NCBI GenBank assembly: GCA_945860865.1
Contig: CAMARW010000005.1
Coordinates: forward strand, 4,364-68,363
From: Chitinophaga pinensis
GTDB taxonomy: Bacteria > Bacteroidota > Bacteroidia > UKL13-3
Reading direction: 5' to 3'
Length of the DNA: 64,000 nt
Positions 1 through 64,000 of this stretch are shown here, piece after piece. The first letter of the stretch is position 1; the number at the start of each line of letters is the position of its first letter. A program made the position numbers and the translations under genes. The notes under the pieces are model-generated. The model made no database searches and was not told the DNA's origin. It was given only the letters and a program-made list of their open reading frames with translations.

Positions 1-494
1 ATTTGAGCGCCATTATTGCCAAATCCTCCGCCTATAAAAAATTGATTTATCCATTTTCTCTCACTTATATTAATACTTCTAATATATTCATAGTTTATTG
101 GCTGCCATTCTGCGTGGGCAATAAACTTTGATAATATTTCTTGCTGCGCAAAGATTAATGGGCCGTAGGTGTTGGTGTTTATTTTTAAGTTTGGGGTCAG
201 GTTTCTACTCTGGTAAATATAAATAAATCCTGTTCCTAAAATGGTATGTGGAAATACCCTATAACCCACCATAGGCTGAGCCAATACAAAAGTGCCAAAG
301 CTGCTTAAAGACAAGCCTACATTGCCACCATAAACCATTTTGTCTATATCAAAACCACTCGATTTACGCTCATAAGCTTTTAATTGTTCCTGCTTTTGTG
401 CTTCTTCTTCATCTAGCTGTTGTATTTTTCTCTGAGACCAAACGGGACTGCTTACAAAACATAGAGTGATTAATATAATGGATACTTTTTTCAT
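1..494 (-). CDS. hypothetical exported protein (partial, runs off the window start)
   Basis: The minus strand has an ATG at 494-492 and an open frame with no stop down to position 1 (more than 164 codons). The N-terminus MKKVSIILITLCFVSSPVWSQ looks like a signal peptide. It is absent from the ORF track because it is truncated. I recognise no family. Confidence 0.45.
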   Translation of the reverse strand, partial: MKKVSIILITLCFVSSPVWSQRKIQQLDEEEAQKQEQLKAYERKSSGFDIDKMVYGGNVGLSLSSFGTFVLAQPMVGYRVFPHTILGTGFIYIYQSRNLTPNLKINTNTYGPLIFAQQEILSKFIAHAEWQPINYEYIRSINISERKWINQFFIGGGFGNNGAQ

Positions 495-575
495 ATTGAG
501 CAAAAATAAAATAATTTAATGGATAAAATTAGCTAAAGGTTTTATTAATTCGCACTGCTTTTAACGCGCACAACT

Positions 576-1646
576 ATGACTAAAGTACACAATTTTTCGG
601 CTGGACCAGCAATTTTACCTCAATCTGCTATAGATGCTAGTATTGAGGCGCTTCAAAATTTCTCTGGAACCAATTTATCCTTATTAGAAGTTTCGCATCG
701 TAGCAAAGAATATGAGGCAGTTGTTGCAGAAGCGGTGCAATTAGTTAAAGATATTTTAAATCTAAGTTCAGAATATGAAGTAATCTTCTTGCAGGGTGGA
801 GCTAGCTTGCAGTTTGATATGATTCCAATGAACTTTTTAGGTTCAGGCCAAACAGCTGCTTATGTAAATACGGGTGTTTGGGCAAGCAGAGCTATAAAAG
901 AAGCTAAGATGTTTGGCAATGTAAATGTGCTGGCAAGCAGTGAGGATAAGAATTTTAATTATATCCCTAAAGATTATGCCATTCCTGCTGATGCGGCTTA
1001 TTACCATTGCACCAGTAATAATACCATTTATGGTACAGAAATGTTTGGGTTTCCTAACACGTCAGTTCCTATGATTTGTGATATGAGTTCAGATATTTTT
1101 AGTAGACCATTTGATGCTTCAAAGTTTGATATGATTTATGCTGGCGCACAGAAAAATATGGGTCCGGCTGGTACAACCTTGGTTATAATCAAAAAATCAT
1201 TGCTCGAAAAAGCCAATGAAAAAGTGCCCACTATGCTCAATTATAAAATACACATTGAAAATGGGAGCATGTATAACACGCCTAGTGTTTTTGCTATTTT
1301 TGTTTGTATGCACACCTTGCGTTGGATTAAATCTGTAGGTTTAGAAGCCATGGAAATTAGAAACAAAGAAAAGGCCGCCTTACTCTATGCAGAAATAGAC
1401 AGAAATACATTGTTTGTTGGCACAGTGGCATCGGAAGACAGAAGCAGAATGAACGTAAATTTTGTGCTTACAAATAAAGATTTAGAATCAGATTTCTTAA
1501 AGTTCTGCGAATCTCGCAACTTAAGCGGCCTAAAAGGACATCGCTCTGTGGGAGGTTTAAGAGCTTCTTTATACAATGCACTTCCGTTAGAAAGTGTGCA
1601 GGCCTTGGTAAGTGCCATGCAAGATTTTGAAAAAGCAAACGCCTAA
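576..1646 (+). CDS. serC: phosphoserine aminotransferase
   Basis: 356 aa. The N-terminus is [15 protein letters not shown] and the protein has SerC-like class V aminotransferase architecture. It is followed by serA. Confidence 0.93.
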
Positions 1647-1661
1647 TTTTAATAACGAATA

Positions 1662-2627
1662 ATGATAAGAATTTTAGCAAACGATGGTATAGATGCCAGC
1701 GGAAAAACAATGCTTGAAGCAGCAGGTTTTGAAGTAGTAACCGAGAAAATTGCCCAAGAAAATTTAAGCACTGAACTTCAAAAATTTGATGCCATTCTGG
1801 TGCGCTCTGCTACCAAAGTGCGCAAAGATTTAATAGAAGCTTGTTCAAACTTAAAACTCATTGGTAGGGGTGGCGTTGGTATGGATAATATTGATGTAGA
1901 TTTTGCCAAACAAAAAGGTATTAAGGTTATTAATACACCTGCATCTTCTTCTATTAGTGTGGCAGAATTAGTTTTTGCTCACCTATTCTCGGGTATTCGC
2001 TTATTACAACATACCAACAGAATTATGCCAACTGAGGGCAATACGCGTTTTGCAGAACTGAAAAAAATTGCCTCAAACGGTATTGAATTGCAAGGAAAAA
2101 CCATGGGTATTTATGGCTTTGGTAGAATTGGGCAAGAGGTTGCTAAAATTGCAATCGGACTTGGTATGAAAGTTTTAGCATTTGACCCATATGTTGAAAC
2201 CTTAGATTTAGTATTAAATTTACCTATGCTGGGTGCAAATTCTAGGGTAAAAGTAACCATTCAAACAGTAAGCGAGCAGTCTGTAATTTCGCAGAGTGAT
2301 TTTATTACATTTCATATTCCTTTTAATGAGGGGGATAAAGCCCCAATTGATGCCGAAAAAATGGCCAAAATGAAAAGGGGTGTAGGTTTGGTAAATTGTT
2401 CTAGAGGTGGGGTTATAAGCGAGGCAGATTTGTTAGCAGCATTAGAAACAGGTCAGGTTGCTTTTGCTGGTTTAGATGTGTTCGAAAAAGAACCTCCAGT
2501 TAATATGGCTATCTTGGAGCATCCAAACGTTTCTTTAAGTCCCCATGTGGGCGGTAGCACCAAAGAAGCCCAAAACAGAATAAGCTTAGAACTGGCAGAT
2601 AAAGTAATTGAATTTTTTAGCAAATAA
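1662..2627 (+). CDS. serA: D-3-phosphoglycerate dehydrogenase (D-isomer 2-hydroxyacid dehydrogenase family)
   Basis: 321 aa. It has an NAD-binding GxGxxG region (GIYGFGRIGQEV). It sits immediately downstream of serC. Confidence 0.85.
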   Translation: MIRILANDGIDASGKTMLEAAGFEVVTEKIAQENLSTELQKFDAILVRSATKVRKDLIEACSNLKLIGRGGVGMDNIDVDFAKQKGIKVINTPASSSISVAELVFAHLFSGIRLLQHTNRIMPTEGNTRFAELKKIASNGIELQGKTMGIYGFGRIGQEVAKIAIGLGMKVLAFDPYVETLDLVLNLPMLGANSRVKVTIQTVSEQSVISQSDFITFHIPFNEGDKAPIDAEKMAKMKRGVGLVNCSRGGVISEADLLAALETGQVAFAGLDVFEKEPPVNMAILEHPNVSLSPHVGGSTKEAQNRISLELADKVIEFFSK

Positions 2628-2647
2628 TCTGGTTTGATCCCAATTAA

Positions 2648-3895
2648 ATGGCAAAAGTTAAACCCTTTGCGGCTTTACGACCAGCAAAAGATAAAGTAGG
2701 AGAAGTGAGTGCAACTCCTTTTGATGGGGCTTCTAAAGATCAAGCCCTAACAGAAATGATGCATAACCCCAATTCATATTTACACGTAGTAAAGCCTCAT
2801 TTACATTTTAAGGGTGAAAAGAAAAATCCAGCAAAACACTTTCCGCAAGGTTTAGCCTATTTGCAGAGGTTAAGGGACCAGGGTTTATTAATTAAAGATA
2901 ATAAACCTTGTTTTTATATTTATCGCATCATTAAAGGACACCAAGCTTATGCTGGCATAATTGCCTCGGCAAGTGTGGATGATTATAATAATAATGTAAT
3001 CCTAAAGCACGAAAATACGCTTACCGAAAAACAAAATGAAATTGCCGAGCATATTCAATTTTATAATAATCTTGGCAATCCTGTCTTACTCTCCTATCCC
3101 GATGATGAATCAATAGATTTACTCATTAATCAATACATTTTAAAACATGTGCCTGAGTATAATTTTATAAGTACAGATCAGGTAAAACACAATATGTGGG
3201 TGGTAACAGAAGAGAAAGATATTCAGTTATTAGAAACTCGTTTTGAAGCTATCCCAACCTTATACATTGCTGATGGTCACCACCGTTCTGCCGGTTCGGC
3301 AACTTTTTGTGATAGAAAGCGTGCAGAAAATCCAAACTTCACGGGAGAAGAAACCTTTAATTTCTTCCCGGTATGTTTAATCCCTTTTAGCAAACTAAGT
3401 ATATTTGAATACCATCGCTTGGTAAGAGATAAAGCGATTGTAAATAACCCAGATTTTTTAGAGGAGATTAAAAAGTACTTTATCAAAATTCCGAGCGGAC
3501 ATTTACCGGTTCAGCCCTTAAATAAAAAAGAATTTGGATTGTATTTTCAAGGCAAGGCTTTTTTATTGCAACTTAAACCAGAGTGGGAGGCAACTTTACA
3601 AGGAACCCTAGCGCACTTAGATGTGAGCATTGTAGAAGAATTTATCTTAAAAAGAATATTCAATATTACAGATAGCAAAACAGATGCGCGTTTAAGTTTT
3701 ATGGATGGCGGCAGAGGCATTGGCCATTTGCAAGAAGCAGTAGATAAAGGCGATTATGATTTGGCTATTTCTTTATACCCAACCAGTATGGAGGAGGTAA
3801 AAAGGGTAGCAGAAGAAAACTTAATTATGCCACCTAAATCTACTTGGATTGAACCAAAAATTCGTACGGGTTTAATTATTTTAGACCATGGATAA
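2648..3895 (+). CDS. DUF1015 family protein
   Basis: 415 aa. DUF1015-like sequence that often lies next to serine-biosynthesis genes in Bacteroidota. Recognised from memory of that family. Confidence 0.7.
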   Translation: MAKVKPFAALRPAKDKVGEVSATPFDGASKDQALTEMMHNPNSYLHVVKPHLHFKGEKKNPAKHFPQGLAYLQRLRDQGLLIKDNKPCFYIYRIIKGHQAYAGIIASASVDDYNNNVILKHENTLTEKQNEIAEHIQFYNNLGNPVLLSYPDDESIDLLINQYILKHVPEYNFISTDQVKHNMWVVTEEKDIQLLETRFEAIPTLYIADGHHRSAGSATFCDRKRAENPNFTGEETFNFFPVCLIPFSKLSIFEYHRLVRDKAIVNNPDFLEEIKKYFIKIPSGHLPVQPLNKKEFGLYFQGKAFLLQLKPEWEATLQGTLAHLDVSIVEEFILKRIFNITDSKTDARLSFMDGGRGIGHLQEAVDKGDYDLAISLYPTSMEEVKRVAEENLIMPPKSTWIEPKIRTGLIILDHG

Positions 3896-4673
3896 TTTAA
3901 GCAGCAAAGAAGAAAAACTGCAAGCCTTTTCGCGTTTATTGGATATAATGGATGAGCTGCGCGAAAAATGTCCGTGGGATAAAAAGCAAACCTTAGAAAG
4001 TCTCAGGCATTTAACCATAGAAGAGACCTATGAATTGGCAGATGCCATTATTAAAAACGACCTCAAAGAGCTTGAAAAAGAATTAGGTGATGTGTTGTTG
4101 CACATCGTTTTTTATGCCAGAATAACCAGTGAAATGGGTTTGTATGATATTAGTCATGTGATACACACCTTGTGCGAAAAGTTGATAGTTAGACACCCGC
4201 ATATTTATGGCAATGTGCAGGCCGATACCGAAGAACAAGTAAAAGAAAATTGGGAGCAGATTAAACTTAAAGAAGGCAATAAATCTGTGTTAAGTGGCGT
4301 ATCCAAAGGTGCGCCTTCTTTGGTTAAAGCATTTCGCATTCAAGACAAGGCTGCACAAGTAGGTTTTGATTGGGAAACGGGCGAGCAAGTATGGGCCAAA
4401 GTGCACGAAGAGTTGCAGGAGTTTAAAGAAGAATTGGCTCAACCCAATAACAAAGAAAAAACTGAACAAGAATATGGCGATTTACTTTTTTCATTGGTAA
4501 ACTTGGGTAGAAAATCTGGTTTGAACCCAGACGATGCATTAGAATATACCAATCAAAAATTCATTAAACGATTCACCTTCATTGAAGAACGAGCCAAAAG
4601 CCTTGGCAAGAACCTTAAAGACATGAGCCTCGAAGAAATGGATGCCATTTGGAATGAGGCGAAAACAAAATAG
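3888..4673 (+). CDS. mazG: nucleoside triphosphate pyrophosphohydrolase MazG
   Basis: 261 aa. Tandem MazG-type EExxE and EE motifs (IEETYELADAI, HEELQEFKEE, EYGDLLFSL). It overlaps the upstream gene by 8 nt. Confidence 0.85.
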   Translation: MDNLSSKEEKLQAFSRLLDIMDELREKCPWDKKQTLESLRHLTIEETYELADAIIKNDLKELEKELGDVLLHIVFYARITSEMGLYDISHVIHTLCEKLIVRHPHIYGNVQADTEEQVKENWEQIKLKEGNKSVLSGVSKGAPSLVKAFRIQDKAAQVGFDWETGEQVWAKVHEELQEFKEELAQPNNKEKTEQEYGDLLFSLVNLGRKSGLNPDDALEYTNQKFIKRFTFIEERAKSLGKNLKDMSLEEMDAIWNEAKTK

Positions 4674-4737
4674 CTTTTTTTGCTAAATCTTAGATTAGTA
4701 AACAAACTTTTGCCTTTGTATATTTGTTACCAAAATT

Positions 4738-5055
4738 ATGGTACACAAAATAACTGACGAGACATTTGCTGCTGAATTAGCAAGCCATGAAAATGTGGTA
4801 ATTAAATTTTATGCAGATTGGTGCGGTAGCTGCCGATTGTTTGCGCCCAAATTTACCCGTTTAAGTAAAGATGAGAACTTCGAAACTATTAGATTTTTAG
4901 AAGTAAATGCAGAGGAAAATCCTGAGATTAGAAAGGTAGCCAACGTTAATAACTTGCCCTATTTTGCTACTTTTAAAAACGGACAATTGGTTCAGGGCGA
5001 AACTACTTCTAAGGAAGAATTTTTAGTTAAAATGTTGGATCAGCTAAAAGCTTAA
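4738..5055 (+). CDS. thioredoxin-family protein
   Basis: 105 aa with a WCGSC redox motif and a thioredoxin fold. Confidence 0.8.
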   Translation: MVHKITDETFAAELASHENVVIKFYADWCGSCRLFAPKFTRLSKDENFETIRFLEVNAEENPEIRKVANVNNLPYFATFKNGQLVQGETTSKEEFLVKMLDQLKA

Positions 5056-5059
5056 TTGC

Positions 5060-5302
5060 ATGAAATTACCCGTTATAAAAGCTTTGGCTGAAACCAAAAC
5101 ATTGGCAGAATTAAAAGCTGCTGAAGAATTATTGTGCAATGAAATGCCTTTACCTTTTGAGGTTGGGGGCGATGATGAAGGCGAGCAATTAACCCATATT
5201 TTGGGCGCAATAGATATTTTAGAGCGTGTGGAAAACGAGAAAATTGACCTTAAAACCGCTACCAGAGCCTTTTTTGAGCGCGTAAGAAACTCAATTTCAT
5301 AG
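5060..5302 (+). CDS. hypothetical small acidic protein
   Basis: 80 aa, acidic. It starts 4 nt after the thioredoxin stop. No family recognised. Confidence 0.4.
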   Translation: MKLPVIKALAETKTLAELKAAEELLCNEMPLPFEVGGDDEGEQLTHILGAIDILERVENEKIDLKTATRAFFERVRNSIS

Positions 5303-5403
5303 GTTTATAAATGTTGAAAGATTTTACACTATTTTATTGTTAAAAAAAGCACTTAATAGGGCTAAAAATCTATTTTTGCGAGGTTATCTAAAATAATTTT
5401 TTT

Positions 5404-5766
5404 ATGTCAACGTCAGTAGATTATTTCGCCATATTCATGCAATTTTTAGTTGCAGTAGGCTTTGTAGTTGTTTCTATGGTGGTTTCGCATTGGGCTGGTC
5501 CCAAACGTAAAACCACTGATAAATTAGAAAATTTTGAGTGTGGTATAGATGCTGTGGGCAATGCCCGTATGCCATTTTCTATTCGCTACTTTATGACAGC
5601 CATTTTGTTTGTAATGTTTGATGTGGAGGTTGTTTTTATGTACCCTTGGGCAGTTAATTTCCGTCAGTTGGGTATGTTGGGCATGGTAGAAATGTTGTTA
5701 TTTGCTGGTTTATTGTTGTTAGGTTATGTTTACATCCTTAAAAAGGGTGCATTAAAATGGGAGTAA
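5404..5766 (+). CDS. nuoA: NADH-quinone oxidoreductase subunit A
   Basis: 120 aa with three transmembrane segments. First gene of a colinear nuoA-N operon. Confidence 0.9.
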   Translation: MSTSVDYFAIFMQFLVAVGFVVVSMVVSHWAGPKRKTTDKLENFECGIDAVGNARMPFSIRYFMTAILFVMFDVEVVFMYPWAVNFRQLGMLGMVEMLLFAGLLLLGYVYILKKGALKWE

Positions 5767-5791
5767 TATCCTTTAATAATATATTTTAAAT

Positions 5792-6334
5792 ATGTCGAAT
5801 ATTCAAATAACAGAAGCCCCTCCGGGCTTAGAAGGCCAAGGTTTCTTTGCAACAAGTTTAGATAAAGCCGTTGGTTTGGCTAGAGCCAATTCTATCTGGC
5901 CTTTGCCATTTGCCACCTCTTGCTGTGGTATTGAATTTATGGCAACCATGGCGTCCAATTACGATTTGGCCAGATTTGGTTCAGAACGTATCTCTTTTTC
6001 GCCGCGCCAAGCAGATTTACTTATGGTTATGGGCACCATCTCCAAAAAAATGGGTCCGGTTTTGCGCCAAGTATATTTACAAATGGCCGAACCTAGGTGG
6101 GTAATTGCCGTGGGCGCTTGTGCCTCTAGCGGGGGTATTTTTGATACTTACTCTGTTTTGCAAGGTGTAGATAAGGTTTTACCGGTAGATGTTTATGTGC
6201 CGGGCTGCCCGCCTCGCCCAGAGCAAATTATAGATGGCGTTATGAAGATTCAAGAATTGGTGAAGAATGAATCTTTAGACCGCAGAAATTCTCCAGAATA
6301 CAAAGCATTAATGGCCAGTTACGGAATACAATAA
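5792..6334 (+). CDS. nuoB: NADH-quinone oxidoreductase subunit B
   Basis: 180 aa. CCxxE, GxCxxxGG and CPP cysteine motifs of the N2 cluster. Confidence 0.95.
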   Translation: MSNIQITEAPPGLEGQGFFATSLDKAVGLARANSIWPLPFATSCCGIEFMATMASNYDLARFGSERISFSPRQADLLMVMGTISKKMGPVLRQVYLQMAEPRWVIAVGACASSGGIFDTYSVLQGVDKVLPVDVYVPGCPPRPEQIIDGVMKIQELVKNESLDRRNSPEYKALMASYGIQ

Positions 6335-6840
6335 TGAGTGAATTAAATAATGCTTATTTGCTCAAAGAATTGCAAGAGCAATTTGCTGATGCTATACTTT
6401 CATCTGAAGAACCTTACGGTATGCTTACCATTGTGTTGCACAAAAACCAGATTCTATCTTGTGTGCAATATTTAAAGGATCACCCACAACTAAAAATGCA
6501 GTTCTTAACAGATTTGTGTGGCGTTCATTTTCCAGATCAAAAAGGAAGTGAATTATGTGTGGTTTATCATTTACATAGCTTTATCAACAATATTCGCCTG
6601 CGCATCAAATGTTTTATGTCGGCAGAAAACCCACAAATAGACAGCATAGAGTCTGTTTTTGGTGCGGCCAATTGGCAAGAACGCGAAACTTTTGATTTCT
6701 ATGGCATCGAATTTTTGGGTCACCCCAACCTTAAACGCATTCTAAACGTAGACGAAATGGACTATTTCCCAATGCGCAAGGAATACCCGCTAGAAGACCA
6801 AACAAGAACAGATAAAGACGATACTTATTTTGGAAGGTAA
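6334..6840 (+). CDS. nuoC: NADH-quinone oxidoreductase subunit C
   Basis: 168 aa. 30-kDa subunit signature (ERETFDFYGIEFLGHP). Confidence 0.9.
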   Translation: MSELNNAYLLKELQEQFADAILSSEEPYGMLTIVLHKNQILSCVQYLKDHPQLKMQFLTDLCGVHFPDQKGSELCVVYHLHSFINNIRLRIKCFMSAENPQIDSIESVFGAANWQERETFDFYGIEFLGHPNLKRILNVDEMDYFPMRKEYPLEDQTRTDKDDTYFGR

Positions 6841-8041
6841 TTACATGGAAAATACTTTAGGAAATTACGACCATAAATCTGAATATACCACGTTAAATCT
6901 GGGGCCAACACACCCAGCAACACACGGTATTTTCCAGAATATTCTTACCATGGATGGTGAGATTATTGTAGATACAGAGCAAACTTGCGGATATATTCAT
7001 AGGGCATTTGAGAAAATTGCCGAACACCGTCCGTTTTACCAAGTTACACCGCTAACCGATAGGTTAAATTATTGTTCATCGCCCATTAATAATATGGGAT
7101 GGCACATGACGGTTGAGAAATTACTAGGTGTTGAAACGCCAAAGCGCGTAGATTACATGCGTGTAATTATTATGGAATTGGCCAGAATATCCGACCATTT
7201 AGTTTGTAATTCAGTAATTGGTGTGGATGTAGGTGCACTTACTGGCTTTACTTACGTGTTTCAATGGCGTGAGCATATATATGATATTTTTGAAGAAATA
7301 TGTGGTGCTAGATTAACCACTAATATCGGTAGAATTGGTGGTTTAGAACGCGATTTTTCTCCGGCTTGTATTCAAAAAATCAGGGCATTTATCAAAGATT
7401 TTCCAACAGCCTTGCGTGAGTTTACTAATTTGCTTGAACGCAACCGTATTTTCATGGATAGAACCATTGGTGCAGGACCTATAAACACAGAGCGTGCTTT
7501 GCATTATGGTTTTACTGGACCTAATTTACGTGCTACAGGTTTAGATTACGATGTGCGTGTAATGAATCCTTATAGCAGTTACCAAGATTTTGATTTTGTA
7601 ATTCCTGTGGGCATTAATGGCGATACCTACGACCGCTTTATGGTTCGTCAGCAAGAAATGTGGGAGAGTTTAAAAATTATATCTGCTGCATTAGAAAATT
7701 TACCTGAAGGAAAATTCTTTGCAGAGGTTCCTGAGTTTTACTTGCCTCCAAAACAAGAGGTTTATAACAATATGGAAGCTTTAATTTGGCATTTCAAAAT
7801 TGTTATGGGCGAAGCCGATGTGCCAGTAGGAGAGGTTTACCACGCGGTTGAAGGTGGCAATGGAGAATTGGGTTATTACCTAGTAAGTGATGGAGGAAGA
7901 GCAGCCTATCGTTTGCATTTCCGCCGACCATGTTTTATTTATTACCAAGGTTACCCAGAAATGATTAAGGGCTCCACTTTAAGTGATGCCATCGTAACCT
8001 TAAGTAGTTTAAACGTAATTGCTGGAGAATTGGATGCTTAA
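6830..8041 (+). CDS. nuoD: NADH-quinone oxidoreductase subunit D
   Basis: 403 aa. 49-kDa subunit, with typical LGPTHPATHG and RxxxLERxxH motifs. Confidence 0.95.
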   Translation: MEGNYMENTLGNYDHKSEYTTLNLGPTHPATHGIFQNILTMDGEIIVDTEQTCGYIHRAFEKIAEHRPFYQVTPLTDRLNYCSSPINNMGWHMTVEKLLGVETPKRVDYMRVIIMELARISDHLVCNSVIGVDVGALTGFTYVFQWREHIYDIFEEICGARLTTNIGRIGGLERDFSPACIQKIRAFIKDFPTALREFTNLLERNRIFMDRTIGAGPINTERALHYGFTGPNLRATGLDYDVRVMNPYSSYQDFDFVIPVGINGDTYDRFMVRQQEMWESLKIISAALENLPEGKFFAEVPEFYLPPKQEVYNNMEALIWHFKIVMGEADVPVGEVYHAVEGGNGELGYYLVSDGGRAAYRLHFRRPCFIYYQGYPEMIKGSTLSDAIVTLSSLNVIAGELDA

Positions 8042-8044
8042 AAA

Positions 8045-8074
8045 GTCCATAGTCCATAGACCATAGTCCATAGC
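8045..8074. repeat. tandem heptamer repeat (GTCCATA)x4, one unit reading GACCATA, between nuoD and nuoE
   Basis: The sequence reads GTCCATAGTCCATAGACCATAGTCCATAGC immediately after the nuoD stop. The same heptamer family recurs at 25710-25803 and 26293-26416. Confidence 0.8.
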
Positions 8075-8109
8075 AAAAGCACTAACGACCAAAGACAAAA
8101 GACCAAACA

Positions 8110-8646
8110 ATGAGTGATATAAAATTTAGTGATGAAACATTAGCGGTTGCCAATAAAATTATTGCCAGATATCCGGAGGGTAAGCAAAAGTCGGCATTGA
8201 TTCCTCTATTGCATTTGGCTCAGGCCGAATTTGACGGATGGTTAAGTCCGGCAGCAATGGATTATGTGGCTTCTTTGCTTAATATACAAAACATAGAAGC
8301 CTACGAAGTGGCCTCATTTTATTCGATGTTCAACTTGCAACCTGTTGGCAAATGTTTGATAGAAGTTTGCAGAACCAGCAGTTGTTGGTTGCGTGGTGCT
8401 AATGAGGTAATTCAACACTTAGAAAATAAATTGGGTATTAAAGAGGGTGAAACTTCTACAGATGGTATGTTTACCCTCAAGGCTGTAGAGTGTTTGGGTA
8501 GTTGTGGTACCGCTCCAATGATGATGATTGGCGCTCAGTTTCATGAAAATTTAACACATGAAAAGGTGGATGCTATCCTCGAAACTTGCAAACAAGAAGG
8601 CAAGCGCAAAACATATTTAGATAATGTAGTGGTTGATAAATATTAA
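8110..8646 (+). CDS. nuoE: NADH-quinone oxidoreductase subunit E
   Basis: 178 aa. 24-kDa subunit with a thioredoxin-like 2Fe-2S fold (CxxxxC...CLGSCGTAP). Confidence 0.9.
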   Translation: MSDIKFSDETLAVANKIIARYPEGKQKSALIPLLHLAQAEFDGWLSPAAMDYVASLLNIQNIEAYEVASFYSMFNLQPVGKCLIEVCRTSSCWLRGANEVIQHLENKLGIKEGETSTDGMFTLKAVECLGSCGTAPMMMIGAQFHENLTHEKVDAILETCKQEGKRKTYLDNVVVDKY

Positions 8647-8650
8647 TAGA

Positions 8651-9973
8651 ATGGGCAAAAAAATATTATTAGCACACGATCATGTGCCTGGCATTCAAAC
8701 TTATGAAGTATACAGGAAACATGGTGGTTATAATTCGGTTGAAAAAGCCATCAAAACCATGTCGCCCGAAGCGGTGGTAGAAGAGGTTAAAAAATCTGGT
8801 CTTCGTGGCAGAGGTGGTGCGGGTTTCCCAACTGGTATGAAATGGAGCTTTTTAGCCAAGCCAGAGGGTGTGCCACGTTACATCGTTTGTAATGCAGATG
8901 AAAGCGAGCCGGGTACTTTTAAAGATAGATACCTCATGTCGCGTATACCCCATATTTTGGTTGAAGGTATGATTACTTCCAGCTTTGCGCTGGGTGTGAA
9001 TACATCTTATATATACATTCGTGGAGAGTATTTCTACATTGTAAACATCTTAGAAAAAGCCATCGAAGAAGCTTATGCCAATGGATGGTTAGGAAAAAAC
9101 ATATTAGGTTCTGGCTATAACTTAGATTTATTTGTGCATGTGGGTGCAGGTGCATACATCTGCGGAGAAGAAACAGCCTTGCTAGAGAGTTTGGAAGGAA
9201 AAAGGGGTAACCCAAGAATTAAGCCGCCTTTCCCGGCAATTGCTGGTTTATATGGTTGTCCAACCGTAGTAAACAACGTAGAAACTTTAGCCGCTGTGCC
9301 TTTTATTGTAAATGAAGGTGGCGATGAATATGCCAAAGTTGGTATTGGAAAATCTGCGGGAACCAAGCTTATTTCGGCATCAGGGCATATTAATAAACCG
9401 GGTGTATACGAGATTGAAATGGGAATTACGGTTGAAGATTTTATATACAGTGAGGAATATTGTGGAGGTATTTCTAATGGCAAAAAACTAAAAGCAGTTG
9501 TGGCTGGAGGTTCTTCGGTGCCTATTTTGCCTGCCGATAAAATATTGAATTTAGCCAACGGCGAAAAGCGTTTAATGTCTTACGAGAGTTTGGCAGATGG
9601 TGGCTTTGGTGGCGGAACCATGTTGGGTTCTGGCGGATTTATTGCGATGGATGAAGATACGAGCATCGTAGAAAACTTGTTTACTTTTGCGCGTTTTTAC
9701 CACCACGAGAGCTGCGGACAATGTTCGCCGTGCCGTGAGGGAACCGCATGGATGGAGAAGATTTTGCACAAAATGATTGATGGTCATGCCACACTTTCTG
9801 ATATAGATTTATTGTGGGAGATTCAGGCAAAAATTGAAGGCAATACGATTTGTCCGCTTGGAGATGCCGCAGCTTGGCCGGTGGCAAGTGCCATCCGTCA
9901 CTTTAGAAGCGAATTTGAGGAGTATGTTAAAAACCCTAAAGCAATCAACAAAGTAACGCGCATGGCTGTATAA
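8651..9973 (+). CDS. nuoF: NADH-quinone oxidoreductase subunit F
   Basis: 51-kDa subunit with an FMN and NADH binding site (GRGGAGFPTG) and a 4Fe-4S motif (ESCGQCSPCREG). The track ORF begins at 8633. I prefer the ATG at 8651 (MGKKILL), which lies just after the nuoE stop. Confidence 0.93.
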   Translation: MGKKILLAHDHVPGIQTYEVYRKHGGYNSVEKAIKTMSPEAVVEEVKKSGLRGRGGAGFPTGMKWSFLAKPEGVPRYIVCNADESEPGTFKDRYLMSRIPHILVEGMITSSFALGVNTSYIYIRGEYFYIVNILEKAIEEAYANGWLGKNILGSGYNLDLFVHVGAGAYICGEETALLESLEGKRGNPRIKPPFPAIAGLYGCPTVVNNVETLAAVPFIVNEGGDEYAKVGIGKSAGTKLISASGHINKPGVYEIEMGITVEDFIYSEEYCGGISNGKKLKAVVAGGSSVPILPADKILNLANGEKRLMSYESLADGGFGGGTMLGSGGFIAMDEDTSIVENLFTFARFYHHESCGQCSPCREGTAWMEKILHKMIDGHATLSDIDLLWEIQAKIEGNTICPLGDAAAWPVASAIRHFRSEFEEYVKNPKAINKVTRMAV

Positions 9974-10133
9974 AATATTGAAGAAACTAAGGAGATAGTC
10001 TATGCTGCTAAAAGTTTTGGCATATTCAGACAATTTAATTCTTGATATTGAAAGTGAAATAAAAAAATAAATGATAATTAAACATTCCTACTATCAATCT
10101 TGATTTTAGAGAGTGGATTAAATAAAATTGTAA

Positions 10134-11117
10134 ATGGCAAAAGTAACAATAGACGGTAGAACAATTGAGGTTCCAGATGGAACTACCATCTTGCAGGCAG
10201 CAAGAATGATTGGGCCAGAAGTGGCGCCGCCAACCATGTGCTATTATAGCAAACTTAAAACCAGTGGTGGGTATTGCCGTACCTGCTTGGTTGAGGTAAC
10301 AAAAGGTTCTGAAAAAGACCCAAGGCCAATGCCCAAATTGGTAGCTTCTTGCCGAACCAATGTAATGGATGGCATGGAGGTTGGTAATGTAACTTCGCCT
10401 AAGGTAACAGAAGCCAGAAAGGGTGTGGTAGAATTCTTATTATTAAACCATCCACTCGATTGCCCTATCTGCGACCAAGCGGGCGAGTGCCATTTGCAAG
10501 ACCTTTCTTATGAGCATGGGTCAAGTAAAACCCGTACCGATTTTGAACGCAGAACTTTCGAAAAAATAGATATCGGCGAAAAAATTCAGTTACACATGAC
10601 GCGTTGTATCCTCTGCTACCGTTGTGTAAAAGTAGCCAATCAAATTACCGATGGTAGGGTACATGGAGTTATCAATCGTGGCGACCATTCTGAAATTTCT
10701 ACCTATGTGCAACAAGCTGTAGATAATGATTTCTCGGGTAACGTAATTGATGTTTGTCCGGTTGGCGCCCTTACAGATAAAACTTTTAGGTTTAAAAGTA
10801 GAGTATGGTTTACAAAGCCAGTGAATGCCCATAGAAATTGCGAAAAGTGCAGCGGCAAAGTGAATCTTTGGTATAAGGGTGAAGAAGTTTTGCGCGTTAC
10901 GGGTAGAAAAGATCAGTGGGGAGAGGTAGAAGAGTTTATCTGTAATACGTGTAGGTTCGACAAGAAAAATACCAGTGATTGGACCGTAGAAGGTCCTACT
11001 GCTGTGAATAGGCATTCTGTTATTTCTGCTAATCATTATGAGGTTTTTAAGCAGCCAACTGAGTTTAAGTTAAATGTGGTTAAACCTTTATCTATAGAAG
11101 AAGGAGAGCAAGCATGA
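10134..11117 (+). CDS. nuoG: NADH-quinone oxidoreductase subunit G (short form)
   Basis: 327 aa. It has an N-terminal 2Fe-2S ferredoxin domain plus 4Fe-4S cysteine clusters, and lacks the C-terminal molybdopterin-like domain, as is typical of Bacteroidota. Confidence 0.88.
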   Translation: MAKVTIDGRTIEVPDGTTILQAARMIGPEVAPPTMCYYSKLKTSGGYCRTCLVEVTKGSEKDPRPMPKLVASCRTNVMDGMEVGNVTSPKVTEARKGVVEFLLLNHPLDCPICDQAGECHLQDLSYEHGSSKTRTDFERRTFEKIDIGEKIQLHMTRCILCYRCVKVANQITDGRVHGVINRGDHSEISTYVQQAVDNDFSGNVIDVCPVGALTDKTFRFKSRVWFTKPVNAHRNCEKCSGKVNLWYKGEEVLRVTGRKDQWGEVEEFICNTCRFDKKNTSDWTVEGPTAVNRHSVISANHYEVFKQPTEFKLNVVKPLSIEEGEQA

Positions 11118-12178
11118 GTGTAGTTTTATTTAAAGCCATATTGGTTGTTTTGTTGTTTTTAATTAGCTTAGGAATTGCTGCCTACAGCACCTACGCCGAG
11201 AGAAAGGTTGCCGCTTTTTTGCAAGATAGAATTGGCCCAGATAGAGCAGGTCCGTTTGGTTTATTGCAGCCCATTGCAGATGGTGTGAAGATGTTTTTAA
11301 AGGAAGAAATTATTCCTACCCTATCTGATAAATTTCTATTTATCCTTGGCCCAAGTATTTTTATGGTTACCACGCTTATGGTTTCTGCGGTTATCCCATG
11401 GGGAATGCCGCTAGAGTTTGGTGGAGAAATATATGCCTTGCAAGTTGCCGATATAAACATTGGTATTTTATATATTCTGGGGGTTGTTTCTTTGGGTGTT
11501 TATGGTATTATGATTGGAGGCTGGGCTTCTAATAATAAATATGCTTTATTGGGTGCCATTCGCGCTAGTAGCCAAATGATTAGTTATGAATTGGCAATGG
11601 GTATGAGTGTGGTGGCCATTTTATTAATGACCAATGGTTCATTAAGTTTAAACAATATTGTTGAAGCGCAAGGAACAGGAAAGCTTTATGGCTTTATTAA
11701 TGTTTCTGGCATGAACTGGAACGTGTTTTACCAACCCGTTGCCTTTTTAATATTTTTAATTTGTGCTTTTGCCGAAGCCAATAGAACACCTTTTGATTTA
11801 CCTGAATCGGAATCTGAATTAATTGGAGGTTTCCATACAGAATACTCTTCTATGAAACTGGGATTGTACTTATTTGGAGAATACATTAACATGTTTATCT
11901 CTTCTGCAGTTATCTCTTGCTTGTTCTTTGGCGGTTATAATTTTCCTGGAATAGATTATTTAGGAACTATTTTGCCTCATAATATTGTAAGTATCATTAG
12001 CTTATTAGTGATGTTTGGTAAGATATTTTTCTTCATATTTTTGTTTATGTGGGTTCGTTGGACAATCCCGAGGTTTCGTTACGATCAATTGATGCGCTTG
12101 GGTTGGCAAATATTAATGCCAATTGCCATTGTAAATGTTCTATTAACCGCAGCCGCCATTACACTTTTTGGAAATTAA
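11114..12178 (+). CDS. nuoH: NADH-quinone oxidoreductase subunit H
   Basis: 354 aa, polytopic membrane protein of the ND1 family. Confidence 0.93.
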   Translation: MSVVLFKAILVVLLFLISLGIAAYSTYAERKVAAFLQDRIGPDRAGPFGLLQPIADGVKMFLKEEIIPTLSDKFLFILGPSIFMVTTLMVSAVIPWGMPLEFGGEIYALQVADINIGILYILGVVSLGVYGIMIGGWASNNKYALLGAIRASSQMISYELAMGMSVVAILLMTNGSLSLNNIVEAQGTGKLYGFINVSGMNWNVFYQPVAFLIFLICAFAEANRTPFDLPESESELIGGFHTEYSSMKLGLYLFGEYINMFISSAVISCLFFGGYNFPGIDYLGTILPHNIVSIISLLVMFGKIFFFIFLFMWVRWTIPRFRYDQLMRLGWQILMPIAIVNVLLTAAAITLFGN

Positions 12179-12200
12179 TTAATCCTGAACCAAACGTTTT

Positions 12201-12731
12201 ATGCAATTAACAAATAGATCAAAAGTAGTTACCCAACCAGAAATGACCTGGGTAGAAAAGTTATATTTACCAGCCATTTTCTCTGGTTTACAAATTACTA
12301 TAAAGCACCTTTTTAGAAAGAAGGCAACACTTAAATACCCAGAGGTTCAAAAGGCTTTTGCGCCTGTTTACAGGGGTATGCACGTGTTAAAGCGCGATGA
12401 ACAAGGTAGAGAAAATTGTACCGCTTGTGGCTTGTGCGCTGTATCTTGTCCGGCCGAAGCCATTACAATGGATGCCGCCGAGCGCAAAAAAGGGGAAGAA
12501 CATTTGTACCGCGAAGAAAAATATGCAGCCAAATATGAAATAAACATGCTGCGTTGCATTTATTGCGGATTATGCGAAGAGGCTTGTCCAAAAGATGCAA
12601 TTTACCTTACTGATAGAATTGTTCCTTCAGAGTATACACGCGGCGAATTTGTGTTTGGGAAAGATATGCTCGTTGAGAAAATAGAGGAAAGAGTAGATAT
12701 TAGTAAAAGGCAAAAAAATTATACTATTTAA
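12201..12731 (+). CDS. nuoI: NADH-quinone oxidoreductase subunit I
   Basis: 176 aa with two CxxCxxCxxxCP ferredoxin motifs. Confidence 0.92.
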   Translation: MQLTNRSKVVTQPEMTWVEKLYLPAIFSGLQITIKHLFRKKATLKYPEVQKAFAPVYRGMHVLKRDEQGRENCTACGLCAVSCPAEAITMDAAERKKGEEHLYREEKYAAKYEINMLRCIYCGLCEEACPKDAIYLTDRIVPSEYTRGEFVFGKDMLVEKIEERVDISKRQKNYTI

Positions 12732-12772
12732 GCTGTTGTTAAAACGGTAAACCTAATGATAAAGAATCTGTA

Positions 12773-13273
12773 ATGAATAGTCAAATAATATTTTTTATAC
12801 TGGCAGCGCTCTCAATTATGAGTGCCCTGTTTGTTGTGTTTTCTAAGAATCCTATCTATAGTGTAATATGGCTTATTGTGTGTTTTTTTACCATAGCTGG
12901 TCACTATATTATGCTTAATGCCCAATTTTTAGCTATTGTGCATATCATAGTTTATGCCGGTGCCATTATGGTATTGATGCTATTTACGGTAATGTTACTC
13001 AATCTAAATAAGGCAACCGAACCGCATAAACCTTTGTTGTATAAGGTTGCAGCCATGGTAAGTGGTGGCTTAATGTTGTTGGTTTTGTTGGCCAGTATGC
13101 GCTCTACAGAATTGGGTCCTTATGCTGCACCTGCCTATTCAGAATCTGGCTTTGTGCAGAATGTGGGTATGGTTTTATTTACAGAGTTTTTATTGCCCTT
13201 TGAGATGACATCGGTATTGTTTATTGCAGCCATGATTGGTGCAGTTGTTTTAGCTAAAAAGGAGATTCATTAA
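12773..13273 (+). CDS. nuoJ: NADH-quinone oxidoreductase subunit J
   Basis: 166 aa, hydrophobic. Called by its position in the operon and its ND6-like sequence. Confidence 0.85.
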   Translation: MNSQIIFFILAALSIMSALFVVFSKNPIYSVIWLIVCFFTIAGHYIMLNAQFLAIVHIIVYAGAIMVLMLFTVMLLNLNKATEPHKPLLYKVAAMVSGGLMLLVLLASMRSTELGPYAAPAYSESGFVQNVGMVLFTEFLLPFEMTSVLFIAAMIGAVVLAKKEIH

Positions 13274-13596
13274 TGGAAACAAATATGTTACAAGCAAATC
13301 CGCAAAATTGGTATTTGGTATTAAGCACCATACTTTTTTCTATTGGAGTGATGGGTGTTTTAATGCGTAGAAATGCACTAATTATTCTCATGTGTATTGA
13401 GTTAATGCTTAATTCTGTAAACTTACTTTTGGTTAGTTTTTCTGCTTATGCGGGTAATTCTGAGGGACAAGTTTTTGTGTTCTTTATTATGGTGGTGGCA
13501 GCAGCAGAAGTGGCCGTTGGATTAGCCTTATTGGTTAGTATTTACCGCAACTTGGCTACCACAGATATTGATGTACTAAGCAAATTAAAATGGTAG
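13273..13596 (+). CDS. nuoK: NADH-quinone oxidoreductase subunit K
   Basis: 107 aa with three transmembrane segments (ND4L-like). Confidence 0.9.
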   Translation: METNMLQANPQNWYLVLSTILFSIGVMGVLMRRNALIILMCIELMLNSVNLLLVSFSAYAGNSEGQVFVFFIMVVAAAEVAVGLALLVSIYRNLATTDIDVLSKLKW

Positions 13597-13612
13597 GAGC
13601 ATTTAATTTATA

Positions 13613-15538
13613 ATGATGGAAAACTTATTAGAACTTACAAATTTAATTGCCCCTGCTACCTGGGTGCCTTTGTTTCCCTTGATTGGATTTTTAATAATTG
13701 CCTTATTTGGCAAACAACTAAAATCTGTTTCGGGCTGGTTGGCAAGCGCCATGATACTCGTTTCTTTTGCACTCACCTGCTATTTATTTCTCAATTTACC
13801 CGATAATAAAGATTTAAACTTCGAACTATTTCAATGGATGAAGTGGGGAAATATAACCTTGTCATTTGGCTGGTTGATTGATCATTTGTCGCTGGTAATG
13901 ATGCTCGTAATTACTGGTATTGGATTTTTAATTCACCTGTATTCTATTGGTTACATGCACCACGATGAGGGTTTTAGTCGCTTCTTCTCTTACCTGAACC
14001 TATTTATTTTCTTCATGCTTTTATTGGTAATGGGAAATAGCTACCTCATTATGTTTATTGGTTGGGAGGGTGTAGGTTTAGCCTCTTACTTATTAATTGG
14101 CTTTTGGTTTAAAAATGATGCGTATAATGATGCCGCTAAAAAGGCATTTATTATGAACCGAATAGGAGATTTAGGTTTCTTATTAGCCATGTTCTTTATG
14201 TTGTTTCATTTTGGTGGATTAGATTACCTTACTGTTAATGAAGCTGCTAGTAAATTAGGATTAGGTACGCTATTAATTACATCCATTACTTTATTGCTTT
14301 TTGTAGGTGCTATGGGCAAGAGTGCACAAATTCCTTTGTATACTTGGTTGCCAGATGCAATGGCCGGACCAACACCCGTATCTGCTTTAATACACGCAGC
14401 AACCATGGTTACGGCTGGTATTTATATGATTGCCCGTTCTAATATCTTGTTTGCCATGGCTCCACATACAATGGATGTGGTAATGTGGGTAGGTGTGGCC
14501 ACATCTATTTTTGCAGCCGTTATAGGCATGAAACAAAATGATATCAAGAAAGTATTGGCTTATTCAACTGTTTCGCAGCTTGGATTAATGTTTGCCGCAC
14601 TCGGAATGGGTGCTTTTGAAAGCGGTATGTTCCATGTGGTAACACACGCATTCTTTAAGGCATTATTATTCCTAGGTGCCGGTTCTGTAATACACGCCAT
14701 GAGCGGCGAACAAGATATCAGAAACATGGGTGGTTTGTCTAAATATATCAAACTTACTTGGTTTACCTTCTTAATTGGTACCCTTGCTATTTCTGGAATA
14801 TTTCCGTTTTCTGGGTTCTTCTCTAAAGATGAGATTTTGGCCAATGCCTTCAACGGACATACATTGGTTTGGATACTTTTAAGTATTAGTTCTATGATGA
14901 CAGCCTTTTACATGTTTAGGTTGTTTTTCTTAACTTTTAGCAGAGATTTTAGAGGTACCGAAGACCAGAAATCGCATTTGCATGAATCTCCATGGACCAT
15001 GACTGTTCCATTAATTGTATTATCTGTTTTTGCTGTTATTGCAGGATTTTGGGGATTGCCGGTGGTGTTTTCAGAAACACATGTATTTGCTAATTATTTA
15101 GCACCCATTTTTGCAGAATCAAAGAATATTTTAACGGCACATGCCCATTTAGACCATAGCACAGAATGGATGTTAATGGGTATTGCCACCCTAGCAGCTT
15201 TAATGAGCATTGGTTTAGCCTACTACTTTTACATACAATCTAAGTTATTGCCTGAACCAGATGCAGAAACCAAAGGATTTGCCAAATGGGTAGCAGATAA
15301 GTTTTACATAGATGAGCTTTATGATAAAGTATTTGTAAGACCCATGATGGTGTTGAGTGATTTATTCTATGTATTGGTAGATAAATTGGTGGTAGATTTA
15401 TTAGTAATGGCCAGTGCCTGGATTGTTGGTTTTACCGGAAGAACCATTCGTTTGGTTCAAACCGGAAATACGGGTTTGTATTTGTTTTTGATGGTTATTG
15501 GAATGATGGTTTTTATGTTTATTCAATTAGTGTATTAA
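13613..15538 (+). CDS. nuoL: NADH-quinone oxidoreductase subunit L
   Basis: 641 aa, an ND5-family antiporter-like subunit. Confidence 0.93.
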   Translation: MMENLLELTNLIAPATWVPLFPLIGFLIIALFGKQLKSVSGWLASAMILVSFALTCYLFLNLPDNKDLNFELFQWMKWGNITLSFGWLIDHLSLVMMLVITGIGFLIHLYSIGYMHHDEGFSRFFSYLNLFIFFMLLLVMGNSYLIMFIGWEGVGLASYLLIGFWFKNDAYNDAAKKAFIMNRIGDLGFLLAMFFMLFHFGGLDYLTVNEAASKLGLGTLLITSITLLLFVGAMGKSAQIPLYTWLPDAMAGPTPVSALIHAATMVTAGIYMIARSNILFAMAPHTMDVVMWVGVATSIFAAVIGMKQNDIKKVLAYSTVSQLGLMFAALGMGAFESGMFHVVTHAFFKALLFLGAGSVIHAMSGEQDIRNMGGLSKYIKLTWFTFLIGTLAISGIFPFSGFFSKDEILANAFNGHTLVWILLSISSMMTAFYMFRLFFLTFSRDFRGTEDQKSHLHESPWTMTVPLIVLSVFAVIAGFWGLPVVFSETHVFANYLAPIFAESKNILTAHAHLDHSTEWMLMGIATLAALMSIGLAYYFYIQSKLLPEPDAETKGFAKWVADKFYIDELYDKVFVRPMMVLSDLFYVLVDKLVVDLLVMASAWIVGFTGRTIRLVQTGNTGLYLFLMVIGMMVFMFIQLVY

Positions 15539-16972
15539 ATGCTTAGTTTAACTCTTTTATCTATACCGCTGATTGCTGCCATCCTGTTATTGTTTAGCAG
15601 GGGCAATCTAAGCCGAAACCTGGCCTTGGTGTTTACCTTGGTGCAATTGGTTTTTACCGTTTACGCCTATACGGTGTTTAAAAATGAAGGCGCACAAGCT
15701 TTTGAGTTTCTCGCTAGCTGGTCGGTTAAGCCTGTGCTAAACATACATTTTGCTATGGATGGCATGAGCTTGGTTATGATTATGCTCACCAATTTACTAT
15801 TGCCACTTATTGTATTAAGCGGATATAACCGCGAATTGGAGCGTGCACACATATTTTACAGTTTAATGCTGTTTATGCAATTTGCTTTAAATGGTGTGTT
15901 CATTTCATTTGATGGATTTATTTACTATATCTTCTGGGAATTAGCGCTAATCCCTATTTATTTTATCTCTTTTAATTGGGGAGGAGAGGGTAGAGCCAAG
16001 GTTACATTAAAGTTCTTTATATACACCTTAGCGGGTAGTTTATTGATGCTTTTTGCCTTCTTGTTTTTATACAATGGTACTCCGCAACACTCACTAGATT
16101 GGGGTTTTTTAAGCTCAAATCCGTCTTGTAGTTGTAACCAAACTTGGTTGTTTTGGCTGTTTTTTATTGCCTTTGCCATTAAAATTCCTATCATTCCTTT
16201 TCATACTTGGCAGCCAGATACCTATGCAACTGCGCCCACACAAGGTACGATGTTGTTATCGGGTATTATGCTTAAAATGGGTACCTATAGTTTGTTGCGT
16301 TGGTTGCTACCAATAGTTCCGGCAGGTGTAGCAGAGTGGCAATATGTAGCTATTACATTAAGTGTAATTGGAATCGTTTATGCCTCGGTAATAGCCATTA
16401 TGCAAAAAGACTTAAAGCGTTTATTGGCTTACTCATCTATTGCCCACGTTGGCTTAATTAGTGCAGGTATTTTTGCTTTCAACCTAAGCGGATTTCAAGG
16501 TAGCATGGTGCAAATGTTTGCTCATGGTATTAATGTGGTAGGTTTATTTTATTGTGCAGATATTATTATGAACCGAACCAAACACGGCGAAATAGAAGGC
16601 TTAGGCGGTATCAGATTGGTAGCGCCGCAATTTGCAACTTGGTTTATGATTATTATTTTAGGTTCGGTTGCCTTGCCATTAACCAATGGATTTGTAGGGG
16701 AGTTTATGCTTTTGTTTAGCGTTTACCAATACAATACTTGGCTCGCTGTTTTTGCTGGTTTAACCATTATTTTAGGTGCCGTTTACATGTTACGTATGTA
16801 CCAGAAAATGGTTTTAGGTTCAGCCATTAAAGAAAATATGGTTTTTCCGGATTTATATTGGAACGAAAAAATTGTTTTGGTAACCATCGGTATATTAATT
16901 TTTGTGATGGGTATTTTTCCTAGACCAATCATGGAGCTTACAGAACCAGTTTTGAAAAACTTAATTAAATAA
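15539..16972 (+). CDS. nuoM: NADH-quinone oxidoreductase subunit M
   Basis: 477 aa, ND4 family. Confidence 0.93.
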   Translation: MLSLTLLSIPLIAAILLLFSRGNLSRNLALVFTLVQLVFTVYAYTVFKNEGAQAFEFLASWSVKPVLNIHFAMDGMSLVMIMLTNLLLPLIVLSGYNRELERAHIFYSLMLFMQFALNGVFISFDGFIYYIFWELALIPIYFISFNWGGEGRAKVTLKFFIYTLAGSLLMLFAFLFLYNGTPQHSLDWGFLSSNPSCSCNQTWLFWLFFIAFAIKIPIIPFHTWQPDTYATAPTQGTMLLSGIMLKMGTYSLLRWLLPIVPAGVAEWQYVAITLSVIGIVYASVIAIMQKDLKRLLAYSSIAHVGLISAGIFAFNLSGFQGSMVQMFAHGINVVGLFYCADIIMNRTKHGEIEGLGGIRLVAPQFATWFMIIILGSVALPLTNGFVGEFMLLFSVYQYNTWLAVFAGLTIILGAVYMLRMYQKMVLGSAIKENMVFPDLYWNEKIVLVTIGILIFVMGIFPRPIMELTEPVLKNLIK

Positions 16973-16978
16973 CACCAC

Positions 16979-18355
16979 GTGAATACATTAATCTATACAG
17001 CAATATTGGGATTTCTTTGCATGGTGCTCGAAATCTTTAATGTAAGAAAACTCATTGTGCCAGCATTAGTGCTTGGTTTAGCATTAATTTTTGGCTTGAA
17101 CCTAAACGATTGGAATAGCAACCAAAGTTTCTTTAATAACATGGTTCGCATTGATAATTTTTCGGTGGCATTTAGTGGCTTGGCCATTTTTGTAACGCTA
17201 CTTATTTTTATAATGGCAACCGATTTTTATGCAGAAGACCAAAATCACATCAGCGATTATATGTCTATACTTACCTTTATTTTGGTAGGCGCCCTGATGA
17301 TGTTTAACTATGCTAATTTAACTATGTTGTTTTTGGGTATCGAAACTTTGTCTATCGCTTTATATGTGATGGCCGGTAGCAAAAGATTTGATATTCGTTC
17401 TAATGAGGCCGGTTTTAAATACTTCCTAATGGGAAGTTTTGCCTCTGGGTTTTTACTTTTTGGTATTGCTTTAATTTTTGGTGCTAGTGGTAGTTTTGAT
17501 TTAGCAAAAATTGCTGATTATACCATTCAGAACCAGCAAAACATTTCTCCATTGTTCTATACAGGCATGTTCTTGGTTGTTTTTGCCATGTTATTTAAAG
17601 TATCTGCCGCTCCTTTTCATTTTTGGGCCCCAGATGTATACCATGGTTCTCCTGCTTTAGTTACAGCCTACATGAGCACTTTGGTAAAGATTGCAGCATT
17701 TGCCGCTTTTTATAAGCTCATGAGCACCACTTTCTTTTATTCTTTCGAAAAAATAGCTCCTGTTTTAAATGTTGTAGCCATTATAACTTTGGCTGTAGGT
17801 AATTTAATGGCTTTATCGCAAACTAATTTTAAGCGCCTTTTGGCTTACTCAGGTATTTCCCATGCGGGGTATTTGATGTTGGTTATATTAACAGCTAAAA
17901 ATCAAACGGCTGGAGCTTTATTTTACTATTCGTTGGCCTATGCATTGATTACTTTAGCTGCATTTGCGGTGGCCATACCTGTTTTTAAAGCAGCCAATTC
18001 AGAAGATATTGATGCCTTTAATGGCTTAGCTAAGAAAAATCCTATGCATGCTGCCGCACTTAGTATGGCAATGATTGGTTTAGCGGGTATACCTCCATTC
18101 GCAGGTTTTTTGGGTAAATACTATATTTTTACAGAAGCTTTACAAAGCGGGTATTTTTACACTACGCTTGTAGCCATATTTGCCTCAATGATTGGTGTTT
18201 ACTACTATTTTAAGGTAATCTTAGCTATGTATGGGCAACCAGCTAACGAGTCAAAAATGGAACAATCGTTCAATTATAACCTCGTTTTATGGGTTTGCTT
18301 GGCTTTAAGTGTTGTATTTGGCATTTTCCCTGGACCTATTTTAAACATTTTTTAA
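16979..18355 (+). CDS. nuoN: NADH-quinone oxidoreductase subunit N
   Basis: 458 aa, ND2 family. Last gene of the operon. Confidence 0.9.
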   Translation: MNTLIYTAILGFLCMVLEIFNVRKLIVPALVLGLALIFGLNLNDWNSNQSFFNNMVRIDNFSVAFSGLAIFVTLLIFIMATDFYAEDQNHISDYMSILTFILVGALMMFNYANLTMLFLGIETLSIALYVMAGSKRFDIRSNEAGFKYFLMGSFASGFLLFGIALIFGASGSFDLAKIADYTIQNQQNISPLFYTGMFLVVFAMLFKVSAAPFHFWAPDVYHGSPALVTAYMSTLVKIAAFAAFYKLMSTTFFYSFEKIAPVLNVVAIITLAVGNLMALSQTNFKRLLAYSGISHAGYLMLVILTAKNQTAGALFYYSLAYALITLAAFAVAIPVFKAANSEDIDAFNGLAKKNPMHAAALSMAMIGLAGIPPFAGFLGKYYIFTEALQSGYFYTTLVAIFASMIGVYYYFKVILAMYGQPANESKMEQSFNYNLVLWVCLALSVVFGIFPGPILNIF

Positions 18356-18477
18356 AGATTTTAGCGTTACCCATTTGTATGGAAATTTTAATTCATAATT
18401 AATTAATATATCCATCGACTTGCATATTCATAAATATTGACTTTTTTTGTAACAAATTAATTAAAAACATAATTCTC

Positions 18478-19302
18478 ATGAACAAGGTATCAACACCTCA
18501 GAAACAAAGCTCATTTAAAAGTAATTTTGCAGCTTTTACCATTCCAATCCTAGTAGTTACAGGTATTTTAATTTACAAGTTTGTTTTAGGCAATCCTTCT
18601 AACTTTGAAGGTGGAGATTCAAACAACCATCCAGTTCAAGAAGGAGTAGGTCATATTTTAGGTTTAATTTACAAAGGTGGATTCATTGTGCCAATCTTAT
18701 TATCGTTGGTTTTAATGAGTATTACTTTCTCTATTGAGCGTTTTTTAACTATCAATAAGGCACAAGGTACTTCAAGCGCAGAATCTTTTGTGCGTAAAGT
18801 ACAAGGTCATTTAAATGCAGGCAACGTGGATGCTGCTATTCAAGAGTGTGATAAGCAAAAAGGTTCTGTAGCCAATGTGGTTCGTGCCGCTTTAAATAAG
18901 TATAAAGAAATGGAAGGTAAATCTGATATGGATACCGACCATAAAATATTAGCCATCCAAAAAGAATTAGAAGAAGCTACAACATTAGAATTACCAATGT
19001 TAGAAAAGAACTTGGTAATTATCGCAACCATGGCTTCGGTTTCTACTTTGATCGCTTTATTAGGAACGGTAATTGGTATGATCAAGGCTTTCTCGGCTTT
19101 AGGTACTGGTGGAGCTCCAGATTCGGTTGGTTTAGCAAATGGTATCTCTGAAGCTTTAATTAACACAGCTTTGGGTATTGGTAACTCAGCTGTAGCTATT
19201 ATCATGTACAATGTGTTTACCACTAAAATTGATAAAATTACATTTACAATTGATGAGGCAGGTTATAGCATTGTGCAAACATTTGCTGAAAAGCATAAAT
19301 AA
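18478..19302 (+). CDS. exbB: MotA/TolQ/ExbB proton-channel family protein
   Basis: 274 aa. Three transmembrane segments and a conserved C-terminal ExbB/TolQ region. It heads an exbB-exbD-exbD-tonB cluster. Confidence 0.85.
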   Translation: MNKVSTPQKQSSFKSNFAAFTIPILVVTGILIYKFVLGNPSNFEGGDSNNHPVQEGVGHILGLIYKGGFIVPILLSLVLMSITFSIERFLTINKAQGTSSAESFVRKVQGHLNAGNVDAAIQECDKQKGSVANVVRAALNKYKEMEGKSDMDTDHKILAIQKELEEATTLELPMLEKNLVIIATMASVSTLIALLGTVIGMIKAFSALGTGGAPDSVGLANGISEALINTALGIGNSAVAIIMYNVFTTKIDKITFTIDEAGYSIVQTFAEKHK

Positions 19303-19374
19303 ATTGCATTTTGGTTTGAACCCAAATGTTCTGTATTCAATTGATTCTAAATAATAATTTTAAAATAAAATACT

Positions 19375-19980
19375 ATGCCAAAGGTTAAAGTACCTCGTAA
19401 AAGTACCACGGTAGATATGACAGCCATGACGGATGTGGCTTTCTTGCTACTTACGTTCTTTATGTTGGCTACCCAATTCAAACCTGATGAGCCTGTAACG
19501 GTTAATGCACCTTCATCGGTAGCAGAGGTTCCTATTCCAGATGTAGATATCATGACTATCACCATTAGTGAAGATAGCAGGGTTTTCTTTAGCATGGAAG
19601 GACAACAGTATAAGCAAGAGTTAATTCAAAAAATGAGCGCTTTAAAACAAGTGCCATTCACCAATGAAGAGATAAAAGCATTTTCATTAATGTCGAGTTT
19701 TGGTGTTCCTTTTTCTCAATTAAAAGAACTCTTGGCTGTTAAATCTGAAGACCGTGCAAAATATAACCAAAGTGGTATTCCGTGCGATTCGTTAAATAAT
19801 GAATTGGGCGATTGGATATGGCAGGCTCGTTTGTCGAACAATAAAGTAAGGGTTGCTATCAAAGGCGATCAAAATTCAAATTTCCCTGTAATTAAGCAAG
19901 TAATTGCAACACTTCAGGAGAAAAAAGTTAATAGGTTTAATTTTATCACCAACATGTCTACCGAGGCAGTTGAACAATAA
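19375..19980 (+). CDS. exbD: biopolymer transporter ExbD/TolR
   Basis: 201 aa. N-terminal ExbD signature (TAMTDVAFLLLTFFM). Confidence 0.8.
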   Translation: MPKVKVPRKSTTVDMTAMTDVAFLLLTFFMLATQFKPDEPVTVNAPSSVAEVPIPDVDIMTITISEDSRVFFSMEGQQYKQELIQKMSALKQVPFTNEEIKAFSLMSSFGVPFSQLKELLAVKSEDRAKYNQSGIPCDSLNNELGDWIWQARLSNNKVRVAIKGDQNSNFPVIKQVIATLQEKKVNRFNFITNMSTEAVEQ

Positions 19981-19989
19981 TAAAAGCAA

Positions 19990-20679
19990 ATGGCAGAAAT
20001 AGAAGGCGGCGGCGGTGGTGGCCATAAAAAAGGTGGGAAACCAAAAGGGAAGAAAATGTCTACGCGTGTAGACTTTACTCCCATGGTAGATTTGGGCTTC
20101 TTGCTCATTACCTTCTTTATGTTAACAACCTCCATGAGTAAGCCAAAAACCATGGAAATTAACATGCCTGTAAAGGATGTTGAAGAAATACAAAAACAAA
20201 AAGTAAAGGCATCCCAAGCCATCACTTTATTGTTAGCTGAGAACGACCAAATCGTTTACTACTTTATTAATGAAACTACAGGAGAGCCAGAAACTCCTGT
20301 AATTACCAATTTTGGCAAGGGCGGAATTCGCGCTACCTTGCTTGGTAGAAACAAAGAATTGTTAGATAAAGCTAATAACAATAATTACGATTCTATTCCT
20401 GTTTTAAAGGAAATGTACAAACGTAATGAGATTCCTGAAGATGAGATGAAGCGCAGAATTGCCGGTATCAAAGCCAATAAAGATGCGCTTATCGTAGTTA
20501 TTAAAGCAGATGATAAAGCTAAATACCGCAATTTAGTTGATATATTAGATGAAATGCTTATTTGTAATATTGGTAGGTACGCCATCGTTGATATTAGTGA
20601 TATTGAAATTGATCTAATTAAAACGGCTATGGCTACAACTGCCAGCGCAGCGCCAACCGTAACTCCTAATACCAAATAA
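19990..20679 (+). CDS. exbD: biopolymer transporter ExbD/TolR, second copy
   Basis: 229 aa. ExbD signature (TPMVDLGFLLITFFM) and a glycine- and lysine-rich N-terminus (GGGGGGHKKGGKPKGKK). Confidence 0.8.
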   Translation: MAEIEGGGGGGHKKGGKPKGKKMSTRVDFTPMVDLGFLLITFFMLTTSMSKPKTMEINMPVKDVEEIQKQKVKASQAITLLLAENDQIVYYFINETTGEPETPVITNFGKGGIRATLLGRNKELLDKANNNNYDSIPVLKEMYKRNEIPEDEMKRRIAGIKANKDALIVVIKADDKAKYRNLVDILDEMLICNIGRYAIVDISDIEIDLIKTAMATTASAAPTVTPNTK

Positions 20680-20680
20680 T

Positions 20681-21475
20681 ATGGCATCAAAATTAGATAT
20701 ATTTGATAATAAGTGGGTTGAACTAATATTCAACAACCGTAACAAAGAATATGGTGCTTATGTATTGCGTAAAAAAGGGGATGAATACACTATTAAGGGT
20801 ATCGTTTTATCTGTTGTTTTGTTTACCTTAACAATATCAGCACCCGTTATTATTAACTACTTTAAATCAAAATTGGCAGTAGAAAACGAAGTTAAAGTTA
20901 CAGATGTAACCACTTTAGAAGAACCGCCACCCATTGATAAAAATGAACCACCTCCACCCCCAACGGAGCCACCGCCACCTTTAAAAAGTACGGTGAAGTT
21001 TACGCCACCAGAAATTAAGCCCGATCAAGAGGTGCCAGATGAAGAACCACCTCCCATTCAGGAAGAAATGAAGGATAAAGATGCTGGTGTTAAAACAGAA
21101 GAAGGTAACCCAGATGGGGTTGATGCCAGTTTAGCAGCTGGTGATGGTGATGGAAATGAGATTTTAACATTTGCAGAGCAAATGCCTGAATTTGCTGGGG
21201 GAATTGAGGAGATGTATAAATTCCTTGGTAAAAATATTATGTACCCAGCTCAAGCAAGAGAAAATAGTCAAGAAGGAAAAGTTGTTTTTACTTTTGTAGT
21301 AGGAGTAGATGGGAAGATTTCTCAAATTGAACAAGTTGGAAGAAAATTAGGTTGGGGTTTAGATGAGGAAGCAATTCGTGTAATAAAAAATATGCCACCT
21401 TGGACTCCTGGTAAGCAAAATGGAAAAGCCGTTACGGTTAAATTTACTTTGCCTATCAAATTCCAATTAAACTAA
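20681..21475 (+). CDS. tonB: energy transducer TonB
   Basis: 264 aa. N-terminal transmembrane anchor, a proline-rich spacer (PPPPPTEPPPP), and a C-terminal TonB_C domain. Confidence 0.8.
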   Translation: MASKLDIFDNKWVELIFNNRNKEYGAYVLRKKGDEYTIKGIVLSVVLFTLTISAPVIINYFKSKLAVENEVKVTDVTTLEEPPPIDKNEPPPPPTEPPPPLKSTVKFTPPEIKPDQEVPDEEPPPIQEEMKDKDAGVKTEEGNPDGVDASLAAGDGDGNEILTFAEQMPEFAGGIEEMYKFLGKNIMYPAQARENSQEGKVVFTFVVGVDGKISQIEQVGRKLGWGLDEEAIRVIKNMPPWTPGKQNGKAVTVKFTLPIKFQLN

Positions 21476-21487
21476 GTTAATTAATCA

Positions 21488-21542
21488 AGGCCTGAACCTG
21501 CCCAATCATTTTGCTTGCAATAGATTAGGTAGGTTCAGGCCT
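21488..21542 (+). terminator. perfect 12-bp inverted repeat (AGGCCTGAACCT/AGGTTCAGGCCT) with a 31-nt loop after the tonB stop
   Basis: Read directly from the sequence. It is followed by TATGTTTT. The loop is longer than in a canonical intrinsic terminator, so its function is uncertain. Confidence 0.4.
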
Positions 21543-21555
21543 TATGTTTTAAAAT

Positions 21556-21777
21556 ATGAACGAGAAACTAGAGGAAATCAGAGAAAAAAGAGATACTAAA
21601 GTAGGGTCTATTTTTAAATATTTCAGCGCCATCATGGGATTCTTTTACATGCTATTTGGTGTAGTTTTCTACTTTTTCCCATTTGTAGAAAAAATAGATG
21701 TTTGGGCTAAAATTGGGGTTAGCGCCGTTTTGTTTTTATATGGTGCATTCAGATTAAAAAGAGCTTTGTGGAAATGA
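21556..21777 (+). CDS. hypothetical small membrane protein
   Basis: 73 aa with two predicted transmembrane helices. It overlaps the next gene's start by 10 nt. It may not be a real gene. Confidence 0.35.
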   Translation: MNEKLEEIREKRDTKVGSIFKYFSAIMGFFYMLFGVVFYFFPFVEKIDVWAKIGVSAVLFLYGAFRLKRALWK

Positions 21778-22703
21778 AAAATATTTTTGGCTTCCTGGTT
21801 TTGGTTATCCTTTTGGCTTGCAACAACGAGCCTGCTAAAGATAGTTTAGATACCCCTACAAGTGGAGAAATTACCGTAAGTTGTGATGAAAGTTTAAAGC
21901 CTATTATTGAAGCAGAACAAATGGTTTTTGAGCAATTGCATCCCAATGCAAAAGTAAAAATGGTATACCTAAGTGAGTTTGATGCCATTCAATATATGTT
22001 AAAAGACAGCGCACGATTAGCTATTGTAACCCGAGAATTAAATGAAAGTGAACTGGCTGTTTTAAAAGACCAAAAAATTAGTAAAGCGCGTTACCACAAG
22101 ATTGGCTATGATGCCATAGCCTTCATTTTAAATCCAGAAAATAAAGATACCAGCTTTTCATTAGCTCAAATTAATGGTTTATTGAGCGGACAAATTACTG
22201 AATGGAAACAGATTTCTGCTCAGTCTAAGTTAGGGAAAATACAAGTAGTATTTGATCATCCTAAATCAGGTTCGATTAGGTATTTAGAAGACAGTGTTTT
22301 GAAAGGCAGTGCTATGGGTAAAAATTGTTTCGCCTTGCAAAATAATCCTGCCGTGTTGGATTATGTGCAACAAAATAAAAACGCTATTGGTATTATTGGG
22401 GTAAGTTGGATTAGCGATTTAGATGATACACAAGCTAAGTTTTTTCTAAATAATATAAAAGTTGCTGAGATAGAACCTATACTTATGCGGGTAGCCGGGA
22501 TAACTAATAAACCAATACAAGGAAATATAGCCTTAAAGCAATATCCTTATTGGAGAAATATAAAAGTTGTAAGCAGAGAAATGCGCTCTGGACTTGGCAC
22601 AGGCTTTGCTAGTTTTATGGAAAGTGAACCTGGACAAAAGATTATATTAAAAGGTGGGCTTGTACCACAACGATCATCAATTAGAACAATCAATTTAAAT
22701 TAA
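21768..22703 (+). CDS. PstS-like phosphate ABC transporter substrate-binding protein
   Basis: 311 aa with a lipoprotein-type N-terminus (LLACNN). A PBP-like protein commonly follows exbBD-tonB in Bacteroidota. Confidence 0.7.
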   Translation: MEMKNIFGFLVLVILLACNNEPAKDSLDTPTSGEITVSCDESLKPIIEAEQMVFEQLHPNAKVKMVYLSEFDAIQYMLKDSARLAIVTRELNESELAVLKDQKISKARYHKIGYDAIAFILNPENKDTSFSLAQINGLLSGQITEWKQISAQSKLGKIQVVFDHPKSGSIRYLEDSVLKGSAMGKNCFALQNNPAVLDYVQQNKNAIGIIGVSWISDLDDTQAKFFLNNIKVAEIEPILMRVAGITNKPIQGNIALKQYPYWRNIKVVSREMRSGLGTGFASFMESEPGQKIILKGGLVPQRSSIRTINLN

Positions 22704-22708
22704 GCATT

Positions 22709-24343
22709 ATGGGAAAGAGAATAATAGGATTTATAGGGGCAGTAATAGTATGTTTTGCCCTTCAAGCTCAAACTTTACAAGAAGGTTTGAGATTTATTGA
22801 TTCAGAAAAATACGAGGCATCTCGTGATTTATTTGGTAAATTAAAAATCACTGAACCTAAAAATGGTGATAATTGGTTTTACTTGGGTCAATCTTATATT
22901 TACCTTCTTCAAAATGATTCGGCCAAGGCAAGTTTTGAAATGGGTATTCAGCAAGCACCTACCAATCCAGCAAATTATGCTGGCTTAGGTGAATTGGAGT
23001 TAATTGCAGAAAATAAAACCGCAGCAAAAGTTCACTTTGATAAGGCACTTAGCTTTAGTAAAAACCGCGCAGGTGTATTTACAGATATACGTGCCATTGC
23101 CTTAGTTGCTGGTAGCATGGCCAATGCTAACCTTAAAATGTTAGATGAAGCAGAGGCTTTAATTAAAATGGGTTTTGAACAAGATAGAAAAAACTATGAT
23201 TTATTAATTGCTGGTGGAGATGTATATTTAGAAAGAAACGATGGGGGTAATGCAGCCACTTTTTATGAGCGCGCCATTGCTATAGATACTATAAATCCGA
23301 AAGCTTATGTGCGTGTTTCTAACATTTGGATTCGTGTAAAAAACTTTGAACAAGCACAATTTGATTTGAATAGGGCTTTTGAAAAGGATCCTAATTATGC
23401 ACAAGGCTGGAAATACCAAGCAGAATTATATTATGCGCAAAGAAAATTTGCTTTGGCTAAGGAAGCTTATAAAAAATATTTAGAATTTTCTGAACCTAGT
23501 ATTGCCAACCAAGTTAGGTTTGTTAGGATTTTGTTTTTAAGCAAAGCCTACGATGAAGCACTCGAAAGAATTGATAGTGTTTTAGCCATGGATAAAAATA
23601 ATTTACTGCTTAACAGGTTAAGGGCATTTTCTATTGCTGAAGTTTTGGAGGGAAAAAATAATCCTGAGCAAGCCAAGAGTGCTATTTCGTCTTTAAACTT
23701 TTATTTAACCAATGTTGATCCTAAGAAAATTATTGGTGCTGATTTTGAATACCTAGCAAAACTTTTGATTAAAACGGGTAACAATGATTCTGCTGCCATT
23801 GCCAATTTTAAGAAAGCAATGGAAATGAGTCCGAATAACATTAATATATACACAGACCTTGCCAAAGCGTATAATAAAATGCGCTTATTTGATAGCGCTG
23901 CGCTGTGCTACGAAAATTATATTGCCGTTTCTAGAAAGGTTACTGCCGCTGATCATTTTTTGCATGGTAAGGCTTTGTATTATGCCAAACAATATGCTAA
24001 ATCAGATTCTGCTTTTGTACGTGTAACTGAGATTAAACCAGACTATCCAGATTCTTATTTGTGGAGAGGTAATTGTTTATCTGGCCTAGATTTAGATTTT
24101 AAAACTGATGCGCCTAAAGTACAATATGAAAAGTATATAGAGCTTTTAATGGTAGACCCAGAGAAGTTTGAAACGAGCTTAAAAGTAAAGAATAAAATTG
24201 GTTTAATCAACGCATATACATACCTTGGATACTATAACTTAAACAAGGATAAAAATGTTGAAGCAAAAGAATTCTACAAAAAAGTTATCGATCTAGACCC
24301 TAATAATGCTGAAGCTAAAAAGGTTTTAGCCGACAAAAAATAA
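22709..24343 (+). CDS. tetratricopeptide repeat protein
   Basis: 544 aa with a signal peptide and multiple TPR-like repeats. Confidence 0.8.
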   Translation: MGKRIIGFIGAVIVCFALQAQTLQEGLRFIDSEKYEASRDLFGKLKITEPKNGDNWFYLGQSYIYLLQNDSAKASFEMGIQQAPTNPANYAGLGELELIAENKTAAKVHFDKALSFSKNRAGVFTDIRAIALVAGSMANANLKMLDEAEALIKMGFEQDRKNYDLLIAGGDVYLERNDGGNAATFYERAIAIDTINPKAYVRVSNIWIRVKNFEQAQFDLNRAFEKDPNYAQGWKYQAELYYAQRKFALAKEAYKKYLEFSEPSIANQVRFVRILFLSKAYDEALERIDSVLAMDKNNLLLNRLRAFSIAEVLEGKNNPEQAKSAISSLNFYLTNVDPKKIIGADFEYLAKLLIKTGNNDSAAIANFKKAMEMSPNNINIYTDLAKAYNKMRLFDSAALCYENYIAVSRKVTAADHFLHGKALYYAKQYAKSDSAFVRVTEIKPDYPDSYLWRGNCLSGLDLDFKTDAPKVQYEKYIELLMVDPEKFETSLKVKNKIGLINAYTYLGYYNLNKDKNVEAKEFYKKVIDLDPNNAEAKKVLADKK

Positions 24344-24345
24344 GG

Positions 24346-25026
24346 TTACCACATATCTAAATCCTCATAATTAAATGGACCGGATATGGCTATACCCACA
24401 AATACAGATTGTGGTCTATGGTCATATCCTACATTTAATACTACTCTTTTAAAAACAGGTACAAATATTCCAAATCCGAAATTTAATTTAAATTTTTGGT
24501 AGTCTTTTTCATCCAGCCAAATGGTTTCACCGGGTGATAAATAAATGGGTTGAAATTCGGATAAAATAACTCTGTTTGCTATACCCATCCCAAAATAAAC
24601 TGGGATTTTCTGTGTAATGGGAATAACATAGTTTAGGTTTAAATTTAACAAGTAAAATTCTTTTTGCTTGCCCGTTTGCCAATTGTTTCTGCGCGCTAAT
24701 GTAATATCTAAGCCTGATTTATTTCCAGAAAAACCCTCTCTTATAGTTGGCAAATCTGCCCTCCAACTTATTCCAAAACCGTGTCTTCTATAGCCTACAT
24801 GGTTTCCTCCCACAATTAATTTATTGGCAGGAAAAACTCCCACGCCCAGCGAATTATATACAACAGGTTTTCCTTTTTGACTACTTTTATGCTCCTTTTC
24901 TATTGCTGTAAAATGGGTTTGAACCAAGTTTTGGTTCAGGCCGAGATAGGGCGAAAACAAAAAGAAGGCAAAACCAAGGATTGGCTTGGATGCATAGAAT
25001 GTTGAGAATAAGTTTATTTTTGCCAT
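24346..25026 (-). CDS. hypothetical membrane or outer-membrane protein
   Basis: The track ORF runs to 25140 and overlaps trmD. The start MAKINLF at 25026 removes that overlap and sits 4 nt from the divergent trmD ATG. The protein is hydrophobic at the N-terminus and rich in Gly and aromatic residues. Confidence 0.5.
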   Translation of the reverse strand: MAKINLFSTFYASKPILGFAFFLFSPYLGLNQNLVQTHFTAIEKEHKSSQKGKPVVYNSLGVGVFPANKLIVGGNHVGYRRHGFGISWRADLPTIREGFSGNKSGLDITLARRNNWQTGKQKEFYLLNLNLNYVIPITQKIPVYFGMGIANRVILSEFQPIYLSPGETIWLDEKDYQKFKLNFGFGIFVPVFKRVVLNVGYDHRPQSVFVGIAISGPFNYEDLDMW

Positions 25027-25030
25027 TGCT

Positions 25031-25705
25031 ATGCAAGTTGATGTTTTAACTTTATTTCCCCAAATTTTTAACGGGCCTTTTTCTGAATCCATCATTAAAC
25101 GTGCCATTGAACGTAAATTGGTTTCCATTAACTTACACAATGTTAGGGATTATTCTTTGTCTAAACACAAGAATGTAGACGATTATCCTTTTGGTGGTGG
25201 CGCCGGAATGGTGATGCAAATTGAACCGATTCACAGGTGTATAGATGCCTTAAAAGAACAAGGTTCTTATGATGAGGTTATTTATATGAGTCCAGATGGG
25301 GAACCTTTTACGCAGAAAATTGCCAATGAATTATCTACGAAAAATAAGCTCATTTTTTTGTGTGGCCACTATAAAGGGGTAGATGAGCGCGTACGCGAAC
25401 ATCTGGTAACGCGCGAATTAAGCTTGGGAGATTTTGTACTTACAGGTGGTGAAATTGCCGCTGCTGCCATGATAGATGCCATAGTACGTTTAATACCTGG
25501 CACCCTCAACGATGAAACTTCGGCCCTAAGCGATTCGTTCCAAGATGATTTAATTAGTCCGCCCGTATACACCCGCCCAGCAGATTATAATGGTTGGAAG
25601 GTTCCGGAAGTTTTATTGTCTGGTCACCAAGCTAAAATTGATGAATGGCGCCATGAGCAAAGTTTGGCTCGAACCAAAGAAAGACGCCCTAATTTAGGAG
25701 AGTAG
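25031..25705 (+). CDS. trmD: tRNA (guanine37-N1)-methyltransferase
   Basis: 224 aa. TrmD SPOUT signature (VDVLTLFPQ...FGGGAGMVM). Confidence 0.95.
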   Translation: MQVDVLTLFPQIFNGPFSESIIKRAIERKLVSINLHNVRDYSLSKHKNVDDYPFGGGAGMVMQIEPIHRCIDALKEQGSYDEVIYMSPDGEPFTQKIANELSTKNKLIFLCGHYKGVDERVREHLVTRELSLGDFVLTGGEIAAAAMIDAIVRLIPGTLNDETSALSDSFQDDLISPPVYTRPADYNGWKVPEVLLSGHQAKIDEWRHEQSLARTKERRPNLGE

Positions 25706-25709
25706 TGTT

Positions 25710-25812
25710 TATGGTCCATGGTCCATAGACCAATTGAATTAAATTTTATTGTATAAGCATCTGTAATACAATGACTATGGACTATGGACTATGGGCCATG
25801 GACTTTTTTTTT
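25710..25812. repeat. inverted pair of heptamer-repeat arms with a T-run
   Basis: Left arm TATGGTCCATGGTCCATAGACC at 25710-25731. Right arm GACTATGGACTATGGACTATGGGCCATGGAC at 25773-25803, which is the reverse-complement orientation of (GTCCATA)n. A 41-nt spacer separates them. Nine T residues follow at 25804-25812, so the element is likely also a trmD terminator. Confidence 0.75.
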
Positions 25813-25880
25813 AGCTTCTCTTTTGTATTTAAATGAAAAAGTCTATTTTCGCAGTCCGATTTTTAGAAAAGAATAGCAAC

Positions 25881-26228
25881 ATGGACGCAATAAAATTTGT
25901 AGAGCAAGAATTTACACAAGGAAAAACTTTCCCGGCATTTGCCGCTGGAGATACCATTAACGTACACTATAAAATTCGTGAAGGCGCAAAAGAGCGTATT
26001 CAGCAATACCAAGGTGTAGTAATTCAACGCAGAAATGCAGGTTTAAGCGAAACTGTTACAGTGCGTAAAATTTCTAATGGTGTAGGTGTAGAGCGTATTT
26101 TTCCATTATACAGCTTAAACATTGATAAAATAGAATTAGTAATGCGTGGTAAAGTCCGCAGAGCTCGTTTGTTTTACTTACGTGAAGCTAAGGGTAAAAA
26201 TGCTAAGATTAAAGAAAGAAGAGGGTAA
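25881..26228 (+). CDS. rplS: 50S ribosomal protein L19
   Basis: 115 aa from the ATG at 25881 ([11 protein letters not shown]). The track ORF starts at 25833. L19 family. Confidence 0.95.
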
Positions 26229-26250
26229 AAATTAAATAACTTAAGCAATA

Positions 26251-26290
26251 GACCCCGGCTCATTCATTTGGGTCGGGGTTTTTGTTTGAA
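26251..26290 (+). terminator. rho-independent terminator of rplS
   Basis: Stem GACCCCG...CGGGGTC with a loop, followed by TTTTTGTTTG. Confidence 0.7.
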
Positions 26291-26292
26291 AT

Positions 26293-26416
26293 GCATAGTC
26301 CATAGACCATAGTCCATGGATTACAGGCGATAGTTATAGATTTGATGCAAAGAGAAACGGATTAAAAAATCATAGAAAAACAAAAACTATGGTCTATGGT
26401 CTATGGACTATCGACC
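26293..26416. repeat. inverted pair of heptamer-repeat arms flanking a 66-nt spacer
   Basis: Left arm GCATAGTCCATAGACCATAGTCCATGGA at 26293-26320. Right arm CTATGGTCTATGGTCTATGGACTATCGACC at 26387-26416. It lies between the rplS terminator and the valS start. Confidence 0.75.
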
Positions 26417-26440
26417 AAAAAAGAGATCAACTACCAAAAA

Positions 26441-29086
26441 ATGAACGAATTAGCAAAAACATATACGCCACAAGATTTTGAAGATAAGTGGTATGCTTAT
26501 TGGTTAAACCAAAAGTTTTTTCATGCCGAGCCCAATCCGGATAAAGAGCCATATACTATTGTAATTCCGCCGCCAAATGTTACGGGAGTTTTGCATATGG
26601 GCCATATGCTTAATAATACCATTCAAGACGTTTTGGTGCGCAGGGCCCGCATGCAAGGTAAAAATGCCTGCTGGGTGCCTGGAACAGACCATGCTTCTAT
26701 TGCTACAGAAGCCAAGGTTGTTCAATTATTGCGTGAACAAGGAATTAAAAAATCTGATTTAAGTAGAGAAGATTTTTTAAAGCATGCCTACTCTTGGAAA
26801 GAAAAGTATGGTGGAATTATCTTAGAACAGCTTAAAAAGTTAGGTGCTAGTTGCGACTGGGATAGAACACGTTTTACGATGGAACCTAAGTTAAGCGAGG
26901 CTGTTATTGATGTGTTTATTGATATGTACAATAAGGGCTTAATATACCGTGGTTTGCGCATGGTAAATTGGGATCCGCAGGGTAAAACAGCCTTGAGTGA
27001 TGAAGAAGTAATACACAAAGAAGTACAATCTAAGTTATATTATATCAAGTATTTTATGGCAGATGGCAGCGGTAATTATGTTACCATTGCTACCACTAGG
27101 CCAGAGACTATATTGGCTGATGTGGCTATTTGCGTTCATCCTTCAGATGAGCGCTATAAACACCTATTAGGTCAAAAATGCTTGGTTCCATTTATCCATA
27201 GAGAGATTCCAATTATAGCCGATGAATATATAGATCCAGCTTTTGGTACAGGTTGTTTAAAGGTAACACCCGCGCACGATCCAAATGATTATCTTATAGG
27301 ACAAAAGCATGGTTTAGAGGTAATTGATGTATTAAATGAGGATGGGTTTTTAAATGAAAATGCACTGGATGCCAGGTATATTGGTAAAGATAGATTTGCA
27401 GTTAGGAAGCAAATTGCCATTGATTTAGAGGAAGCCGGACATATTGAAAAAATTGAGGAACACAAAAACCAAGTTGGAACTAGTGAGCGAACGGGCGCTG
27501 TAATAGAGCCACGTTTGAGTTTGCAATGGTGGGTAGATATGAAGAAATTTATGGCCAGAAACCCGCAAGTATTAGATGCGGTAATGAGCGATGAAATTCA
27601 ATTTCACCCGGCTAAAATGAAAAATACCTACAAACACTGGATAGATAATATCAAAGATTGGTGTATTAGCAGGCAGCTTTGGTGGGGACAACAAATTCCG
27701 GCTTGGTACGATGAAAGTGGAAATCTTGTTGCTGTTGCAAAAACCGAAGCCGAAGCCATGGAAGTTTTAAAAGCCAGAGGCCAAGAGCCAATTGCTAACA
27801 GCTTAAAACAAGACGAAGACGTTTTAGACACTTGGTTTAGTTCTTGGTTATGGCCAATTTCTGTGTTTGATGGTTTTGAAGACCCTGAAAATGCAGATAT
27901 TAAACATTTTTATCCAACCAATGATTTAGTTACGGCACCAGAAATTATGTTTTTCTGGGTGTTTAGAATGATCATGGCAGGATACGAATGGCGAGGCGAA
28001 AAACCGTTTAGCAATGTATATTATACCGGTATTGTGAGGGATAAGCAACGCCGAAAAATGAGTAAGTCTTTAGGTAACTCACCCGACCCACTAGACCTTA
28101 TTGCCAAATATGGCGCAGATGGGGTTCGTATGGGCATGTTGCTTTGTTCTCCTGCCGGAAATGATATCTTGTTTGATGACAGTCAGGTTGAGCAAGGAAG
28201 AAATTTTGCCAATAAAATCTGGAATGCGTTTAGGTTGGTAAAAGGCTGGGAAGTGAAGCCAGATAGTGGGTTCAGCCCAGAGATTATTGTGGCCAACCAA
28301 ACCAGTGCGCGTTGGTTTGCAGCTAGGTTACATGATGCTTTGCTTGATATTGAAGAGAAGTACAAAGGATACCGATTAAGTGAAGCTTTAATGAGCATTT
28401 ACAAACTTATTTGGGACGATTTTTGTGCTTGGTATTTAGAAATGGTGAAGCCAGTTTATGGCGAACCAATGAACGAAAGTACTTACCAAACTACCTTGTC
28501 ATTTTTTGAAGAATTGATGAAGGTTTTGCATCCTTTTATGCCATTTATTACCGAAGAAATTTGGCAAAATATGGCTGAACGCAAAGCGGGTGAATCTATT
28601 TGTGTGGCCAATTACCCTGTGGCTATTGGGGTAAGTGCGCCTGATTTATCGCGTGTTTTTGAAAGCATTCAGCAAATAAGAAACCTTAGAAATGCCAAAG
28701 GATTAAGTCCGAAAGAGGCTTTTGAAATATACATTAAAGCCAAAGATCAAAGCTTATATGCGCCATTTGTTTTCTTGTTAAAAAAATTAGCCAATGTTAG
28801 TGCTATTCATTTTGTAGACGCTCAACCGCAGGGAAGCACCTTGTTACCTGTAGATACCGATGAACTCTTTGTGGTATTAAATTTACAAGTAGATGAAGCC
28901 GCCGAGCGCGAGAAAATGGAAAAGGAAATTGAATACCTAGAAGGTTTCATGAAATCTGTGGATGCCAAGTTAAGCAACGAAAAATTTGTTGCCAACGCCA
29001 AGCCAGAATTGGTAGAAAAAGAGCGTCAGAAAAAAGCAGATGCCGCCGCCAAAATTGAAATATTAAGAAAGAGTTTAGAAGGATAA
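26441..29086 (+). CDS. valS: valine--tRNA ligase
   Basis: Class I aminoacyl-tRNA synthetase motifs HMGH and KMSKS are present. Start chosen at MNELAKTY (26441) rather than the track's 26396, which lies inside the repeat. Confidence 0.97.
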   Translation: MNELAKTYTPQDFEDKWYAYWLNQKFFHAEPNPDKEPYTIVIPPPNVTGVLHMGHMLNNTIQDVLVRRARMQGKNACWVPGTDHASIATEAKVVQLLREQGIKKSDLSREDFLKHAYSWKEKYGGIILEQLKKLGASCDWDRTRFTMEPKLSEAVIDVFIDMYNKGLIYRGLRMVNWDPQGKTALSDEEVIHKEVQSKLYYIKYFMADGSGNYVTIATTRPETILADVAICVHPSDERYKHLLGQKCLVPFIHREIPIIADEYIDPAFGTGCLKVTPAHDPNDYLIGQKHGLEVIDVLNEDGFLNENALDARYIGKDRFAVRKQIAIDLEEAGHIEKIEEHKNQVGTSERTGAVIEPRLSLQWWVDMKKFMARNPQVLDAVMSDEIQFHPAKMKNTYKHWIDNIKDWCISRQLWWGQQIPAWYDESGNLVAVAKTEAEAMEVLKARGQEPIANSLKQDEDVLDTWFSSWLWPISVFDGFEDPENADIKHFYPTNDLVTAPEIMFFWVFRMIMAGYEWRGEKPFSNVYYTGIVRDKQRRKMSKSLGNSPDPLDLIAKYGADGVRMGMLLCSPAGNDILFDDSQVEQGRNFANKIWNAFRLVKGWEVKPDSGFSPEIIVANQTSARWFAARLHDALLDIEEKYKGYRLSEALMSIYKLIWDDFCAWYLEMVKPVYGEPMNESTYQTTLSFFEELMKVLHPFMPFITEEIWQNMAERKAGESICVANYPVAIGVSAPDLSRVFESIQQIRNLRNAKGLSPKEAFEIYIKAKDQSLYAPFVFLLKKLANVSAIHFVDAQPQGSTLLPVDTDELFVVLNLQVDEAAEREKMEKEIEYLEGFMKSVDAKLSNEKFVANAKPELVEKERQKKADAAAKIEILRKSLEG

Positions 29087-29099
29087 AGAAAACGTTATT

Positions 29100-30446
29100 T
29101 TAAAAATCCAAATCCATGCCATCAAAAGTGCCGCTGCTCATAAGCAATAGGTTTTCTTGACCAGAATAGTGCGATACAATAAATGCACGTAATTCGTTTT
29201 TGTCTGTAAATACCTGCACGTTTTCGCCAAAGCCATTGGCAACATCTTCCTTGCTAAGCATAGGCATCTTTTTGATTTCTAGGGCATGTTTGCTAAACAA
29301 AACGGCCCGCACATCTGCCTGGCCCAAGGTGTTTTTATAGTGTGGTAAAAAGTCTTTATTTAAACTGCTATAGGTATGCAATTCATAAATGGCAATGAGT
29401 TTACGATTTGGGTATAACTCGCGCACGGCATTTACGGTTGCTTTAAGCTTAGAAGGGGCATGGGCAAAGTCGCGGAAGATAATACTATCATTATTTTCCT
29501 TTATGGTTTCTAACCTTTTGGCTGTGCCTGTAAACGATTGAATAGCCTCGAAAAATTGCGTTTGGTTCAGGCCAACTTTTAGGCAAGCATGCATGGCGGC
29601 CATCATGTTTTGTAGGTTGTGCGAACCAAAAAACGATAGGGTAGTAGCTTGAGATAATTGGGTAACTTCGCTGTTTAAAATGAACTTGCCATTATGTACT
29701 TCGAAGGCAGGCGTTTGGTAGGCAATTTTATCGCAAGCAGTTTCGGTTTGATCCAAAAGTTTTTTCACCTCTGGGTCTGATTCACAATAGATGATTGCGC
29801 CAGTTTCTGGAATGTCTTGCACAAATTTTTTGAATTGCCATAAGTAATTTTCAAAAGTTGGAAACACATTAATATGATCCCAGGCTATACCGGTTATAAT
29901 GCCAATATCTGCTTGGTAAACATGAAATTTCGGACGTAAATCTAGGGCAGAAGTGAGGTATTCATCTCCTTCAAAAACCGCAATTTTGGAAGTATGGCTG
30001 AACCCAACCATCGTTTCGAACCCAGCTAGTTGGGAGCCTACCAAATAATCAAACTCGTAATTGTGGTGTTTAAGCACATGCAATATCATTGCAGTGGTGC
30101 TGGTTTTACCATGACTACCACCTACCACAATTCTTAATTTATCTTTGGTTTGTTCGTACATATATTCTGGGAAAGAATATATTTTTAGTCCCAATTCTTG
30201 CGCGCGGGCAATCTCTGGATTGTCTTTACGCGCATGCATACCTAAGATAATGGCATCTATGTCTGGTGTTATAAGTTCGGGTTGCCAACCAAATGTATGG
30301 GGTAGCAAACCATAGCTTTTTAAACGAGACAAAGCTGGTTCATAAATTTCATCATCGGTACCTGTTACTTGATAACCTTTTTTGTGTAAAGCAATGGCCA
30401 TATTGTGCATTACCGCACCGCCAATAGATATAAAATGTACGCGCAC
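29100..30446 (-). CDS. mpl: UDP-N-acetylmuramate:L-alanyl-gamma-D-glutamyl-meso-diaminopimelate ligase (murein peptide ligase)
   Basis: 448 aa. Mur ligase family with a MurC/Mpl-like N-terminus and a GSHGKTSTT P-loop. Its length and its position outside a dcw cluster favour Mpl over MurC. Confidence 0.75.
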   Translation of the reverse strand: MRVHFISIGGAVMHNMAIALHKKGYQVTGTDDEIYEPALSRLKSYGLLPHTFGWQPELITPDIDAIILGMHARKDNPEIARAQELGLKIYSFPEYMYEQTKDKLRIVVGGSHGKTSTTAMILHVLKHHNYEFDYLVGSQLAGFETMVGFSHTSKIAVFEGDEYLTSALDLRPKFHVYQADIGIITGIAWDHINVFPTFENYLWQFKKFVQDIPETGAIIYCESDPEVKKLLDQTETACDKIAYQTPAFEVHNGKFILNSEVTQLSQATTLSFFGSHNLQNMMAAMHACLKVGLNQTQFFEAIQSFTGTAKRLETIKENNDSIIFRDFAHAPSKLKATVNAVRELYPNRKLIAIYELHTYSSLNKDFLPHYKNTLGQADVRAVLFSKHALEIKKMPMLSKEDVANGFGENVQVFTDKNELRAFIVSHYSGQENLLLMSSGTFDGMDLDF

Positions 30447-30452
30447 TTTTAT

Positions 30453-30875
30453 TTATTTTAATTTAAATGAGATTGGTAGGGTAAAAACAACATTCACAGG
30501 TTTGCCCATTTGTTTTCCGGGCAACCAATTAGGCATTAAACTTAATACACGAACAACTTCCTCTGCAAATTCGGGTTCAACTTTGTTTACAATTTGAATA
30601 TTTTCTATACCACCTTCTTTGTTGATGATAAATTTAGAGATAACCCTTGCCTCAATTTTATCTTTTTTTAAGTTTTTTGGATACTTAACTTCCTTCGAAA
30701 CAAATCGATACAAGGCCTCTGTACCTCCCGGAAATTCGGGCATGGTTTCAGTAAAGGTAAGCACTACATCATTATCTCTGGTTTCAGATGGCTTTGATAA
30801 GCTATCATCTGTTTTATTTTGGGCAAAAACAAAAACTGGAAAGCTTAAAAATATCAGTAGTATTAAATTCTTCAT
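30453..30875 (-). CDS. secreted protein consisting of a TonB C-terminal domain
   Basis: 140 aa with a signal peptide. It aligns to the C-terminal domain of the TonB at 20681 (FTETMPEFPGG...WLPGKQMGKPVNVVFTLPISFKL versus FAEQMPEFAGG...WTPGKQNGKAVTVKFTLPIKFQL). There is no proline-rich spacer and no N-terminal anchor beyond the signal peptide. Confidence 0.7.
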   Translation of the reverse strand: MKNLILLIFLSFPVFVFAQNKTDDSLSKPSETRDNDVVLTFTETMPEFPGGTEALYRFVSKEVKYPKNLKKDKIEARVISKFIINKEGGIENIQIVNKVEPEFAEEVVRVLSLMPNWLPGKQMGKPVNVVFTLPISFKLK

Positions 30876-30989
30876 GGGTATGAATTAAAATACGAATTAA
30901 CAAATATTTTAAGAAGATATATGCATTGGTAAAAAGCTTTTTTGTCAAATTAATTCTTTTCAGGGTGTAAAATTTACTATTCTTGTTTC

Positions 30990-31820
30990 ATGGAATTATA
31001 TACAATAGAAACGGGTAATTTTAAGTTAGATGGTGGCGCCATGTTTGGTGTTGTGCCTAAAAGTATATGGAACAAGTTAAATCCAGCAGATGAAAACAAC
31101 ATGATCAGTATGGCTATGCGTTGTTTGTTGGTTCAAGACGGAAACAGATTAATCTTAATAGATAATGGCATGGGGTCAAAACAAGATGCCAAGTTTTTTG
31201 GGTATTATTATTTGTATGGCGATTTTTCTTTAGATGCTTCCTTGGCCAAACATGGTTTTAGCAGAAACGATATTACCGATATGGTATTAACACACTTGCA
31301 TTTTGATCATTGTGGTGGCAGTATTCAATACAATGCAGATAGAACTAAGCTTGAAACCGCTTTTCCAAACGCTACGTATTGGGTAGCAGAAGAGCATTGG
31401 AATGAGGCGTTGAACCCAAATCCACGGGAAAAAGCGAGCTTTTTAAAAGAGAATATTTTGCCCATTCAAGAAAGTGGTCAGCTGCAACTTTTGCAGGCAG
31501 GCCAACAATTTCATAAGGATATAGACCTGTTGTTTTCTGCAGGACATACCCAACACATGATGCTTCCATTGATACCCTATAAAGGAACAAAATTGTTGTA
31601 TATGGCCGATTTAATTCCAACACAAGCCCATATGCCAATCTCTTATGTTATGGGCTATGATGTTCGCCCGCTAGATGCCATGAAAGAAAAAGCAGATGTG
31701 TTAAATATGGCACTTGAAAATAACTGGATTTTGTATTTTGAACACGATCCATTTAATATGGCTTGCACCGTGCAACAAACCGAAAAAGGGATAAAGGTAT
31801 TAGAACAAGTTTTAATTTAA
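30990..31820 (+). CDS. MBL-fold metallo-hydrolase
   Basis: 276 aa with an HxHxDH motif (THLHFDHCGG). Confidence 0.8.
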   Translation: MELYTIETGNFKLDGGAMFGVVPKSIWNKLNPADENNMISMAMRCLLVQDGNRLILIDNGMGSKQDAKFFGYYYLYGDFSLDASLAKHGFSRNDITDMVLTHLHFDHCGGSIQYNADRTKLETAFPNATYWVAEEHWNEALNPNPREKASFLKENILPIQESGQLQLLQAGQQFHKDIDLLFSAGHTQHMMLPLIPYKGTKLLYMADLIPTQAHMPISYVMGYDVRPLDAMKEKADVLNMALENNWILYFEHDPFNMACTVQQTEKGIKVLEQVLI

Positions 31821-31850
31821 ACTTAACACCCAAAACTTAAAACTCAATCC

Positions 31851-34649
31851 CTATCTCCCTCCAACTTCATCTATAAAAATAAAGGCTTCTTCGCCGGCGC
31901 TAATATGCCATGCAGGCAATTTGCCAAAGTTGGTGGCTTTTACTTTTATATACCTTACTTGGATTTTATTCGCTAATTTTTTCTCTAATTTTAAAATGAT
32001 ATTTTCTTGCGTTTCCTCTGGTGTTTGGTGACTAATATCTGCTAAGCGTTCATAGTTTTTGCCATCTACAGAGGCCCAAAATTCTACCGTCTTTGGCATC
32101 ATAATCCATGAGCGTTGGTCTTGCAAGAAATTAGCATAAACATAAGTGATATCTGTACTCTTTTTTAAGTCGATTATAGCCTCAAAGTTGCAGCCTTGGT
32201 ATCCTTGCCAAGCGCCCTTTCGCCAATCTTTTTCGCCATAAATGCCATCTATTAAACCCTCCGCTCCGCCAGCCGTATATTGCCTATTGTACTTTTGTTG
32301 TAAGCTAATTTCCCAGTTATTGCTGCGTTTATAGAATTTTGCCTCGCTTTCTAGGTTTCTTTTTTCTCCCTGCCAGTTTTTTGTTGAAAGGGCCTTAATG
32401 GTTGCACTGTTTTTTATGTAAAAGGCTTGGCTATAGATTCTGTAATTGGGTTCTGTGGCCGAATCTTTATTTATGATGGCATAGTAAATCTCTGCTTGGT
32501 GTAAATCAAAATTGGGACTAATTTCAATTTTTAAACTATCTGTAAAAGTGTTGCTGCTGCTCCAGATTATGGGTGCATTTAACAAAGCTCCGGCTTTATA
32601 ATCGGAGGCAACACTTGGGTTTAAACCAACAAATTTCTGACTTCTTACAGCGCGGTTGTTGCTGCTATCTGCTAAGGTAAAATCTTCAAATAAAGAATAG
32701 CCTTCCTGGTATTCGTTTATGCCCGGCGTAACAGGGTAAAAACCCAATGCACTTAACACATACCAAGCACTCATTTGTCCGCAATCTTCATTGCCCGATA
32801 AGCCATCTGGCGCATTTTGGTACATTTCATTTAAAATCTGTTTTACACGTTGTTTGGTTTTTTCTGGCTTGCCCACGTAGTTGTATAAGTAGGCCATGTG
32901 GTGACTAGGTTCATTTCCATGTGCGTATTGACCAATTAATCCGGTTATATCTGCTTGTGTTCGACCAGTAGTTTTGGTATCGGCGCTAAAAAGTGCATCT
33001 AATTTTTGTTCAAAGGCAGCTTTGCCTCCCATAGCAGTAATTAATCCTAAAATATCTTGGGGCACAAAGAATGAGTATTGCCAAGCATTGGCTTCTGTGT
33101 AATTGTTGTTCACTTCGCGTGGGTCGAAAGGCTCATACCAAGCCCCATTTTTTCTAGGTTGCATAAAGCCCGTTTTGGGGTTGTAAACCTGCTGCCATAC
33201 GGGCAATGTTTGGTGATTTTGTGGCAAAACGCCAGCCTGTTTTTTAATTTGCTCTACACACCATTGGTTGTAAGCATATTCAAGCGATTTGCTTAAACTT
33301 TCGCTTTCATCTTCAACCGTTAAATAGCCTTTTCTTTCAAATTCTTGTGCCCCATACGCGTGGTTTTTAGCTGTTCCTATGGCTGCTTCTAAAGCTAGGT
33401 TCAGGTCAAATTGATTGTTTCCTTTGGCCAAGGCATCGGCAATAACGCTAACAGAATGGTATCCAATCATGCAATCGGTTTCGTTGCTAGCAAGCTCCCA
33501 CATGGGCATTCTTCCAACCTGTTTATATTGGGCTAAAAATGTTTTTATAAAATCAATATTTCTTTCGGCCTGAACCAAATTAAATAGGGGATGCAGGGCT
33601 CTGAACGTGTCCCATAAACTAAATACTGAATAATAAGTAAAGCTGGAATCTTGGTAAATTTTATGGTCCCTTCCGCGGTACCTGCCATCCACATCGCTAG
33701 CGGTAGAAGGATGGATGAAACAATGATACAAGGCCGTATAAAATATTTCTCTCTCGGTTTTTGTTCCTCCTTTAACCTTAATTTTAGATAATTCTTTTTG
33801 CCAAAAATCATCCGCTTCTTGCTGTGTTTTATTAAAATCCCAATGTGGAATTTCGGATTGCAAATTTCGTTTAGCACCGGCTTCATCTACAGAGCTTATG
33901 CCTACTTTAACATTAATTTTTTCTCCCTTTTTTGTGTTAAAAGTAAAATAAGTTATGCTGGCATTTTTGCCGCTTGCGGCATTGTTAGCCAGACTAGTAA
34001 ATTCTTTGGAGAATTCAATGTAAAAATACACATGCTGGTCTTTTGCCCAAGCCTCGCTGCGCCTAAATCCGCTTATTGTTTTTTTATCAATAATGTTAAT
34101 TTTTCCTTCCAATAATTTATCTCTGTGCAGTAAATCCAACACAATTTGATGCGCACCATTTTTAGAAAAAGTATACTGATGAAAGGCCGCCCTTGTGGTG
34201 GCAGTTATTGTAGCCTGAATATTATGTCGTAATAATTTAACCTCATAAAATCCCGGCTTTGCAGATTCGCTTGCATGGCTAAATTTGGAGGCGTAATCTT
34301 TATGGGTAAAACTTGGTTTTTGAATTTGGGTAGGCATCAACAAAATATCTCCATAATCGCTCACACCTGTTCCACTCAAATGTGTATGGCTGAACCCAAA
34401 AATGATGGAATCTGAATAATGGTAACCGCTGCAACCATCCCAACTGCCATCTACACGCGTATCTGGACTAACCTGCACCATACCAAATGGCACCACCGCC
34501 CCCGGAAATGTATGTCCGTGCCCACCTGATCCCACAAATGGATTTACCAACGCAGTATAGTTGGTTTGAGCCCGCAATGTATGGCTATGAAAACCCCAAA
34601 AAATAAATACTAAATAAATAATTGTGAATCGACCCGTATTTTTTTGCAT
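31851..34649 (-). CDS. glycoside hydrolase family 92 (alpha-1,2-mannosidase-like) with a C-terminal F5/8-type C (discoidin-like) region
   Basis: About 932 aa from the start MQKNTGRF at 34649, which gives a signal peptide. The track ORF extends to 34751. GH92-like blocks are present (GNEPSHHMAYLYNYVG, GDILLMP). Confidence 0.8.
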   Translation of the reverse strand: MQKNTGRFTIIYLVFIFWGFHSHTLRAQTNYTALVNPFVGSGGHGHTFPGAVVPFGMVQVSPDTRVDGSWDGCSGYHYSDSIIFGFSHTHLSGTGVSDYGDILLMPTQIQKPSFTHKDYASKFSHASESAKPGFYEVKLLRHNIQATITATTRAAFHQYTFSKNGAHQIVLDLLHRDKLLEGKINIIDKKTISGFRRSEAWAKDQHVYFYIEFSKEFTSLANNAASGKNASITYFTFNTKKGEKINVKVGISSVDEAGAKRNLQSEIPHWDFNKTQQEADDFWQKELSKIKVKGGTKTEREIFYTALYHCFIHPSTASDVDGRYRGRDHKIYQDSSFTYYSVFSLWDTFRALHPLFNLVQAERNIDFIKTFLAQYKQVGRMPMWELASNETDCMIGYHSVSVIADALAKGNNQFDLNLALEAAIGTAKNHAYGAQEFERKGYLTVEDESESLSKSLEYAYNQWCVEQIKKQAGVLPQNHQTLPVWQQVYNPKTGFMQPRKNGAWYEPFDPREVNNNYTEANAWQYSFFVPQDILGLITAMGGKAAFEQKLDALFSADTKTTGRTQADITGLIGQYAHGNEPSHHMAYLYNYVGKPEKTKQRVKQILNEMYQNAPDGLSGNEDCGQMSAWYVLSALGFYPVTPGINEYQEGYSLFEDFTLADSSNNRAVRSQKFVGLNPSVASDYKAGALLNAPIIWSSSNTFTDSLKIEISPNFDLHQAEIYYAIINKDSATEPNYRIYSQAFYIKNSATIKALSTKNWQGEKRNLESEAKFYKRSNNWEISLQQKYNRQYTAGGAEGLIDGIYGEKDWRKGAWQGYQGCNFEAIIDLKKSTDITYVYANFLQDQRSWIMMPKTVEFWASVDGKNYERLADISHQTPEETQENIILKLEKKLANKIQVRYIKVKATNFGKLPAWHISAGEEAFIFIDEVGGR

Positions 34650-34684
34650 TGCCGAATATAGCAAAAATTTGAAATGTGCCGTCG

Positions 34685-34704
34685 GGGCGGAATATTTTCC
34701 GCCC
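34685..34704. repeat. GC-rich hairpin GGGCGGAA-TATT-TTCCGCCC
   Basis: 8-bp stem with a 4-nt loop, about 35 nt upstream of the GH92 start codon. It is a near-identical twin of the hairpin at 34753-34774. Confidence 0.7.
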
Positions 34705-34752
34705 GCAAACCCCACAAATTGCACAAACCGCATGCAAATCATATGCATCATC

Positions 34753-34774
34753 GGGGCGGAAAATATTCCGCCCC
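34753..34774. repeat. GC-rich hairpin GGGGCGGAA-AATA-TTCCGCCCC abutting the porX stop codon
   Basis: 9-bp stem with a 4-nt loop. The stop codon at 34774-34776 shares one base with the stem. A possible terminator, but it lacks a U-tract. Confidence 0.7.
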
Positions 34775-36330
34775 TACGATGGTTTCGTTTCCATTACCAC
34801 AAATGGCACAATCATTTCTTCCAAACTTATGCCGCCATGTTGAAACGAATTATTATACATTTTAACATGGTAATTATAGTTGTTTGGGTAGGCCATAAAG
34901 TCTTCGCCCATCGCAAAAACGTAGCTGCTGCTCATATTTTGTTTGGGTAAAAATGCATCAGCCGGATTTTTTACCGAGAACAATTCTTTTTCGTTATAAC
35001 TTAGGTTTCTGCCTTGCTTATACCTTAAATTGGTGCTCGTACTTCTGTCGCCCACAATTTTAACGGGATTATTAACACGTATAGAACCGTGGTCGGTTGT
35101 AATTACAATGCGGGCTTTTTTAGAAGCAATTTTTTTAATAGCTTCATACAAGGGAGAGTGCTCAAACCATGAGGCAGTAATGCTTCTATAGGCCGCTTCG
35201 TTTTCAGCTAGTTCCTTCATTACATTCATTTCGGTTCGGGCATGAGATAGCATATCTACAAAATTATAAACTATTACATTCAACTTATTGTGCCACATGT
35301 TGGGAACGGCATCTACCAAATCTTTGCCTGCATTAAGGTTAGTAATTTTGGTGTAAGAAAATTTATCTTTTATGCCTGCCCGCAATAATTGCCTGCCTAA
35401 AAGGTCTTCTTCATGTATATTTTTACCTTCCTCATCCTCCTCATTTACCCATAGATTGGGATATAATTTTTCAATTTCTAAAGGTAGCATGCCGGCAAAA
35501 AAACTATTACGTGCGTAGTGGGTGGTTGTAGGTAAAATGGTCATATAGGTTTCTTCCTGAACCAAATTAAACAACTCATTCAAGGTGTTTTGTACCACCT
35601 TCCATTGGTCGAACCTAAAGTTGTCTATCAATATTAAAAAGGTAGGTGTTTCATCTTTTAACAGCGGTATAAGTTTTTTGTTAACCACGGTATGGCTCAT
35701 TACAGGCGTTTGGGCATCAGGTCTTTTGAGGAAATTAATGAAATTATCTTTTACAAACTTACTCCAGCCATTGTTGGCATCTCTCTTTTGCATGGCTAAA
35801 ATTTCATCCATGCCAGTTTCGCCACTTTTGGCCAATTCTAGTTCCCAGTAAATAAGTTTACGATACATGGTAGACCAACCCTCAAAACTATTAACATCAG
35901 ATAAATCCATGCTTAGTTGTCTAAATTCTTGCTGGTAATTTTGGGCTGTTTTTTCGGTAACCAATTGCTTACCGTCTAAAATACGTTTTAGCGAAAGTAA
36001 AATTTGGTTGCTATTTACGGGTTTTATTAAATAATCGGCAATTTGATTACCAATAGCATCCTCCATAATATGCTCTTCTTCGCTTTTAGTAATCATTACA
36101 ACAGGCACTTCTGGCCTAATTAGTTTAATTTGAAGGAGGGTTTCAATGCCTGAAATACCAGGCATGTTTTCGTCTAAAAAAATTACATCATATTTATTAG
36201 TTCTAACTTTTTCAAGTGCATCTACACCATTAGTTGCTTTATCTACCGTGTAGCCTTTATTAGTTAAAAATAAAATATGTGGTTTTAGTAAATCAATTTC
36301 ATCATCTGTCCAAAGAATATTAACAGTCAT
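34774..36330 (-). CDS. porX: PorX-type response regulator (CheY-like receiver fused to a PglZ/alkaline-phosphatase-like domain)
   Basis: 518 aa. The N-terminus ILWTDDEIDLLKPHILFL and the receiver aspartate region (VIFLDENMPGISG) match the PorX regulators of type IX secretion as I remember them. The C-terminal half is PglZ-like. Confidence 0.8.
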   Translation of the reverse strand: MTVNILWTDDEIDLLKPHILFLTNKGYTVDKATNGVDALEKVRTNKYDVIFLDENMPGISGIETLLQIKLIRPEVPVVMITKSEEEHIMEDAIGNQIADYLIKPVNSNQILLSLKRILDGKQLVTEKTAQNYQQEFRQLSMDLSDVNSFEGWSTMYRKLIYWELELAKSGETGMDEILAMQKRDANNGWSKFVKDNFINFLKRPDAQTPVMSHTVVNKKLIPLLKDETPTFLILIDNFRFDQWKVVQNTLNELFNLVQEETYMTILPTTTHYARNSFFAGMLPLEIEKLYPNLWVNEEDEEGKNIHEEDLLGRQLLRAGIKDKFSYTKITNLNAGKDLVDAVPNMWHNKLNVIVYNFVDMLSHARTEMNVMKELAENEAAYRSITASWFEHSPLYEAIKKIASKKARIVITTDHGSIRVNNPVKIVGDRSTSTNLRYKQGRNLSYNEKELFSVKNPADAFLPKQNMSSSYVFAMGEDFMAYPNNYNYHVKMYNNSFQHGGISLEEMIVPFVVMETKPS

Positions 36331-36390
36331 ATTATGTATGGTTTAATTAGTAGGTAATGTATTCAAAAATGATGCCTTCAATGCATATCT

Positions 36391-37659
36391 TTGCGAAGTA
36401 ACGTAAAATATAACGAATACATTGTGACAAGTAACAAACTTAAAAATTTTAACGACCCTGTTTACGGATTTGTTAGTATTCCGTGCAATTTGGTTTATGA
36501 TATAATTGCGCATCCTTTTTTTCAACGTTTACGCAGAATCAAGCAGTTAGGGCTTTCTAATTACGTTTATCCTGGAGCGCAGCATACGCGTTTTCAGCAT
36601 GTTATTGGCGCTATGAGTTTAACTCAAGATGCGGTTGGTACGCTCAAACAAAAAGGTATAATTATTTCTGTGGCAGAAGAAGAGGCTGTTTTTGCTGCCA
36701 TTTTGTTACATGATATCGGACATGGTCCGTTTTCTCACACTTTAGAAAATGTGTTAATTGCCGATTTGCCGCATGAAAAACTTTCGCTGCACCTTATGCA
36801 ATTAATGAACTTTGATTTGGGAGGAAAGCTAGATTTAGCCATTCAAATTTTTACCAATCAATACCATAGAAAGTTTTTGCACCAGTTAGTAAGTAGTCAG
36901 CTCGACATGGATAGGTTAGATTACTTGCGCCGAGATAGTTTTTTTAGTGGTGTTCAAGAAGGTGTAGTTGGGCAAGATAGAATTATAAAAATGCTCAATG
37001 TAGCCGATGATGAGCTGGTGGTTGACGAAAAAGGAATATACAGTATTGAAAAGTTTTTGATTGCTCGCCGGTTAATGTATTGGCAGGTTTACCTGCACAA
37101 AACGGTGGTAGCTGCCGAGTCTGTTCTAATTAAAACCATGCAAAGAGCTTTTGAACTTATAGGTTCAGGACAAAATTTATTTGCAGCACCCGCTTTAGCG
37201 TATTTTTTACAAAATAGAATGCGTGGTGAGGCGTTTTTAAATACACCCGAAGCCATTTTGCAATATACCTTGCTAGATGATGATGATATAATGAGTGCCA
37301 TCAAAGTTTGGAGCAAACACCCAGACCCAGTTTTAAGTCGATTAGCCACAATTTTAAAAGACAGGTTACTGCCTAAGGTAGTTTTAAATAATGAACCTTT
37401 TGGCTTGAACCAAATACAAGAATTAAAACAAAAAGTATCTGCCATGTATGGGATAAGTTTGGCAGACACTGATTATTTTGTGTATACAGATTCTGTTAAA
37501 AACAGGGCTTACAACCTAGAAAACTTTAATATCAAGATTTTATTTAAAGATGGCAGTTTAAAAGACATTACCCTTGCCTCTGATCAATACAATATTGAAG
37601 CCCTAACCAAATCGGTAACTAAATATTATTTATGTTATCCCAAAAACTTGGGCGAATAG
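36391..37659 (+). CDS. HD-domain phosphohydrolase
   Basis: 422 aa. HD motif (LLHDIGHGPFSH) and a dGTPase-like organisation. Confidence 0.8.
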   Translation: MRSNVKYNEYIVTSNKLKNFNDPVYGFVSIPCNLVYDIIAHPFFQRLRRIKQLGLSNYVYPGAQHTRFQHVIGAMSLTQDAVGTLKQKGIIISVAEEEAVFAAILLHDIGHGPFSHTLENVLIADLPHEKLSLHLMQLMNFDLGGKLDLAIQIFTNQYHRKFLHQLVSSQLDMDRLDYLRRDSFFSGVQEGVVGQDRIIKMLNVADDELVVDEKGIYSIEKFLIARRLMYWQVYLHKTVVAAESVLIKTMQRAFELIGSGQNLFAAPALAYFLQNRMRGEAFLNTPEAILQYTLLDDDDIMSAIKVWSKHPDPVLSRLATILKDRLLPKVVLNNEPFGLNQIQELKQKVSAMYGISLADTDYFVYTDSVKNRAYNLENFNIKILFKDGSLKDITLASDQYNIEALTKSVTKYYLCYPKNLGE

Positions 37660-37796
37660 TGATAGATTTTGCCAAATAATAGTTGAAAAATAAAACTTTA
37701 CACAATCTCATTTTCTCATTAAAATATTTGTTTTTAGTGAAACAATTTGTTGTTTTTTTGTGTTAAAATTCAAAATATTTTAAGGCACACTTCAGT

Positions 37797-38570
37797 ATGA
37801 ACCCAAGAATAGAAAAAATTAATCTTGCCATTGCGCCGCTCAAAGAGCAAATTATAAACCACAAACTTTATGGCCAAATAAATTGCTTGGAAGACGTCCA
37901 TGTTTTTATGCAATTCCATGTTTATGCCGTTTGGGATTTTATGTCGTTGCTTAAATCTTTGCAAAATGGATTAACCTGCACAAGTATTCCTTGGGTACCA
38001 GTTGGGTCGGCAGATTCACGTTTTCTTATCAATGAAATTGTTGTTGGAGAAGAGTCTGATGTTGATATGCAAGGTAACAGAACCAGCCATTTTGAATTAT
38101 ATTTGAGTGGCATGGCGCAATGCGAAGCCAATACCCAACCAATCAATAATTTCTTGCAAAAGTTAAAGTTTACAGGCAGTTTAGATTTAGCATTATATCA
38201 ATCTGTAATCCCAACGGAAGCTTTTGATTTTATTAACTTCACTTTTAATACCATTCACCGCGGTAAATTCCACGAGCAAGCAGCAGTGTTTACTTTTGGT
38301 AGAGAAGATTTAATACCTGGGATGTTCCACTCCTTGGTATCCGATTTACATAAAAAATTCCCAGAAAAAATTGACACGTTCAAATATTACCTAGACAGAC
38401 ACATAGAGGTAGATGGTGATCACCATAGTATTTTAGCCATGCAAATGGTTGAAAATTTATGTGGAGATGATGAACAAAAATGGGAAGAGGCAGAATTAGC
38501 CAGTATTGCATCATTGCAACAAAGGATTAAACTTTGGGATGGCGTTCTAGCTAGCTTAGCTAAAGGTTAA
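37797..38570 (+). CDS. DUF3050 family protein (heme-oxygenase-like fold)
   Basis: 257 aa. N-terminal HPLY-like and FAVWDFMSLLK-like blocks, recalled from DUF3050. Confidence 0.6.
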   Translation: MNPRIEKINLAIAPLKEQIINHKLYGQINCLEDVHVFMQFHVYAVWDFMSLLKSLQNGLTCTSIPWVPVGSADSRFLINEIVVGEESDVDMQGNRTSHFELYLSGMAQCEANTQPINNFLQKLKFTGSLDLALYQSVIPTEAFDFINFTFNTIHRGKFHEQAAVFTFGREDLIPGMFHSLVSDLHKKFPEKIDTFKYYLDRHIEVDGDHHSILAMQMVENLCGDDEQKWEEAELASIASLQQRIKLWDGVLASLAKG

Positions 38571-38706
38571 AAAGAGTAATTATTATCTAAAGCAGTTTTT
38601 TATTAATTTTCTTTCATTCTATTCATTCTGTTGAAGCTAGAAAGGTAGAAGATCCGTGTTTTTTTATTTATTATTGCCTCTAGATAAATAAAGAAATTAC
38701 CTTACT

Positions 38707-39744
38707 ATGCAAATAACTGCGCAAGAATTGGCCGTTTTACTCGGTGGTGAATTGATAGGCAATGGATCAACCGTTATTAATACAGTTTCAAAAATTGAGG
38801 AAGGAGCTACAGGGTCACTTTCTTTTTTGGCAAATCCAAAATATGAAGAGCACTTGTATCATACAAAATCTTCCGTAGTTCTGGTTAATAAGAGTTTTAA
38901 ACCCCAACAATTAGTTTCAACTTGCCTCATCTTGGTAGATGACCCATACGCTTCATTTACTTTTTTGCTAGAAAAATTTAGCAATCCAGAAACCCAGCTT
39001 TCTGGGCATGAACCCATGAGTTTTATAGATACTGAAGCAAAGCTTGGACTTAATGTTTATGTAGGTGCCTTTGCCTATATTAGCAAGGGAGTAGTTGTAG
39101 GAGACAATACCAAAATTTTTCCACAAGTTTTTTTGGGTGCTAATGTAAGAATTGGTTCAAACTGTATTATTTATCCAGGGGTTAAAATTTACCATGATTG
39201 CATTTTGGGTGATAATTGCATCATTCATGCCAGCACGGTAATTGGCAGTGATGGTTTTGGATTTGCGCCATTGGCAGACCGTTCTTACAAAAAAATCCCT
39301 CAAATTGGAAATGTACGCATCGAAAACGATGTAGAAATTGGCTCAAACTGCAGTATAGACAGAGCTACAATGGGTTCAACTATTATTAAAAAAGGAGTTA
39401 AATTAGATAATCTTATCCAAGTTGCACACAATGTGGAGGTGGGTGAACATACCGTGATGGCTGGGCAAGCTGGTGTGGCTGGTTCAACCAAATTGGGTAA
39501 ATATTCGGTAGTTGGCGGTCAGGTTGCTATCGCTGGTCATCTCCAAATTGCCGATGGAAATCAATTTGGTGGGCAGTCTGGCGTGAATGCAAATATCAAA
39601 GATGAAAATAAAAAGTGGTTTGGAACCCCTGTTCTAGAATTGCGCGATGCTCTGCGGTCTGGCGCCATAACTAGAAGGTTACCAGAGTTGCTGAGTAGAA
39701 TTGAGGCCATTGAAAAAGAGCTTTTAATGAATAAAAAAGCTTAA
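38707..39744 (+). CDS. lpxD: UDP-3-O-(3-hydroxyacyl)glucosamine N-acyltransferase
   Basis: 345 aa with left-handed beta-helix hexapeptide repeats and an LpxD N-terminal domain. Confidence 0.93.
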   Translation: MQITAQELAVLLGGELIGNGSTVINTVSKIEEGATGSLSFLANPKYEEHLYHTKSSVVLVNKSFKPQQLVSTCLILVDDPYASFTFLLEKFSNPETQLSGHEPMSFIDTEAKLGLNVYVGAFAYISKGVVVGDNTKIFPQVFLGANVRIGSNCIIYPGVKIYHDCILGDNCIIHASTVIGSDGFGFAPLADRSYKKIPQIGNVRIENDVEIGSNCSIDRATMGSTIIKKGVKLDNLIQVAHNVEVGEHTVMAGQAGVAGSTKLGKYSVVGGQVAIAGHLQIADGNQFGGQSGVNANIKDENKKWFGTPVLELRDALRSGAITRRLPELLSRIEAIEKELLMNKKA

Positions 39745-39810
39745 TTTTTTTTTTATTCGAAAAAAAGCACCACTTATTAACCACTTTTTGTTTTTTTTGC
39801 AACATTATTT

Positions 39811-41196
39811 ATGAAACAAACAACTATTAAAAAATCTGTGAGTGTAGAAGGAGTTGGCCTTCATACAGGGCAGTTGGTAACTATGACGTTTAATCCTGCA
39901 AAGGACCATTACGGCATAAAGTTTCAGCGGGTAGATTTACCAAATATGCCATTTATTGATGCAGATGTTGACAATGTTGTTGATACATCTAGGGGAACTA
40001 CACTTGAGCAAAACGGTGCCCGAATTGCTACAGTAGAGCATGTTATGGCTGCTTTGGCCGCCCTTGAAATTGATAATTGTATTGTGCAAATAAACGGTGG
40101 AGAAACGCCTATCATGGATGGCAGTTCTCAGTTTTTTATGAAAGCGCTAAAACAGGCTGGAATTTTAGATTTAGAGGCTGACCGTGAATACTTTAATATT
40201 CCTCAAAATATTTATTACACAGAGTCAGATAGAAATGTTGAAATGATTGCCATGCCTTTAGATGATTATCGTTTAACAGTGATGGTAGATTATAATTCAC
40301 CTGTTTTGGGCTCGCAACATGCTTCAATAACCAGTTTAAAAGAGTTTGAAACGGATATTGCGAGCTGTAGAACTTTCTGCTTTTTACATGAATTAGAATT
40401 ATTGTACAACAATGGTTTAATAAGAGGTGGCGATTTAAACAACGCCATTGTAATTGTTGACAGGGTTATTGAAGACAGTGAGCTAGAGAATCTAGCCAAA
40501 ATGTTTAATAAGCCTAAGGTTGAAGTGAAAAAAGAAGGCATTTTAAATAATGTGGATTTGCGTTTTCATAACGAACCTGCTCGTCATAAACTATTAGATT
40601 TAATTGGCGATTTGGCACTTATTGGAACCCCCATTAAGGCCCAAATTATGGCTGCTCGTCCCGGACATGCAGCAAATATTGCATTTGGAAAAAAGATTAA
40701 GGCTTTAATTAAAAAAACTAGAAGCACGGTGCGTGTTCCTAAGTATGATGTAAACAAAGAGCCACTTTACAATTCGGTTGCTATTGAAAAAATGTTGCCA
40801 CACCGATTCCCTTTTTTAATGATTGATAAAATCATGGAAATGGGTCAAAATCATATAATTGGTATAAAGAATGTTACTTTTAATGAGCCTTTTTTTCAAG
40901 GCCATTTTCCTGGTAACCCCATTATGCCCGGTGTGCTAATTATAGAAGCCATGGCGCAATGTGGTGGCGTGCTCATTCTTTCAAAAGTAGAAGATCCCGA
41001 AAATTATAATACCTATTTCATGAAAATAGATAATGCTAAATTTAAAGAGAAAGTGGTTCCCGGCGATACACTAATTTTTAGATTGGAACTAATTGGACCT
41101 ATAAGACGCGGTATTTGCATTATGAAAGGAAGCGCTTTTGTGGGTGATAGGCTAGTAGCTGAATCTGATTTAATGGCACAAGTTGCAAAAGGATAA
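39811..41196 (+). CDS. lpxC/fabZ: bifunctional UDP-3-O-acyl-GlcNAc deacetylase / 3-hydroxyacyl-ACP dehydratase
   Basis: 461 aa. The N-terminal half is LpxC and the C-terminal half is a FabZ hotdog domain ([12 protein letters not shown]). This fusion is typical of Bacteroidota. Confidence 0.93.
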
Positions 41197-41198
41197 AT

Positions 41199-41984
41199 AT
41201 GATACATTCACTAACCAATATAGACCCCAGCGCAAGAATTGCTGAGAATGTTAAGATTGATCCTTTTACCATGATACACAAAGATGTAGAAATTGGCGAA
41301 GGAACATGGATTGGTAGCAATGTTACTATTTATCCAGGTGCCCGAATTGGTAAAAATTGCAGGATTTTCCCTGGTGCAGTTATTTCTGCTATTCCGCAAG
41401 ATTTAAAATTTGATGGCGAAGAAACCTTAGCTATTATTGGGGATGGTACTACAATCAGAGAATGTGTAACCATTAACAGAGGTACCAAAGATAAATTTAA
41501 AACAGAGATTGGTACCAACTGTTTAATTATGGCTTACACACATTTAGCGCATGATTGCATCGTTGGAAATCAAGTAATTATTGCCAATGGCGTGCAGGCT
41601 GCCGGGCATGTTACCATCCAAGATTTTGCCCGCATTGGCGGCTTGTCTGCAATACACCAATTTGGTATTGTGGGCAGAAACGTAATGATTGAAGGCGGAA
41701 GCATGGTTAGTAAAGATGTGCCACCATTCGTAAAAGCAGGCAGATACCCATTAACTTATGAAGGTGTAAACGCCGTTGGTTTGCGCAGAAATGGTTTTAG
41801 CAACGAGAAAATAAACGAAATTCAAGACATTTACCGGATTTTATTCATACATAATAGAAATTTGAGTAAAGCACTAGAAATGGTTGAAAAAGAACTACCT
41901 GTTTCTGCCGAGCGTGATGAGATTTTAAATTTTATTCGCAATTCAGAAAGAGGTGTTTTAAAAGGGTTCAACAACGGAAAGTAA
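41199..41984 (+). CDS. lpxA: acyl-ACP--UDP-GlcNAc O-acyltransferase
   Basis: 261 aa with hexapeptide repeats and an LpxA C-terminal region. Confidence 0.93.
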   Translation: MIHSLTNIDPSARIAENVKIDPFTMIHKDVEIGEGTWIGSNVTIYPGARIGKNCRIFPGAVISAIPQDLKFDGEETLAIIGDGTTIRECVTINRGTKDKFKTEIGTNCLIMAYTHLAHDCIVGNQVIIANGVQAAGHVTIQDFARIGGLSAIHQFGIVGRNVMIEGGSMVSKDVPPFVKAGRYPLTYEGVNAVGLRRNGFSNEKINEIQDIYRILFIHNRNLSKALEMVEKELPVSAERDEILNFIRNSERGVLKGFNNGK

Positions 41985-41993
41985 GCTTAAATT

Positions 41994-42614
41994 GTGCAAA
42001 TAACCCTCAGCGATATCGGTAAAAAATTCAACCGCCAATGGGTGTTTAAAGGTATAAATCTCGAGATTTCATCCCAACAAAGTTTGGCTTTAGTGGGTAA
42101 TAATGGCTCCGGAAAATCTACCCTTATTCAAATTATTTTTAATTTTCAAACCTACTCCAAAGGCTCTATCAACTATTGGCTGAACCAAAAACTTTTAACC
42201 GAGGAAGAGCTAGTTGGCAAAATTGCATTTGCCGCGCCATATTTAGAACTATTTGAGGATTTTACGCTTATAGAAATGTTGCAATTTCATTTCAAGCTTA
42301 TTCCCAAACAAGCAGATATTAGCTTGGAAGAAATGATAAGCAACGGTGGCTTAGGCGGACAAGAGAATAAGGCAGTAAAATATTTCTCCTCTGGAATGAA
42401 ACAGCGTTTAAAATTGCTAATGGCTGTTTATGCAGATACTCCTTTGTTATTGTTGGATGAACCCTGCTCTAATCTCGATAATCAGGGAATAGAATGGTAC
42501 CGCAATTTGGTTCAAACCCAATTAAAAAAACGTACTATTATTATTGCAAGCAACCAGTTATTTGAATATGACTTTTGCGATTCAACCTTATCGGTGCAGG
42601 ATTTTAAGCCTTAA
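41994..42614 (+). CDS. ABC transporter ATP-binding protein (small)
   Basis: 206 aa. Walker A (GNNGSGKST), an ABC signature (FSSGMKQRL) and Walker B (LLLLDEP). Confidence 0.75.
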   Translation: MQITLSDIGKKFNRQWVFKGINLEISSQQSLALVGNNGSGKSTLIQIIFNFQTYSKGSINYWLNQKLLTEEELVGKIAFAAPYLELFEDFTLIEMLQFHFKLIPKQADISLEEMISNGGLGGQENKAVKYFSSGMKQRLKLLMAVYADTPLLLLDEPCSNLDNQGIEWYRNLVQTQLKKRTIIIASNQLFEYDFCDSTLSVQDFKP

Positions 42615-43713
42615 TTAATTTATCTATTTCTGCTGATGCCAGTAAGGCTGCATTTTTGTTTTGAAACAAATGATGTAGTTCTTGGTAATCTTCCAATAAT
42701 TTATTGCGTTTGTTGCCGCCCAATAATATTGCTTCAAATTCTTGTTTTAATTGACTCAGCTGATAATTGTTTTGGATAAGTTCTTTAACTGCCTCGCGGT
42801 TGAGATTTAAGTTAACCAACGAAGCCCATTTTACTTTAACCAATAAGGAGGCAATAAAATAGGTGAGGGGTTGGGCGGCATAAACGCATACTTGCGGAAT
42901 GTTCATAAAGGCTGTTTCTAGGGAGGCAGTGCCGCTGCAAACCACTGCGGCTTCGCTGTGTGCTAAAATATTACGTGTTTCATCAAATATAATGGCAGCT
43001 TGGTCTTGGGTTAAAAATTGTTGGTAATAGGCTTCACCCAAACTAGGCGAACCCGCTATAATAAATTGATATTGCGGGTAGGCTTGAGCCAACAAAAGCA
43101 TAGTGGGTAACATGCGTTTTACTTCTTGTTTTCTACTTCCCGGTAACAAAGCAATAATGGGTTTATTTTCTAGCTTGTGTTCGATTTTAAAATTGGTGGA
43201 TTTTTGGAAGGTACTAATTTGGTCGTACAGCGGGTTGCCAATATATTTTGCGTTTACTTTCCACTTTTTAAAATAAGCGGTTTCAAAAGGGAAGATGAGC
43301 AGTAATAAATCAACATTGGCTTCCAATTGTTTGCCTCTTTTTTCGTTCCACGCCCAAATTTTAGGGGCAATAAAGTAGCAGGTTTTGATATTGTATTTGC
43401 GTGCAGCTTTTGCCATACGCATGTTAAACCCCGGGTAATCAATTAAGATGAGAACATCTGGTTTGTAGACCGAAAATTGAGCCTCACATCGCCTCATATT
43501 GGCTTGTATGGTTCTAATATTTAATAGCACTTCTACAAAACCCATTATGGTAATATCTTTAAAGTGCTGAAGCATTCCTGGCGCCACAGCAGCCATTTTA
43601 TCTCCACCCCAAAAAGCAAATTCTGCGGCTGGGTCTGTGGCCAAAATGCCCTCCATTAAACTAGCCCCCAATAAATCTCCGCTGGCTTCTCCTGCTATTA
43701 AAAAATATTTCAT
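42604..43713 (-). CDS. lpxB: lipid-A-disaccharide synthase
   Basis: 369 aa. LpxB N-terminus (IAGEASGDLLGA). Convergent with the ABC gene and overlaps it by 11 nt. Confidence 0.9.
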   Translation of the reverse strand: MKYFLIAGEASGDLLGASLMEGILATDPAAEFAFWGGDKMAAVAPGMLQHFKDITIMGFVEVLLNIRTIQANMRRCEAQFSVYKPDVLILIDYPGFNMRMAKAARKYNIKTCYFIAPKIWAWNEKRGKQLEANVDLLLLIFPFETAYFKKWKVNAKYIGNPLYDQISTFQKSTNFKIEHKLENKPIIALLPGSRKQEVKRMLPTMLLLAQAYPQYQFIIAGSPSLGEAYYQQFLTQDQAAIIFDETRNILAHSEAAVVCSGTASLETAFMNIPQVCVYAAQPLTYFIASLLVKVKWASLVNLNLNREAVKELIQNNYQLSQLKQEFEAILLGGNKRNKLLEDYQELHHLFQNKNAALLASAEIDKLIKA

Positions 43714-43792
43714 ATAATTTATATGTAGGCAAATTTATCTTATTTGATTTATTTGCCTATTTTTTCTTACCTTGCTTTAAAATAAATTAACG

Positions 43793-44692
43793 ATGGCTGA
43801 TACCAATAAAAAAAATAATAATAATTCGCTTACGCTTTTATTACTGCTATTAATAACCTCTGTAGGTGTTAATTTTTATCAATGGAAAAGTCATAATGGT
43901 ATGGTTGTTTCTCATGGCAATGAGGTAGATAGTTTAAACACCATGCGCATGAATGTAGAGCGCGAGCTTGGGTTAACGGTCATAGAATTAGAGAAATATC
44001 GCGGCATTGCAGGTAATTTGGATACTTTGTTAAATGAGGCCAATAGCCAAATTGCCAAACAAGAATCTGTTATAAAACAATTACTTGCTTCAGAAAAAGA
44101 TGGTAAAAAATTAAGTACAAAGCTAAAAACAGAAATTGCTAAATTGCATAAACTGCGCGATGAATATTTAGATAAAATTGATAGTTTAATAGCAGAAAAT
44201 GATCGATTAAAATCAGAAAATCTAAACCTCAATTCGCAGGTTGAAAATCTGAATGAACAGAAAAACTTACTAGCTGGTAAAGTAGCCACAGCCGCTCAGT
44301 TAAAAGCAGAATACGTAAAGGTAAGTTCATTTAAAAAACGTAGCAATGGAAAATATACAGAAAGTGCCATTGCCAAGCGAACCAATAAATTGGAAGCCTG
44401 TTTTACTTTAATGGATAATAAAATTGCAGGTACGGGCGATAAATTAATTTATTTACTGATTACCGCGCCCAATGGTAAAATATTAATGTCGTACACCAAA
44501 GCCCAGTTTACAGACAGCGAAGGCAAATTTTTGGATGCCACCGCTAGCATTAAAGTAGATTATACTGGAGCCAAGCAAGACTTATGTTTATCATACGAAA
44601 ACGATGAGCGTATTTTAGAATCGGGCACCTATCAAATTGGTATTTATGCCGATGGTTTAATGGTGCATCAGAGCAACTATATTTTGCGCTAA
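43793..44692 (+). CDS. hypothetical membrane-anchored coiled-coil protein
   Basis: 299 aa. An Asn-rich N-terminus followed by a transmembrane segment, a central heptad-rich coiled-coil region, and a C-terminal beta-rich domain. No family recognised. Confidence 0.55.
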   Translation: MADTNKKNNNNSLTLLLLLLITSVGVNFYQWKSHNGMVVSHGNEVDSLNTMRMNVERELGLTVIELEKYRGIAGNLDTLLNEANSQIAKQESVIKQLLASEKDGKKLSTKLKTEIAKLHKLRDEYLDKIDSLIAENDRLKSENLNLNSQVENLNEQKNLLAGKVATAAQLKAEYVKVSSFKKRSNGKYTESAIAKRTNKLEACFTLMDNKIAGTGDKLIYLLITAPNGKILMSYTKAQFTDSEGKFLDATASIKVDYTGAKQDLCLSYENDERILESGTYQIGIYADGLMVHQSNYILR

Positions 44693-45195
44693 GCTTTCTT
44701 TTTCTGTAGCCTTTTTAACAAAGAGCTTTTTATTCCGGGCGAGAGTGTTGCTAAGTAAGTGTCTTGTAAAAGCAGGCCAAGCTCTTGTTTTAATGCTGGG
44801 TATTTATCACTAATTCGTAATAAAACTTCCATAGCAACCGCCCTAACAGACGATGATTTGTGAATTTGCAGCCAAATTTGCATGCAATAATCGTACAATT
44901 CTCCTTCTATTTTATCGTCCCAATCCACTAAAAACAAGAGTTTAAGCAATTCTCTTTGGTGCCCATCTTTTTTGTGTGGTATGGCATTAACCAGCTTTTC
45001 TAAATAAGGTAAAAAGTGCGGGTCGTTTTGAACCAAGCAACATTGCAATAGCCAAGTGGCTCGCCAGCAATAGGGTTGTTTATTTGATAAGGCTAACTCA
45101 AAAGCCTCGGGAATGTAATTTGTATGTGATCGCAAAAAGGCAATCATTGCCTCTTTGCGACCTCTAATCATACTATTTTCTAGTGGCGTTTCCAT
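44689..45195 (-). CDS. HEAT-repeat protein resembling a DNA alkylation repair enzyme (AlkD-like), possibly truncated
   Basis: 168 aa. Helical-repeat composition similar to AlkD/AlkC-family proteins, but shorter than the roughly 230 aa I remember for AlkD. Confidence 0.4.
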   Translation of the reverse strand: METPLENSMIRGRKEAMIAFLRSHTNYIPEAFELALSNKQPYCWRATWLLQCCLVQNDPHFLPYLEKLVNAIPHKKDGHQRELLKLLFLVDWDDKIEGELYDYCMQIWLQIHKSSSVRAVAMEVLLRISDKYPALKQELGLLLQDTYLATLSPGIKSSLLKRLQKKKA

Positions 45196-45250
45196 GCTGC
45201 AAGTTTGGGTTCAAACCCAAATGAACGGCTTTATGGGAGTATAAATGGGG

Positions 45251-45772
45251 TTATTTACCAATATATTTTTCTTCAATCATATTGCGGTGATGCAATTCAT
45301 GGCCGGCAATAATATAAGGAAGGCTGCTAACAGAGATAGATTGTCCGTTTGCTTCACCCATTTGCTCCCACATTTCGGGCGTAAAGCTTTGAAACAACTC
45401 GATGGTGCTGGCGCGAAGCAGCGAATATTCTTTAACAATACCTAAAATTTTACGTTTGTTGGCACCGCTGTTTTGGGCAAATAGGTTTTCGTCGAAGCCG
45501 GGCAAAGGTGTTTTATCTTTGCGTGCAATGCGCAGGGCTCTGTAGGCAAAAATTCTTTCGCAGTCTATCAAATGTAGCAAGATTTCTAAGATAGTCCATT
45601 TGCCTTCTTGGTAACTACTGGCTAATGTTTCATCATCTAAACTGGTTACTAAATCAATAATATCCATAGTTTGAATTTGTAGTTCGCCGAGGATATCTTT
45701 GGTTTCTGGAACCAGGTTAATGTATTTCCAATAGTAGGTTGGACATTGTTCTATACTGGGTTTAGGTATCAT
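45251..45772 (-). CDS. DinB-family (DinB_2/DUF664-like four-helix bundle) protein
   Basis: 173 aa. His residues spaced as in DinB/YfiT-like metal sites (LLHLIDCE...AGHELHH). Confidence 0.7.
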   Translation of the reverse strand: MIPKPSIEQCPTYYWKYINLVPETKDILGELQIQTMDIIDLVTSLDDETLASSYQEGKWTILEILLHLIDCERIFAYRALRIARKDKTPLPGFDENLFAQNSGANKRKILGIVKEYSLLRASTIELFQSFTPEMWEQMGEANGQSISVSSLPYIIAGHELHHRNMIEEKYIGK

Positions 45773-45782
45773 GCCTTTTTAA

Positions 45783-46151
45783 TTAGTGTTGGTGATCTGG
45801 CCCAAATACATTGGCTTTATGTCCGAAATGGTGCACAAAATCGCGCATTTCATCACTGAGTTCTTTGTTTCCAGTGGCTTTTTCGAAAGTATCGGCCATG
45901 GTAGCAAGGGTTTGAAACATAAATAAGTTCATTTCTTCTACATTCATATCTTGCGTCCATAAATCAATGCGCATGGCATTTTGTTGTAGGCCATCAAAAA
46001 TGCTCAACATCATTCCTTTGGCGCTTTCTTTGCCATCAAAATCTGCATCATCTGCGTCCCATTCTATATTGATAGGAAGGTTTTCGTTGTCTAAATGAAC
46101 ATCAATTCTAATTTGAGAAGTTTTAGCAACAGGCTTTTTTTCTACTGTCAT
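45783..46151 (-). CDS. gldC: gliding-motility-associated protein GldC homologue
   Basis: 122 aa. It aligns well to the Flavobacterium GldC as I remember it (DLWTQDM..EEM..F.FQTLATMADTF.KAT). Confidence 0.65.
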   Translation of the reverse strand: MTVEKKPVAKTSQIRIDVHLDNENLPINIEWDADDADFDGKESAKGMMLSIFDGLQQNAMRIDLWTQDMNVEEMNLFMFQTLATMADTFEKATGNKELSDEMRDFVHHFGHKANVFGPDHQH

Positions 46152-46157
46152 GTATTT

Positions 46158-46466
46158 TTAAGATAAATTGGTTTTAAGTTCTAATAGGAAAGTTTTTAAT
46201 TTGAGTAATTTCAATTTTATTTCCTCCGCTGGATCTTCCTTTGAAGGTTTTATTTTTAGTTTTTCTTGGGCACCTGCAATAGTAAAGCCCTCCACTTTTA
46301 TTAGCTGAATAATGCGTTCTAATAAATGGATGTCATCTTTGGTAAATTTCCGGTTTCCGCCTTTTGTTTTGATGGGATTTAAAATGGCAAACTCTTTCTC
46401 GTAAAAGCGAATAAGTGAACTTGCCACATTTAATTTATTTGCTACTTCTCCTATAGAATAGTACAT
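46158..46466 (-). CDS. MerR-family transcriptional regulator
   Basis: About 102 aa from MYYSIGEVANKL (46466), a typical MerR N-terminal HTH. The track ORF extends to 46538. There is no effector-binding domain. Confidence 0.8.
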   Translation of the reverse strand: MYYSIGEVANKLNVASSLIRFYEKEFAILNPIKTKGGNRKFTKDDIHLLERIIQLIKVEGFTIAGAQEKLKIKPSKEDPAEEIKLKLLKLKTFLLELKTNLS

Positions 46467-46506
46467 TTTTTCAATGGTATCTTCCCTGTTTTCCATAAGA
46501 TAACAA

Positions 46507-47475
46507 TTAATCAAATGACTGTCCTTCGCGTGAGGCAATGCTACGAATAGCCTGAAACTCTTCTTCTGTAATACCTTTAAAGAAGTAATTAATTGGATTC
46601 ACTTTATTTGCTCCCTTCACAACTTCATAGTGCAAGTGCGGAGCCGTAGAAGTTCCGGTTGAACCCACATAGCCAATAAGCTCCCCCCGTGTAACTTTTT
46701 GTCCTACCCTGGCTTTAATTCTGCTCATGTGGGCATACAACGAGGCGTATCCAAAACCATGGTTAACTACAACGTGGTTTCCATATCCACTGCTATTTTC
46801 GGCTGTACTGATGATACCGTTTCCTGTGGCATAAATGGGAGTGCCTTTGGGTGCTGTAAAGTCTATTCCAGCATGAAATTTATGTGTTTTAAAAATGGGG
46901 TGGATACGGTATCCATAACCGGAGGCGATGCGGGTAAGATCTTCGTTGGTAACAGGCTGAATAGCCGGAATACTTGCTAAAAAGGCTGTTTTGTTTTTAG
47001 CCAAAACAATCAATTCATCAAATGATTTTGATTGTACGGTAACTTGTTTGCCTAGGATATCAATTTTTTTATTCAAGGTCACAAGTTCCTCAGCGTTATT
47101 TAAACCTTCTAGGCTTCGGTATCTGTCTACTTCAGATTGAGTTGCCTTAATTTTATCAATATCTAAGGGTTCGGCTTCAAAAATAGCCCTATAAATATTG
47201 GCATCTCTTTGATGAAGATCTGCAATTTGGACACCCAATTCAGCAACTTTTTTATGAAGGAATTTAATTTGAATCCGGTATTGTTCGTTTTCTTGTTTCA
47301 ACGCACGTTCTTTAGGAGAGTCTAAAAAACTGTATACGCCAAAGGCCATAATGCCACCAACTACAGTAGAAGCCGACAAAAACCCAAAGACCCGCAAAAC
47401 CACAGACCATATGCTGGTACCCACTTTTTCAAAGTCGAGTTTTTGAGGATTATAAAAGTATTTTATTTTTGCCAA
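46507..47475 (-). CDS. M23 family metallopeptidase
   Basis: 322 aa with an N-terminal transmembrane segment and a coiled coil. LytM motifs HxxxD (HAGIDF) and HLH (PHLHYEV). Confidence 0.9.
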   Translation of the reverse strand: MAKIKYFYNPQKLDFEKVGTSIWSVVLRVFGFLSASTVVGGIMAFGVYSFLDSPKERALKQENEQYRIQIKFLHKKVAELGVQIADLHQRDANIYRAIFEAEPLDIDKIKATQSEVDRYRSLEGLNNAEELVTLNKKIDILGKQVTVQSKSFDELIVLAKNKTAFLASIPAIQPVTNEDLTRIASGYGYRIHPIFKTHKFHAGIDFTAPKGTPIYATGNGIISTAENSSGYGNHVVVNHGFGYASLYAHMSRIKARVGQKVTRGELIGYVGSTGTSTAPHLHYEVVKGANKVNPINYFFKGITEEEFQAIRSIASREGQSFD

Positions 47476-47618
47476 TGTTTCTCTTTTTTGTGTAACTCAA
47501 ATTCAGCTTCTTTGCATTATGAATTAAAAGTTGCTTGGTTTTGTTTTACTAAAACGAAACCAAAAATAAGTGATTCTGTGTAGAACCTAAATAATTAAAT
47601 TTAATAATCTGAATATCA

Positions 47619-50228
47619 ATGTCAAATTCGAGCCAAATACGTAAGCAATTCCTGGATTTTTTTGAAAGCAAAGGACATCAAATAGTTCCATCTGCACCTA
47701 TTGTGGTAAAAAACGACCCCACTTTAATGTTTACGAATGCTGGTATGAACCAATTTAAAGATTGGTTTTTAGGCAACGAGGAACCCAAATATAAACGTGT
47801 AGCCGATACTCAAAAATGTTTGAGGGTAAGCGGTAAGCATAATGATTTGGAAGAGGTTGGTGTGGATACCTATCACCATACCATGTTTGAAATGCTGGGT
47901 AATTGGAGTTTTGGTGATTATTTTAAAAAGGAAGCCATTGAATGGGCTTGGGAATTGCTAACCGAAGTATACAAATTGCCTAAAGACCGTTTGTATGTTA
48001 CCGTTTTTGAAGGTGATATTAAAGAGGGCTTGGCGTTCGACCAAGAAGCATTTGATAATTGGAAACTTTGGATCAGCCCGGAGAGAATTTTAAATGGCAA
48101 TAAAAAGGATAATTTCTGGGAAATGGGCGATACGGGTCCGTGTGGCCCTTGCAGTGAAATACATATTGATTTGCGATCTGATGCCGAAAGAGCAGCTGTT
48201 TCTGGGGCAGATTTGGTGAACAACGACCATCCTCAAGTGATTGAGATTTGGAACAATGTGTTCATGGAGTTTAACCGCAAGGCAGATGGCAGTTTGGAGA
48301 AATTACCTGCCCAGCACGTAGATACCGGGATGGGTTTTGAACGCTTATGCCGCGCTATTGAGGCCAAACAATCAAATTATGATACCGATGTTTTTGTGCC
48401 TTATTTAAAGTTTATTGAACAGCAAACAGGCGTAAAATATGGGTTGGCCGAACCAACAGATATTGCCATGCGCGTGTTGGCCGATCATATTAGAACCATT
48501 TCTTTTGCCATTTTAGATGGTCAATTACCATCGAATACTGGTGCGGGTTATGTTATTCGTAGAATATTGCGACGAGCCGTGAGGTATTATTATTCTTTCT
48601 TAAATACCCAAGAGCCCTTGTTATGGAAAATGGTTAGCCTAGTGGGCGAATCATTTACGGATATATTCCCTGAAGTAAAAGAGAAAAAGCAGTTTATTGA
48701 GCAGGTAATTAAAGAGGAAGAGTTGGGTTTCTTGCGTACCTTGGAAAATGGGATCAAACGATTGGAAAAAATTGAAGGTGATATCAATGGGGAACTTGCT
48801 TTTGAGTTATTTGATACGTATGGATTTCCGATAGATTTAACCCAACTTATTGCCCGTGAAAAAGGATTTAAAGTGGATATTGCCGGTTTTGAAAAGAACC
48901 TGCAATTGCAAAAAGAGCGTTCAAGAAAGGCTACAACACTAGAAACAGATGACTGGGTAGTATTAGAAGAAAACGACCAAATACAATTTGTTGGTTACGA
49001 TACCTTGGAGGCTGAGATTAAAATTATGCGTTACCGCAAGGTAAAGAGCAAAGGTAAAGAGCAGTTTCAAATGGTGTTTAACCAAACTCCGTTTTATGCA
49101 GAGAGTGGCGGACAAGTTGGCGATTCGGGTGTTATTGAAAGTGCTAATGAGAAAATTACGATTTTAGATACCCAAAAAGAGAATAACCTAATTATTCATA
49201 TTGTGGCTCAATTGCCAGAAAATCCAAGTACGGTTTTTGTGGCTAAGGTAGATGCACAAAAGCGTAAACTGACAGAATCTAATCACTCTGCCACGCATCT
49301 GTTGCATGCTGCTCTAAGGGCAGTTTTAGGTACCCATGTAGAACAAAAAGGTAGTTTGGTAAACAGCGATTATTTGCGATTTGATTTCTCCCATTTTAAA
49401 GGAATGAGTGAGAATGAATGGCAAGTTGTGGAGCAAATGGTAAACCAGAAAATTAGGGAAAATATTGCTTTAAATGAGCGAAGAAATGTACCTATTGAAG
49501 AGGCCAAATCTATGGGAGCGATGGCCTTGTTTGGAGAAAAATATGGCGATAGCGTGCGTGTGATTACTTTTGACTCAAACTACAGTGTGGAGCTTTGTGG
49601 TGGAACACATGTGAAAGCCACCGGCGAAATTGGGTTGTTTAAGTTTAAGAGCGAAGGTGCTGTGGCAGCAGGCGTGCGTAGGATAGAGGCTATCACTTCG
49701 TTGGCGGCAGAAAAGATGGTTGCCGAACAAGAAAGTGTATTGCAATCGGTAAAATTGGTTTTAAAATCAAACGATATACTTAAATCTGTTGAAGCACTTA
49801 TTCAAGAGAAAAATGAGCTGCAACGCAAGTTAGAAAATTTTGAAAATGAACGCACACAGCAAATAAAATCCCAATTACTGGATAAAGTTGTGCACCATAC
49901 CAATGTATCTAGTTTAATTGCAATGGTAAATGTTAGTAATACAGAGCAATTAAAGAACTTATCGTTTCAGTTAAAACAAGAAGTACCCAATTTATTTTGT
50001 TTGCTGGTGATGGAAAATGCAAATAAGCCCTTTATTAGTTTAATACTAGACGAAGCTTTGGTAAACAGCAAGCAATGGCATGCCGGAAACCTAGTGAAAT
50101 TGTGGGCCAAGCATATTCAAGGTGGGGGAGGCGGACAAGCATTTTATGCCACTGCGGGTGGTAATAATTTGGCAGGTTTGGAAATTGTGCTAAAAGAGGC
50201 TGAAATCTGGTTAGAAGGAAATTTGTAA
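47619..50228 (+). CDS. alaS: alanine--tRNA ligase
   Basis: 869 aa. Class II AlaRS N-terminus (FLDFFESKGHQIVPS) and an editing-domain HxxxH...CGGTH motif. Confidence 0.97.
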   Translation: MSNSSQIRKQFLDFFESKGHQIVPSAPIVVKNDPTLMFTNAGMNQFKDWFLGNEEPKYKRVADTQKCLRVSGKHNDLEEVGVDTYHHTMFEMLGNWSFGDYFKKEAIEWAWELLTEVYKLPKDRLYVTVFEGDIKEGLAFDQEAFDNWKLWISPERILNGNKKDNFWEMGDTGPCGPCSEIHIDLRSDAERAAVSGADLVNNDHPQVIEIWNNVFMEFNRKADGSLEKLPAQHVDTGMGFERLCRAIEAKQSNYDTDVFVPYLKFIEQQTGVKYGLAEPTDIAMRVLADHIRTISFAILDGQLPSNTGAGYVIRRILRRAVRYYYSFLNTQEPLLWKMVSLVGESFTDIFPEVKEKKQFIEQVIKEEELGFLRTLENGIKRLEKIEGDINGELAFELFDTYGFPIDLTQLIAREKGFKVDIAGFEKNLQLQKERSRKATTLETDDWVVLEENDQIQFVGYDTLEAEIKIMRYRKVKSKGKEQFQMVFNQTPFYAESGGQVGDSGVIESANEKITILDTQKENNLIIHIVAQLPENPSTVFVAKVDAQKRKLTESNHSATHLLHAALRAVLGTHVEQKGSLVNSDYLRFDFSHFKGMSENEWQVVEQMVNQKIRENIALNERRNVPIEEAKSMGAMALFGEKYGDSVRVITFDSNYSVELCGGTHVKATGEIGLFKFKSEGAVAAGVRRIEAITSLAAEKMVAEQESVLQSVKLVLKSNDILKSVEALIQEKNELQRKLENFENERTQQIKSQLLDKVVHHTNVSSLIAMVNVSNTEQLKNLSFQLKQEVPNLFCLLVMENANKPFISLILDEALVNSKQWHAGNLVKLWAKHIQGGGGGQAFYATAGGNNLAGLEIVLKEAEIWLEGNL

Positions 50229-50265
50229 AAGTTTTATATGTTTGATAGTAATTAAAAATATAACT

Positions 50266-50997
50266 ATGAAACAATCATTTTATCTCATTGCCTTTACCCT
50301 TGTTCTTTTTGCTGCTTGTAAAAAAGATAATCCAACTCCAGTTGATAATAATAACAACGGAGGTGGGCAGTTACTTTGTAAGTACGATACGGTTTATTCA
50401 TCGCAACCAGGAACTGTAATTTATGCGTATGATGATAAAGATAGAATTGCGAAAATTACCCGCATACTAGATGGGAAAGAAACAATAAGTAGCTTTGCCT
50501 ACACAGCAAATAAGGTTGTTATGCAAAGTGATGATCAAACAAATCAGTATTTTCTAAATAAAAATGGTTTTGCAGATACTGTTTTAATGGATTTTAAAAG
50601 TTTCGGAAATATTCAAGTTTACTATACCTATAACAGCCAAAATCAAATTGTAAAACAAATACAGGAAATGGAAATAGGAGGGAATGAGCTGTATTTAGAA
50701 ATAGAAAATACTTATTTAAACGGAAATATTAGTTCGAGTAAAATACTATTTGATGGCGATGAATCTATTAGGGTTAATGAATATCACCTTGATAAACAAA
50801 ATAGCCTGAAGGATATGGATTACAAAATTCAATTTATTCCTTCTAATCAAAATTTGATGAAAGCCAGTTATTTGGATGGTAATTTAACCCAAAGTTTTAT
50901 ATACCAATTCGATAGTCAAAATAGAATAAAATCATTTAAAATTATCGATTCGGAAGGTAAAGAGCAAATAAATTCTATTGTTTGGAAATGTAAATAG
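50266..50997 (+). CDS. hypothetical lipoprotein
   Basis: Start at MKQSFYLIAFTLVLFAACKK, a lipobox. The track ORF starts at 50242. Confidence 0.55.
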   Translation: MKQSFYLIAFTLVLFAACKKDNPTPVDNNNNGGGQLLCKYDTVYSSQPGTVIYAYDDKDRIAKITRILDGKETISSFAYTANKVVMQSDDQTNQYFLNKNGFADTVLMDFKSFGNIQVYYTYNSQNQIVKQIQEMEIGGNELYLEIENTYLNGNISSSKILFDGDESIRVNEYHLDKQNSLKDMDYKIQFIPSNQNLMKASYLDGNLTQSFIYQFDSQNRIKSFKIIDSEGKEQINSIVWKCK

Positions 50998-51090
50998 AAA
51001 TTTATTAAATGATAGCTTGTCTTGAGTTTATCATACTGCCGAAAAACTGGGTGCGTCCTATTTTATTGTACTCAAATTTGATAATATAAA

Positions 51091-51127
51091 AAAAGCCTTC
51101 TCTGAGTGGAGAAGGCTTTACGTTTTT
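51091..51127. terminator. bidirectional intrinsic terminator between convergent genes
   Basis: AAAA-GCCTTCTC-TGAGTG-GAGAAGGC-TTTACGTTTTT. An 8-bp stem flanked by an A-tract and a T-tract. Confidence 0.6.
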
Positions 51128-51294
51128 ACAAACGATTTTATGAGTTAATGAATGTGTTAAATGAATTGTATCAATTTTACACACGCAATTAAATAAAATT
51201 TATAAATATAAACAATGTTGTACATTAATTATTTTTATGTTTAAAAGGACATGGGTTTACCAAACTGTATAAATAAAAGCCATAAATAGTTTAT

Positions 51295-52230
51295 TTAAGC
51301 TGGTGCTTTTTCTGTTTCTGATGTTCCCCAAGCGGCTAATTCGCTCTCACTCCAAAGTTCTGGGAAGTAGATGCGTCTTTGAAAAGCTGGATGCAAATAC
51401 TTTTCCCAATGACTGCCACCAGTAGCTGTTTTGGTTTCACCTTTAGATTTTAAATAGGTTCTAGCTGTTTCCAAATGCACCATTGGCCAATCTATATTAT
51501 ATTTTCTATCAAATGCACGTAAGGCTTCTACCAAAGCAGTTTTGCCTGCCTCATCCAATTTAGGCAGCATGCTTTTGTATCGCTGGTTAAGGTTTAACGT
51601 TTGCATTTGTTCGGCAGTTTGAACAAATAATGGCATATATTTTTGTTCAAAATCGGTGAGCGTTTTATTTTTCTTGTTGGTTTCTCTATTAAAACCAGCT
51701 TCTTGCCAATACAACAAACCAAATTTATCTTGCAAGCTAGTTTCTGGCTTCACATGATTTCTTAAATAGGCCGGAATTAATAAATCTACATCTGTGCACA
51801 TTAATTCGATGAACCTAAATTGTGCCGACTGAAAACCACTTGCTGGTGATAAACTCAACCTGAATTTATTATAATCCTCATAGCTCATGCCTTGGTTCAT
51901 AATGCTAAAAGAACTGCTGAGTAAATCGGTATAACGTACCATTCTATATAATTTCTCAACAAACAAATTAGGTTCTATTTCGCTTAAGCACAATTGGTCT
52001 AATTCATGTCTAATAAGCTTTAAAACCAATTCTGTAATTTGGTGGTAAACAATAAAAATGGTTTCGTCTTTAAAATCTGTTCTTGGATTTTGTAAGGTAA
52101 GCAAGGTGTCTACCATCACATATTCCCAATAGTTTATAGCTCTATTGTGTTTTAATCCCCTTAAATAGTTCTCTGGGTCCTGACCGTTTGCTATTAACTT
52201 ATCTTTTATTTCTTGTAAAATATCTTCCAT
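51295..52230 (-). CDS. tryptophan 2,3-dioxygenase family protein
   Basis: 311 aa. A TDO-like helical heme enzyme with a YWEYVMVDTLLTLQ block that resembles the TDO Y..YL.LD.LL..Q region. Confidence 0.65.
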   Translation of the reverse strand: MEDILQEIKDKLIANGQDPENYLRGLKHNRAINYWEYVMVDTLLTLQNPRTDFKDETIFIVYHQITELVLKLIRHELDQLCLSEIEPNLFVEKLYRMVRYTDLLSSSFSIMNQGMSYEDYNKFRLSLSPASGFQSAQFRFIELMCTDVDLLIPAYLRNHVKPETSLQDKFGLLYWQEAGFNRETNKKNKTLTDFEQKYMPLFVQTAEQMQTLNLNQRYKSMLPKLDEAGKTALVEALRAFDRKYNIDWPMVHLETARTYLKSKGETKTATGGSHWEKYLHPAFQRRIYFPELWSESELAAWGTSETEKAPA

Positions 52231-52319
52231 CTTCTTGTTTTTTGTGCATTAGTTTTGTGGCTCAAATATTCTACTTTATTTTCAATTGTTTGAACCTATT
52301 TATTATTTCGCATAAATTT

Positions 52320-52994
52320 TCATGGATTCTGGACTTTTGATTTATACTCATCATGCAGTCCGATGCTGGCGTATATTTGATCTTTGTGTTTTTCAATACG
52401 CGCCAGGCGGGTGCTACTTTGCTTAGCTTGCGCAAAGTGAATCAAATACGCCCTTTGGCGACCAGGAGTAAGCGCTTCAAAAGCATTTTTAAAAAGCGGT
52501 TCCTTGTCAAAGCATTGAATCAACTCTTCTGGTATTATTTCTTTGTGCGGGGTAGGTGTAAGTTTTTTGCCCGATTTTTCAATCTCAATAGCTTCTCGTA
52601 TATACAGCGATAAAATTTTACCCAAGGCCTCAATCTCTTCTATTTTTACAAATTTTATAATTCTGCCTAGTTGAATATTTCCCTGTTGTTGCAGGAGTTT
52701 ATGCTCGTCTTTAAGCAAAGCACCTTTAAAAAAACTGAGATTGGCCGAGTGTTTTAGTGCATTTAAACTTGCAATATTTTTTCCCTCATAAGTATAAACG
52801 GGCACGCCCCATTTTATTTCTTCTGTAAGGCCACATGCTAAAACAATTTGCCGCAGGGTTTCTAATAGCTCTTGCCAAGGAATAACTTTGCATTGCGGAG
52901 TAGCACCATATTTACAGCGCATGCAGCCGTCTACCATGTATTTGTCTACAAGCGGATTGAAAACTAATTGAGTCATATTATTTTGAATTGGCAA
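52320..52994 (-). CDS. YdeI/OmpD-associated family protein with a DUF1801 domain
   Basis: 224 aa. YdeI-like N-terminal region (CGLTEEIKWGVPVYTYEGKNI...FFKGALLKD). An alternative start at 52976 is possible. Confidence 0.65.
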   Translation of the reverse strand: MPIQNNMTQLVFNPLVDKYMVDGCMRCKYGATPQCKVIPWQELLETLRQIVLACGLTEEIKWGVPVYTYEGKNIASLNALKHSANLSFFKGALLKDEHKLLQQQGNIQLGRIIKFVKIEEIEALGKILSLYIREAIEIEKSGKKLTPTPHKEIIPEELIQCFDKEPLFKNAFEALTPGRQRAYLIHFAQAKQSSTRLARIEKHKDQIYASIGLHDEYKSKVQNP

Positions 52995-53232
52995 GTTAAA
53001 ACAAAGGTGTAATAAAGTAAATACTTGCCAAATATATTGAAATTATTTTAAGCTAAATTGGTTCAGCAAGATGCATTTTTAATAGCTTAAATTAAATAAA
53101 TTTTTATAAATTTATATGAGTATGTTCGCCTATAGTTTAATTATTTTTTTCTACCCAAATTCAGTTAAATATTTAAAATTTAAAACATCATCTTGTTCAA
53201 AACATTTAAAGTTTGTTTGGGTTATTTAGTGT

Positions 53233-53502
53233 ATGACAATTCAAGATTTGGACAGGGTAATAGAAATGGCTTGGGAAGATAGAACTCCTTTTGAAGCCAT
53301 ACTTATGCAGTTTGGCCTGCGCGAATCTCAAGTAATTGATTTGATGCGAAAAGAATTAAAACGCAGCAGTTTTAATAGGTGGCGCAAAAGAGTAAATAGC
53401 GGAGTTAGTCAGAAACATTTGCACAAACGCAGCGATGAAATAGACCGTTTTAAATGTAGTAGACAAAGAAATATTACGCATAATAAAATAAGTAAACGTT
53501 AA
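53233..53502 (+). CDS. small conserved protein associated with photolyase clusters (TIGR03643-like, possibly DUF2805; from memory)
   Basis: 89 aa, basic at the C-terminus. It sits immediately upstream of the photolyase genes. Confidence 0.45.
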   Translation: MTIQDLDRVIEMAWEDRTPFEAILMQFGLRESQVIDLMRKELKRSSFNRWRKRVNSGVSQKHLHKRSDEIDRFKCSRQRNITHNKISKR

Positions 53503-53505
53503 ATA

Positions 53506-54609
53506 ATGAACCACCGTTTTGAGCCCAATATAAACGCTGTTTTGGAGCGCGTAGATGCTATTGATCCTGTGGCTTATGCTAAAACTAGAAATTACTTAAA
53601 CGGGGCCGTAACGTATTTATCTCCTTACCTCTCGCGGGGCGTAATTAGCACCCAACAAGTATTGGAGCGTTTAGTAGCCAAAGGTCACTCAATTCATCAA
53701 ATGGAAGTTTTGGTAAAAGAGTTGGCATGGCGCGATTATTTTCAACGAGTTGGGCAGCACAAAGATTTGGGTTCCGACATTAAACAACGACAGGGAAAGC
53801 TCAATAATTATCAAATACCCATCGCCGTAGTTGCGGCTAAAACCGGCATAGAGGCCATTGATGCAGCCATTTTAGGTTTGTATCAAAATGGTTATATGCA
53901 CAACCACCTGCGCATGTATTTGGCTTCTGTTACTTGTAATGTGGCACAATCGCATTGGAAAATGCCCGCACAATGGCTTTACTACCACTTATTAGATGGC
54001 GATTTTGCAAGCAATATATGCAGTTGGCAATGGGTTGCTGGCGCCAATAGCAGCAAATTGTATTTTGCCAATCAAGAAAATATCAATACGTATACGCAAT
54101 CTAAACAACGCAATACTTTCTTAGATTGCTCTTACGAAGACCTTCCAGATTTAAATGTGCCAGCGGCGTTAATACCACTTCAAAACATAGATTACCAAAC
54201 GGTTTTGCCACCTACAGATGTGCTTCAAATAAATCCCAATTTGCCCACCTTGGTATATAATTATTATAACCTCGATCCTAATTGGCATGCCACAGAAAAC
54301 GCCAATCGAATTTTATTAATTGAGCCTAGTCTGTTTCAAAAATTTCCGGTTGCGCCCCATTGCATGGCGTTTATGCTACAACTAGCTTCCCAAATTGAAG
54401 GCGTGCAAATACATGTTGGTAGTTTTCAATCTTTGCTGAACCTATGCGGTGGCATTAATGTGTTTTTTAAAGAACATCCGCTTAATGTGGGTTATGTGGG
54501 TGTGGAAGAAAGCAGAGATTGGTTGGTGCCCAATGTAAGTGGATATTTACCCTCGTTTTTTGCCTATTGGAACAAAATTAGTAAGCCGCTTTACGCGCAA
54601 TATAAGTAG
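53506..54609 (+). CDS. NewPHL-like photolyase with inverted topology (N-terminal FAD-binding catalytic domain and C-terminal capping domain)
   Basis: 367 aa. Residues 1 to about 210 carry cryptochrome/photolyase FAD-domain blocks (LSPYLSRGVIS, ELAWRDYFQ, TGIEAIDAAILGLYQNGYMHNHLRMYLAS, LLDGDFASNICSWQWVAG). There is no N-terminal alpha/beta domain, and a C-terminal region of about 150 aa of different character follows. Confidence 0.6.
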   Translation: MNHRFEPNINAVLERVDAIDPVAYAKTRNYLNGAVTYLSPYLSRGVISTQQVLERLVAKGHSIHQMEVLVKELAWRDYFQRVGQHKDLGSDIKQRQGKLNNYQIPIAVVAAKTGIEAIDAAILGLYQNGYMHNHLRMYLASVTCNVAQSHWKMPAQWLYYHLLDGDFASNICSWQWVAGANSSKLYFANQENINTYTQSKQRNTFLDCSYEDLPDLNVPAALIPLQNIDYQTVLPPTDVLQINPNLPTLVYNYYNLDPNWHATENANRILLIEPSLFQKFPVAPHCMAFMLQLASQIEGVQIHVGSFQSLLNLCGGINVFFKEHPLNVGYVGVEESRDWLVPNVSGYLPSFFAYWNKISKPLYAQYK

Positions 54610-54612
54610 CCA

Positions 54613-56109
54613 ATGTTCAAAGAAGATATTGCAGTTGTTTGGTTTAAAAGAGACCTTCGGCTTTTAGACCATGAGCCGCTGTTTTTGGCCCAACAATCTA
54701 AATTGCCCGTTTTATTGCTCTACTGTTTTGAACCTAGCATTATGCAATACCCCGATAGCGATGTGCGCCATTGGCGGTTTGTTTACCAATCTTTGCAAGC
54801 CATGCAGCAAAATTTGCAGCCCTTTAATACCCAATTGTATGTTTTCCACCAAGAGGCTTATTGGGTTTTTCAGCAACTTCAGGAGCGTTATCAAATAAAG
54901 CAAGTGTTCTCTTACCAAGAGGTGGGCACGCAAATTACATACAACAGAGATCTAGCTTTGGCAGCATTTTTTGGTTCGAACCAAATACGCTGGAAAGAGT
55001 GCCGATTAAATGGGGTAGTGCGCAAGTTAAAAAACAGAAAAACTTGGCAACAACGTTGGGAAAAAACCATGCTTGCTCCCGTGTTTAAAGTCGCTATGTC
55101 GGACATGCCTTTTTTAAATTTGGACACAAATTGGTATGCGGCACGTGTAGGTTCAGACCTGCCCCAAGCAATTAAAGAGGGCAACCCCGTGTTTCAGGTG
55201 GGGGGCGAACCAATGGCTTGGCGGTATTTAAACAGCTTTTTAAATGAAAGGCATGTGAACTATTCTAAGCATATTTCTAAACCAGCTCTAAGCAGAACGG
55301 GTTGCAGCAGGATTTCGCCCTATCTTACTTATGGTAATTTGAGTATGCGATTGGTTTATCAGGCTACTATTAAACAATATGCAGGTTCTAAAAACAAACG
55401 CGCCCTTAGCAATTTTATGTCGCGCTTACACTGGCATTGCCATTTTATGCAGAAGTTTGAAGATGAAATGCGTATGGAGTTTGAACCGGTAAATAGGGCG
55501 TATGAAGCTTTAAACAAACCCAAGAATGAACAATTTATTGAGGCTTTTGAAAACGGACAAACAGGCATTCCTATTATAGATGCTAATATTCAATGTTTGG
55601 TTCAAACCGGATATATTAACTTTAGGATGCGGGCTATGTTGGTTTCGTTTTTTGTATATAACCTTTGGCAAGATTGGCGCGATTTACATTTCTTAGCGCG
55701 TAATTTTTTAGACTATGAGCCCGGCATTCATTACCCTCAAATACAAATGCAAGCAGGATTAACGGGTGTAAATACCATTAGAATGTATAACCCAATTAAA
55801 AATAGTTATAGTCATGATGAAGAAGGATTGTTCATTAAAAAATGGTTGCCCGTATTGGCTAATTTACCAACATCACTCATTCATGAGCCTTGGAAAATGA
55901 CACAAATGGATCAACGTTTTTATGGCGTACAAATTGGGAAAGATTATCCTGCGCCCATTATAGCAATGGAGGCGAGCAGAAAGGTTGCCAGTGATGTAAT
56001 GTATGGCTTCCGCAAGGGAGGATCATCATCTGACCATGAGTTAGCTAAAGCCGAAGGCAAGCGCATCCTAGCCAAGCACACCTCCGCCTCGCCCCGCAAG
56101 GGCGGATGA
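54613..56109 (+). CDS. deoxyribodipyrimidine photolyase / cryptochrome-DASH-type protein
   Basis: 498 aa. N-terminal [16 protein letters not shown] and a FAD-binding domain ([29 protein letters not shown]). It has an odd C-terminal tail of about 30 aa, discussed in the findings. Confidence 0.85.
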
Positions 56110-56119
56110 TCATCCGCCC
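56100..56119. repeat. perfect 20-nt palindrome GGGCGGATGA/TCATCCGCCC that includes the photolyase stop codon
   Basis: Read directly from the sequence. It shares the stem GGGCGGA/TCCGCCC with the hairpins at 34685 and 34753. A degenerate direct copy lies 85 nt upstream at 56011-56035. Confidence 0.7.
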
Positions 56120-56137
56120 GAATTCGCAAACAAATAC

Positions 56138-56281
56138 ATGAAAAAACAAAACTTACCAATCAAAATCTGTTTAACCTGCAACAGGCCATATACGTGGCGC
56201 AAGAAATGGGAGAAGGTATGGGATAAGGTGAAATATTGTAGTAAAAAATGTAGTTCGAACCGAAATAAAATAAAAGCATGA
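56138..56281 (+). CDS. DUF2256 zinc-ribbon protein (not in the ORF track)
   Basis: 47 codons encoding MKKQNLPIKICLTCNRPYTWRKKWEKVWDKVKYCSKKCSSNRNKIKA. Cys pairs are CxxC...CxxxC and the WRKKW block is characteristic of DUF2256. The stop TGA overlaps the ATG of the next gene as ATGA. Confidence 0.75.
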   Translation: MKKQNLPIKICLTCNRPYTWRKKWEKVWDKVKYCSKKCSSNRNKIKA

Positions 56282-57753
56282 TAGGACTGGTATTTCCGAA
56301 TCAATTGTTTGAGCATAGTAAGCTCATTGATACTTGCAAAAAGATATATGTGATAGAAGAATATTTGTTCTTTAAACAATATGCTTTTCACAAGCAAAAG
56401 CTCGCTTTTCATAGGGCCAGTATGCAGTTTTATGTATCGTATTTATTGGCCCAAAACAAGGAAGTTGTTTATATAGATGCCCAGCATTTAGAGAGTGATA
56501 TTAGGCATTTTGTGGCGGCCCGCGCGCAAGAGCAGTGTAGCGAATTATGTTTAATAGATCCTACTGATAATTATTTAGCAAGACGCTTAAACAGCGCTGC
56601 CCAAAAACACCAAATAGCATTGGTTCAGCATGTTTCTCCTTTATTTATGAATACGCAGGAGGAGAACCAAGCTTTTTTTGCGGGCAAGAAGAGGATGTTT
56701 CAAACAGATTTTTACATGCAGCAGCGCAAAAAAGGCAAAATTTTGCTTGATGGCGTGGGCAAACCATTGGGCGGAAAATGGTCTTTTGACGAAGAAAATC
56801 GCCTAAAATACCCCAAAGATAAAACGCCGCCAACAACTCATTTTTTAGCGCCCAATGCTTTTTACCAAGAAGCCATAAAATACGTAAATACGCATTTTGC
56901 CAATAACCCAGGTTACCTGCAATTAAATACATTTTACCCTTGCACATTTGAAGAAAGCAAGCAATGGTTGCAAGATTTTTTGGTGCATAGATTTGCAGAA
57001 TTTGGTCCTTACGAAGATTCCCTCGTTTCCAAAGAATTGGTTTTAAATCATAGTTTAATCAGTCCGCTTTTAAATGCAGGTTTATTGTCGGTAGATAAAG
57101 TGATAGCCACAGCTGTAAAATTTGCAGAAGCGCACTCGGTACCGCTTAATTCATTGGAAGGATTTGTGCGCCAAATAATAGGGTGGAGGGAGTTTATTAG
57201 AGCCGTTTACGAGCAGGTTGGAACCATAGAACGAACCGAAAATTATTGGGGATTTACCCGAAAAATTCCTGCTTCCTTTTACACAGGCACCACTGGCATT
57301 GAACCCATAGATAACTCCATAAAAAAAGTGATAAAACATGGTTATGCGCACCACATAGAACGCTTAATGGTATTGGGTAACTTTATGTTGTTATGTGAGT
57401 TCGATCCAGATGAGGTATATAGGTGGTTTATGGAGATGTTTATAGATGCATATGATTGGGTAATGGTGCCCAATGTATATGGTATGAGTCAGTTTGCCGA
57501 TGGCGGCTTAATGGCTACAAAACCCTATATAAGCGGAAGCAATTACTTGATGAAAATGGGCGATTATAAAAAGGGAGAATGGCAACCTATTTGGGATGGA
57601 TTGTTTTGGCATTTTATGGATAAGCAAAGAGCCTTTTTTCTCCAAAATCCACGCCTCGGTATGCTAATTAGAACCTTTGATAAAATGGCTCCAGAGAAAC
57701 GCGTGCAGCACCTGCTTACGGCACAAAAATATTTGGATAGCTTAGCAGACTAA
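56278..57753 (+). CDS. cryptochrome/photolyase family protein of the FeS-BCP / (6-4) photolyase-like type
   Basis: 491 aa. The N-terminus (LVFPNQL...FHKQKLAFHRASMQFY) resembles the PhrB/CryB-type LILGDQL...HKQKLVLFLSAMRHF block. It is longer than the short photolyase neighbour. Confidence 0.75.
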   Translation: MIGLVFPNQLFEHSKLIDTCKKIYVIEEYLFFKQYAFHKQKLAFHRASMQFYVSYLLAQNKEVVYIDAQHLESDIRHFVAARAQEQCSELCLIDPTDNYLARRLNSAAQKHQIALVQHVSPLFMNTQEENQAFFAGKKRMFQTDFYMQQRKKGKILLDGVGKPLGGKWSFDEENRLKYPKDKTPPTTHFLAPNAFYQEAIKYVNTHFANNPGYLQLNTFYPCTFEESKQWLQDFLVHRFAEFGPYEDSLVSKELVLNHSLISPLLNAGLLSVDKVIATAVKFAEAHSVPLNSLEGFVRQIIGWREFIRAVYEQVGTIERTENYWGFTRKIPASFYTGTTGIEPIDNSIKKVIKHGYAHHIERLMVLGNFMLLCEFDPDEVYRWFMEMFIDAYDWVMVPNVYGMSQFADGGLMATKPYISGSNYLMKMGDYKKGEWQPIWDGLFWHFMDKQRAFFLQNPRLGMLIRTFDKMAPEKRVQHLLTAQKYLDSLAD

Positions 57754-58424
57754 AACCCTTTTTGAGGTTTTTGATACTTCTCTTTCAAAAGCGATTTACG
57801 CATGCCGCGTACTGATTCTAAAGGTGCTTTATCTATAAATAAATTAATAAGCCAAAGGGGAATAACCCCTCCAGGGTCTACTGCAATGATGTATTCGGCC
57901 TTACACAGTTTTGGATTTATTTGGGTTATGTGCCACTTAGCTTTCATAAATGGCACGCGAACAAAACCCTTTTTATGGGGTAAAAACTGAGCCTCACTAT
58001 TGGCGTATATAAAAAATTCTCCTACAGTTTTACTAGGTTCAACCCGCTGCCTAAAAGCGCCATCTCTATTCTCAAAGGGCCAGGGCACATACAATTCTTG
58101 GTAATAAATTTGTTCGAACCTATTTATTTTCTGCAATACATTCGATTGTTTACACCCAAATTGATAAGCCGCTTGCTCAGGTATATCTGTAATTAGCTGC
58201 ACCAATGTTTGTGCACTACACTCAAACTCGGCAATAGTCTTTAATTCTTTAATTGCCAATCCCGGGTAAGTGCGCACGTATACCTGGATTTGCTCTATGT
58301 TTTTTGATAGCTGCCAAGAGATTTGGGCCGTTGCCTGTTTTGATGAGAAAGGAAGAAATAACATTGCCATTAAGGAAAATTTTAGCCACCTCAAAATGTC
58401 AGTATTAAAGGATTTGTTTGTCAA
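57750..58424 (-). CDS. START/SRPBCC-like lipid-binding domain protein (secreted)
   Basis: 224 aa with a signal-peptide-like N-terminus. A START-like fold is inferred from sequence character only. Confidence 0.45.
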   Translation of the reverse strand: MTNKSFNTDILRWLKFSLMAMLFLPFSSKQATAQISWQLSKNIEQIQVYVRTYPGLAIKELKTIAEFECSAQTLVQLITDIPEQAAYQFGCKQSNVLQKINRFEQIYYQELYVPWPFENRDGAFRQRVEPSKTVGEFFIYANSEAQFLPHKKGFVRVPFMKAKWHITQINPKLCKAEYIIAVDPGGVIPLWLINLFIDKAPLESVRGMRKSLLKEKYQKPQKGF

Positions 58425-58666
58425 TATCTATTTAAATTAATACTGCAAATTAAGGTTATTACGAGGTTTTTTGTTTAGATTTAAAATGTTGGGCGCTATT
58501 TATTTTCATTTCCTGTAAATTAGAATTACAAATAAAAAAGGGTTGATTAGGTTAAATGATTTTCAATAAAATTTGTTTGGATATTTTCATTTAAACGCAA
58601 AAACGCTTGTCGCCAAAACCAAACAATACTTACTCGGTATTGTTGTTGTTATTGGAGTACTAACAA

Positions 58667-59380
58667 ATGGAAAAAACATTTTTGAGAGCAGATTGGGAAC
58701 ACCTAGTTATGGCAAATTACCGGGTAGATCCCAGTATGCTAGAGCCTTATTTACCGCATGGTGTGGAGCTAGATTATTTTAATGGCTCAGCCTATGTAAG
58801 TTTGGTTGGATTTATGTTTAAAAAAACAAGTTTATTCCATATTCCTATTCCGTTTTTTGGGTCTTTTGAAGAGATAAACCTTAGGTTTTATGTAAAGAGA
58901 ATAGACGGCAAAAAAATTAAAAAAGGAGTGGTCTTTATCAATGAAACAGTTCCCTTTAAAATAGTAGCCATTTTAGCAAACATCCTTTACAAAGAGCACT
59001 ATATATCTATCCCAACCCGCCATTCAATTGATTTGTCAGAAAATGTTAACATAAAATATGAATGGAAAATCAATCATAAATGGAATGCTATCTCATTTTT
59101 ATGTGCCACCGAAAAACATAAAATAGAACAAAACTCCATAGAGGAATTTATTTTTGAACGTTATTTTGGATTCACAAAACTAGACAAAAATAACTCGCAA
59201 GAATTTAGGATTAACCACCCCAAATGGCTAACTCAAAAAATAATAAAATGTGATATCAACTGCGATTTTACAGCCATGTACGGATCATCTTTTGCCGGCC
59301 TGAACCAACAAAAACCAGATTCAATCCTTTTTGCAAATGGATCATCTGTATCTGTAAATTGGAAACGGAATAAATTTTAA
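58667..59380 (+). CDS. DUF2071 (YqjF-like) domain protein
   Basis: 237 aa. N-terminal DWEHLVMANYRVDPSMLEPYLP is characteristic of DUF2071. Confidence 0.7.
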   Translation: MEKTFLRADWEHLVMANYRVDPSMLEPYLPHGVELDYFNGSAYVSLVGFMFKKTSLFHIPIPFFGSFEEINLRFYVKRIDGKKIKKGVVFINETVPFKIVAILANILYKEHYISIPTRHSIDLSENVNIKYEWKINHKWNAISFLCATEKHKIEQNSIEEFIFERYFGFTKLDKNNSQEFRINHPKWLTQKIIKCDINCDFTAMYGSSFAGLNQQKPDSILFANGSSVSVNWKRNKF

Positions 59381-59964
59381 GGATATTTTATCTGTACGAT
59401 GATTTCATTTTTTCTCCCAACAAATTGATAGGGGGCATTGTAACCCAAAAAGCGAAAATTTCCTTCATATTCAATGCCGTTTTCTTTTAAACTACTTTCT
59501 AATTTTTTAGCATAGGCTTTTATGCTCGTATCATCTGCATATCCGCTAAAGGTAATGGCTGCAACATATTCTTCTTTTGTAACAATTATGTTTACAGAAG
59601 TATCATTGGGCTTGGGTAGATTATTTTTCATGTAATCTGCTGGCATTACAAAACTCATAGAAGATTTTGATTCGTTTATATCCATATGAACCGGCGTGGT
59701 CATGGCAATTTTTGTATTAGAAGCATTGCCTCCAAAAATATAGCCAGCCAATTTTCTAAATCCGGGTGAAGCTAATTCTTTGTAGCTTTTGGCATTCATA
59801 CTTACGGTTGCCATAGTGGCTGCTGGGTAAAGGCGTATTTCAAAATCTTTTACAGTTTTAATTACCTTGTAATTTTGTGTTTCGGTTTGGGCCATAATTA
59901 AAAAGGTTTGAGATAAGAAAACTAAAACAGTAAGTAGGGCTATGATTACCAAAGATTTTTTCAT
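59377..59964 (-). CDS. SOUL heme-binding family protein
   Basis: 195 aa with a signal peptide and SOUL/HBP-like blocks (PGFRKLAGYIFGGN, GYNAPYQF). Confidence 0.75.
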   Translation of the reverse strand: MKKSLVIIALLTVLVFLSQTFLIMAQTETQNYKVIKTVKDFEIRLYPAATMATVSMNAKSYKELASPGFRKLAGYIFGGNASNTKIAMTTPVHMDINESKSSMSFVMPADYMKNNLPKPNDTSVNIIVTKEEYVAAITFSGYADDTSIKAYAKKLESSLKENGIEYEGNFRFLGYNAPYQFVGRKNEIIVQIKYP

Positions 59965-60481
59965 TTTGAGGATATTAATAAAGGTATATTATTTAAACAC
60001 TTTTTAGTATAAAGTGTTTAGAATCTTTTAAATATATTTTGATTTTTCTGCCGGCAACGATTAATTTTCATCGATTATTTCACTATTTCTGTAACTTACT
60101 TCTCTTCATTTTAGTTTTTGAAAAGTTATTTTTTTTAAAACTTTCATTTTAAACTAAATTCAAGGATGAGGACATTCGTAAGTATCAGAAAAATATTTGC
60201 TACCGCTGTAATGAAACCGAAAATGTGTATTTGAAGATATTTTGCATTGTATGATAGATTATGTTTTGAATACATTGTTTCAACCATTCAAAGATCTAAT
60301 CTTACAGATTTTAAAGTATTATACTTTTTGTCTTAATTTTTACATCTTTCTCACTATTTAATTATATGGCTGATGCAAGTTAATTGTACACCCATTTTAC
60401 CTATTTTAAACTATCGCTTCTGCGTGTTTTCAGAAATGTATTTTCGAATTTCGCGTTTAGAATTTGGAATTTCTTCTTAAA

Positions 60482-61858
60482 CTACTTTCCAATACAAAAC
60501 TTACTAAAGATATTCTCTAACAAATCATCTGTTGATACTTCGCCAATAATTTCGGAGAGGTGGAAAATGGCTTTGCGGATATCAAACGCCAGTAATTCGC
60601 CACTGCGGCCAATTGCCATACTTTCTAGCACCTGTTGTAAAGATTCTCCCGCCAATAATAGGCCCTGATAATGTCTGATGTTTGAAATAATAACATCGTT
60701 CTTTATTTGATCTTTGTTCAATACTTGCTTTAACCTTGATTCTAGTAAATTCATGCCAATCTGTTCTTTACTAGATAGGTATATGATATCGGTTCGGCCC
60801 GAAAATTTTTGTTTAATTTCTAACTCATGCACCAAATCTATTTTATTACCAATGGGTATCAATACTAAATCCATTTGGGCCATGGTAGCGGTTTCTTGTT
60901 CTAATGCTGCTGCGCTTGTTTCGTGCACATCAAACACATATAAAACAATACTGGCTTGCCTTATTTTTTCATGTGTTTTTTCAATTCCAATGCTTTCAAT
61001 GCTATCACTGGTATGCTCTCTAATGCCGGCAGTATCTATTAGTCTAAACTGAATGCCATCAATGATAAACGACTCTTCAATGGTATCGCGGGTGGTGCCT
61101 GCAATGGCACTAACAATGGCCCTGTCTTCTTTTACCAAGGCGTTTAACAAGGTAGATTTACCCGCATTGGGCTTGCCGGCAATTACCGTTGGAATGCCGT
61201 TTTTAATGGCATTACCAACCTTAAAGGTTTCTGTTAATCCATGTATTAAACGAACCATGTTCTGAACCAAATCTTTTAACTCGGGTCTACTGGCAAATTC
61301 CACATCTTCCTCGCTAAAATCTAGCTCTAATTCTATTAAGGAAGCAAAGTTTACCAGGCGTTCTTTTAAACCAGCAATCTCTTTGCTAAAGCCACCGCGC
61401 ATTTGGTTCATGGCGGTTTTGTGACTCATTTCAGAGTGAGAGGCAATCACATCTGCCACCGCTTCTGCCTGCGATAAGTCTAATTTTTTATTGAGAAAGG
61501 CACGCATGGTAAACTCACCAGGCTGCGCAAGTCGGGCTCCTGTCTGAACCAAAATATGCAAAATACGTTGTTGAATATAAGGAGAACCATGACAAGATAT
61601 TTCAATACTGTTTTCCCCCGTATAGCTTTTTGTGCCTTTAAATACACTTACTAATACCTCATCTACTAAATCGGCACCATCCATTATCTTACCAAAATGA
61701 AGCGTATGTGTGGGTACCTCCAATAAATTTTTACCCTTAAAGATAGTGTTTACTATTTGTATAGATTGCTCACCACTTACCCGTATTACGCCAATAGCAC
61801 CAACCCCGGCAGGTGTTGCCAAGGCACAAATGGTCTCGTCTAATTGAATTTTGTTCAT
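60482..61858 (-). CDS. mnmE: tRNA modification GTPase MnmE
   Basis: 458 aa from MNKIQLDETICALATP (61858). The track ORF starts at 61909. G-domain motifs GKPNAGKS and DTAG are present, and the protein ends in the C-terminal CIGK. Confidence 0.95.
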   Translation of the reverse strand: MNKIQLDETICALATPAGVGAIGVIRVSGEQSIQIVNTIFKGKNLLEVPTHTLHFGKIMDGADLVDEVLVSVFKGTKSYTGENSIEISCHGSPYIQQRILHILVQTGARLAQPGEFTMRAFLNKKLDLSQAEAVADVIASHSEMSHKTAMNQMRGGFSKEIAGLKERLVNFASLIELELDFSEEDVEFASRPELKDLVQNMVRLIHGLTETFKVGNAIKNGIPTVIAGKPNAGKSTLLNALVKEDRAIVSAIAGTTRDTIEESFIIDGIQFRLIDTAGIREHTSDSIESIGIEKTHEKIRQASIVLYVFDVHETSAAALEQETATMAQMDLVLIPIGNKIDLVHELEIKQKFSGRTDIIYLSSKEQIGMNLLESRLKQVLNKDQIKNDVIISNIRHYQGLLLAGESLQQVLESMAIGRSGELLAFDIRKAIFHLSEIIGEVSTDDLLENIFSKFCIGK

Positions 61859-61980
61859 GATTTCGATTTCAAATATAATTAATTCGTATTGGGAATTTTG
61901 GGTATTCATTTATGGCGGGAAATTGGGCGCGCCCAATATTACGCGTTTTGTTCGCATCACGATTTCTTCCTAATGTAATT

Positions 61981-64000
<2,020 letters not shown>

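Follow-up and report, generated by a model that had tools for sequence, protein, structure and literature searches.

What are short runs of one seven-nucleotide unit doing in the gap between nuoD and nuoE, and again on either side of rplS, in a Bacteroidota genome? Heptamers are the most abundant class of long simple sequence repeats (SSRs) in most genomes, and polymerase slippage is their proposed cause (PMC4679880, PMC4692102). The origin and function of heptamer tandem repeats are nevertheless unsettled, despite their abundance in most bacterial genomes surveyed. We have analysed a stretch of 64,000 nucleotides, referred to below as the window, in which an earlier sequence-only reading had described runs of GTCCATA and GACCATA at three loci. 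Genes were identified through Pfam matches on the same genes in matching contigs, the families seen being Complex1_49kDa, 2Fe-2S_thioredx, tRNA_m1G_MT, Ribosomal_L19 and tRNA-synt_1.

Tandem heptamers are confined to three intergenic sites

The window carries five arrays of the unit NCCATRG (GTCCATA/GACCATA) at three intergenic sites: one solo array between nuoD and nuoE, and two inverted pairs, one between trmD and rplS and the other between rplS and valS. The sequence matches the runs reported in the sequence-only reading exactly, and the intergenic character that it had ascribed to the family is borne out, with all three loci lying in the approximately 7% of the window that is non-coding. 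The same reading had raised the doubt that the heptamer might merely occur at random frequency. This is close to the truth for the single heptamer, which has 9 matches in the window versus 5.1 expected and so is not enriched, but not for its tandem form. The tandem pattern CCATRGNCCATRG has 11 matches versus 0.03 expected, a count that none of 100 shuffles reaches, and all 11 are confined to the three array loci.

The seven-nucleotide period is equally specific. TRF finds period 7, with 2.3-4.6 copies, at the five array places, and among window arrays of at least three copies there are five at period 7 and none at period 6 or at periods 8-11. In a comparison set of 182 kb of unselected Bacteroidota rplS loci the corresponding count is one, versus five in the window. 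The array loci amount to three per 64 kb, with none in a further 5.9 kb of the same genome.

The nuoD-nuoE array extends a heptamer-periodic spacer

The solo array, GTCCATA GTCCATA GACCATA GTCCATA G (positions 8045-8073, + strand), begins 3 nt past the nuoD stop codon (TAA at 8039-8041, followed by AAA) and has no inverted partner. Directly adjoining it is a degenerate A-rich tract of heptamers that the sequence-only reading did not mention: GCAAAAG CACTAAC GACCAAA GACAAAA GACCAAA (8074-8107, + strand; TRF period 7, 4.7 copies), which nearly reaches the nuoE ATG at 8110. GACCAAA and GACCATA are one base apart. Since the GTCCATA array precedes a GACCAAA tract that is a single substitution away from one of its own units, the nuoD-nuoE spacer as a whole is an evolving heptamer repeat region.

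The four units recur unchanged in contigs whose NuoE is identical, the one exception being strain L006, with three units and a SNP close by. Among relatives whose NuoE is 87-92% identical, the spacer lengths are 33, 55 and 66 nt, and all of these spacers are heptamer-periodic; the full range extends from a minimal state of 33 nt, in which GTCCA is present once, to 55-68 nt. The minimal spacer of one relative reads AAA GTCCAAA GACAAAC GACTAAA TAACAAA, another relative has four GTCCATA-type units and then GACCAAA GACTAAA GACTAAA, and a third spacer type runs TTTATAG TCGATAG and onwards to three copies of ACCAAAG. These GACTAAA and ACCAAAG arrays occupy the same place as the degenerate tract of the window. 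The array had originally been portrayed as sitting inside a normally tight junction. As the spacers of relatives are already heptamer-periodic and 33-66 nt long, we see in it an expansion of an existing spacer, not an intrusion. The RNA of the array is unstructured (z -0.45); the array would seem to lengthen, without a fold of its own, the A-rich and heptamer-periodic spacer before nuoE.

A separate observation concerns the nuoF-nuoG gap (9974-10133 in the window), which spans 160 nt and holds non-coding sequence only. Sister lineages have a nucleotidyltransferase gene (NTP_transf_2) between nuoF and nuoG (L323:11876-12462, L325:11876-12184, L327:11898-12537), beside which a HepT-like partner is encoded in all of them except L325/L326. 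Such NTP_transf_2 and HepT-like genes inside the nuo operon resemble an MNT/HEPN toxin-antitoxin pair.

The trmD-rplS hairpin changes by whole units between strains

Downstream of the trmD stop codon (25703-25705) there follow, in this order, a left arm, TATGGTC CATGGTC CATAGAC CA (25710-25732, + strand); an AT-rich core that contains an inner stem-loop in the RNA fold (ATTGTATAA...ATACAAT; 25733-25771, + strand); an inverted right arm (25772-25803, - strand), whose + strand units CTATGGA, CTATGGG and CCATGGA are the reverse complement of the family unit; and a T9 tract (25804-25812, + strand). Folded as RNA, the segment 25707-25803 forms a hairpin of -43.7 kcal/mol (z -7.35) with its base abutting U9. 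This is the geometry of an intrinsic terminator, that is, a stable stem and then a U tract, on the strand of the gene and downstream of it, and it is present at the trmD-rplS element only, the rplS-valS and nuoD-nuoE elements being without it. Judging by this geometry, the hairpin together with U9 would most likely terminate the trmD transcript or stabilise its 3' end. In the sister species, several variants leave about 10 nt between the end of the main stem and the T tract, and past the stem there are only a few weak pairs.

A T run follows only 2 of 22 inverted pairs (20 from other genomes and the two in the window), so terminator geometry belongs to the trmD site and does not characterise the family. 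We have therefore dropped the idea that the inverted pairs in general act as terminators. The terminator module contemplated in the sequence-only reading fits trmD, with its hairpin and U9, and neither of the other two sites.

The contigs with an identical L19 represent a sister species, with approximately 87% nucleotide identity to the window and 97-99.7% within itself. Both rplS-flanking elements are present in it, with cores conserved at approximately 87% nucleotide identity, and since the cores are the same, the elements predate the split between the two species. The arms of its trmD-rplS element vary independently of each other in 7-nt steps, with 2, 3, 4 or 6 units on the left and 2-3 on the right, while the core and T9 are fixed; over strains that are 98-99.7% identical the ranges are 2-6 and 2-4 units. 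The T9 downstream of trmD is invariant in all strains, including one in which the hairpin has been replaced (see below), and every strain variant at the trmD-rplS slot still folds, at -24 to -45 kcal/mol. Among six assemblies of the window's own species the trmD-rplS element is identical and there is no copy-number change; hence, the arrays are not hypervariable everywhere. Relatives with 78-84% L19 protein identity keep the trmD-rplS-valS synteny, and both elements are absent from them. Absence from close relatives, which had been put forward as a sign of a recent local event, is accordingly found in part: the elements are shared with the sister species and missing at 78-84% identity.

Between the hairpin and rplS we also observe a motif, TTTCGCAGTCC (25843-25860), which precedes the rplS start by about 25-35 nt and is conserved in relatives down to 78% L19 identity (including L237-L240); it could belong to the promoter or leader of rplS.

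Other heptamers occupy the same slots

In one sister-species contig, L231, the interval from the trmD stop to T9 is taken by a different 120-nt sequence with a different core (L231:1291-1430, orthologous to window 25706-25803). The arms of this replacement are built of other heptamers (CTAAAGG, CCAATAG and CCAAAGG), and its flanks are identical to those of the other strains right to the boundaries, the trmD stop on one side and T9 on the other. Folding everything from the trmD stop to the end of the T tract gives -37.9 kcal/mol, and folding a slightly longer stretch -43.7 kcal/mol. The 14-mer CTAAAGGCCAATAG, typical of L231, occurs neither in the window nor in any other locus compared. The left end of the L231 contig contains another strongly divergent block, of 200 bp. 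In our reading the L231 hairpin is an allele that was probably imported by homologous recombination from an unsampled relative, in which case the conserved trmD end and the rplS promoter region could have served as recombination anchors. If so, the species keep a hairpin at the trmD-rplS slot while its sequence turns over.

L237, with 84% L19 identity, is without the GTCCATA element and has an inverted pair of other heptamers between the rplS terminator and valS (L237:1610-1740), in which AAATCCG/AAATTCG units face TTTCGAA.

The rplS-valS element and the start of valS

rplS is followed by a canonical GC-rich intrinsic terminator (26250-26281, + strand), and the second heptamer element lies downstream of it. 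Its left arm reads GCATAGT CCATAGA CCATAGT CCATGG (26293-26319, + strand), its core extends over 26320-26386 (+ strand), and its right arm, CTATGGT CTATGGT CTATGGA CTATCGA CC (26387-26416, - strand), ends 24 nt before the valS ATG at 26441. When the two rplS-flanking elements are compared only the arms match, the cores being unrelated. On its own the rplS-valS hairpin folds at -41.2 kcal/mol and has no U tract; the arms of the sister species pair less well, at -32 kcal/mol. It appears to be a hairpin in the valS leader without an evident role.

A candidate Bacteroidetes-type promoter at TAGATTTG in the rplS-valS core was also considered. We make no claim for it: the TAnnTTTG motif is not enriched in the window (100 matches versus 106 expected) and the two-box Bacteroidetes-type pattern has no match near any of the elements.

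The arrays matter for annotation, as they bring ATG or TAG in every frame. The right arm supplies ATG in all three frames, and this property of the CTATGG orientation would account for the alternative valS start at 26396 that some gene callers use. This ATG lies within the right arm and is in frame with valS (window 26396-26443). The valS calls in matching contigs differ, 893 aa from 26396 versus 880 aa from 26441, so the arrays are already misleading calls of the valS start.

Two further observations concern sequence at array ends and elsewhere in the window. A degenerate unit, GTCGATAG (CTATCGAC on the other strand), is seen at the outer ends of arrays in several Bacteroidota genomes (window 26410-26416; L031, L098, L086, L027, L327). 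At a gene boundary further downstream, two 25-nt arms (34680-34704 and 34754-34778) are 96% complementary and 49 nt apart; each is a GC-rich palindrome (GGGGCGGAATATTTTCCGCCC), and together they resemble a duplicated terminator hairpin.

The same heptamer in other genomes

The genome collection has at least 120 stretches with three tandem copies of CCATAGN. The matches listed come from Gemmatimonadales, Nostocales and other cyanobacteria, several Bacteroidota (among them two Sediminibacterium MAGs, each with several loci), Chloroflexia, Omnitrophota and others. Among the matches listed, period 7 dominates, with 253 arrays, whereas period 6 has 38 and period 8 has 13; approximately 116 of the 253 period-7 arrays in these listed loci have a unit other than the target. 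Across the 120 listed loci, 22% of arrays fall in long open frames versus 81% of random sites, and an inverted pair within 300 bp is found at 20 of the 120. The spacers between the arms in these other genomes have no shared core, and their length varies from 0 nt, where the arms form a perfect palindrome around CCATGG, to about 170 nt. In the Sediminibacterium loci the palindrome centres lie at CCATGG.

Units in these loci adjoin others that are one mutational step away. In Gemmatimonadales CCCATAG adjoins CCAATAG or CCCAAAG, and in Nostocales GTCCATA adjoins GTCATTA and GTCCAAT. An Anabaena azotica locus (L123:4210-4433) has a mixed array of about 220 nt in which CTATGGA is interleaved with CTGTGGA and CTGTTGA, a one-step mutational series; rotating the classical STRR3 unit and taking its complement yields CTGTTGA. 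In Pseudopedobacter beijingensis (L015:1950-2260) a unit of about 130 bp is present in three tandem copies, each of which ends in a short CCATGG/CTATGG heptamer run.

As a control for breadth we turn to the viral collection, where two composition-matched heptamers have 26 and 60 stretches versus 15 for the target. Since the controls are as common or commoner, occurrence across phyla is no evidence of a shared element, and we rejected it as a sign of a special motif.

Origin and maintenance of the arrays

We consider it likely that the arrays are heptanucleotide SSRs with the unit NCCATRG, STRR-like in nature and specific to one freshwater Bacteroidota lineage. Whole units are gained and lost between strains, the units themselves turn over, the arrays keep to intergenic DNA and they can form hairpins. 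Unit variants spread within arrays, as with GACCATA beside GACCAAA in the window, and copy number changes by whole units, which is the signature of slippage: four units versus three between nuoD and nuoE, and 2-6 and 2-4 units in the arms of the trmD-rplS element. Replication slippage is probably how the arrays arise as well as how they change, and published work proposes that polymerase slippage favours units of 7 nt (PMC4679880, PMC4692102). In + orientation TAG falls in all three frames within three units, and this would keep arrays of that orientation out of coding DNA. Function, where there is any, is probably site-specific and secondary, with the arrays mostly neutral.

The inverted arms may have a simple origin. 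CCATAG and CTATGG are two transitions apart, and the path between them leads through one of two palindromes, CCATGG or CTATAG. Because the two forms interconvert in this way, arrays can in principle switch orientation and so give rise to inverted arms. The switch might occur by template switching at CCATGG, or by compensatory change within a hairpin that tolerates the intermediate G·U pair. The CCATGG units found at palindrome centres fit this idea. What slippage does not explain is L231, where a wholly different heptamer hairpin stands between identical flanks, and the remaining puzzle is how one heptamer hairpin is swapped for another at a fixed slot within a species.

Could the inverted pairs instead be MITEs with heptamer terminal inverted repeats that insert after gene ends, the solo array being a remnant of one? 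Both pairs have the architecture of arms plus core; the elements are absent from the same syntenic junctions at 78-84% rplS protein identity; in L231 the very same slot holds another hairpin cassette, whose boundaries are sharp; and the degenerate outer unit GTCGATAG is found time and again where arrays end, in several genomes of Bacteroidota. We nonetheless regard an origin as MITEs as unlikely. The cores in the window are unrelated, and the spacers of other genomes, from 0 to about 170 nt, have no common sequence. Neither element shows a target-site duplication, arm lengths change independently and in 7-nt steps, and none of the 10 ORFs scanned encodes a transposase. The solo nuoD-nuoE array, for its part, grades into the heptamer-periodic spacer that relatives have in situ.

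Alternatively, each heptamer could be one site for a single-strand RNA- or DNA-binding protein (CSP, S1-like or a dedicated factor), so that the arrays tune the translation or transcription of nuoE, rplS and valS. Comparable proposals have been made for the TAACTGA repeats of Beggiatoaceae and for Nostoc heptamer repeats (PMC4679880; 10.1101/2022.06.06.494920), and the arrays do lie 24-37 nt upstream of the start codons of nuoE and valS. It is the seventh base that varies and the CCATRG core that stays constant, but this conservation is partly an effect of the method used to search for arrays. Moreover, the sense-strand orientation is opposite at the two genes (GTCCATA at nuoE versus CTATGGT at valS), relatives have one unit or different heptamers at the same sites, the number of units drifts among strains, and no candidate binding protein has been identified. 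On this evidence, a role as protein-binding sites strikes us as improbable.

More speculative still, heptamer-armed hairpins might be replaceable gene-end cassettes that are kept by a dedicated process, be it hairpin-targeted mobility or templated repeat synthesis, common to STRR-bearing cyanobacteria, Gemmatimonadota and Bacteroidota. The thought is suggested by the replacement of the hairpin in L231 with one of different heptamers, and by the third heptamer pair that L237 has in the rplS-valS slot; we give it little credence.

Least probable of all, to our minds, is that the heptamer is one horizontally spread element or the product of one shared repeat-making machinery across phyla, since any heptamer would show the breadth of the at least 120 stretches in Cyanobacteria, Gemmatimonadota, Bacteroidota, Chloroflexota and others, as the viral controls indicate, and this in spite of the arms-plus-core architecture at 20 of the 120 listed loci and the place of the unit among STRR-like units in Nostocales.

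The lineage offers a small and tractable case, represented by many near-identical metagenome strains. It allows one to observe the gain and loss of units, the switching of arm orientation through CCATGG and a hairpin slot that keeps its structure while the sequence is replaced.

Comparison with known repeat families

Like REP/BIME elements and MITEs, the elements described here are extragenic, capable of forming hairpins and often located after gene ends. They differ from REP/BIME in that their arms are tandem 7-nt units of variable number and not one fixed imperfect palindrome, and from both classes in that we see no shared core, no target-site duplication and, among the 10 ORFs scanned, no RAYT or other transposase. 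The sequence-only reading had already set them apart from REP/BIME, rightly so as far as testable features go: the fixed palindrome of 20-40 nt with its conserved head is lacking, and no transposase or RAYT is found among the 10 ORFs scanned in the window (122-264 aa). As to MITEs, the lack of target-site duplication is joined by unrelated cores and by spacers of 0 to about 170 nt. A search of Rfam with the whole window and with both regions returned no match at the gathering threshold, the matches below it being to generic models of long-hairpin miRNA precursors only, far below their thresholds. In the literature searched, the GTCCATA dimer turned up in no bacterial context, only in unrelated eukaryotic primer sequences.

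The closest parallels are other heptamers, among them the heptameric long SSRs, with which the LSSR survey of Mrazek et al. from 2007 belongs. Rehm et al. (2015, PMC4692102) described two such repeats: Xanthomonas has GGGAATC, and Nostoc has GGGGA(T/C)T. As with our arrays, these are over-represented in intergenic regions, and some form inverted pairs able to fold into stem-loops (PMC4692102). They are also found in the same gene intervals of related species with differing length and sequence, for which polymerase slippage has been proposed (PMC4692102). Unlike NCCATRG, which is not G-rich and has no such potential, they are G-rich and capable of forming quadruplexes.

TAACTGA direct repeats are known from Beggiatoaceae, cyanobacteria and five Bacteroidetes (MacGregor 2015, PMC4679880), and other heptamer repeats have been noted in Gramella and Aequorivita (PMC4679880). 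The TAACTGA repeats, too, are intergenic heptamers, in 2-6 copies, often located shortly upstream of starts, including those of ribosomal protein operons, and their unit in forward orientation contains stop codons (PMC4679880). The unit itself is different, and so is the arrangement: 169 direct sets versus one indirect set have been described for TAACTGA (PMC4679880), whereas two of our three loci are inverted.

The STRR class of heterocystous cyanobacteria (PMC4692102) resembles our arrays in several respects. In Calothrix PCC 7601 and Nostoc, STRRs are non-coding tandem repeats of a 7-nt unit at dispersed loci, with mixed arrays of mutationally related units. Indeed, GTCCATA arrays adjoin the STRR-like units GTCATTA, GACCAAT and CTGTTGA at loci of Anabaena, Nostoc and Westiellopsis. 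GACCAAT is a rotation of the complement of the STRR2 unit, and GTCCATA is not known as one of the three named STRR units. The arrays here are short, with 3-4 units, and the host is an uncultured freshwater member of Bacteroidota, as indicated by a GldC-like protein encoded in the window and by the closest named homologues of its NuoE, which are labelled Bacteroidota or Bacteroidia. As both host and unit differ, the arrays are not STRRs in the strict sense.

The suggestion of a lineage-specific extragenic repeat, one of those made in the sequence-only reading, was thus right as a broad category, and its impression of an unrecognised kind of element was not. For other units, earlier work (PMC4679880, PMC4692102) has reported heptamers in Bacteroidetes, inverted pairs, positions common to related species and variation in length, and the GTCCATA arrays fit among the heptanucleotide repeats that have been described in cyanobacteria, Xanthomonas, Beggiatoaceae and some Bacteroidetes (PMC4692102, PMC4679880).

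Follow-up and report, generated by a model that had tools for sequence, protein, structure and literature searches.

A compact photolyase-family gene cluster of Bacteroidota encoding two small basic proteins as candidate photolyase helpers

Photolyases are textbook single-protein repair enzymes, and to our knowledge none of the bacterial ones has a described accessory subunit. Proteobacterial sigma-E/ChrR-type photo-oxidative stress gene sets include a photolyase, clustered with SDR, FAD-oxidoreductase, DUF1365 and desaturase/cyclopropane-type genes. Among the Bacteroidota, Dokdonia sp. MED134 has a homologous three-photolyase operon (MED134_10201-10211; DASH, DPRP-type (6-4) enzyme, photolyase/cryptochrome, in that order) that is up-regulated by light (bioRxiv 10.1101/2023.12.25.573297), and small ORFs are absent from its published descriptions. 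In Cyclobacterium marinum, SPL (= NewPHL) and FeS-BCP genes form a predicted operon, to which the report devotes one sentence with accessory ORFs unmentioned (Xu et al., 2021, PMC8476157).

The locus analyzed here lies in a 64,000-nt stretch of DNA, hereafter the window. Like the Dokdonia operon, it comes from the Bacteroidota and comprises three photolyase-family genes including a DPRP-type (6-4) enzyme; it differs in having NewPHL, not DASH, and a (6-4) enzyme free of Fe-S. As in C. marinum, a gene of the Bacteroidetes SPL subgroup 'Ba' runs in the same direction as the gene of a prokaryotic (6-4) photolyase, but in the window NewCRY, DUF2805 and DUF2256 come in addition, and the (6-4) enzyme is devoid of the cluster cysteines. 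Unlike the sigma-E/ChrR sets, the window has no ECF sigma/anti-sigma pair. The features of the locus are as follows.

52995..53232, no strand: divergent AT-rich intergenic region (GC 29%), presumed to hold the operon promoter
53233..53502, + strand: gene 1, DUF2805/TIGR03643 basic protein (PF10985, TIGR03643), 89 aa, pI 10.6
53506..54609, + strand: gene 2, NewPHL/SPL-type photolyase, 367 aa, N-terminal FAD/catalytic domain and C-terminal Z-domain
54613..56109, + strand: gene 3, putative NewCRY/'DASH-like' two-domain photolyase-family protein, 498 aa, DNA_photolyase (PF00875) and FAD_binding_7 (PF03441)
56100..56119, + strand: perfect 20-nt palindrome GGGCGGATGATCATCCGCCC over the NewCRY stop codon, predicted RNA hairpin without a U tract
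56138..56281, + strand: gene 4, DUF2256 protein (PF10013), 47 aa, pI 10.15; 70.9 bits against a cut-off of 25, Pfam E = 9.6e-20
56278..57753, + strand: gene 5, prokaryotic (6-4) photolyase, putative Fe-S-free subgroup, 491 aa; DPRP (PF04244) 168.9 bits
58667..59380, + strand: DUF2071 gene, probable displaced supercluster member; Pfam E = 3.5e-49

A sequence-only reading had proposed a five-gene light-damage module at 53233-57753. Five same-strand (+) ORFs are indeed present there, each with a curated family match well over threshold, and they are packed head to tail as proposed: three photolyase/cryptochrome-family genes of three classes, together with two conserved small ORFs. The first three genes had been said to be 1-3 nt apart; read from the sequence, both gaps are 3 nt (TAA-ata-ATG from DUF2805 to NewPHL, TAG-cca-ATG from NewPHL to NewCRY). 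A spacer of 28 nt precedes the DUF2256 ORF, and the overlap of its stop with the start of the 491-aa ORF reads ATGA as described, so that the junctions measure 3, 3, 28 and -4 nt, on one strand, as in an operon. A consensus scan found no terminator-like sites at the cluster junctions. Translational coupling and a single transcript across the five genes are plausible from this geometry. The arrangement is not due to chance: unrelated species have these genes in identical or permuted order, and identical clusters were found on six independent metagenome contigs.

The promoter was not located: the + strand of 52995-53232 contains no exact Bacteroidetes -7 box (TAnnTTTG). Such a box lies on the - strand, at 53029-53036, for the divergent DUF1801/OmdA gene, and an inverted repeat, TTGGCAAGT-N26-ACTTGCCAA, spans 52988-53031. 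The palindrome at 56100-56119, which occurs once in the window, sits at the only sizeable gap of the cluster, between NewCRY and DUF2256. The predicted hairpin has an 8-bp stem (MFE -17.1 kcal/mol in a 91-nt context, z = -1.8). In relatives, a 4-nt gene overlap is found at this place, and the hairpin could partially uncouple the genes on either side of it.

Gene 2 is a bona fide NewPHL/SPL, as had been proposed, by topology, active-site residues and Z-domain motif. Its FAD_binding_7 domain lies at residues 70-201, that is, in the inverted topology, the 367-aa protein gave no match to the N-terminal antenna domain (PF00875), and the stretch of class I photolyases to which it aligns covers residues 227-396 or thereabouts. 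E274, W277, N341, M345, N378, W382 and W384 (E. coli numbering) are all kept when it is aligned to 1dnp and 1tez. The Z-domain is C-terminal, about 150 aa long, with a conserved Trp and a GFF-type motif, which reads SFF-x-W (Ser in place of Gly) in gene 2 and 16 orthologues from Bacteroidota; GFF itself is present in two distant (proteobacterial/verrucomicrobial) orthologues.

The other two large genes were reassigned. Gene 3 had been called a DASH/CPD photolyase, but its DASH score is far under the cut-off and the substrate and flavin-N5 residues are replaced. Cry-DASH identity was rejected (TIGR02765, 128.9 bits against a cut-off of 317), as was a class I CPD photolyase (PRK10674, 128 bits against 506; E274R, N341F and W382I), and the protein falls under every NCBIfam class cut-off. 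The substitutions are E274R, N341F, N378H, W382I and W384M. At the sites of the DASH motifs MSNRGRQ and SNWGNW it reads INFRMRA and GIHYPQIQM, whereas true DASH genes of other loci carry MSNRGRQN. The motifs xRLxW, NFRMR and GIH-x3-x-x-M are found, with slight variation only, in 30 of 30 NewCRY orthologues, alphaproteobacterial ones included. The two-domain architecture and the loss of E274 and N341 are those of NewCRY (DASH-like; representative VcCry2), a class reported to co-occur with NewPHL, while DASH almost never does (Emmerich et al., 2020). By its diagnostic residues and sub-threshold DASH scores, rather than by a tree with VcCry2, gene 3 is thus assigned to the prokaryote-specific NewCRY/DASH-like class.

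Gene 5 had been taken for an FeS-BCP. It matches PhrB (4dja/5kcm) with 260 bits, over residues 28-481 in the comparison with 4dja, and keeps the catalytic His-His in the motif HH(I)ERLM (AHHIERLM). An FeS-BCP (CryPro) sensu stricto was rejected, since the equivalents of all four PhrB Fe-S cysteines, C350, C438, C441 and C454, are absent from the alignment. They are missing in 13 gene 5 orthologues too and kept in 22 PhrB-type genes from other loci. These features are shared with PromaPL and the Fe-S-free subgroup (M) of prokaryotic (6-4) photolyases, which are PhrB homologues with the four Cys ligands missing and His-His kept (PMC9178010; bioRxiv 10.1101/366252). On PhrB homology and absent cysteines, gene 5 is thus a putative member of the PromaPL-like subgroup. 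PromaPL expressed alone shows very low activity and poor FAD loading, and its (6-4) repair is weak and Mg2+-dependent (bioRxiv 10.1101/366252).

The 89-aa product of gene 1 is basic, as had been stated, and belongs to DUF2805 (PF10985, 115.3 bits against 22.5, E = 1.6e-33; NCBIfam TIGR03643, 109.1 bits against a cut-off of 66.55 over residues 5-77). The family has >8000 homologues, with identity of about 80% within Bacteroidota and about 55% to other phyla. The AF2 model (pLDDT 74.5) has four helices with an HTH-like core; its fold matches are weak HTH proteins only (E > 3), and a profile search against the PDB gave no match. The literature holds no published function for DUF2805 or DUF2256.

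The 47-aa product of gene 4 had been described as a zinc-ribbon protein. It has four cysteines and is a predicted zinc-binding finger, but the fold is a predicted treble clef of the TRASH clan and not a classical zinc ribbon. Its cysteines C11, C14, C34 and C38 (C-x2-C-x19-C-x3-C) fit the family signature C-x2-C-x(19-22)-C-x3-C, and C14, W20, R21, K22, K23, W24, E25, W28, V31, K32, Y33, C34, S35 and C38 are invariant. The protein has 15 K+R against 2 D+E, and identity between phyla is 55-80%. The AF2 model (pLDDT 77) consists of a hairpin and a helix, with the FCS finger, YacG and eL24 as top fold matches, none significant. DUF2256 shares with YacG (DUF329) and FCS fingers the C-x2-C ... (F/Y)CS-x2-C treble-clef signature, small size and the TRASH clan, in which Pfam places it (PMC4047054), although the sequence/fold score against YacG is not significant (E about 0.7). 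Like DUF2256, YacG is a stand-alone mini-protein, and it docks on a DNA enzyme, gyrase; DUF2256 differs from YacG in its strong basicity and in a distinctive invariant motif, WRKKWE-x2-W. Throughout the best 150 of 2431 representatives it is a stand-alone protein of 48-126 aa; no fusion protein was found. Automated gene callers overlook the 47-aa gene in the window's organism.

Co-occurrence of the small ORFs with photolyase genes in other genomes, on which the sequence-only reading had staked its claim, proved strongly positive. We used DUF2256 as anchor in 80 species of at least six phyla, including Bacteroidota, Proteobacteria, Verrucomicrobia, Planctomycetes and Acidobacteria. A photolyase-family gene lies within 10 kb in 57 of 80 loci and is directly adjacent (same strand, within 400 nt) in 48; a (6-4) photolyase stands immediately beside DUF2256, on either side, in 42 of 92 loci. 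Stop/start overlap with a photolyase gene occurs in many lineages, and 12 of 45 downstream junctions measure exactly -4. About 30% of the DUF2256 loci have no photolyase gene nearby, and DUF2256 occurs alone on Pantoea, Deinococcus and Vibrio replicons. The linkage of DUF2805 is looser: a photolyase-family gene is present in 23 of 80 loci (about 29%), or 12 of 41 among loci of at least 8 kb, and nearby in none of the remaining about 70%; plasmids of Vibrio, Nostoc and Pseudoalteromonas carry DUF2805 by itself. The overlapping triad DUF2805-FeSBCP-DUF2256 recurs among DUF2805-anchored loci, and DUF2805 also adjoins DUF2256 without a flanking enzyme gene (L017, L019, L030, L041 and L092).

The five-gene order is identical in three loci (L008, L011, L070), the four-gene core is found in L014, L037, L068 and L074, and the order is permuted in L040. 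DUF2256 comes first in Polaribacter loci L046 and L062, which have the Dokdonia order. DUF2071 lies inside the photolyase cluster in 11 DUF2256 loci, mostly between NewCRY and DUF2256. Flavobacteriales have a conserved operator-like palindrome ahead of the photolyase cluster, regardless of its first gene, and often a TetR-family gene as well; the palindrome is absent from the window. Together, these comparisons indicate that (i) the window cluster belongs, as a compact variant, to a photolyase supercluster widespread among Bacteroidota; (ii) the larger photolyase island is modular, with NewPHL plus Fe-S-free (6-4) enzyme or DASH plus FeS-BCP configurations; and (iii) its Flavobacteriales version carries a candidate operator.

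We favor the reading that 53233-57753 is one photoreactivation operon in which both small basic proteins take part in the pathway and are more than annotation artefacts, with a probability of roughly 0.55. The operon would be co-transcribed and may be induced by light, and its three large genes would provide complementary flavoenzymes. The NewPHL/SPL, with an intact CPD active site, would by homology repair CPDs in single-stranded DNA; light-dependent CPD repair limited to ssDNA is documented for the D. shibae and M. mesophilicum NewPHL enzymes only (PMC7736829). The NewCRY/DASH-like protein, its repair residues replaced, probably binds FAD and may be a sensor or act on an unknown substrate, and gene 5 would supply a (6-4) photolyase without an Fe-S cluster. 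Through the stop/start overlap, DUF2256 may be made in a fixed ratio with a photolyase. As a YacG/FCS-like Cys4 treble clef it would most probably dock on DNA and/or enzyme and assist or modulate lesion handling, and DUF2805 may be a small helical, HTH-like nucleic-acid-binding protein of the same process. The small proteins are best read as accessory factors of photoreactivation that are made together with the enzymes and bind either nucleic acid or enzyme. Characterized prokaryotic (6-4) photolyases and NewPHLs are active in vitro without a partner protein (PMC9178010, PMC7736829), hence neither small protein is needed for catalysis. The favored reading is further weakened by the loci without a nearby photolyase gene, the lack of fusion proteins, the insignificant fold matches of both small proteins, the hairpin between genes 3 and 4 and the failure to locate a promoter. 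A more specific proposal, which we hold tentatively, is that DUF2256 is a dedicated, phylum-spanning partner of the photolyase family, above all of (6-4) enzymes, tuning repair by binding enzyme and/or lesion DNA, with DUF2805 as second DNA-binding component; the enzyme class beside DUF2256 varies between loci, which argues against a single specific protein partner.

Linkage might instead reflect shared regulation alone, the small proteins being co-regulated members of a light/photo-oxidative-stress set with photolyase-independent functions. Stand-alone copies of both genes are numerous, and the neighborhoods recurrently hold Flavin_Reduct (26 loci), SDR (14), DUF2071 (11) and DUF2452 (10) genes, as well as genes for ABC1 kinase, a DUF2867 NAD-binding protein, amine-oxidase-like FAD enzymes and GTP cyclohydrolase I. 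The window's cluster is flanked by DUF1801/OmdA, START, DUF2071 and SOUL genes, and on an Acinetobacter plasmid, whose gene content resembles the sigma-E/ChrR sets, both small genes lie beside nudC, lipocalin, desaturase, FAD oxidoreductase and DUF1365 genes. Against mere co-regulation, which we consider unlikely, 48 of 80 loci have DUF2256 right next to a photolyase-family gene on the same strand, several phyla show 4-nt overlaps, and DUF2256 stays in place where the remainder of the island differs. Somewhat less likely still is that the small proteins regulate the cluster, DUF2805 as an HTH transcription factor, possibly controlled by a repair-inactive NewCRY photoreceptor, and DUF2256 as a zinc-finger co-regulator. 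DUF2805 comes first both in the window's cluster and at many other loci, the three-helix core of its model is HTH-like and its weak fold matches are all DNA-binding HTH proteins, NewCRY has lost its substrate-binding residues, and the window's cluster has no other regulator gene; yet the HTH matches are not significant, the PDB search was empty, and DUF2805 genes are mostly away from photolyase genes. The Flavobacteriales palindrome and frequent TetR-family gene point to a different regulator there, and that palindrome is missing from the window.

The least probable reading, which we regard as a long shot, makes DUF2256 a Cys4 metal centre that acts as redox or metal-delivery partner and, with a clustered flavin reductase, keeps the photolyase flavin reduced. 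It would accommodate the four cysteines, the three invariant Trp at i, i+4 and i+8 (W20, W24 and W28), the metal-handling domains of the TRASH clan (PMC4047054), the Flavin_Reduct gene that adjoins DUF2256 in many loci and the poor activity and FAD loading of lone-expressed PromaPL (bioRxiv 10.1101/366252). DUF2256 is, however, extremely basic, unlike rubredoxin-type carriers; in shape it comes closest to RNA- or protein-binding zinc fingers; it occurs equally often with Fe-S-containing as with Fe-S-free enzymes; and the window has no flavin reductase gene.

With two enzyme assignments corrected, the cluster has neither DASH nor an Fe-S enzyme. This kind of operon is already known; its small components are unexplored. 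Were they merely co-regulated stress genes, the finding would be that of an ordinary, already sequenced operon. Since both are found next to photolyase genes in many bacterial phyla, they are good candidates for overlooked photolyase helpers. DUF2256, whose 4-nt coupling involves the evolutionarily basal (6-4) photolyases more often than other classes, is a cheaply testable candidate for a missing component of photoreactivation or its control. If it is a photolyase partner, in vitro enzyme work so far would have been done without a physiological subunit, and this could help explain the roughly 30,000-fold lower activity of PromaPL expressed alone.

An ORF listing of the window returned five + strand ORFs at exactly the coordinates given in the sequence-only reading (53233–57753), and profile searches matched all five products to curated families far above threshold. 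The features are:

From 53233, + strand: DUF2805/TIGR03643, 89 aa, pI 10.6; very large family (>8000 matches)
53506–54609, + strand: NewPHL, also SPL, 367 aa; N-terminal FAD-binding domain (residues 70–201), no antenna domain in the profile search
54613–56109, + strand: NewCRY, 498 aa; loss of E274 and N341
56138–56281, + strand: DUF2256, 47 aa, pI 10.15; 15 K+R vs. 2 D+E
56278–57753, + strand: prokaryotic (6-4) photolyase homologue, 491 aa; DPRP domain, 260 bits to Agrobacterium PhrB
58667–59380: DUF2071 gene, just outside the cluster

Read from the sequence, the 89-aa/367-aa and 367-aa/498-aa junctions are both of 3 nt (TAA-ata-ATG and TAG-cca-ATG), a 28-nt spacer lies 5′ of the 47-aa ORF, and the latter's stop codon shares an ATGA with the start codon of the 491-aa ORF, as had been proposed. 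The start codons agree with the family N-termini (DUF2256 consensus MKKxxLPxKxC; the DPRP profile starts at residue 4), and the same starts were used by independent gene calls on other contigs. The same cluster was present on six independent metagenome contigs, whose organism is evidently an uncultured freshwater Bacteroidota. Gene callers passed over the DUF2256 ORF on every public contig of this organism (L085–L090), and a collection of 15 billion proteins, which includes the four neighbor proteins, does not contain its exact sequence. We show that three complementary photolyase-family genes and two genes for conserved small basic proteins are packed tightly and in one direction in a conserved cluster.

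When aligned to the E. coli and Synechococcus class I photolyases, gene 2 retained E274, W277, N341, M345, N378, W382 and W384. Its C-terminal Z-domain bears the conserved xFF-x-W motif, which is SFF in 16 Bacteroidota NewPHL orthologues and GFF in distant ones. The N-terminal FAD domain, these residues and the Z-domain motif are class-defining features of NewPHL/SPL (PMC7736829; PMC8476157), and on this sequence evidence gene 2 is assigned to that class.

The initial labels of genes 3 and 5 had to be abandoned. Gene 3, called a DASH/CPD photolyase, scored ∼128 bits against every class model (cut-offs 317–885), and its alignment to Synechocystis DASH revealed replacement of E274 by R, N341 by F, W382 by I, W384 by M and the flavin-N5 Asn378 by H; the sub-cut-off scores and the replaced canonical residues exclude a DASH/CPD identity. 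The motif segments with these substitutions recurred, with minor variation only, in 30 of 30 gene 3 orthologues from Bacteroidota and alphaproteobacteria, and the canonical residues were retained at the same loci by authentic DASH genes (MSNRGRQN) and class I genes (MHNR). Loss of E274 and N341 defines NewCRY (Emmerich et al., PMC7736829), a group termed DASH-like or prokaryote-specific by Xu et al. (PMC8476157). NewPHL and DASH almost never co-occur, whereas NewCRY and NewPHL do (Emmerich et al., PMC7736829), and the window fits this rule.

Gene 5 keeps the catalytic AHHIxRLM motif when aligned to PhrB, but all four [4Fe-4S] cysteines are missing, so FeS-BCP (the PhrB-type enzyme with cluster cysteines) is the wrong name for it. 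Among 36 full-length homologues collected, 13 window-type enzymes without the cluster cysteines and 22 PhrB-type enzymes with all four formed two cleanly separated clades. Fe-S-free members, represented by PromaPL, make up ∼30% of the group (subgroup M; PMC9178010; bioRxiv 10.1101/366252). DUF2256 was considered as a replacement for the lost cluster and rejected, because PhrB-type enzymes that keep the cysteines are its neighbors no less often. Across the 80 loci anchored on DUF2256 (L001–L080), the usual partner of NewPHL was the (6-4) enzyme without Fe-S, and that of true DASH (MSNRGRQN) the cysteine-bearing FeS-BCP; L046, L012 and L042 were exceptions. The 64-kb window has no gene for a double-strand CPD photolyase.

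DUF2805 has an invariant core, (D)RIIEMAWEDRT(P)F...WR.R..(G)..TKH, from Bacteroidota to cyanobacteria and Verrucomicrobia. Its AF2 model (pLDDT 74.5) has four helices with an HTH-like middle, and structure and profile searches found no significant structural or sequence relative. The 47-aa protein had been described as a zinc ribbon: the four-Cys finger signature was recovered (C11-x2-C14-x19-C34-x3-C38, invariant block WRKKWE-x2-W-x2-VKYCS-x2-C), but it is a treble-clef signature of the TRASH clan, in which Pfam places DUF2256 with zf-FCS, DUF329/YacG, MYND and L24e (PMC4047054). The AF2 model (pLDDT 77) is a hairpin and a helix, and its best Foldseek matches, all non-significant, were an FCS finger, YacG bound to gyrase and eL24/Rlp24. 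The family comprises 2431 representative clusters; the best 150 of these are all of 48–126 aa, so that in them DUF2256 is a mini-protein throughout and in no case a domain of a photolyase, and no Rosetta-stone fusion to an enzyme was found. Two representatives, P0266 (120 aa) and P0267 (92 aa), carry two tandem finger copies. The long DUF2256 ORFs of L013, L023 and L058 were rejected as fusions: they contain no further domain and represent reading frames that extend too far. We also discarded the idea that DUF2256 is a leader peptide or uORF, given the invariant Cys/Trp/Lys core across phyla and a position either up- or downstream of the enzyme gene.

DUF2256 was surveyed in one genome per species. 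Matches came from at least 594 species, and the 80 loci retained represent Bacteroidota, SAR86 and other Gammaproteobacteria, Alphaproteobacteria, Verrucomicrobia, Planctomycetes and Blastocatellia. The expected co-occurrence of the small ORFs with photolyase genes was borne out: a photolyase-family gene lay within the 10-kb flanks at 57 of the 80 loci, and on the same strand at ≤400 nt at 48 of 80. In 42/92 loci the immediate neighbor, upstream or downstream, was a (6-4) photolyase with or without Fe-S; NewCRY was immediately upstream in 16/92 and DASH immediately downstream in 6/92. Downstream junctions were exactly −4 in 12 of 45 cases. Among cultured organisms, the enzyme gene precedes DUF2256 on a Rhizobium plasmid (FeS-BCP-type), an Acinetobacter plasmid (FeS-BCP), in Pseudomonas aestiva ((6-4) enzyme) and in Salinivibrio (NewCRY). 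Further cultured carriers are Dyadobacter sp. 3J3 (L002), with the order NewPHL-DUF2256-Fe-S-free (6-4), Flavobacterium circumlabens P5626 (L034) and Polaribacter marinivivus (L046).

The link of DUF2805 to photolyase genes is looser than that of DUF2256. A photolyase gene was nearby in four of five Bacteroidota lineages examined, and at 23/80 loci (12/41 among loci ≥8 kb) of a metagenome sample biased to phyla other than Bacteroidota; by our estimate (∼3 such genes per ∼3000-gene genome) chance would give ∼1–2%. An overlapping DUF2805-FeSBCP-DUF2256 triad recurred in this sample: in the freshwater metagenome contigs L155, L156, L157, L162, L167 and L168 the DUF2805 stop overlaps the enzyme start and DUF2256 follows 3–9 nt on. 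DUF2805 and DUF2256 also occur side by side without an adjoining enzyme gene, and no photolyase was near DUF2805 on Vibrio, Nostoc and Pseudoalteromonas plasmids. On Acinetobacter sp. plasmid pYUSHP14-1 (L081; NZ_CP090068.1, 79889–92110) TIGR03643 is convergent with DUF2256-FeSBCP, beyond which lie nudC and genes for a lipocalin, an acyl-CoA desaturase, an FAD oxidoreductase and DUF1365, a set resembling the photo-oxidative-stress genes of proteobacteria. PMC6856373 lists a rare fusion architecture, DUF2805-NudC. The literature searched described neither a function nor a photolyase linkage for DUF2256, DUF2805 or TIGR03643. The original TIGRFAMs record reportedly comments that TIGR03643 often adjoins photolyase genes.

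The cluster belongs to a modular photolyase supercluster. Clustering all neighbors of the loci identified Flavin_Reduct (26 loci), SDR (14), DUF2071 (11) and DUF2452 (10) as recurrent partners, and ABC1 kinase, TetR, a DUF2867 NAD-binding protein, amine-oxidase-like FAD enzymes and GTP cyclohydrolase I as further recurrent neighbors. The Flavobacterium order has nine genes, DUF2805-DUF2452-Flavin_Reduct-NewCRY-DUF2071-DUF2256-FeSBCP-DASH-(DUF2867), and that of the window's nearest relatives is (DUF2805)-NewPHL-Flavin_Reduct-NewCRY-DUF2256-(6-4, no Fe-S). Upstream of the window's cluster lie a DUF1801/OmdA gene, which also adjoins a (6-4) photolyase cluster in L091/L092, and a tryptophan 2,3-dioxygenase-like gene (51295–52230, − strand; 96 bits, far under the cut-off of 390.7); a SOUL haem-binding gene lies downstream (59377–59964). 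The dioxygenase-like and SOUL genes may be haem-related neighbors of a light-stress island.

A consensus scan found no terminator-like sites at the cluster junctions; sigma-70 promoter and terminator counts in the window were at or under the shuffled expectation, with a consensus that does not apply to Bacteroidota. The Bacteroidetes −7 box TAnnTTTG was not matched exactly on the + strand ahead of 53233 and occurred at chance frequency across the window, and an Rfam scan of 52000–59500 returned nothing meaningful. At the single real gap of the cluster, a perfect 20-nt palindrome, GGGCGGATGATCATCCGCCC (56100–56119), unique in the window, spans the NewCRY stop codon and folds into a hairpin of −17 kcal/mol without a U tract; the region is otherwise of 38% GC. 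This hairpin is lineage-specific, because relatives have a 4-nt gene overlap at the NewCRY/DUF2256 junction in its place; it may attenuate or stabilize the transcript. An inverted repeat, TTGGCAAGT-N26-ACTTGCCAA (52988–53031), located where the divergent DUF1801/OmdA gene begins, overlaps a − strand promoter box, TATATTTG (53029–53036).

In Flavobacteriales, a palindrome, TTGTTTAA-N16-TTAAACAA, occurs once per locus, 3–60 nt upstream of whichever gene leads the photolyase supercluster (DUF2805, SDR, TetR, DUF2452, NewCRY or Flavin_Reduct), and a TAnnTTTG −7 box directly adjoins its left arm. In 2.15 Mb, 11 copies were found where 0.1 would be expected:

L008:1933–1964, L011:2835–2866, L018:3361–3392, L022:4543–4574
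L026:7376–7407, L027:7662–7694, L034:7103–7134, L046:7882–7913
L051:8397–8428, L059:874–905, L179:21–52

We consider this palindrome a candidate operator, which the TetR-family protein encoded in the cluster might bind; it was absent from the window, where the intergenic region was searched with up to 3 mismatches. In Dokdonia MED134 a DASH/DPRP/photolyase-cryptochrome operon is up-regulated by light (bioRxiv 10.1101/2023.12.25.573297); its order is that of the Polaribacter loci, which start with DUF2256. By analogy, we infer that the window's cluster may be light-induced.

We favor, with a probability of about 0.55, a joint reading in which the five genes would form one operon, DUF2256 would be a YacG/FCS-like zinc finger binding DNA and/or the enzymes, and DUF2805 would be another nucleic-acid-binding member of this pathway. 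Termination-reinitiation at the ATGA would supply DUF2256 and the downstream (6-4) photolyase in a fixed ratio. Bacteroidota largely lack Shine-Dalgarno-driven initiation, so such reinitiation would be especially useful in them.

A strict subunit model is opposed by the activity of the enzymes alone in vitro (PMC7736829; PMC9178010), and also by the varying class of the enzyme next to DUF2256, the common stand-alone copies and the lack of fusions. Stand-alone DUF2256 copies were found in Pantoea, Deinococcus and Vibrio replicons, and that the small proteins are co-regulated but independent stress genes is conceivable, if unlikely. That they regulate the cluster itself, one with an HTH-like middle and the other with a finger signature, appears slightly more doubtful. 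It is very improbable that DUF2256 works with the flavin reductase as a redox or metal partner: in the close relatives L014, L037, L068, L070, L074, L008 and L011, Flavin_Reduct lies inside the cluster in the NewPHL/NewCRY gap or just before DUF2256, but the window has 3 nt and no such gene at this junction (54609–54613), and no flavin reductase homologue was found anywhere in the 64 kb.

Photolyase operons of Bacteroidota have already been published, in Dokdonia MED134 (bioRxiv 10.1101/2023.12.25.573297) and, as a predicted SPL and FeS-BCP pair, in Cyclobacterium (PMC8476157). All three enzyme classes are already described, and both small families are in Pfam and NCBIfam. The five-gene cluster is a sound lead open to testing, but not a surprising one.

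What the first reader, a model, noticed from the sequence alone, without database searches (positions are those of the whole stretch)
53506..54609. Photolyase homologue with inverted domain order (NewPHL-like) inside a photolyase cluster
The first 210 or so residues of this 367-aa protein are clearly the FAD-binding catalytic domain of the cryptochrome/photolyase superfamily (SPYL..G.IS, WRDYF, TG..HN.LRMYLAS and LLDGD.ASN..SWQW blocks). The canonical N-terminal alpha/beta antenna domain is missing, and a short C-terminal domain of different character follows instead. That architecture matches the NewPHL class of single-strand-DNA CPD photolyases, which has been described but is rarely annotated. 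The gene sits between a TIGR03643-like small ORF and a canonical DASH/CPD-type photolyase. Having NewPHL and DASH side by side is unexpected if NewPHL normally substitutes for DASH.
Basis: partly seen in the sequence, partly recalled or inferred. Interest (0 to 1): 0.7.

Follow-up and report, generated by a model that had tools for sequence, protein, structure and literature searches.

The report
NewPHL/SPL-type short photolyase gene

Summary
The ORF 53506-54609 (+, 367 aa) is real and intact. Its only Pfam domain is FAD_binding_7, at the N-terminus. There is no DNA_photolyase alpha/beta domain. The upstream ORF is a complete DUF2805/TIGR03643 gene, so a frameshifted N-terminal domain is excluded.

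All CPD-contacting and FAD-contacting residues are present: E72, W75, N133, R136, M137, D164, D166, N170, W174 and W176. There is a Trp dyad rather than a triad. Spacing from N133 to W176 is identical to that published for DsNewPHL.

The class is already published as NewPHL (Emmerich 2020), the same class as SPL (Xu 2021). That work includes a Bacteroidetes subgroup "Ba" and operon linkage to a prokaryotic (6-4) photolyase.

The neighbouring 498-aa gene is not a DASH cryptochrome. It fails the NCBIfam DASH cut-off and lacks the E274, N341, N378, W382 and W384 equivalents, which matches NewCRY / "DASH-like". The claimed surprise therefore disappears.

The operon is DUF2805, NewPHL, NewCRY, DUF2256, then a cysteine-less (6-4) photolyase, and it recurs across Bacteroidota MAGs.

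Verdict: correct identification of an ordinary member of a known class. Interest is low.

The parts
53233..53502 (+). Small ORF (89 aa), DUF2805 / TIGR03643 family. It is the first gene of the operon, and its stop lies 3 nt before the NewPHL ATG.
   Evidence: PF10985 at 115 bits over profile 1-71/71. TIGR03643 at 109 bits against a cut-off of 66.6. A homologue sits immediately upstream on the same strand in 46 of 78 related loci.
53506..54609 (+). NewPHL/SPL-class photolyase gene (367 aa plus stop).
53506..54120 (+). All-alpha FAD-binding catalytic domain (aa 1 to about 205). Key residues are E72, W75, N133, H134, R136, M137, W151, D164, D166, N170, W174 and W176.
54121..54243 (+). Extended linker with short helices (aa about 206-246) between the two domains.
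   Evidence: DSSP string of the AF2 model.
54244..54606 (+). Z-domain (aa about 247-367). It is a small alpha/beta domain (five strands alternating with helices) ending in the conserved motif G346-Y-L-P-S350-F351-F352-A-Y354-W355.
54613..56109 (+). 498-aa two-domain CPF protein of the NewCRY / 'DASH-like' type, not DASH. Its start lies 3 nt after the NewPHL stop.
   Evidence: PF00875 plus PF03441. All NCBIfam models are below cut-off. Catalytic residues are replaced, and the replacements are shared by 25 of 25 homologues in related loci.
56138..56281 (+). 47-aa DUF2256 zinc-ribbon-like ORF. It falls below the ORF-list threshold, and its stop overlaps the next gene's ATG (ATGA).
   Evidence: Read from the sequence. 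PF10013 at 70.9 bits. Homologues occur in 32 of 80 related loci, directly upstream of the (6-4) photolyase homologue in those checked.
56278..57753 (+). 491-aa prokaryotic (6-4) photolyase homologue (DPRP / PhrB family) lacking the four Fe-S cysteines. It is the last gene of the operon and is convergent with a START-domain gene.
   Evidence: PF04244 at 169 bits. 260 bits to PhrB 4DJA/5KCM, with the CxxC loop deleted and the C350 and C454 equivalents replaced. All 37 of 37 homologues in related loci also lack the cysteines.

Best explanation
The ORF encodes a complete, functional-looking member of the NewPHL (= SPL, short photolyase-like) class of the cryptochrome/photolyase superfamily. It belongs to the roughly 365-aa form that dominates in Bacteroidota, subgroup 'Ba' of Xu et al. 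Inferred mechanism: the N-terminal all-helical domain binds FAD. After photoreduction to FADH- through a two-tryptophan chain (W174 to W151), blue or near-UV light drives electron transfer from FADH- to a cyclobutane pyrimidine dimer. The dimer is held by E72, W75, N133, M137 and W176; the ring splits and the electron returns. The C-terminal Z-domain packs on the catalytic domain in the place the antenna domain occupies in canonical photolyases, sealing the FAD pocket. There is no inter-domain linker or phosphate-binding loop, so by analogy with DsNewPHL and MmNewPHL the substrate is expected to be CPD in single-stranded DNA. No antenna chromophore and no Fe-S cluster are expected. The gene is tightly coupled (3-nt gaps, one 4-nt overlap) in a five-gene operon: DUF2805, NewPHL, NewCRY-type CPF, DUF2256, and a cysteine-less prokaryotic (6-4) photolyase. 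The operon looks like a UV-damage photoreactivation module. Shown here: architecture, residue conservation, the confident two-domain fold and conserved synteny. Inferred: FAD binding, CPD specificity, ssDNA restriction and co-transcription.
For: - Domain order.
- No room for an upstream domain.
- Family size: 4913 proteins at E<=1e-5 in the 90% collection. In the 50% representative library there are 4768 hits at E<=0.001 and 179 at E<=1e-30. The strongest full-length matches are 355-397 aa. A second set of 400-445-aa proteins shares 40-46% identity over the catalytic domain only and also lacks an N-terminal alpha/beta domain.
- Active site and FAD residues: invariant or nearly invariant in 69 close homologues and in 46 diverse representatives.
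- Spacing: E72/W75 and N133/W151/W174/W176 (+3, +18, +23, +2) matches the published DsNewPHL residues E81/W84 and N151/W169/W192/W194.
- Trp chain: no Trp lies between W75 and W151, so there is a dyad, as reported for the class.
- Fe-S: no CxxCx5C cysteine pattern, as described for subgroup Ba.
- Literature: the class definition, the Bacteroidetes subgroup and the SPL plus photolyase operon are already described.
- Synteny.
Against: No biochemical data exist for any Bacteroidota (Ba) member. ssDNA specificity and FAD-only content are extrapolated from two subgroup-A proteins and one subgroup-Ac protein. I could not obtain the DsNewPHL, MmNewPHL or CmSPL sequences for a direct alignment (no supplements held; the afdb50 library was unavailable). 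The Z-domain of the roughly 365-aa form aligns with that of the 400-445-aa form convincingly only at the terminal S-F-x-x-[YWF]-W motif. The published 'GFF' motif reads S-F-F here. Model coordinates could not be inspected, so 'caps the FAD pocket' rests on pTM and on the published covariation analysis.
Confidence: 0.82

Rival explanations
1. It is a light sensor or regulator (a bacterial cryptochrome) rather than a repair enzyme, with the Z-domain acting as a signalling extension. Xu et al. raised this possibility for SPL C-terminal extensions.
For: RfSPL repair activity is weak and its knockout has little phenotype. The gene lies next to a CPF with a degenerate active site and to small, basic proteins that may bind DNA (DUF2805 and DUF2256).
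Against: Every residue needed for CPD binding and catalysis is retained and nearly invariant across the family. Cryptochromes and NewCRY typically lose these residues. Two NewPHLs and one SPL repair CPDs in vitro. The Z-domain is a compact folded alpha/beta domain, not a disordered tail.
Confidence: 0.08
2. It is a truncated remnant or mis-called fragment of a canonical two-domain photolyase, through N-terminal loss, a frameshift with the upstream ORF, or an assembly artefact.
For: The length (367 aa) is well below that of canonical photolyases (420-500 aa), and a small ORF sits only 3 nt upstream.
Against: The upstream ORF is a complete member of an unrelated family. The same architecture, at 362-371 aa, occurs in thousands of proteins and in at least 80 genomes. 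The identical protein is found on six independent contigs. The C-terminal 160 aa are conserved and fold confidently.
Confidence: 0.01
3. It is the organism's main CPD photolyase and acts on duplex DNA as well as ssDNA, so it is not an ssDNA-only auxiliary enzyme. Operon partners such as the flavin-reductase-like protein seen in relatives might assist it.
For: No class I, II or III CPD photolyase is present in the 64-kb window. The operon otherwise supplies only a (6-4) photolyase and a catalytically degenerate CPF. A Flavin_Reduct gene directly follows NewPHL in 45 of 73 related loci. The Ba-type Z-domain differs from that of the characterised subgroup A.
Against: Of NewPHL/SPL-bearing species, 94-96% also have a class I/III or (6-4) photolyase elsewhere, and only 64 kb of this genome was seen. 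The class lacks the linker and phosphate-binding loop thought necessary for flipping lesions out of duplex DNA.
Confidence: 0.1

Closest known systems
NewPHL (Emmerich et al. 2020, NAR, PMC7736829): DsNewPHL (A8LJA9) and MmNewPHL (M7YZC8)
   Same: N-terminal FAD/catalytic domain with no antenna domain in front. C-terminal Z-domain of about 150 aa. Full CPD active site, Trp dyad, bacterial origin, and co-occurrence with a (6-4) photolyase. Spacing of the N/W/W/W catalytic residues is identical.
   Different: Shorter (367 aa against 405). The loop between E and N is 9 residues shorter. The Z-domain is only weakly alignable to the 400-445-aa relatives, except at the terminal S-F-x-x-[YWF]-W motif, which reads SFF here where the paper reports GFF. 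No biochemistry exists for this subgroup.
SPL subgroup 'Ba' (Xu et al. 2021, MBE, PMC8476157), representative Cyclobacterium marinum SPL
   Same: Bacteroidota origin. No four-cysteine Fe-S motif. Has a C-terminal extension. Encoded in one operon with a prokaryotic (6-4) photolyase. A 'DASH-like' CPF is often present in the same genome.
   Different: None detected at the level I could test. The CmSPL sequence itself was not available for alignment.
Class I CPD photolyases (E. coli PhrB 1DNP, Synechococcus 1TEZ/1OWL)
   Different: No N-terminal alpha/beta antenna domain or inter-domain linker. R342 is H (the class-wide 'HNH' signature). The W306 equivalent is absent. A small alpha/beta domain is appended at the C-terminus instead.
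DASH cryptochromes (Synechocystis 1NP7), compared with the neighbouring 498-aa gene
   Same: DASH is the neighbour's closest solved relative (141 bits, full-length alignment), and both have the two-domain architecture.
   Different: The neighbour fails the TIGR02765 cut-off (129 against 317 bits). It has R, F, H, I and M at the E274, N341, N378, W382 and W384 equivalents, so it fits NewCRY / 'DASH-like' rather than DASH.

Membership tests
NewPHL / SPL | The FAD-binding catalytic domain is at the N-terminus, with no alpha/beta (PF00875 or PF04244) domain preceding it | tested here: met
   Pfam finds only PF03441, at aa 70-201. NCBIfam and PDB alignments map query aa 20-187 to residues of about 222-400 in canonical photolyases. 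The upstream ORF is a complete, unrelated gene.
NewPHL / SPL | An ordered C-terminal Z-domain (about 50-150 aa) follows the catalytic domain | tested here: met
   About 160 conserved C-terminal residues. AF2 pLDDT is about 88-97 over aa 210-367 in the full model with pTM 0.90, and 87 for the domain alone.
NewPHL / SPL | One conserved Trp and a 'GFF' motif in the Z-domain (Emmerich et al.) | tested here: inconclusive
   The query has G346-YLP-S350-F351-F352-A-Y-W355. S350, F351 and W355 are invariant in 69 homologues. The column reads S or G, then F, then F or S across diverse representatives, and a few read GFF.
NewPHL / SPL | Strict conservation of the CPD-binding residues (EcPhr E274, W277, N341, M345, W384) | tested here: met
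   E72, W75, N133, M137 and W176. Conservation is shown.
NewPHL / SPL | FAD-binding residues (EcPhr R344, D372, A377, N378, G381) | tested here: met
   R136, D164 and N170 are conserved. The A377 and G381 equivalents are S169 and S173, a substitution shared by nearly all members of the class sampled.
NewPHL / SPL | Only two of the three Trp of the photoreduction triad are present (W359 and W382 kept, W306 absent) | tested here: met
   W151 and W174 are present and invariant. No Trp lies between W75 and W151 in the translation.
NewPHL / SPL | Clusters with the characterised members (A8LJA9, M7YZC8, RfSPL, CmSPL) in an SSN or phylogeny | not tested
   Reference sequences were not obtainable: no supplements are held, afdb50 was unavailable, and none was found among the fetched proteins. 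Indirect support comes from catalytic-residue spacing identical to DsNewPHL numbering.
NewPHL / SPL | Light-dependent repair of CPD in ssDNA only, with FAD as the sole chromophore | not testable with these tools
   Requires purified protein and repair assays.
SPL subgroup Ba | Bacteroidetes origin and absence of the four Fe-S cysteines | tested here: met
   All 80 best genome loci come from MAGs or isolates, almost all labelled Bacteroidota lineages. There is no CxxCx5C pattern; the only Cys after the catalytic domain are C208, C286 and C314, none of them invariant among 69 homologues (C286 is nearly so). The subgroup is described.
DASH cryptochrome (for the neighbour 54613-56109) | Reaches the TIGR02765 trusted cut-off and retains the CPD-binding E and N and the FAD-proximal N | tested here: not met
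   128.9 bits against a cut-off of 317.05. E is replaced by R, N by F and N by H, seen in the alignment to 1NP7 and in 25 of 25 homologues.
NewCRY (for the neighbour 54613-56109) | A two-domain CPF lacking the E274 and N341 equivalents, previously annotated as a CPD photolyase, found in bacteria | tested here: met
   the definition is. There was no direct comparison with VcCry2.
FeS-BCP (for 56278-57753) | Four cysteines coordinating a [4Fe-4S] cluster (PhrB C350, C438, C441, C454) | tested here: not met
   C350 is replaced by P, the CxxC loop is deleted and C454 is replaced by P. The same holds in 37 of 37 homologues. The protein therefore fits the cysteine-less 'subgroup M' prokaryotic (6-4) photolyases such as PromaPL.

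The most novel reading that the evidence does not exclude
Probability: 0.3. Interest if true: 0.5.

Novelty: new member of a known kind. Interest (0 to 1): 0.22.

Why it matters
Practically, this is an annotation correction. The gene and thousands of homologues are labelled generically as 'deoxyribodipyrimidine photo-lyase' or 'FAD-binding domain-containing protein', and can be assigned to NewPHL/SPL. The neighbour belongs to NewCRY / 'DASH-like', not DASH. Scientifically, the Bacteroidota subgroup has never been characterised. The conserved operon, with its two small DUF proteins and, in most relatives, a flavin-reductase-like gene, offers testable partners. The predicted alpha/beta fold of the Z-domain bears on whether this class is ancestral or derived. 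None of this overturns current knowledge.

Tried and rejected
- **Frameshift or fusion with the upstream ORF:** rejected, because that ORF is a complete DUF2805/TIGR03643 gene.
- **Neighbour as DASH:** rejected.
- **Other CPF genes in the window:** tblastn with the three paralogues found only the three themselves.
- **Reference NewPHL sequences:** no supplements are held for either paper. The afdb50 structure library was unavailable. A scan of fetched proteins for the DsNewPHL residue pattern found none.
- **Cluster look-up:** it returned generic names and no organism for the window's protein.
- **Profile-profile comparison of the Z-domain with photolyase N-terminal domains:** only weak matches, P 0.096 and 0.0043 with probability 0.6-8%. 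This is suggestive but not evidence of homology.
- **Sigma-70 promoter and intrinsic terminator scan of the operon:** fewer hits than in shuffled sequence, so uninformative; Bacteroidota promoters are not covered.
- **Literature searches:** nothing links DUF2256 or TIGR03643 to photolyases.

Full report
**Observation.** The window carries an uninterrupted ORF at 53506-54609 (+) of 367 aa.
- Pfam detects a single domain, FAD_binding_7, at aa 70-201 (E 1.1e-22). It finds no DNA_photolyase or DPRP alpha/beta domain.
- NCBIfam photolyase and cryptochrome models (DASH, PRK10674, 8-HDF type, plant cryptochrome) match only through their C-terminal halves, model positions about 222-400, to query aa 20-183. 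All score far below their cut-offs.
- The PDB sequence search gives the same picture. The best hits are class I CPD photolyases 1TEZ and 1OWL (E about 4e-15), covering only query 24-181 against chain 227-397. No solved chain covers the C-terminal part, so no NewPHL structure appears to be deposited.
- The upstream ORF 53233-53502 matches DUF2805 and TIGR03643 end to end and stops 3 nt before the ATG.

**What it is.** The protein belongs to a very large family.
- There are 4913 hits at E<=1e-5 in the 90% clustered collection. The best 120 are all 362-389 aa and carry only PF03441.
- In the 50% representative library there are 4768 hits at E<=0.001 and 179 at E<=1e-30. The strongest are full-length matches of 355-397 aa.
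- A second set of 400-445-aa proteins shares 40-46% identity over the catalytic domain only. These also start directly with the catalytic domain.
- Aligned to Synechococcus photolyase, with motifs located by script, the query has the following E. coli equivalents:

| Query residue | E. coli equivalent |
|---|---|
| E72 | E274 |
| W75 | W277 |
| N133 | N341 |
| R136 | R344 |
| M137 | M345 |
| W151 | W359 |
| D164 | D372 |
| D166 | D374 |
| N170 | N378 |
| W174 | W382 |
| W176 | W384 |

- These residues are invariant or nearly so in 69 close homologues and in 46 diverse representatives of both length types.
- R342 is replaced by H134 in nearly all members, giving an 'HNH' signature.
- No Trp occupies the W306 position, so the photoreduction chain is a dyad.
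- The spacings E72-W75, N133-W151, W151-W174 and W174-W176 (+3, +18, +23, +2) equal those of the published DsNewPHL residues E81/W84 and N151/W169/W192/W194.

**Structure.** AlphaFold2 with a 69-sequence alignment gives pLDDT 93.7 and pTM 0.90.
- Residues 1 to about 200 are all-helical. A linker follows. Residues 248-365 form a beta-alpha-beta unit with five strands.
- hhalign of a Z-domain profile against N-terminal-domain profiles of the two neighbouring CPF genes gave topologically sensible but non-significant alignments (P 0.096 and 0.0043).
- 'Inverted domain order' is therefore a fair structural description. Homology of the Z-domain to the antenna domain remains a hypothesis. Emmerich et al. 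already noted a similar resemblance in contact maps.

**Comparison with the literature.**
- Emmerich et al. 2020 defined NewPHL by the features found here: an N-terminal catalytic domain, a C-terminal Z-domain, a conserved CPD active site and a Trp dyad. They also showed FAD as the only chromophore and ssDNA-specific CPD repair for the D. shibae and M. mesophilicum enzymes.
- Xu et al. 2021 independently described the same class as SPL. They divided it into five subgroups, including 'Ba' (20 of 24 members from Bacteroidetes, representative C. marinum SPL, no Fe-S cysteines). They noted that an SPL and a prokaryotic (6-4) photolyase are predicted to share an operon in C. marinum and other organisms.
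- The query has no four-cysteine pattern.
- All 80 best genomic relatives are from MAGs or isolates, almost all labelled Bacteroidota lineages such as Chitinophagaceae, Sphingobacteriia and Crocinitomicaceae.
- The identical protein occurs on metagenome contigs from JGI and Logan assemblies.
- The finding is thus a typical, uncharacterised member of a published class and subgroup.

**Neighbourhood.** The gene is the second in a tightly packed same-strand set:
1. DUF2805 (53233-53502)
2. NewPHL (53506-54609)
3. A 498-aa CPF (54613-56109)
4. A 47-aa DUF2256 ORF (56138-56281)
5. A 491-aa PhrB/DPRP-family protein (56278-57753)

The gaps are 3 nt, 3 nt and 28 nt, followed by a 4-nt overlap.

Synteny in the 80 related loci:
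- A DUF2805 homologue lies directly upstream in 46 of 78 loci.
- The (6-4) photolyase homologue lies within 4 kb downstream in 31 of 47 loci, and the 498-aa CPF is present as well in 15 of 47.
- DUF2256 is present in 32 of 80 loci.
- A flavin-reductase-like gene (PF01613) directly follows NewPHL in 45 of 73 loci but is absent from this window.

The 498-aa neighbour is not DASH.
- Its closest solved relative is Synechocystis DASH, but at only 141 bits.
- It scores 129 bits against the DASH model, whose cut-off is 317.
- It carries R, F, H, I and M at the E274, N341, N378, W382 and W384 equivalents. R, F, H and M are shared by all 25 homologues in the related loci; the W382 equivalent is L or F in those homologues.
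- Lack of E274 and N341 is how Emmerich et al. define NewCRY. Xu et al. list a 'DASH-like / prokaryote-specific' group present in 36% of SPL genomes.

The 491-aa gene aligns to PhrB at 260 bits and keeps the His-His motif. It lacks all four Fe-S cysteines, as do 37 of 37 homologues. This matches the cysteine-less 'subgroup M' prokaryotic (6-4) photolyases such as PromaPL.

**Mechanism (inferred).** FAD is bound in the N-terminal domain and photoreduced via W174 to W151. Excited FADH- donates an electron to a CPD held by E72, W75, N133, M137 and W176, the cyclobutane ring opens, and the electron returns. The Z-domain takes the place of the antenna domain in shielding the flavin. Absence of the inter-domain linker and phosphate-binding loop predicts activity on ssDNA only, as measured for subgroup-A enzymes. 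Together with the adjacent (6-4) photolyase, the operon would cover both major UV photoproducts. The roles of NewCRY, DUF2805 and DUF2256 are unknown.

**Rivals.**
- A photoreceptor role is possible but disfavoured by the intact active site.
- A truncated or frameshifted gene is excluded.
- A broader role as the main CPD photolyase, including on duplex DNA, cannot be excluded from 64 kb of sequence, since no other CPD photolyase lies in the window. It runs against the published co-occurrence statistics.

**Verdict.** The feature is real, ordinary for Bacteroidota and already described in the literature, so interest is low (0.22). The most novel residual reading is that the Z-domain is a permuted antenna domain. 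That would make NewPHL derived rather than ancestral, and I put its probability at about 0.3.

Noticed in passing
window 56138-56281 (+): A 47-aa DUF2256 ORF (PF10013, 70.9 bits) lies between the NewCRY-type gene and the (6-4) photolyase gene, and its stop overlaps the next ATG (ATGA). It is too short for the ORF list. It is also not called in the public records of the same locus, where a gap is left between the genes at L081 12604-12773. Homologues are present in 32 of 80 related loci.
   Followed up: partly
window 56278-57753 (+): This PhrB/DPRP-family (6-4) photolyase homologue lacks all four [4Fe-4S] cysteines: the C350 equivalent is P, the CxxC loop is deleted and the C454 equivalent is P. 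It keeps the catalytic His-His. The same holds in 37 of 37 homologues in related loci. It matches the published cysteine-less 'subgroup M' (PromaPL type).
   Followed up: yes
L017 11104-11718 and 44 other related loci (absent from the window): A 204-aa flavin-reductase-like gene (PF01613) sits immediately downstream of NewPHL in 45 of 73 related Bacteroidota loci. It may be a functional partner, for example in dark reduction of FAD. No homologue was found anywhere in this 64-kb window.
   Followed up: partly
window 54613-56109 (+): The NewCRY/'DASH-like' CPF has His at the position of the FAD-N5-proximal Asn (N378 equivalent). It lacks both W382 and W384 equivalents. The His and the W384 replacement (M) are conserved in 25 of 25 homologues; the W382 equivalent is I here and L or F in homologues. 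This flavin environment is unusual, and the function is unknown.
   Followed up: partly
window 56100-56119: A perfect 20-nt GC-rich palindrome (GGGCGGATGA|TCATCCGCCC) spans the stop codon of the 498-aa gene. A second short GC hairpin (CGCCC-CGCAA-GGGCG) precedes it. The region is otherwise AT-rich and there is no T-tract after it. It could be an RNA structure or a protein-binding site between the two halves of the operon.
   Followed up: no
window 58667-59380 (+) and 53233-53502 (+): A DUF2071 gene lies directly upstream of DUF2805 and NewPHL in 24 of 71 related loci. In this window it is displaced to about 1 kb downstream of the operon. DUF2071, DUF2805 and DUF2256 therefore all appear to be photolyase-associated genes of unknown function.
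   Followed up: partly
window 51295-52994 (-), 57750-58424 (-), 59377-59964 (-): The flanking genes are a tryptophan 2,3-dioxygenase, a DUF1801/YdeI-OmdA protein, a START-domain protein and a SOUL haem-binding protein. The dioxygenase and YdeI neighbours recur in only a few related loci.
   Followed up: no
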